Part shown: piece after piece, positions 1-18,168 of the stretch
Layout of the letters: each line of letters opens with the position of its first letter
Numbering within the stretch: the stretch's first letter is position 1
DNA from: Myxococcota bacterium
Lineage (GTDB): Bacteria; Myxococcota_A; UBA796; CAJQPC01
Direction: 5' to 3'
Assembly (NCBI GenBank): GCA_036012755.1
Contig: DASCPX010000005.1
Coordinates: forward strand, 1-18,168
Length of the DNA stretch: 18,168 bases
The notes under the pieces: generated by a model
The model's input: the letters and a program-made list of their open reading frames with translations, nothing else
What the model was told of the DNA's origin: nothing
Databases searched by the model: none
Program-made: the position numbers and the translations under genes

Positions 1-82
1 TGCCGCCCTTGCTGCCGCCCTTGCTGCCGCCCTTGCTGCCGCCCTTGCTGCCGCCCTTGCTGCCGCCCTTGGAGCCACCCTT
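1..82 (-). repeat. 12-bp coding tandem repeat (GCTGCCGCCCTT)n encoding (SKGG)n
   Basis: Five perfect copies at 11-70, a partial copy at 1-10 cut by the window edge, and a synonymous-variant copy GGAGCCACCCTT at 71-82. In frame with the spike CDS. Confidence 0.95.
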
Positions 83-1264
83 CGAGTCACTCTTGTCGTC
101 TCCTCCGAAGCCGAAGTCGACGTCGCCGACGCTGCCTTCGATGCGGCCGCTGGAGTCGGCGCTGAGGTCCACGTCGTCCGTGTCCACTCCCGCGGACCAC
201 TTGCCGCTGCTGTCGGCCTTTGCGTCCACCGTGTCGGTGTCGAGCTCGGCGGACCACTTGCCCGAGCTGTCACCGCTGGCCTTGAACGCCCCGTCGCCAG
301 CTTCGACCGAGCCGCTGACCTTTCCGCTGGAGTCGACGCTCGCCTCGGCCTCCACGCCGCCACCGGATGCGCTGACCGTCACGCCGTCGCTGCTGACATC
401 GACGTCGACGCCAGAGCCTCCGGCACCACCGCCAGCCCCGCCACCACCCGCGCCGCCACCACCCGCGCCGCCGCCACCAGCACCGCCGCCACCGCCGCCA
501 CCACCGCCACCGGAAGACGACGAGGACGACGAGGACGACTCGCTGCTGTCCCCATCTTCCGTCGTCGGGGCGTGCTTGTGCTCCGGGAGCTCCTCTGTCT
601 CCTTCGACGGAAACGGAGCGCCGCCGTTGATCGCGACCAAGGCAGCCTGGTAGGTGGCCATCTGGCCGCCGTCCTGAGTCGTCATGTCCGTCGACTCGAA
701 GACCGCGGTCATCTTCGACTCCATCGAGAGCGTCTCGCACTCGAGCTTGAAGTCCTTGCACTTGATGGAGATCTTCTCCTTGGCCTCCCAGATCGTGTCC
801 TTGTCGCAGTACTCGGTGATGGTCTTCTCGGCCGAGTCGAGGACCTGGTAGATGGGCGCGGACGTGACGTCCAGGCGCGTCGACGCCTGAGCGCCCAGGC
901 CGATCTTCTCCTCGCCCTCCGTGTCGTCGAACAACACCATGTGGTCGTTTCTAGACCAGAAGACGCGGATGTTGTTCTCCTCGTCGTCGTTGTGGTACGG
1001 CTCGGCGAGGTCCTCGTCGCCGTTGTAGACGGCGCCCAGGACGTAGGGCGACATCGAACGGTAGGCGAAGCCGAGCACGACCTCGGTGCCCTCGTCGGGG
1101 AGGATGACGAGCCCCCTCTCCACCCCCGCCATCGGCGTGATCATGCGACACCACGAGGACTTCGGCAGATCCTCGCCGTCCACCGGGTACTCCACCAACA
1201 CGCGGTGGAGTCCGTCCGGGTCCTTGTTCTCCTTGACGATTCCGACGACGACGCCGTTGATCAT
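2..1264 (-). CDS. Gp5/GpV-type (phage baseplate assembly protein V / VgrG OB-fold) spike protein with long low-complexity C-terminal extension; 3' end beyond the left edge
   Basis: Translated by hand (absent from the ORF track because there is no stop in the window). ATG at 1264 follows GAGGAC: MINGVVVGIVKENKDPDGLHRVLVEYPVDGEDLPKSSWCRMITPMAGVERGLVILPDEGTEVVLGFAYRSMSPYVLGAVYNG...NNIRVFWSRNDHMVLFDDTEGEEKI. This matches the Gp5 OB-fold pattern (W-R-xx-P-x-AG, P-xx-G-x-EV, LG-xx-YN) and parallels the adjacent gene. Open for 421 codons to the edge. Confidence 0.9.
   Translation of the reverse strand, partial: MINGVVVGIVKENKDPDGLHRVLVEYPVDGEDLPKSSWCRMITPMAGVERGLVILPDEGTEVVLGFAYRSMSPYVLGAVYNGDEDLAEPYHNDDEENNIRVFWSRNDHMVLFDDTEGEEKIGLGAQASTRLDVTSAPIYQVLDSAEKTITEYCDKDTIWEAKEKISIKCKDFKLECETLSMESKMTAVFESTDMTTQDGGQMATYQAALVAINGGAPFPSKETEELPEHKHAPTTEDGDSSESSSSSSSSSGGGGGGGGGGAGGGGAGGGGAGGGGAGGGAGGSGVDVDVSSDGVTVSASGGGVEAEASVDSSGKVSGSVEAGDGAFKASGDSSGKWSAELDTDTVDAKADSSGKWSAGVDTDDVDLSADSSGRIEGSVGDVDFGFGGDDKSDSKGGSKGGSKGGSKGGSKGGSKGGSKGG
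101..334 (-). repeat. Four degenerate 19-21 aa coding repeats beginning DSSG(K/R)
   Basis: DSSGKVSGSVEAGDGAFKASG / DSSGKWSAELDTDTVDAKA / DSSGKWSAGVDTDDVDLSA / DSSGRIEGSVGDVDFGFGG, with Asp codons starting at 334, 271, 214 and 157 (spacing 63, 57, 57 nt). Confidence 0.8.
413..547 (-). repeat. Poly-Ser run followed by Gly-rich (GGGA)n linker inside the spike extension
   Basis: Minus-strand translation SSESSSSSSSSS GGGGGGGGGAGGGGAGGGGAGGGGAGGGAGGSG. Confidence 0.9.
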
Positions 1265-1274
1265 GGCGACGTCC

Positions 1275-1955
1275 TCAGTTGATCTTGGTCATCTGGGCGG
1301 TCAGGACCAGCATCTGGCCGCCGTTGACGGTCAGGGCCTGGGTCGCCTTCAGCTCCGCGGTCTTGCTGGCCTTCATCGAGATCGTCTTGTCGGCGCCGAG
1401 GATGAACTCCTTGCACTTCATGGAGATGGTCTCCTTCGCCTCGATGATGATGTCCTTGCCGCTGTAGACCGACAGGACCTTCTCGGCGGAGTCCCAGATG
1501 ACGCGGATCTCCTCGTTGTGGGAGATGAGTTCGATCCGCTCCTCGCCGTCGGTGTCGTCGAAGGTGACTCGGTGCCCCGACCGGCTCTGGAAGACGCGGA
1601 GGTTGTTCTCCTCGTCCTCGTTCGCATAGGGCGGCGTGTCGACGCCGTTGTAGAGCGAGCCAAGGACGATGGCGTGGTTGAAGTCGCCGTGCATGAAGCT
1701 GACGAGGACCTCGTCCCCGATCTCGGGGATCGTCATCCAGCCGCGCTCGCGTCCCGCCATGGGCATGACGAGCCGCGCCCAGTAGGACTCCGGCATCTCG
1801 TCTTCGCTGCCGTCCGGGGGAGGCGGCAACGAAGGAAACTTCACCTTGACGCGGCTGAGCTTGGCGTCGTCGACGTTGTCCACGACGATGGCCTCGACGA
1901 GACCCGGCATCTGGCCGGAGACCGGTCGGCCGTGCCGATCGGTGACCTTGGGCAT
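1275..1955 (-). CDS. Gp5/GpV-type spike protein (phage baseplate assembly protein V), 226 aa, stand-alone (no gp27-like hub domain)
   Basis: AIVVDNVDDAKLSRVKVKFP, YWARLVMPMAGRERGWMTIPEIGDEVLVSFMHGDFNHAIVLGSLYNG and SRSGHRVTFDDT, followed by beta-helix-like strands ending TKIN. Strong GAGGAGG RBS. Confidence 0.92.
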   Translation of the reverse strand: MPKVTDRHGRPVSGQMPGLVEAIVVDNVDDAKLSRVKVKFPSLPPPPDGSEDEMPESYWARLVMPMAGRERGWMTIPEIGDEVLVSFMHGDFNHAIVLGSLYNGVDTPPYANEDEENNLRVFQSRSGHRVTFDDTDGEERIELISHNEEIRVIWDSAEKVLSVYSGKDIIIEAKETISMKCKEFILGADKTISMKASKTAELKATQALTVNGGQMLVLTAQMTKIN

Positions 1956-1956
1956 G

Positions 1957-2062
1957 GCACCCTCCTCTAGAGGGGTGCTCGATCAGTGCGGTGCGAACGC
2001 ATGGCGGGCTCCCCGAGGGAATGGTTGGAACGGAAGAGGTGAGCCCGCCGTGTTCGCCGTAC
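1957..2062. promoter_or_regulatory. Structured intergenic region: RBS-sequestering hairpin (1957-1978) and long stem-loop (about 1986-2062)
   Basis: GCACCC (1957-62) and GGGTGC (1973-78) enclose the SD of the 1955 gene. GCGAAC-GC-ATGGCGGGCTC (1993-2011) is complementary to GAGCCCGCCGTGTTCGC (2041-2057). Function is inferred. Confidence 0.5.
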
Positions 2063-2088
2063 GGCCATGACGCTCGGGCCCACTCGAA

Positions 2089-2842
2089 TCATGACGGGTT
2101 TGAGGGCGACTGTCGAGGTCGTTTGACGAGGTGGAGGGGCTCGCAAGAGTACTCGATGGCTCTGCGAGGACCGACGGCGAGCCGCCAGATGAGCCCGTCC
2201 TCCTCGACGAGGAGATCGTAGGCCACCAACTTCGAGCGGAGCTCTGCCGATGTGAAACGAGCCTCGGGGCGATCGTCGAAGGCGTAGGGACAGGTGATCA
2301 GCAAGGTCCCTCCTGGCCGAGCACGAGCCCGGAGTGCTGACACGAGTCCAGGATGTTCAGCAGCAAGACGCCGTCGAACTGCTCTCCATCGAAGGGCGGA
2401 TCCGCACCGTCCCCGCACACAGCCGGCCCCGGGTAGGTCCGGCACATGTCGAAGTCCTGGTCGACGCCGATGACGTCGCTTCGTCCATGCCAGCCGACTC
2501 CACAGCCGAGGTCGACGAGGTCCCCGTCGAGGCTCGCCACGATCTCGCGCACGGCGTGGACCAACTCGCCGTCCACGACGCCGTAGCTCTTCGCCAGCGC
2601 TCGTGGGGCTCCGAGCCGTTGGAGCACGTCCTCTGGCAGATCCCGCCGAGCCAGGACCGAGCCACGATGATGTTCGAGCCAGGCATCGAGGTCCCGCATC
2701 ACGATGGGAACGCCATCGACGACGGGGTGGAAGGCCGAGCAGGCAGGACAGCGCAGCCCCCCTCCCCCATGTGGAGGTGGGCACGGTGGAACTGCCCCTC
2801 CACGCTGCGCCGGCAGCGCGGACAGACCAGAGGGATCCTCAC
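2089..2842 (-). pseudogene. Trm112-like/Zn-ribbon plus class I SAM-dependent methyltransferase, split over three frames
   Basis: GTG at 2842 overlaps the PAAR stop (GTGA). Frame 1 reads MRIPLVCPRC...HMGEGG. After a shift in the G-run at 2757-2768, frame 2 reads LRCPACSAFHPVVDGVPIVMRD...DLVDLGCGVG...IGVD...GDGADPPFDGEQFDGVLLLNILDS. After a shift near 2311-2320, frame 3 reads PGGTLLITCPY...stop at 2089. Confidence 0.75.
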
Positions 2843-3159
2843 CCCCCGACGTCGACGTCGGGGCTGCCCTGGACGAGCGTGCCGATGCCGCCGCAGTGAG
2901 CCGTCAGATCGCCCAGGCGACACACGGAGATGTCGTTGACGGTGACCGTGGCGCTGCCGGTCATGCAGGCCCAGGTGTTGGGGCCGCAGCAGGCCGCATG
3001 GACGCCCGGATCCCCGATGCGGAGCACGGCCAGCCCGTTGACGAACGTGTTGGGAGAGCCCGAGACCGCGGGACCGATGACCGAATGCGAGCAGCATTTG
3101 CGGCCGTGGGAGTCCGCGGGGTTGAAGGCCATGTCCGTAACGCGAGAGACGACTGGCAT
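2839..3159 (-). CDS. PAAR-domain spike-tip protein, 106 aa
   Basis: GSPNTFVNGLAVLRIGD, GSATVTVNDISVCRLGD, HCGG.G.LVQGSPDVDVGG: three degenerate PAAR-type repeats with His/Cys clusters. RBS CAGGAGGGAG. Confidence 0.93.
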   Translation of the reverse strand: MPVVSRVTDMAFNPADSHGRKCCSHSVIGPAVSGSPNTFVNGLAVLRIGDPGVHAACCGPNTWACMTGSATVTVNDISVCRLGDLTAHCGGIGTLVQGSPDVDVGG

Positions 3160-3177
3160 GCTCCCTCCTGGCTCCCC

Positions 3178-3186
3178 AATGTAGCA
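3178..3186 (-). promoter_or_regulatory. Candidate extended -10 promoter element upstream of PAAR
   Basis: The minus strand reads TG-C-TACATT (TGnTAnnnT), ending 18 nt before the PAAR ATG and just upstream of its SD. Confidence 0.35.
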
Positions 3187-3208
3187 GCCAAAAGGTGGTC
3201 TCGCGGGA

Positions 3209-4552
3209 TCAGAACTCGACGCGGGCCCCCGTGCCGATGTGGCTGACCCCGGCGAATGCGCCCAGCGCCGAGTCGGGCGGTCCCTGCACCCACGTCCCGC
3301 CGAGCTGCCAGCTGACGGCGTCGCCCTGCAGTACGTGGAGATCGCCGCCGGCGAGGACGCCGCGACCGTCGCTCAGCGCTCGGCCTTCCAGGGCCACCGT
3401 CGGCGTGATCGACCATCGCAGAAAGACCACGCCGTAGTCGCGCAGCTCCTCGCGGCTCCGCTCGGTGGGGAAGCCGTGGAGCCACTGCAGGTTCAGGTAG
3501 ACCTGCCCGAAGCCCCGGTCGACGCCGACGACCCACCGGGGGTAGACGAGCCCGTCCTGGCTGAGCTCGGTGGGGATCGGATCGGGGACCTCGTCGATGG
3601 TCCCCAGCCGCTCGAGCGCCTCCAGCTGCGACTTCGAGAACTGGACCTCGACGAACTCTGGTCGCACCGCGGCCACCTCGACCCAGCCGACGACGTCCCA
3701 GGCCAGGTCGCGCCGCCACTCTCCAGCGACCTGCTGCACTCGCGGGTAGACGATGGGCACACCGAGATCGACGCGATCGGAGTCGGTCTGGAAGCCCGTG
3801 ATGCGCAGCTCGCCGCCGACCTGCGGCAGGCTGTCGCGGCCGTGGTAGCCGGAGATGGCCCAGTCCCCGGCTCGGGTAGCCCAGAAGAACCGAGCACCTA
3901 CAGCGATGTCGGCGATGCGGTCCTCTGGGAGATCGACCCGGGACTCCAGGCGGCCGATCTCGTTGTCCCCCGCTTCGATGGAGTCCAGGGACGCCTGGCC
4001 GTCCCCGAGCACATCCACCACGTCCGTGGGCAGCAGGGCCGGCTGGAACCAGGGCACGACCGCGATCTCCAGCGACGCCTGCCCGCGGTGGGCAAGCGCG
4101 CGCAGCATCGGAGTCGCCAGCCGCTGGTCGAAGCGGGTGGGATCCTCGAGGTCGTAGGCGTTGACGACGTTGGCCGGGTTGAGTCCGTCCGCGACCCCCC
4201 AGTGGAGCCGCTGAGCCCCGATCCCGAGGTCCAACCAGGACCCGATGCTGGTGACCTGGGCCTCCTGCAGCTTCAGCGAGCTGTTCTGGACGAGGGAGAC
4301 GGTGCCTGCCTCCTCGAGGGCCTCCGCGCCCGAGGGACCGTGCACGCGCAGGTCCGCCTCGAGGCGAGCGTCGTAGCGCCCGTGCCGCAGGCGCACGTGG
4401 CCACCGGCGACGGCGGCGTCGTGGAAGTCCAACCAGCCGCAGTCGCCGAAGGTGTTGGCCAGATCACAACCCAGCCCTAGCCGGAGGTTGCCCTCGGCGT
4501 GCCCACCGACCTCGACATCCTGTGCCACAGCGAGGCCGATGAGCAGGAGCAC
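3209..4552 (-). CDS. Outer-membrane beta-barrel protein, DUF1302-like, 447 aa
   Basis: Short signal MLLLIGLAVA-Q. LGIGAQRLHWGVADGLNPANVVNAYDL resembles the G.Q...WG..D.....D.LNP.D motif. Amphipathic strands and a C-terminal Phe (ARVEF). An in-frame stop 9 nt upstream fixes the GTG start. Confidence 0.75.
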   Translation of the reverse strand: MLLLIGLAVAQDVEVGGHAEGNLRLGLGCDLANTFGDCGWLDFHDAAVAGGHVRLRHGRYDARLEADLRVHGPSGAEALEEAGTVSLVQNSSLKLQEAQVTSIGSWLDLGIGAQRLHWGVADGLNPANVVNAYDLEDPTRFDQRLATPMLRALAHRGQASLEIAVVPWFQPALLPTDVVDVLGDGQASLDSIEAGDNEIGRLESRVDLPEDRIADIAVGARFFWATRAGDWAISGYHGRDSLPQVGGELRITGFQTDSDRVDLGVPIVYPRVQQVAGEWRRDLAWDVVGWVEVAAVRPEFVEVQFSKSQLEALERLGTIDEVPDPIPTELSQDGLVYPRWVVGVDRGFGQVYLNLQWLHGFPTERSREELRDYGVVFLRWSITPTVALEGRALSDGRGVLAGGDLHVLQGDAVSWQLGGTWVQGPPDSALGAFAGVSHIGTGARVEF

Positions 4553-4561
4553 CTGTTTCTA

Positions 4562-5062
4562 CTAGAGCCGCGCGCCGACCAGGTCGAGCGTGATGTCGCA
4601 GGGATCGCTGGTGATGGTCGGGCAGGTGTCGCCCTGCGTGTTCGAGGTCGTGAGCGTTGCCGTCGCGCTGATCTCGCCGGCGCTGACGACGGTGATGTCG
4701 ACGTAGATCGACATGTCCGCCGTGCAGCCCGGGTACTGGTCGGCGTCGAGCTCGACAGCGGTCTGGGAGGCACCGTCGACGACCAGGTTCTGGGCGCCGC
4801 CGTCCACCATCGTGACCTCCATGTCGGAGAAGGGGTCCTGCAAGGCGATGGTGTAGGTCGCCGGCAGCTCGTCCCAGCCGGGAAGGTAGGTGGGGTTGGC
4901 CCAGTCGTTGGTGCTGTCGTCCCCATCCGGGAGGAAGACGGTGTTGATCGCCCCGTCGTAGCAGCCATCGTCGACGGCGGTCGTGGTGATCTGGAAGTCG
5001 CCGCCGGCGAAGTCCTCGGCGTCGTCCGTAGTGCAGGCGAGCGCGGTGAGCAGCAGGGTCAT
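4562..5062 (-). CDS. Putative lipoprotein, 166 aa, acidic and Thr-rich with four additional Cys
   Basis: MTLLLTALA-C lipobox-like start at ATG 5062. The extension to 5191 in the ORF track is Arg/Pro-rich and overlaps a divergent ORF. Confidence 0.8.
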   Translation of the reverse strand: MTLLLTALACTTDDAEDFAGGDFQITTTAVDDGCYDGAINTVFLPDGDDSTNDWANPTYLPGWDELPATYTIALQDPFSDMEVTMVDGGAQNLVVDGASQTAVELDADQYPGCTADMSIYVDITVVSAGEISATATLTTSNTQGDTCPTITSDPCDITLDLVGARL

Positions 5063-5115
5063 GGTGTCTCTATTGTGTTCCGCCGGGGGTCTATCACCGG
5101 ATAGGATCATCGGCG

Positions 5116-5316
5116 ATGAACGCACGGAATGCCGAGCGGCTCGCGGACGGGCTCTTTCGGGTGGGCTGCCGCCTGAAGACCCTCGTCCCACGACGCGTCC
5201 GAAGGAACCTCGACCAGCGTCTCTTCTATGCGATCTTCAACCTGACCCGCGTCACGAACGACGACTACGGCCAGGAGCCCGTCAGAACGAAGCGGACCAA
5301 GCGAGATCGAGGGTGA
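5116..5316 (+). CDS. Small basic hypothetical protein, 66 aa
   Basis: Fills the gap between two minus-strand genes. Codons mostly end in G/C, and DQRLFYAIFNLTRVTNDDYG looks protein-like. TAGGAT lies 8 nt upstream of the ATG. Confidence 0.55.
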   Translation: MNARNAERLADGLFRVGCRLKTLVPRRVRRNLDQRLFYAIFNLTRVTNDDYGQEPVRTKRTKRDRG

Positions 5317-5725
5317 GCTGGCCGTCCGCCGCGAGGGCCTCGCCCTGTAGCGCCCCGCCCTCCTCGTCCAATCGGAGCGTGCCGAGGTAGAAGTCGTCCT
5401 CGGTCCACCTCAGCGACTCGTAGAGCACGCCGATCAGCGCGTCGTCGCCTGGGAGGTTGTAGACGCCGGGCTCGGCGGACACCGTGACCCAAGCCTCGCC
5501 GTCCTCCAGTCGGAGCCCGATGTCCACCTGGGACTCCGAGGCGCAGAGCTCCTCCGGCGTGGCGAGGAGCGGGAGCCCGTCCAGAGTCCACTCCAAGACG
5601 CTGAGGTCCCCCGGATCCTGCTCGGAGAGGTGGTCCAGGCGACAGCCGCCACCGCCTCCCGGGACAGCGGAGGTGTCGCTCGCTTCCGGCTCGGGCCAGG
5701 TGCACGCCAACAGAAGCCACGTCAT
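5282..5725 (-). CDS. Putative lipoprotein, 147 aa
   Basis: MTWLLLA-C at ATG 5725 followed by an acidic beta-rich body. The upstream part of the tracked 444-aa ORF is antisense to pyrF. Confidence 0.75.
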   Translation of the reverse strand: MTWLLLACTWPEPEASDTSAVPGGGGGCRLDHLSEQDPGDLSVLEWTLDGLPLLATPEELCASESQVDIGLRLEDGEAWVTVSAEPGVYNLPGDDALIGVLYESLRWTEDDFYLGTLRLDEEGGALQGEALAADGQLTLDLAWSASF

Positions 5726-5749
5726 GCCCCAGAGGCTATCCGAGGAGTG

Positions 5750-6625
5750 ATGTTCATCGCCCGCCTGGATGCCGCCATCTCCCGCTGTCGAGCTCCCGCG
5801 ATCGTGGGCCTCGACCCTCACCTCCACCGCCTGCCGCGTCCGCTGCGCTCCCGCTTCGAGGGGCTCGTCGGCGACGCGTTCCGCCGGGCCGCAGCGGAGG
5901 CCGTGCTGGAGTGGGGGGTCGCCGTGCTCGACGGGATCGCGGGAGTCGTGCCGGCGACCAAACCCCAGATCGCCTTCTTCGAACAGCTCGGGAGCGCCGG
6001 CTTCGCCGTCCTGGAGGTGCTCTGCCAGGAGGCCCGCAGGCGCGATCTGATCGTGCTGATCGACGCCAAGCGAGGGGACATCGGCTCGACCGCGGAGGGC
6101 TACGCCCGCGCCCTGCTGGACGACGACGGCCCCCTCGGCGCAGACGCGATCACGCTCAGTCCCTACCTTGGTCGCGACAGCATCGAGCCCTTCATCGCCC
6201 GCTGTCCGGACAAGGGGGTCTTCGTGTTGGTGCGGACCTCGAACCCTGGCGGAGCGGACCTGCAGGACCGCGATGCGCTGCGGGTCGCCGGTTGGATCCG
6301 AGCCTGGAACGAGGGCTACGCCGATCTGGGCCCGGTCGGTGCAGTGGTCGGCGCCACGGTTCCGGAGGAGGCGGTCGCCCTGCGGGCCGCCATGCCGAAG
6401 GCCATGATCCTGGTCCCCGGCTACGGCGCCCAGGGTGGCAGCGCGCGGGACACACGGCCCTGTTTTCGCGATGACCAGCGGGGCGCGATCGTCAACAGCG
6501 CGCGCGGGGTCATCTTTCCGGCGAAGGGGCTCGAAGAGGCCTACGACAGCGACCCGGGCGAGGTCGTCCGGATCCAGGCCACCGCGTTTGCCCGAGACCT
6601 TCGGGAGAACCTCCACGACAGCTGA
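5750..6625 (+). CDS. pyrF: Orotidine-5'-phosphate decarboxylase (subfamily 2)
   Basis: VGLDP, KPQIAFFE, catalytic DAKRGDIGST, SPYLG, VRTSNPG, GAVVGAT, LVPGYGAQGG, NSARGVI. Start ATG 5750 (or GTG 5747) after GAGGAG. Confidence 0.97.
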   Translation: MFIARLDAAISRCRAPAIVGLDPHLHRLPRPLRSRFEGLVGDAFRRAAAEAVLEWGVAVLDGIAGVVPATKPQIAFFEQLGSAGFAVLEVLCQEARRRDLIVLIDAKRGDIGSTAEGYARALLDDDGPLGADAITLSPYLGRDSIEPFIARCPDKGVFVLVRTSNPGGADLQDRDALRVAGWIRAWNEGYADLGPVGAVVGATVPEEAVALRAAMPKAMILVPGYGAQGGSARDTRPCFRDDQRGAIVNSARGVIFPAKGLEEAYDSDPGEVVRIQATAFARDLRENLHDS

Positions 6626-6662
6626 GCAGCTCGGTTAGCCTCTGCTCTTCCTTGGAGCTCAC

Positions 6663-7475
6663 ATGATGCGCCACCTTGCTTTCGTCTCTCTGTTCCTCCT
6701 CTTCACCGCCTGCGCGAAGGGCACCGTCAGCGGCACCATCACCGATGGCCTGACGGGAGCGCCGGTGCCGGAGCTCCGCGTCCTCGCCCGCTCGAACGAC
6801 ACCGCCGACCTCTCCTGCATGGTCCTCGAGGGCACGTCGGATGCAACTGGCAACTTCACCATCGAGGGCACCTGCAGCAACTCGACCTACGTTCTGAGCT
6901 CCGCTGACGACACGCGCTTCTTCGAGGGAGATCAGAACGTCGCCGGGGGCGAGCCGGTCGTCGGCCACGCGATGACCTCCTACCTGGCCCCCGCGGGCAA
7001 GGGCATCTACCTCGTCATCGACGGCGAGCTCAAGCCCCAGAAGACCTACTCGGATGTCCAGAAGGCCACGATCCTCAAGACCGAACAGGTCGTGCGGTAT
7101 CCGGACACCAAGCCAAAGGACGACGGCTGGACGAAGATCCCCGCCGGCTCCCACCTGCTCCTGCTCGGGGACAAGAACCTCAACACGCTGAAGTGGCGGA
7201 CGGCGACGGAGAGCCCCGAGATCAAGTTCGAGCCGGACCGCGACGGCATCACCCACTTCAGCCTCGGCGCCCCGTGGGTCTACATCGGCATCGACATGAT
7301 CTCGGAGACCGAGTTCACCGAGACCGCCGTCGTCATCGACGAGACCAGGTTCGTCGAGGTCGAGGGGCCGATGCGGCAGGCCCGCTACATCCCTGCCGAA
7401 GCCTTCGCCGCTGGCCGGTACGCCCTCCTGTCCGACGAGAAGGCACGCCGTACCTACCTCTTCCAGGTGGAGTGA
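6663..7475 (+). CDS. Lipoprotein with N-terminal carboxypeptidase-regulatory-like (prealbumin-fold) domain, 270 aa
   Basis: MMRHLAFVSLFLLFTA-C lipobox, then the GTVSGTITDGLTGAPVPELRV...TSDATGNFTIEG pattern. GGAG RBS. Confidence 0.85.
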   Translation: MMRHLAFVSLFLLFTACAKGTVSGTITDGLTGAPVPELRVLARSNDTADLSCMVLEGTSDATGNFTIEGTCSNSTYVLSSADDTRFFEGDQNVAGGEPVVGHAMTSYLAPAGKGIYLVIDGELKPQKTYSDVQKATILKTEQVVRYPDTKPKDDGWTKIPAGSHLLLLGDKNLNTLKWRTATESPEIKFEPDRDGITHFSLGAPWVYIGIDMISETEFTETAVVIDETRFVEVEGPMRQARYIPAEAFAAGRYALLSDEKARRTYLFQVE

Positions 7476-8383
7476 CGGCGCCAGAGCGCAGCCAGCAGCA
7501 CCAGCCCCCACGCCCCGGACCCCGCACCGGCGACCCCACAGCCGCAGGACGGCTGGAGCAGGACCGGGTCGTCTGCCAGGGGCGCCGCGGTGTCGCCGCT
7601 GTCGATGTCCTCGTCCGGTAGGCCGAGGTCGCAGGCATCACCGACCCCGTCGCCATCGCTGTCAGCCTGGTCGGCGTTCGGAGTGTCCTCGCAGTTGTCC
7701 TCGTCGTCGACGATCGTGTCGTCGTCCTCGTCGATGCGGCCGACCTTGACCGAGCGCGCCCGGACCTCGGCGGCGTCCTCGGCGCCGCAGTCGTAGCTGT
7801 AGAGCCCTCCTCGCCCGAAGCCCAGGGGTTCCGCGTCGACGTAGTTGATCAGGTTCTCTCCGTTGAAGCGCACGTTCACCCGGTCGTCGTTGACGCGGAT
7901 CTCGAGAGTGTTCTCGCCGCTGTCAGCCTCCGCCGCGTTGTCGCCCACCAGCACGCCGGAGCCCTGCTCCACCCGGTAGAGCAGGAGCGTGCCGGTACTC
8001 CGCGGCTGTCCCGGAGGGGGTGAGCTGGCAGCCGTGTGGACCGCCAGGTACATCGTGGCGCCCTCGTTCGAGAGGTTCGACACGACCCCGAAGGCGTCGT
8101 CGTCCGCGTTCTCGAACTTCACCGTGACGGTCATGTCGCGGTACTCGCCGCCGTTGACGACCCAGTTGTCCTCTGGTCCACCGAGGCCGTATGCGACGTG
8201 CCCGCCGTAGTCCTCGACGCTGCGGTCCGTGAGCGGGCAGGCCTTCGACTCGAAGACGTACCAGGAGTCGTCGTCGAAGCCGCCCTCCCAGCCCGCCTCT
8301 CCGACCAGCGGGCCCTCGCTGCCGAAGTCCGTGACCTCCCACGCGGTCTGGGTGCCTGCGAAGGCCGCGGCAACGAAGATCAT
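7454..8383 (-). CDS. Exported protein: ConA-like/TSP-C-like lectin domain, thrombospondin type-3 repeat and MYXO-CTERM-like anchor, 309 aa
   Basis: Start MIFVAAAFA-G overlaps the upstream stop (ATGA at 8380-8383). NADDDAFGVV...GRGGLYSY, then DNCEDTPNADQADSDGDGVGDACD (TSP3), then C-terminal SCGCGVAGAGSGAWGLVLLAALWRR. Confidence 0.85.
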   Translation of the reverse strand: MIFVAAAFAGTQTAWEVTDFGSEGPLVGEAGWEGGFDDDSWYVFESKACPLTDRSVEDYGGHVAYGLGGPEDNWVVNGGEYRDMTVTVKFENADDDAFGVVSNLSNEGATMYLAVHTAASSPPPGQPRSTGTLLLYRVEQGSGVLVGDNAAEADSGENTLEIRVNDDRVNVRFNGENLINYVDAEPLGFGRGGLYSYDCGAEDAAEVRARSVKVGRIDEDDDTIVDDEDNCEDTPNADQADSDGDGVGDACDLGLPDEDIDSGDTAAPLADDPVLLQPSCGCGVAGAGSGAWGLVLLAALWRRHSTWKR

Positions 8384-9123
8384 GGAGGTCCCTCTTCCAG
8401 ATCCTCGACGATAGCCTTCACCGCCCCCCACGCCGCCTCCGCTTGCGCCAGCGGGGAATCGAAGTCGGCCGCAGAGAGCGGCTCGCCAAAGCGGAGCCGG
8501 ATGTCCTGGAAGTAGCGAATCCCCTTGTTCGTCGGCGGGATGACGTCGTCGGTCCCAACGATTCCCGCCGGCACCAGGCAGACCCCTGCTTCGCTGGCAG
8601 CGACGAGCAGGCCGAGGCTCACCTTCTCGCGGAGCTTGCCGTCCCGGGTGCGGGTCCCCTCTGGGTAGACGTGCAGCGGCACACCGCGCTGCAGGAGGAA
8701 CACCGCCTCCTCCTTGGCCCGAAGCCGCTCCGACTGCTCCCTCCGATCGAAGAAGACAGCGCCGCCGAGGTAGCCGAGCAGGCCCATTGCCGGGAAATAG
8801 AAGACCAGCTTCTTGCTGATGCCCTGAGCCCGAGCGGCCCAGATGAGCGTGGGCACATCGCAGAAGCCGCGGTGGTTGCAGACCACGAGATACGGCGTGC
8901 CGTAGACCGGCAGGTGCTCGCGGCCCTGGACGTCGATGCTCCGCACGAGCAAGGCGAAGCGAAGGATCGCCCAGGCGCAGCCTGCGTTCGTCCACCAGAT
9001 GAGGCGCTCCCGGCGCCCCCGCGGAACCAGCGCGAAGGGCGCCGCCAGCAGGAGGAAGAACATGGAGATGGCGAGCGCAACAAGGCTGGTCGGGATGGCT
9101 AATGCGAGGTTGAGGAGAGTCAT
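8380..9123 (-). CDS. Lysophospholipid (1-acyl-sn-glycerol-3-phosphate) acyltransferase, PlsC family
   Basis: N-terminal transmembrane helix, NHRGFCD (HxxxxD), FFDR and YPEGTR motifs. ATG 9123 follows GGGGAG. Confidence 0.9.
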   Translation of the reverse strand: MTLLNLALAIPTSLVALAISMFFLLLAAPFALVPRGRRERLIWWTNAGCAWAILRFALLVRSIDVQGREHLPVYGTPYLVVCNHRGFCDVPTLIWAARAQGISKKLVFYFPAMGLLGYLGGAVFFDRREQSERLRAKEEAVFLLQRGVPLHVYPEGTRTRDGKLREKVSLGLLVAASEAGVCLVPAGIVGTDDVIPPTNKGIRYFQDIRLRFGEPLSAADFDSPLAQAEAAWGAVKAIVEDLEEGPP

Positions 9124-9187
9124 CTCCCCGCGCCGGTCGACCAGCGCCCGGAGCGGCCCCACAGGTGTTAGACAGAGGTCGTCAGCC

Positions 9188-9445
9188 ATGATGGAGCCCA
9201 CCACGATCCAGCGGCTCATCGAGACCGCGCTGCCGAACTGTACGGCAAAGGTCATCGATGACAACGACGACAGGGTGCACTTCCGCGCCGAGGTCGTGAG
9301 CTCCGCCTTCGAGGGCATCTCGCTGGTGAAACAGCATCAGCTCGTCTACAAGGCGCTCGGGAACCACATGGTCAGCGACATCCACGCATTGGCGCTCAAG
9401 ACCTTTACCCCGAGCGGGTGGGCCAGCGCACAGGAGGCGAAGTGA
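9188..9445 (+). CDS. BolA/IbaG family protein
   Basis: HFRAEVVSSAFEGISLVKQHQLVYKALG...IHALALKTFTP. Confidence 0.95.
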   Translation: MMEPTTIQRLIETALPNCTAKVIDDNDDRVHFRAEVVSSAFEGISLVKQHQLVYKALGNHMVSDIHALALKTFTPSGWASAQEAK

Positions 9446-9765
9446 GCGAGCGAAACGTCCAGGACTTCATCGGGGACCTCGTCAAGTCGAACCGGGTCGT
9501 TCTCTTCATGAAGGGCAACAAGTTCTTTCCCGCATGCGGCTTCTCGGCCCGGGCCGTGCAGATCCTCGGTCAACTGAGCGCCGAGTTCGAGACCTTCGAC
9601 GTGCTGGCGGACCCGGACGTTCGGCAGGGCATCAAGGACTACGCCTCCTGGCCGACGATCCCACAGCTCTACATCGACGGCGAGTTCGTCGGGGGCTCGG
9701 ACATCATGATGGAAATGTACGACAACGGCGAGCTGGCGGCGGCGCTGTCCGAGAACCCCTCCTGA
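9442..9765 (+). CDS. grxD: Monothiol glutaredoxin (Grx4 family)
   Basis: VLFMKG...PACGFS, WPTIPQLYIDGEFVGGSDI. The GTG start overlaps the BolA stop and follows AGGAGG. Confidence 0.96.
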   Translation: MSERNVQDFIGDLVKSNRVVLFMKGNKFFPACGFSARAVQILGQLSAEFETFDVLADPDVRQGIKDYASWPTIPQLYIDGEFVGGSDIMMEMYDNGELAAALSENPS

Positions 9766-10637
9766 GCGTCGAGTCCGCGCGGCGCATCCCAGCGCTGATC
9801 GTGTCTGGCTTCCTGGGCTCCGGCAAGACGACCCTGGTTCGCCACCTGCTGGAGGACGCCCAGCGGCGCGGTCTCCGCATGGCGGTGGTCACGAACGAGT
9901 TCGGCGAGCTCGGCATCGACGAGGCCCTGCTTGGAGAGGGCGGCGCAGCCACCGTCGAGCTGGCCGGCGGCTGCGTCTGCTGCAAGCTCTCGGACGAGCT
10001 CAGCGAGACGCTCCAGATGCTCTACGACACGGTCTCCCCAGACCGCATCGTGGTGGAGACCAGCGGGGTCGCGATGCCCTTCGAGACACAGCTCACGTTC
10101 TGGCGCGAGCCGGTGGTCGACTGGGTCGACGACGACGCAGCGGTGGTCGTCGTGGACGCGACCCAGCTGGCCGAGAGCCGGGACCTGGGCGGCACCTGGA
10201 CCCAACAGGTCGAGAGCGCTGACCTGCTCCTGCTCAACAAGGTCGACCTCGTCGAGGACAGCGCGGTCCTCGTCACCCGCCTGGAGGAGCTCTCCCCGGG
10301 CACGCCGGTGCTCCGAGCGGTGCACGGAGAGGTCGAGCCCGGCCTGCTCTTCCCGCCCGATCCCGAAGGGCTGCGGGCTCTCCGGCGCGACAGCCCACCT
10401 TCCCCGCCGCCCCATCACCACGAGCACTTCCAGGCAGAGGAGCTCTCCTTCGGCGAGATCGACGAGGCCGCCCTCGAAGAGCAGCTGCGGGCCCTCGGAG
10501 CGCTGCGGGTGAAGGGCTTCGTCCAGACGGCCCAGGGTCCGAGGCTGGTCCAGGGAGTCGGACGACGCCTCGAGCTGACCCCGGCATCACCCCCCGCGGA
10601 GCTCCTGGGCCGGGTCGTCGTCATCCGGCGCGCCTGA
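9762..10637 (+). CDS. COG0523/CobW-family G3E GTPase metallochaperone
   Basis: GFLGSGKTT, NEFGE, GCVCC, VETSG, LNKVD, His patch HHHEH and LRVKG. Start uncertain; the best candidate is CTG at 9762 overlapping the grxD TGA. Confidence 0.92.
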   Translation: MSVESARRIPALIVSGFLGSGKTTLVRHLLEDAQRRGLRMAVVTNEFGELGIDEALLGEGGAATVELAGGCVCCKLSDELSETLQMLYDTVSPDRIVVETSGVAMPFETQLTFWREPVVDWVDDDAAVVVVDATQLAESRDLGGTWTQQVESADLLLLNKVDLVEDSAVLVTRLEELSPGTPVLRAVHGEVEPGLLFPPDPEGLRALRRDSPPSPPPHHHEHFQAEELSFGEIDEAALEEQLRALGALRVKGFVQTAQGPRLVQGVGRRLELTPASPPAELLGRVVVIRRA

Positions 10638-11699
10638 GCCGTAGGGGCGCTTCGCGTAGCGGGAGAAGCCGCCGCCGTCGCCGCGGAGGATCACGTTGCA
10701 GTAGAAGCGCGTCTTGCGGACCAGCGAGCCCAGCAAACTCGTGCCGATGTTCTTCCGGATCATCACGAGGGCTCGGCGCTGGAGCTTGTAGCGGTCCCAG
10801 CGGTCCTTGTTCGCCTTGGCCAGGGCCTTTTGCCGGGCCTCTGGCACGTCGACCCGGTCCAGGGGTTCGAAGAGGGTGTCCGGGTCGTAGCCCCAGGTGC
10901 GGATGTCATCTGCGTCGAGGCCGTCGATCATCTCGCGCAGCACCTCGACGCGCCCTTCATGAGCGCAGGCGTTCCTCGCCCACTTCTCCATCGACGAGGT
11001 CACGGGCTTGTCGTGCTGGCCGACACCGATGGGGTCGCCAAGGCCCTCGACCTTGGGCTTCTGCCTTCCGTACTGCACCGTCCCCGGCTCGTGCGGGATG
11101 CCGATGTGCTCGTAGATGCGCCGCAGCTCCGTCTCCGGGTCCGTGACGATGTCCTCGTAGCGGACGTGCACGAAGGGGACCTTGGCGTTGCGGAGGAAGT
11201 CGGCCATCGCCGGCACGTAGCGAGCCAGGAGCGGGTTGAAGTCTCGGGCCGCCGCGTAGTCGCCGTCGAAGAAGGACTCGGCGAAGCTGTCCCACACGGA
11301 GCAGGGGTTGCGCGTCAGCACGATGAAGTGCGCGTCTGGAAGGACCCGCTCGATGAAGGGGGTGATCAGGGCGTAGGCGGGGGTCTTGTCGAGGAAGAAG
11401 GGCTCCGGAGACTGGGACATCATGCGGCCGTACATGACCTCGCAGTAGGCCCTCAGTGCCTCGAGGTAGTCCTCCTCTCCTCCAGGCAGATCCTGGACGA
11501 ACTGGCGCAGGGACATGCCTGCCTGCAGCTGGTCGAAGGCGGCCAGATCGACGTTGTCCCAGTAGCCCAGATGCGCCAGGGGCGTCAGCAGGTGAGGCTC
11601 AGGGCGACTCTGGATCTGGCTGTGAGAGGACAGCATCCGCATGAGCAGCGTGCTGCCCGAGCGCGGCGGCCCGATGACGAAGATGAGCTGGTCGAGCAT
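10587..11699 (-). CDS. PAPS-dependent sulfotransferase (Sulfotransfer_3 / TPST-like)
   Basis: GPPRSGSTLL (5'-PSB loop), FLDKTP, LTRNP (3'-PB) and VRYEDIV. ATG 11699. Confidence 0.9.
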   Translation of the reverse strand: MLDQLIFVIGPPRSGSTLLMRMLSSHSQIQSRPEPHLLTPLAHLGYWDNVDLAAFDQLQAGMSLRQFVQDLPGGEEDYLEALRAYCEVMYGRMMSQSPEPFFLDKTPAYALITPFIERVLPDAHFIVLTRNPCSVWDSFAESFFDGDYAAARDFNPLLARYVPAMADFLRNAKVPFVHVRYEDIVTDPETELRRIYEHIGIPHEPGTVQYGRQKPKVEGLGDPIGVGQHDKPVTSSMEKWARNACAHEGRVEVLREMIDGLDADDIRTWGYDPDTLFEPLDRVDVPEARQKALAKANKDRWDRYKLQRRALVMIRKNIGTSLLGSLVRKTRFYCNVILRGDGGGFSRYAKRPYGSGAPDDDDPAQELRGG

Positions 11700-11710
11700 G
11701 GCCCGCCCAT

Positions 11711-12607
11711 CTAACCGAGTGACCCCTCCGGCCAAGGTCCGAGCAGCTTCACCTCTGGTTCGAGGTCGACCCCGAAGCGCTCGCGCACGACGGCGCGGGC
11801 GTGGCGGATCAGCGCGGCGATGTCCTCTGGCGTCGCCCCGCCCTCGTTCAGGAAGAAGTTCGCGTGCTTCTCGCTGATGACCGCCCCGCCGATGCGATGG
11901 CCCTTCAGACCCGCAGCGTCGATCAGCCGCGCGGCGTGGTCCCCCTCCGGGTTCGTGAAGGTCGAGCCACAGGAGGGCGAGGACAAGGGCTGGGTGCGCT
12001 TGCGGCGCTCGAGGAAGTCCTGGCGCGAGGCGGCCCTCGAGCCGTCGTCCTCTACGAGTCTCAGGCGCGCGAAGGCCACGACGCCCTCCGGCAAGGCGGA
12101 GCGCCGGTAGCCGAAGCCGCAGGCGGAGGCGGGCAGGACGACCACGCCAGCGCGAGTCACGACGGTGACGTCCTCGACGATGTCTCCGAGCTCACCCAGG
12201 GTCGTACCGGCGTTCATGACGACAGCGCCACCGATGGTGCCCGGGATGCCCGCCAGCATCTCTGCGCCAGCGAGCCCGGCCTTGTCGAGGCGCGACAGCA
12301 GGACGTTGAGCCAGAGGCCCCCGCCGACGCGCGCGATGTGCCCCTCCAACTCGACCTCGGCCAGCTCGCCCCGCAGCCTGAGGGTGAGCCCCGGGATGCC
12401 TGCGCTGTGGATCAGGGCGTTGGAGCCTCGCCCGAGGACGGTGATCGGACCCTCGAAGGCCATGGCGATGACGAGCTGATCGAGGGTGTGGACCTCGACG
12501 AGGAGCTCCGCCGGGCCACCCACCCGCCAGAAGGCGAGCTTGTGGAGCGGGGCCCCTGGAGTCAGCCGGGCCCCCGCTTCACCCAGGGCCCGGACCACGG
12601 AGCTCAC
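11711..12607 (-). CDS. murB: UDP-N-acetylenolpyruvoylglucosamine reductase
   Basis: WRVGGPA, LGRGSN, GIPGTIGGAVVMNAG, FGYRRS, QPLSSPSCGSTFTNP, SEKHANF, LEPEV. GTG 12607 overlaps the upstream stop. Confidence 0.96.
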   Translation of the reverse strand: MSSVVRALGEAGARLTPGAPLHKLAFWRVGGPAELLVEVHTLDQLVIAMAFEGPITVLGRGSNALIHSAGIPGLTLRLRGELAEVELEGHIARVGGGLWLNVLLSRLDKAGLAGAEMLAGIPGTIGGAVVMNAGTTLGELGDIVEDVTVVTRAGVVVLPASACGFGYRRSALPEGVVAFARLRLVEDDGSRAASRQDFLERRKRTQPLSSPSCGSTFTNPEGDHAARLIDAAGLKGHRIGGAVISEKHANFFLNEGGATPEDIAALIRHARAVVRERFGVDLEPEVKLLGPWPEGSLG

Positions 12608-15600
12608 TCGCGCAGAGCCAACGTGTCGCCGTCGTAGCGGACGCCGCCCTTGACGACCTCGTCGATGAGCACGCTGTTGCGGATGTCCTCGACCGGGTCG
12701 GCCTCGAGCACGATGAAGTCGGCGAGCTTGCCAGCCTCGAGGGAGCCGAGGTCGTTGTCCATGCCGATGTACCAGGCGCCGTTGATCGTCGCGGCCTTCA
12801 GCGCCTCGAGGTTGCCCATGCCCTCTGCGAGGGCCCAGAGCTCCCAGTGCGCTCCCAGACCCTGGACCTGGCCGTGGCTGCCGAGGTTCACCCGCACGCC
12901 GGCCTCGGTCAGATCCCCGGCGGAGGCTGCCACGCGCTTGTGGTGCCAGTCGTCGTCCCGGACCATGAAGTCCAGCCGTCGGGCCTTGCGATCGATCCAC
13001 TCCTCTGGGGTGAAGGCGCGCAGCTTCTCCTCCGCGAGCAGGTCACCGTACTGGTAGAAGTAGCGCTCGCCCGTGGTCCCGCTGTAGGCGACCAACAAGG
13101 TCGGCGTGTAGCCGGCACCGGTGGCCGCATAGAGCCCGAGGACGTCGTCGTAGAGCGGCGCCACCGGCAGGGCGTGCTCGATGCCCGTGTGGCCGTCGAC
13201 AACCATGTTCAGGTTGAAGAAGAGGTCCCCTCCGCCCTCTGGGTAGACGTTCATGCCCGCCTCCCGAGCTGCCTCGAGGATCCACTGGCGCTGGTCGCGA
13301 GCGGACTGCTGGTAGCTCTTCACGCTGACCGCGCCGACGCTCTTCTTGCGGTCGAGGTGGAAGCGCGCCTCGTCGAGATCCTCGACGTGGGTGCGTCCCT
13401 TCGCCCAGGCCCCGTAGAGGATGTAGCCGGTCGAGTAGACCCGGGGTCCGAGCTCCAGACCGGCCTCGATGCGCTCGGCGGTGCCGAAGGCGATGTCGTC
13501 GTTAGCGCTGGGATCGTGGACCGTGGTGACCCCGTAGGCGAGGTTCACCTCGTGCCTCCAGGAGTTCAGGGGCTGGGCGTCGCTGGCGCCGTAGTGGAGG
13601 TGTGCGTGGACGTCGACGAAGCCAGGGATCAGCGTCTTGCCCGCGGCATCGACGACCGTCGCCCCCGCTGGCACCTCCACGTCGCCGACGCCGACGATGC
13701 GCTCGCCCTCGACGAGCAGGGTCCCCTCCACGGTGCCTTGGGGCCCGAGGGTGTGGATGCGCGCGTTGGTGTAGGCGATGGTCGAGGTGCCGTGGAGCCG
13801 GGACAGCCGGGCGTCGAGCTCGATCTGCTGCTCGCCCACGAAGAGCGTCGGCCCGATGGACCAGGACAGGGTGTCTCCCGACCAGGACAACCAGCTGCCA
13901 GCTCGCTCACCGACGCGAGTCACGGGGACAGAGCCCCCATCAGGACCCAGCTCGAGGGTCTGGCCGGCCAGCTTCGGCAGCGGAGCGACGTAGACCTCGT
14001 GCTGCTCGACGAAGGCCAGCTCCGAGCCATCCGGGGACACGGCGACCTCGAGCCCGCGATCCCAGCGGGCGAGGATCTGCTCGTCGTTTCCTTGGCGATC
14101 GTAGGACCGCAGAGTGGTCTTTGCGTGGGTGTGGGGGGTCTCCTGCGGCTCGTCGACGGTGAGCAGGAAGCGCTCCCCGTCACCGCTCCAGCCGATGGTC
14201 GGCCGGTTGGCCTCGCCCCAGGCCATCACGTCGTGAAGCGCGTTGCCGTCGAAGTACTCGAGCCGCCACCACAGCTCGCTGTTGGTCGAGTGACCGCGAC
14301 CAGGAGCGCCGGAGCCGCGGATCCAGGCCAGCTTGGAGCCGTCGGGGGACCAGCTGGGCGAGAGGTACTGGGCCGGGCGCTCCGTGAGCCGCTCCATGTC
14401 CCCGGTCGCCAGGTCCATGGTCCAGACGGCCCCCTGGCTGTCGTCGTCCCAGGTCGCAAAGGCGATGCCGTCCCCGCCAGGATGCCAGACCGGCGCCAGC
14501 GGGTGGACGCTGCCGTCGGACAAGGGCCGAGCCGGGCCGCCGGCGATCTCCTGCAGCCAGAGCCGCCCAAGGGCCTCGAAGACCACCTTGTCTCCGTCCG
14601 GGGACACTCGAGGCCAGCGCACCAGCTTCGCCTGCACCTCGTCGTGATCGGCGACCGCGAATGTGGCTCGCTGGTGCTCCCCGAGCTGCAGGTCCACCTC
14701 GGCGGTCCAGGGAATCGGTGTGACCTCCGCGGTCACGATGTCCACCCGCTTCAGGGTCCCGTCGTCCCAGACGACGAGCTCCCTGCCGTCCGGGGTCCAG
14801 CTCATGTGGGAGTAGGTGCCATTGAGCGCGAAGCCCTCGATGTTGTCGTGCTCCAGCACGAACTCACCGACGCGTTCGCGGCTCCCGTCCCAGGGGTCGT
14901 AGAGCTCGAGGATGGTCTCGGTGGCCTTGCGTCGGACGACCGCGATCTCGCCGGTGCCTGGACGGGGCGCGGGGTTGAAGGCACCCCCGGCCTCGCCGGT
15001 GAGACGGACCACCTCGCCCGTGTGGAGGTCCATGCGGTGGAGGTCGTAGATCGGGTTGTTCGGGTCCCGGTCGTAGTCGAAGCGCCAGGGCGTGGCGGCG
15101 TAGTAGATCGCCTCGCCGTCCTCTGAGAACCGCGCGCCCACGGGAAAGGGTGAGTCCTTCGTCTTCGTGAGCTGGATGCCGTCGCCGCCCTCGATGTCGA
15201 AGAGCCACAGCTCGCACATGCCGATGCTGCGGGTGTCGACGACGCGCTTGCGGAGCAACAGGTGCTCTCCGTCCGGGCTCCACTCGGCCTCGCCGAAGCG
15301 ATGGGGCCGCCCCTCTGTCAGCACCTCCGCCTCCCCGCTGGCCATCTCGCGGATCCAGACCTCCTGGTTGCCGTCCCTGTCGCTGATGTAGACGAGCTTT
15401 GTGCCATCGGGCGAAAAACGCGGGTCCTGATCCCAGGCCAGGCCAGAGGTCAAGCGCTCGGCCTCGCCGCCTTCCAGGGGCACGACGTAGAGGTCTCCGA
15501 GCAGGTCGAAGACCACCCGATCGCCGTCGGGGTGAACGTCGACGTTCATCCAGGTGCCCTCGGACAGGGTGGCCCGGTAGTGACGCTTCGCGGGGTAGTC

Positions 15601-15690
15601 CTCTTCGATGTCCCAGGAGAACTCGGGCTCCTTCTTTCCGGCACATGCGAGCCCGGGGAGCAACCACAGCAGGGGCAAGACAGCGCGCAT
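12604..15690 (-). CDS. Exported PD40/TolB-like beta-propeller plus amidohydrolase-family protein, about 1028 aa
   Basis: Signal/lipobox-like MRAVLPLLWLLPGLAC and repeated PRFSPDG / WSPDG / VSPDG. Amidohydrolase motifs IPGFVDVHAH, YGVTTVHDP, IEH, ATINGA and GSLEAGKLADF. GGAGGT RBS. Confidence 0.93.
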   Translation of the reverse strand: MRAVLPLLWLLPGLACAGKKEPEFSWDIEEDYPAKRHYRATLSEGTWMNVDVHPDGDRVVFDLLGDLYVVPLEGGEAERLTSGLAWDQDPRFSPDGTKLVYISDRDGNQEVWIREMASGEAEVLTEGRPHRFGEAEWSPDGEHLLLRKRVVDTRSIGMCELWLFDIEGGDGIQLTKTKDSPFPVGARFSEDGEAIYYAATPWRFDYDRDPNNPIYDLHRMDLHTGEVVRLTGEAGGAFNPAPRPGTGEIAVVRRKATETILELYDPWDGSRERVGEFVLEHDNIEGFALNGTYSHMSWTPDGRELVVWDDGTLKRVDIVTAEVTPIPWTAEVDLQLGEHQRATFAVADHDEVQAKLVRWPRVSPDGDKVVFEALGRLWLQEIAGGPARPLSDGSVHPLAPVWHPGGDGIAFATWDDDSQGAVWTMDLATGDMERLTERPAQYLSPSWSPDGSKLAWIRGSGAPGRGHSTNSELWWRLEYFDGNALHDVMAWGEANRPTIGWSGDGERFLLTVDEPQETPHTHAKTTLRSYDRQGNDEQILARWDRGLEVAVSPDGSELAFVEQHEVYVAPLPKLAGQTLELGPDGGSVPVTRVGERAGSWLSWSGDTLSWSIGPTLFVGEQQIELDARLSRLHGTSTIAYTNARIHTLGPQGTVEGTLLVEGERIVGVGDVEVPAGATVVDAAGKTLIPGFVDVHAHLHYGASDAQPLNSWRHEVNLAYGVTTVHDPSANDDIAFGTAERIEAGLELGPRVYSTGYILYGAWAKGRTHVEDLDEARFHLDRKKSVGAVSVKSYQQSARDQRQWILEAAREAGMNVYPEGGGDLFFNLNMVVDGHTGIEHALPVAPLYDDVLGLYAATGAGYTPTLLVAYSGTTGERYFYQYGDLLAEEKLRAFTPEEWIDRKARRLDFMVRDDDWHHKRVAASAGDLTEAGVRVNLGSHGQVQGLGAHWELWALAEGMGNLEALKAATINGAWYIGMDNDLGSLEAGKLADFIVLEADPVEDIRNSVLIDEVVKGGVRYDGDTLALRE

Positions 15691-15779
15691 CGAAGACCTC
15701 CAGCAGAGCCCGAAACCAGGGGTTAGCCTGCCGATCAGGGCAGTGGGAGGTCCCGTGCCGGGGACCATCGTGAGGAGAC

Positions 15780-16931
15780 ATGTTCCTTTTCCTCGTTGCC
15801 TGTGATCTGGGCACCATCCAGGGTGAGACCGGCCAGGTCGAGCTCGTCGACGCCGACTTCGTGGTCGGTGCTTTCGAGAACTTCAGCTCGGCGGGTCCCG
15901 TCGAAGTTGGCTCCGAGCTCTGCCCGGAGATCAACTGCGTCGGCTGCGGAGAGAGCTCCACGGCCATCGACGACTGCTGGGAGCTCTCGACCGCGGGACT
16001 CACTGAAACCGACGACTGCTACGGCTTCGACACCCTCGGCAACGCCTCGATGACCTGGACCGCCGTCGAGTGCGACACCATCACCGACGCAGAGGACGAC
16101 GTGCTGAACTTCGTGGTCGTCGATGGGCTCGGTCCCCGCCTCGAGTTCCCCTACGCAGAGGCGGCGCTGCAGTCCAACGAAGACACCGAGGCCGGGCTGC
16201 GACACCACGAGCAGGACGCCTTCCCAGAGGACGTGCTCCCGGGTGACCACCTGCTGATCCTCGATGGCTCGGCCATTCGCACCCAGGTGGTGCTCGAGCA
16301 CGACGAGCTCGGGCTCGCCGCCTTCAACCCCTCCGCCCACGAGCTCACGGTCGAGGGCGGCACGGTGCTGGAGCAGGAGCGCAACAACGTGCTGTTCTCT
16401 GCCGATGGCGAGGGCAGCATCCTCTTCGACTCAGAGGAGATCGGCACCTTCGCGACCCTCTCCCCCGAGATGGTGGTCTCCCTCGAGATCCACGCGGGAA
16501 TCTTCGCCGACGAAGACAGCGAGTCGCCCCTCGCCGCGCGGGCGATCGCCAGAGACGCCGACGGCAACCAGGTCTTCGGTGTGCCCGTCGAGTGGAGCAT
16601 CGAGGACGGGACCTCGATCGCGGTGGCCCCGGTCCTCGACCAGGAAGGGGACGAGAGCTCCCAGACCGTGTTCCTCTCCGACGCCTGCATCGAGCCCGAC
16701 GGGTCCGAGCGCACGAGCCTGCTGGTCGCCCGCTGGGAGGACCTCGAGGCCAGCGCCGAGCTCACTTGGCAGAGCGCAGAGGCAGACCCGGACTGGGAGG
16801 CAGGCGAAGACTGCCTCGAGGTCGAGACCACCGGCTGCTCCGGGGGCTGCACGGCAGGTCCTGCAGCCCCGGGACTCGCCGCCCTGCTCCTAGGCCTGGC
16901 TGTGACCCGCCGGCGCAAGCGTCAGAACTGA
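15780..16931 (+). CDS. Acidic exported protein with N-terminal lipobox-like motif and MYXO-CTERM-like C-terminus, 383 aa
   Basis: MFLFLVA-C start with GAGGAG RBS and an in-frame TGA 9 nt upstream. Ig-like segment ARDADGNQVFGVPVEWSI. C-terminal GCSGGCTAGPAAPGLAALLLGLAVTRRRKRQN. Confidence 0.85.
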   Translation: MFLFLVACDLGTIQGETGQVELVDADFVVGAFENFSSAGPVEVGSELCPEINCVGCGESSTAIDDCWELSTAGLTETDDCYGFDTLGNASMTWTAVECDTITDAEDDVLNFVVVDGLGPRLEFPYAEAALQSNEDTEAGLRHHEQDAFPEDVLPGDHLLILDGSAIRTQVVLEHDELGLAAFNPSAHELTVEGGTVLEQERNNVLFSADGEGSILFDSEEIGTFATLSPEMVVSLEIHAGIFADEDSESPLAARAIARDADGNQVFGVPVEWSIEDGTSIAVAPVLDQEGDESSQTVFLSDACIEPDGSERTSLLVARWEDLEASAELTWQSAEADPDWEAGEDCLEVETTGCSGGCTAGPAAPGLAALLLGLAVTRRRKRQN

Positions 16932-17920
16932 AACTGGTAGGTGGTGCTGGCGAAGACCTCGCCAGCGCCACCGCTGGTGGTGTAGATGGCGCCGGTCTGC
17001 AGCTTCGAGTCGTGGCCTCGGCCATAGACGTTGAGTCCAGCGCCGAGCTCGTGGGTGGCGGCGGCCCCGTCCGGCAGGATCTGGCCGTAGCGCAGCACGG
17101 GCTCGACCCGCTCGGCCACGACGTAGCCGGCCTGGGCATGGAAGCCGAGGGCCGAGTAGGCCTGGTCCGTCCAGCTGCCGCCTGACTGCACCGTGCCCAC
17201 ATAGACAGCGCCGCTGGTGGAAAAACCCTGGACCTTCAGGATGTAGTCGAGGTTCGCCGCGACGCAGGAGCTGTCGTCGCCGTCGGCGTCGAACTCGCTC
17301 TGCACACCGGCGCCGAGGGAGTAGCGCAGGCCGCCCCCCTTCAGATCGGGCTCCTTGTAGCCCTTGAAGCCAGAGGAGTCGTAGCTCACCCGGGCCACCG
17401 CCACGGGCGCGAACCACCTCGTGTCACGGGTGCCGTTGAAGACGCCAAGCGCCCAGCCCACGCCCCCGCCCTCGGGGGTGCCGAGCACAGAGACGCCGAT
17501 GTCCCGACCGGCGCCAAAGGCCTCGTCCGTGAGGGCCCGCTCGGTGAACTGCAGCGAGCTCGATGAGCTGAGCTGCTGGCGGGAGAAGGACTTCTTGTAC
17601 TGGCCCGCGACCAGACTGATTCCCTCGGCCAGCTCGTAGTCGACCAGGAAGTCCTTGAGCGCGACCTGCCCCTGGCCGAAGTCGGCCTGGAAGTAGTAGC
17701 CGAGCCTGGGCCCGGCATCGCCAGAGAGCTTCAGCCTCGCACGAGGAATGGAGAAGTAGGACTCGCTCTGCGAGAGGTCGTCCGTCGGGCTCTCGAAGGT
17801 GTAGCGGGCCTGGACGCGCGCACCGATCTTCAGCTTCCAGTCGCCGTCTTCGATGGTGAAGCCCTTTCCATACGAGGCCTCGCCGGCATGGGACGTGGCG
17901 ACAAGCGCGAGCAGGAACAT
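16922..17920 (-). CDS. Porin, OprO/OprP phosphate-selective porin-like, 332 aa
   Basis: FSIPRARLKLSG, GQYKKSFSRQQLSSS...LQFTERA, GRDIG, GVFNG and C-terminal YQFQF. GGAGG RBS. Confidence 0.85.
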   Translation of the reverse strand: MFLLALVATSHAGEASYGKGFTIEDGDWKLKIGARVQARYTFESPTDDLSQSESYFSIPRARLKLSGDAGPRLGYYFQADFGQGQVALKDFLVDYELAEGISLVAGQYKKSFSRQQLSSSSSLQFTERALTDEAFGAGRDIGVSVLGTPEGGGVGWALGVFNGTRDTRWFAPVAVARVSYDSSGFKGYKEPDLKGGGLRYSLGAGVQSEFDADGDDSSCVAANLDYILKVQGFSTSGAVYVGTVQSGGSWTDQAYSALGFHAQAGYVVAERVEPVLRYGQILPDGAAATHELGAGLNVYGRGHDSKLQTGAIYTTSGGAGEVFASTTYQFQF

Positions 17921-17952
17921 GAGTCCTCCGGTCTTCTGGACTCAGCTAATCC

Positions 17953-18168
17953 TCAGCCCCCGATGTCGGCCAGCCACCCGAGCAGGGCCTCGCTGAAGGC
18001 CTCTGCCTCGGCGTCCATCGGCGAGTGGCCGCTTGCCTCGAAGATGACCAGCTCGGAGTCCGGGATGAGGGCGTCTGCGTCTTGTCCCAGCTCGGGGGGG
18101 CAGACGAAGTCGTAGCCACCCCACAGAAGCAGCGTCGGCACCTCGATGGCGGGGAGCTCCTCTGTGAA
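17953..18168 (-). CDS. Alpha/beta hydrolase, C-terminal fragment (5' end beyond the right edge)
   Basis: LPAIEVPTLLLWGGYDFVCP...FEASGHSPM contains the catalytic Asp and His motifs. The frame is open to the edge. Confidence 0.9.
   Translation of the reverse strand, partial: FTEELPAIEVPTLLLWGGYDFVCPPELGQDADALIPDSELVIFEASGHSPMDAEAEAFSEALLGWLADIGG

Follow-up and report, generated by a model that had tools for sequence, protein, structure and literature searches.

The window, which is the whole 18,168-nt stretch of DNA analysed here, carries a PAAR gene and two spike genes, A and B, whose sequences suggest that A and B probably, though with modest confidence, form one heterotrimeric, PAAR-capped spike of the genome's single Afp-like eCIS. 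A and B likely share one mixed-chain needle, in place of the customary three identical chains, because both change in step across many relatives. These parallel changes fall within intertwined domains, and so the heteromeric spike raised in the original prediction has become the leading reading. It is also supported by the domains of the proteins, by the presence of a single hub alongside two spikes and one PAAR, by a core locus that has no spike, and by order-wide conservation. In this model, the detached module would supply the needle tip of the eCIS particle encoded on contigs C87/C119. A and B would intertwine into one mixed trimer that docks on the separately encoded hub, with PAAR capping the tip. 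A stoichiometry of A2B is a guess, with two features of A pointing to the 2:1 ratio: it is better conserved than B, and it retains the N-terminal arm seen in the single-spike family. The HxH tail of B would be an asymmetric appendage that lies along the PAAR cone and helps to hold PAAR, rather than a three-fold iron apex.

The spike and PAAR genes

All three genes lie on the minus strand with the spike genes co-oriented, as originally described, and 10 nt separate the stop of A from the ATG of B. The PAAR gene (2839..3159, minus strand) encodes a 106-aa spike-tip protein of the Cys/His-rich type (PF05488, E 8.8e-9), the single PAAR match in a profile search of the whole genome (G000). Residues H18, C23, H25, H54, C57, C58, H88, and C89 are invariant in 25 orthologues. 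PAAR does not lie directly beside A, since a gene conserved in this position (2089..2842, minus strand) intervenes; it encodes a Trm112-like zinc ribbon and SAM-methyltransferase, with matches to Methyltransf_11/23 and Trm112p. Three-frame translation reveals that the gene is split here over three reading frames by two frameshifts; its orthologues are intact (273-294 aa). In 4 runs belonging to 2 studies, two of the runs being marked as a possible source, no contig was listed with an indel relative to the window. A sigma-70-like site at 2116-2088 (minus strand) is a consensus match only, and no RNA run was listed as containing the stretch. The flanks of the module consist of housekeeping genes.

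Spike A (1275..1955, minus strand; 226 aa; PF04717, E 1.3e-21) consists of an N-terminal arm, an OB fold, a beta-sheet region, and a beta-helix with a blunt end (..TKIN*). Its 47 orthologues have a mean column identity of 70%, and its closest solved sequences are the eCIS spikes 9GTR, 7AEF, 7B5H, and 6J0M. At the junction with B (1265..1277, minus strand), the stop of A overlaps a Shine-Dalgarno-like AGGA of B, and the two genes lie ≤40 nt apart in 42 of the 45 pairs that share a locus, with a median of 9 nt. This arrangement suggests that the two spikes are likely translationally coupled.

The open frame of spike B (2-1264, minus strand; at least 421 aa; PF04717, E 1.7e-15) begins with a core (residues 1-213; 626..1264, minus strand) whose OB fold, beta-sheet region, and beta-helix are in register with those of A. 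The claimed paralogy of A and B holds, with 43% identity over 219 columns (E 7e-50). B does not have the N-terminal arm of A. Its beta-helix stops at the same place, differing in length from A's by no more than one residue in 43 of 47 pairs, a set that leaves out G030 (which has a gap of N in B), G005, G037, G056, G057, G004, G011, G015, and partial or duplicate loci, counts G002 twice for its two pairs, and includes G019, where B is not adjacent to A. In an AF2 monomer model of B (pLDDT 79), the helix and tail are extended, and the model is uninformative on assembly; a Foldseek search with it gave 7AEF and 7B5H as the top matches.

Beyond the core, B carries a conserved Pro-rich tail (557..625, minus strand) with the motif H-x-H-[PA]-P (H229, H231), which the original prediction did not mention and which lies 15 residues past the last strand of the helix. 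Among 47 B proteins, 30 have the HxH, 10 have one His, and 7 have no tail. HxH also occurs in 109 of the 120 top database homologues, a sample skewed towards proteins with a tail. The tail is followed by a low-complexity extension (1..556, minus strand) of a Ser/Gly linker, Asp/Ser/Gly repeats, and GGSK repeats. Because the window begins at the first base of its contig, B is cut off within a GGSK repeat, and the extension is open at the contig end. Among 163 loci, the only match to the loose end at position 2 is C112:69-98, suggesting that the extension probably ends on contig C112. Across relatives, B tails range from 0 to about 730 low-complexity residues, and three long ones contain no Pfam domains. 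In the proposed contrast between a plain and a decorated spike, what is conserved is the short HxH tail; the long extension is of low complexity, varies among relatives, and is missing from many of them.

A core locus remote from the spikes

No sheath, tube, or baseplate genes lie within the window, as had been stated. The core genes, which the original prediction suggested seeking to its left and in the rest of the genome, are not beside it but occupy a separate locus on contigs C87/C119, where the genome check found the expected sheath, tube, gp25, baseplate J, hub, and AAA ATPase. This locus encodes Pvc16_N, two sheaths, two gp19 tubes, CIS_tube-LysM, an AAA ATPase, eCIS_core, one stand-alone hub, gp25, baseplate J, and Tail_P2_I. 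Relative to the core of Chen 2019, the tube (Afp1/5) and sheath (Afp2/3/4) are represented by the two gp19 tubes and two sheaths on C87; Afp7 LysM, Afp9 gp25, and Afp11 baseplate J by CIS_tube+LysM, GPW_gp25, and Baseplate_J/TIGR02243; and the Afp15 AAA ATPase and Afp16 cap by a 696-aa AAA+WHD protein and Pvc16_N. Afp8 is not whole within the cluster. Its hub half is there, covering VgrG_rel positions 64-351, and its spike halves are at the remote locus, covering 370-539. There is no spike between hub and gp25. A and B, which are the genome's only two Phage_base_V (PF04717) matches, match only about 370-539 of the 547-position VgrG_rel model, in agreement with the claim that neither has a gp27-like hub. 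The separation extends to relatives: no spike or PAAR was found in 20/20 of their core loci, and no core genes in 39/39 spike loci.

It was also considered that these genes are prophage tail remnants or an orphan T6SS VgrG/PAAR. PHROG baseplate matches and one weak Terminase_6N match would favor this reading, but the latter is unlinked, on a separate 4.6 kb contig, and the 96% complete genome gave no match to VipB, Hcp, TerL_ATPase, or Phage_capsid. A T6SS VgrG would be a fused gp27-gp5 protein accompanied by Hcp and VipAB; the spikes here are hub-less, with VipB and Hcp not found. Furthermore, phage records give only weak matches to A (24-35%) and none to B, the flanks are housekeeping genes, and the module co-occurs order-wide with an eCIS hub. 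The prophage or T6SS reading is thus largely refuted and can be given hardly any probability, and the earlier assignment to an eCIS, whose core genes are present, is upheld.

Conservation and parallel evolution of the two spikes

The Myxococcota host that had been proposed is borne out by the relatives, whose genomes are so named. Across the order, which we take to be UBA796, 53 genomes outside family f3 were surveyed: 46 have orthologues of both the hub and A, 4 have neither, and 3 have one only. Of 47 genomes in which A has an orthologue, the suggested search for the tandem pair found B next to it in 43; B is not adjacent in 2 and was not found in 2 fragmented genomes. Family f3 has one spike. 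Both A and B are kept where B lacks the HxH tail (7/47, and also in order f8).

Within the helix, A and B from the same genome are 45.2% identical versus 35.3% across genomes. In the OB fold, the corresponding values are 45.7% and 44.9%, and out-of-register controls yield ≤2 points. A tree-aware test, with a branch-load-matched null, found 62 same-residue parallel changes in the helix versus 22.4 expected (null maximum of 35 in 1000), 19 versus 6.6 in the middle region, and 12 versus 11.8 in the OB fold; a simpler null that ignores branch length also flagged the N-terminus. Single-residue indels are common to A and B within genomes. Putative inward helix positions co-vary between the two proteins (z 7.5), and outward and turn positions do so as much or more, the inward and outward labels being pattern-based. 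The same-codon rate (0.637 own versus 0.667 cross) gives no sign of recent A/B gene conversion. However, an old conversion event between the neighboring paralogues would leave no trace at synonymous sites and could produce just such a parallel pattern, a point against the mixed trimer.

The co-variation of outward and turn positions is also consistent with two homotrimers that adapt to the same baseplate. In that case, the same hub would carry either a blunt A3 with PAAR or a B3 with its own iron-binding HxH apex of the P2 gpV type, implying two particle types. Such an arrangement is a real, if rather unlikely, alternative. The end of A is blunt and B mostly has HxH, which are the two spike architectures in the literature (blunt with PAAR, and HxH), and for each of the solved relatives found, a single spike sequence is listed. 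In addition, HxH has been published as the hallmark of a homotrimeric iron apex that has no PAAR (PMC12407873; bioRxiv 2023.02.25.529910), which counts against the mixed trimer. However, HxH is down to one His or lost in 17/47 B proteins and B is still kept; where intact, the motif sits behind a 15-residue Pro-rich linker and occurs with the Cys/His-rich PAAR without replacing it. HxH accompanies this PAAR type rather than running against it (21/24 versus 1/15), a link with which roughly three clades agree and four cases disagree, and A could be PAAR's only partner. Also counting against two homotrimers are the putative core positions and single-residue indels shared within genomes and the lack of A's conserved arm in B.

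Another possibility is that A3 and PAAR alone are on the particle and B binds the spike transiently as an assembly factor, decoy, or cargo adaptor. In favor of this reading, B is the faster-evolving of the two chains (62% versus 77% conservation in the OB fold for B and A), is missing the N-terminal arm, and tolerates tails of such different lengths, and a single spike suffices in family f3. Nevertheless, B has a full OB fold and a helix that matches A in length and end, and nothing points to a non-structural role; such a function is quite improbable.

Relation to known systems

A split hub and spike (split Afp8) is known in eCIS lineage II subtypes IIa, IIb, and IIc (Chen et al. 2019, PMC6899500). 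These subtypes also resemble the present system in having all eight core component types, separate hub and spike genes, one baseplate J, Afp12/13-like genes, and a core locus without PAAR. Gene content is nearest to subtype IIb, with a split Afp8, a single Afp11, and no Afp10 at the locus, together with Afp12/13, called from CIS12/CIS13 family matches below their cut-offs. The match to a characterised subtype, named in the original prediction as a refuting condition, extends to the split. It does not extend to the two spike genes in place of one, to their remote location with PAAR order-wide, or to the C-terminal extension of B, which eCIS VgrG homologues lack according to that paper. The module also conflicts with two published generalisations, that HxH spikes have no PAAR tip and that eCIS spikes have no C-terminal extension.

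The solved eCIS spikes (Streptomyces 9GTR, AlgoCIS 7AEF, tCIS 7B5H, PVC 6J0M, and Afp 6RBK), which are the best sequence and fold matches of the module spikes, share the OB fold and beta-helix, but in each case a single gene encodes hub and spike as one fused protein (529-643 aa). B is stand-alone with a C-terminal HxH like the iron-apex spikes of phage P2 gpV and R-pyocins; unlike them, its HxH is not universal, lies behind a Pro-rich linker, and has a PAAR gene in the same module. Mixed trimers of VgrG paralogues have so far mainly been a T6SS model (figure legend in PMC10433429; discussion in PMC7324665). There, the mixes are optional and involve fused VgrGs of a membrane-anchored system, whereas here a hub-less pair is fixed order-wide in an eCIS. 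The solved relatives of the spikes are encoded by one gene; a two-gene spike fixed across a bacterial order offers a clean test case with three small, co-expressible proteins.

Spike duplication is also present in two other Myxococcota lineages, and its recurrence is apparently independent. In one of these, family f38, a third chain (C) is fused to an Rhs toxin shell, and the own-genome A-B excess is only 1-2 points and not helix-specific, which counts against the mixed trimer. The domain after the chain C helix (AF2 pLDDT 35) is like PAAR in its motifs only, and profile searches did not bear out a PAAR identity: HHalign probability is 1.8%, Pfam PAAR matches 1/8 at E 0.1, NCBIfam has none, and hmmsearch with the PAAR profile is negative. 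It is tentatively proposed, at somewhat less than even chances, that Myxococcota repeatedly made obligate heterotrimers out of the three-fold symmetric eCIS spike so that one chain could carry an asymmetric appendage, an HxH PAAR clamp here and a toxin chain in f38. If so, the f38 third chain, with its PAAR-like domain, Rhs shell, and variable toxin end, would be exchangeable, and the spike itself would be a one-per-particle toxin cassette.

A PLTS/eCIS-like core cluster and tube expression have been reported in uncultured marine Myxococcota MAGs, mostly UBA796, and this eCIS is described as highly expressed (PMC11937823). Like the core here, that cluster is Afp/PVC-like, and the two are probably the same system. 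Because this core has already been reported, the system is not wholly undescribed, contrary to the original prediction. The text of that paper has no spike, VgrG, PAAR, or gp5, and its two supplements have no PAAR, Vgr, Phage_base_V, or 'baseplate assembly protein V'. Cluster-based surveys would miss the spike because its locus is remote from the core. The hosts found here are all uncultured.

The spike module and the eCIS core of the source genome

The window takes in the whole of its contig, from a source assembly of 6.7 Mb that is 96% complete. The spike module lies on the reverse strand and comprises a PAAR gene (2839-3159), a broken zinc-ribbon/SAM-methyltransferase gene that overlaps the PAAR stop (2089-2842), spike A (1275-1955, 226 aa), and spike B, which runs from 1264 to the contig end and encodes at least 421 aa, the contig end cutting inside a GGSK repeat. 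The methyltransferase gene is conserved and is intact in relatives; in the window it carries two frameshifts. The remainder of the window is housekeeping. Two genes at 3209-5191 (447 and 209 aa, no Pfam match) also lie near the spike module in the relatives G002, G014 and G018. Of 163 loci, only the start of another contig, C112, matches the loose end at position 2, and thus B probably terminates there after further Gly-rich repeats, with unrelated genes beyond.

A and B align over 219 columns with 43% identity. Both contain the Phage_base_V OB fold, and no hub domain (the gp27-like half of Afp8/VgrG) was found in either. By sequence and fold comparison, their closest solved relatives are the C-terminal halves of spikes from extracellular contractile injection systems (eCIS).

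Within the source genome, Phage_base_V matches exactly twice and PAAR once, in each case inside the window. The order at the start of contig C87 is cap (Pvc16_N), sheath, tube, another sheath, another tube, a gene of 1102 aa, and CIS_tube-LysM; eCIS_core and AAA ATPase genes are close by. This cluster is interrupted in a Gly-rich repeat similar to that of B; the repeat resumes at the start of contig C119, and we infer that the two contigs join through it. Beyond the repeat, C119 encodes a stand-alone hub (348 aa), gp25 after an interval of only 88 nt, baseplate J, Tail_P2_I, and a CIS13-like gene. In one 547-position VgrG-related model, the hub covers 64-351 and the spikes 370-539, and so they are complementary. 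Searches of this 96% complete genome found no VipB, Hcp, TerL_ATPase or Phage_capsid, and the one Terminase_6N match is weak and sits on an unlinked contig of 4.6 kb. The window therefore most probably represents the detached tip module of a single Afp-like eCIS; a prophage or T6SS origin is very unlikely.

The CIS_tube-LysM protein (L007:1-1158, at the C87 start) has a GGSK-type low-complexity tail resembling that of B, and both tails break the assembly. The 1102-aa gene (L007:1142-4447) and a divergently transcribed 271-aa gene (L007:10421-11233) have no family match and are conserved order-wide in the core locus.

Conservation of the detached module

Most of the named relatives are MAGs carrying the label Myxococcota, Deltaproteobacteria or Proteobacteria. 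In 53 genomes of the order (family f3 excluded), 48 have a hub orthologue, 47 an A orthologue, 46 both, and four neither. B is immediately downstream of A in 43 of the 47 genomes with A and elsewhere in two; it was not found in the other two, both fragmented assemblies. None of 20 core loci has a spike or PAAR match, and in 18 of them gp25 directly follows the hub; conversely, no core gene was found in 39 spike loci (2-21 kb, some contigs counted twice). Family f3 has the same core locus, with a single blunt spike located elsewhere (seven loci read). A tree of N-terminal domains places A in one clade and B in another, indicating that the duplication is old. The spike module is real and conserved.

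Three consecutive spike genes (A, an A-like chain with a two-histidine HxH tail, and B) occur in two genomes (L079:1597-3716; G056:C268), and G002 has a second A/B pair (C100). In family f7 (L092, L095) the core locus stops at the hub and the next 6 kb lack gp25 and baseplate J; this system may be split further.

PMC6899500 defines the eCIS core, reports a split Afp8 in subtypes IIa-c, and describes eCIS VgrG homologues as lacking C-terminal extensions. For uncultured Myxococcota, PMC11937823 reports the core cluster and strong expression of the tube, with no spike or PAAR mention in the passages and supplements searched. In bioRxiv 2024.12.19.629468, a Haliangiales CIS is modelled with one truncated spike; T6SS VgrG heterotrimers appear as models in PMC10433429 and PMC7324665, and passages of PMC12923769 add nothing on spikes. 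No description of a two-gene eCIS spike was found in the literature searched, whose coverage leaves out most subscription journals. An eCIS with a detached two-gene spike module is a new variant of eCIS.

Parallel change in A and B

If A and B intertwine in one trimer, each strand would pair with both A and B neighbours, and the two proteins should consequently co-track in the intertwined parts, but not in the OB fold. In 47 pairs, helix identity between A and B is 45.2% within a genome versus 35.3% across genomes, whereas in the OB fold it is 45.7% versus 44.9%. The helix excess is not explained by composition, as out-of-register controls reach no more than 2 points, and it persists after thinning to 11 distant pairs (42.9% versus 29.3%). 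In a tree-aware test (tree from N-terminal domains, null matched for branch load), same-branch same-residue changes number 62 against 22.4 under the null in the helix, 19 against 6.6 in the middle beta-sheet region, and 12 against 11.8 in the OB fold; they are spread over 31 of 92 branches. Furthermore, in three pairs a helix deletion of one residue is common to A and B. The codons do not point to recent gene conversion, since the same-codon rate at identical residues is no higher within genomes (0.637) than across them (0.667). Old conversion might still underlie the parallel change, although paralogue-specific positions remain within the helix.

Taken together, these results provide good indirect evidence that the needle is heteromeric. 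In the best reading, which we consider probable, A and B would be co-translated and intertwine into one mixed trimer that docks on the single hub and is capped by PAAR; the B tail would be a one-sided appendage, probably in contact with PAAR. Alternatively, A and B could form two interchangeable tips, an A3-PAAR and a B3-iron homotrimer, a possibility that we regard as real but clearly weaker. Turn and outward helix positions (assigned by pattern) co-vary as much as the putative core, a pattern that two homotrimers adapting to one baseplate could also produce. Also in favor of the homotrimers is the usual rule, as stated in PMC12407873 and bioRxiv 2023.02.25.529910, that HxH spikes have a three-fold iron apex without a tip protein and blunt spikes bear PAAR.

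Spike A begins with a conserved arm of 14 residues and has a blunt end. B is without the arm; its helix stops at the same column as that of A (lengths differ by at most one residue in 43 of 47 pairs), and it usually adds a Pro-rich tail ending in H-x-H-P-P (H229 and H231 in the window). Both histidines are present in 30 of the 47 B proteins, one in 10, and seven have no tail. Distal to it, the low-complexity stretch varies from 0 to about 730 residues; three long extensions examined contain no Pfam domain. That B is non-structural is very unlikely. The alternative homotrimers are disfavored in that B is kept although HxH is often lost, and in that intact HxH accompanies the window's PAAR type, which is present in 21 of 24 genomes with intact HxH versus 1 of 15 without. 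However, because kin are not independent (on the tree the counts reduce to about three clades that agree and four cases that do not), this association is only a modest hint against homotrimers.

Where B lacks intact HxH, the genome often encodes a PAAR type whose own first hairpin is longer and rich in His and Pro (HCH..HP; L143, L145-L149, L154-L159, L161-L163); some of these belong to other injection loci.

Spike duplication elsewhere in Myxococcota

Across 301 sampled genomes of the phylum, tandem spike pairs also occur in family f8 (another order) and family f38 (another class). In a tree of 140 columns with many forks open, the f38 and f8 genes each form a clade of their own (SH-aLRT 97 and 86, respectively), so the duplication looks independent in three lineages. 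This pattern bears on the window by analogy rather than as proof. In f8 (L129-L133, five genomes read), both chains are blunt, and the pair is directly upstream of the sheath in all four loci that extend far enough; co-variation is present (35.5% versus 31.5%, p 0.025, n 5). In f38 (L121-L128, L134-L136), where co-variation is weak and not helix-specific, two short spikes precede a third of about 1800 aa containing, in order, an OB fold, a helix, a putative PAAR-like region, DUF6531, RHS repeats, and a variable end, in one case of a nuclease family. A single hub match was found in 10 of 13 f38 genomes. One f38 genome has four long genes of the third-chain type elsewhere, which suggests that these are exchangeable toxin-bearing spike chains. 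In the same four f8 loci, three tube-like genes follow the sheath.
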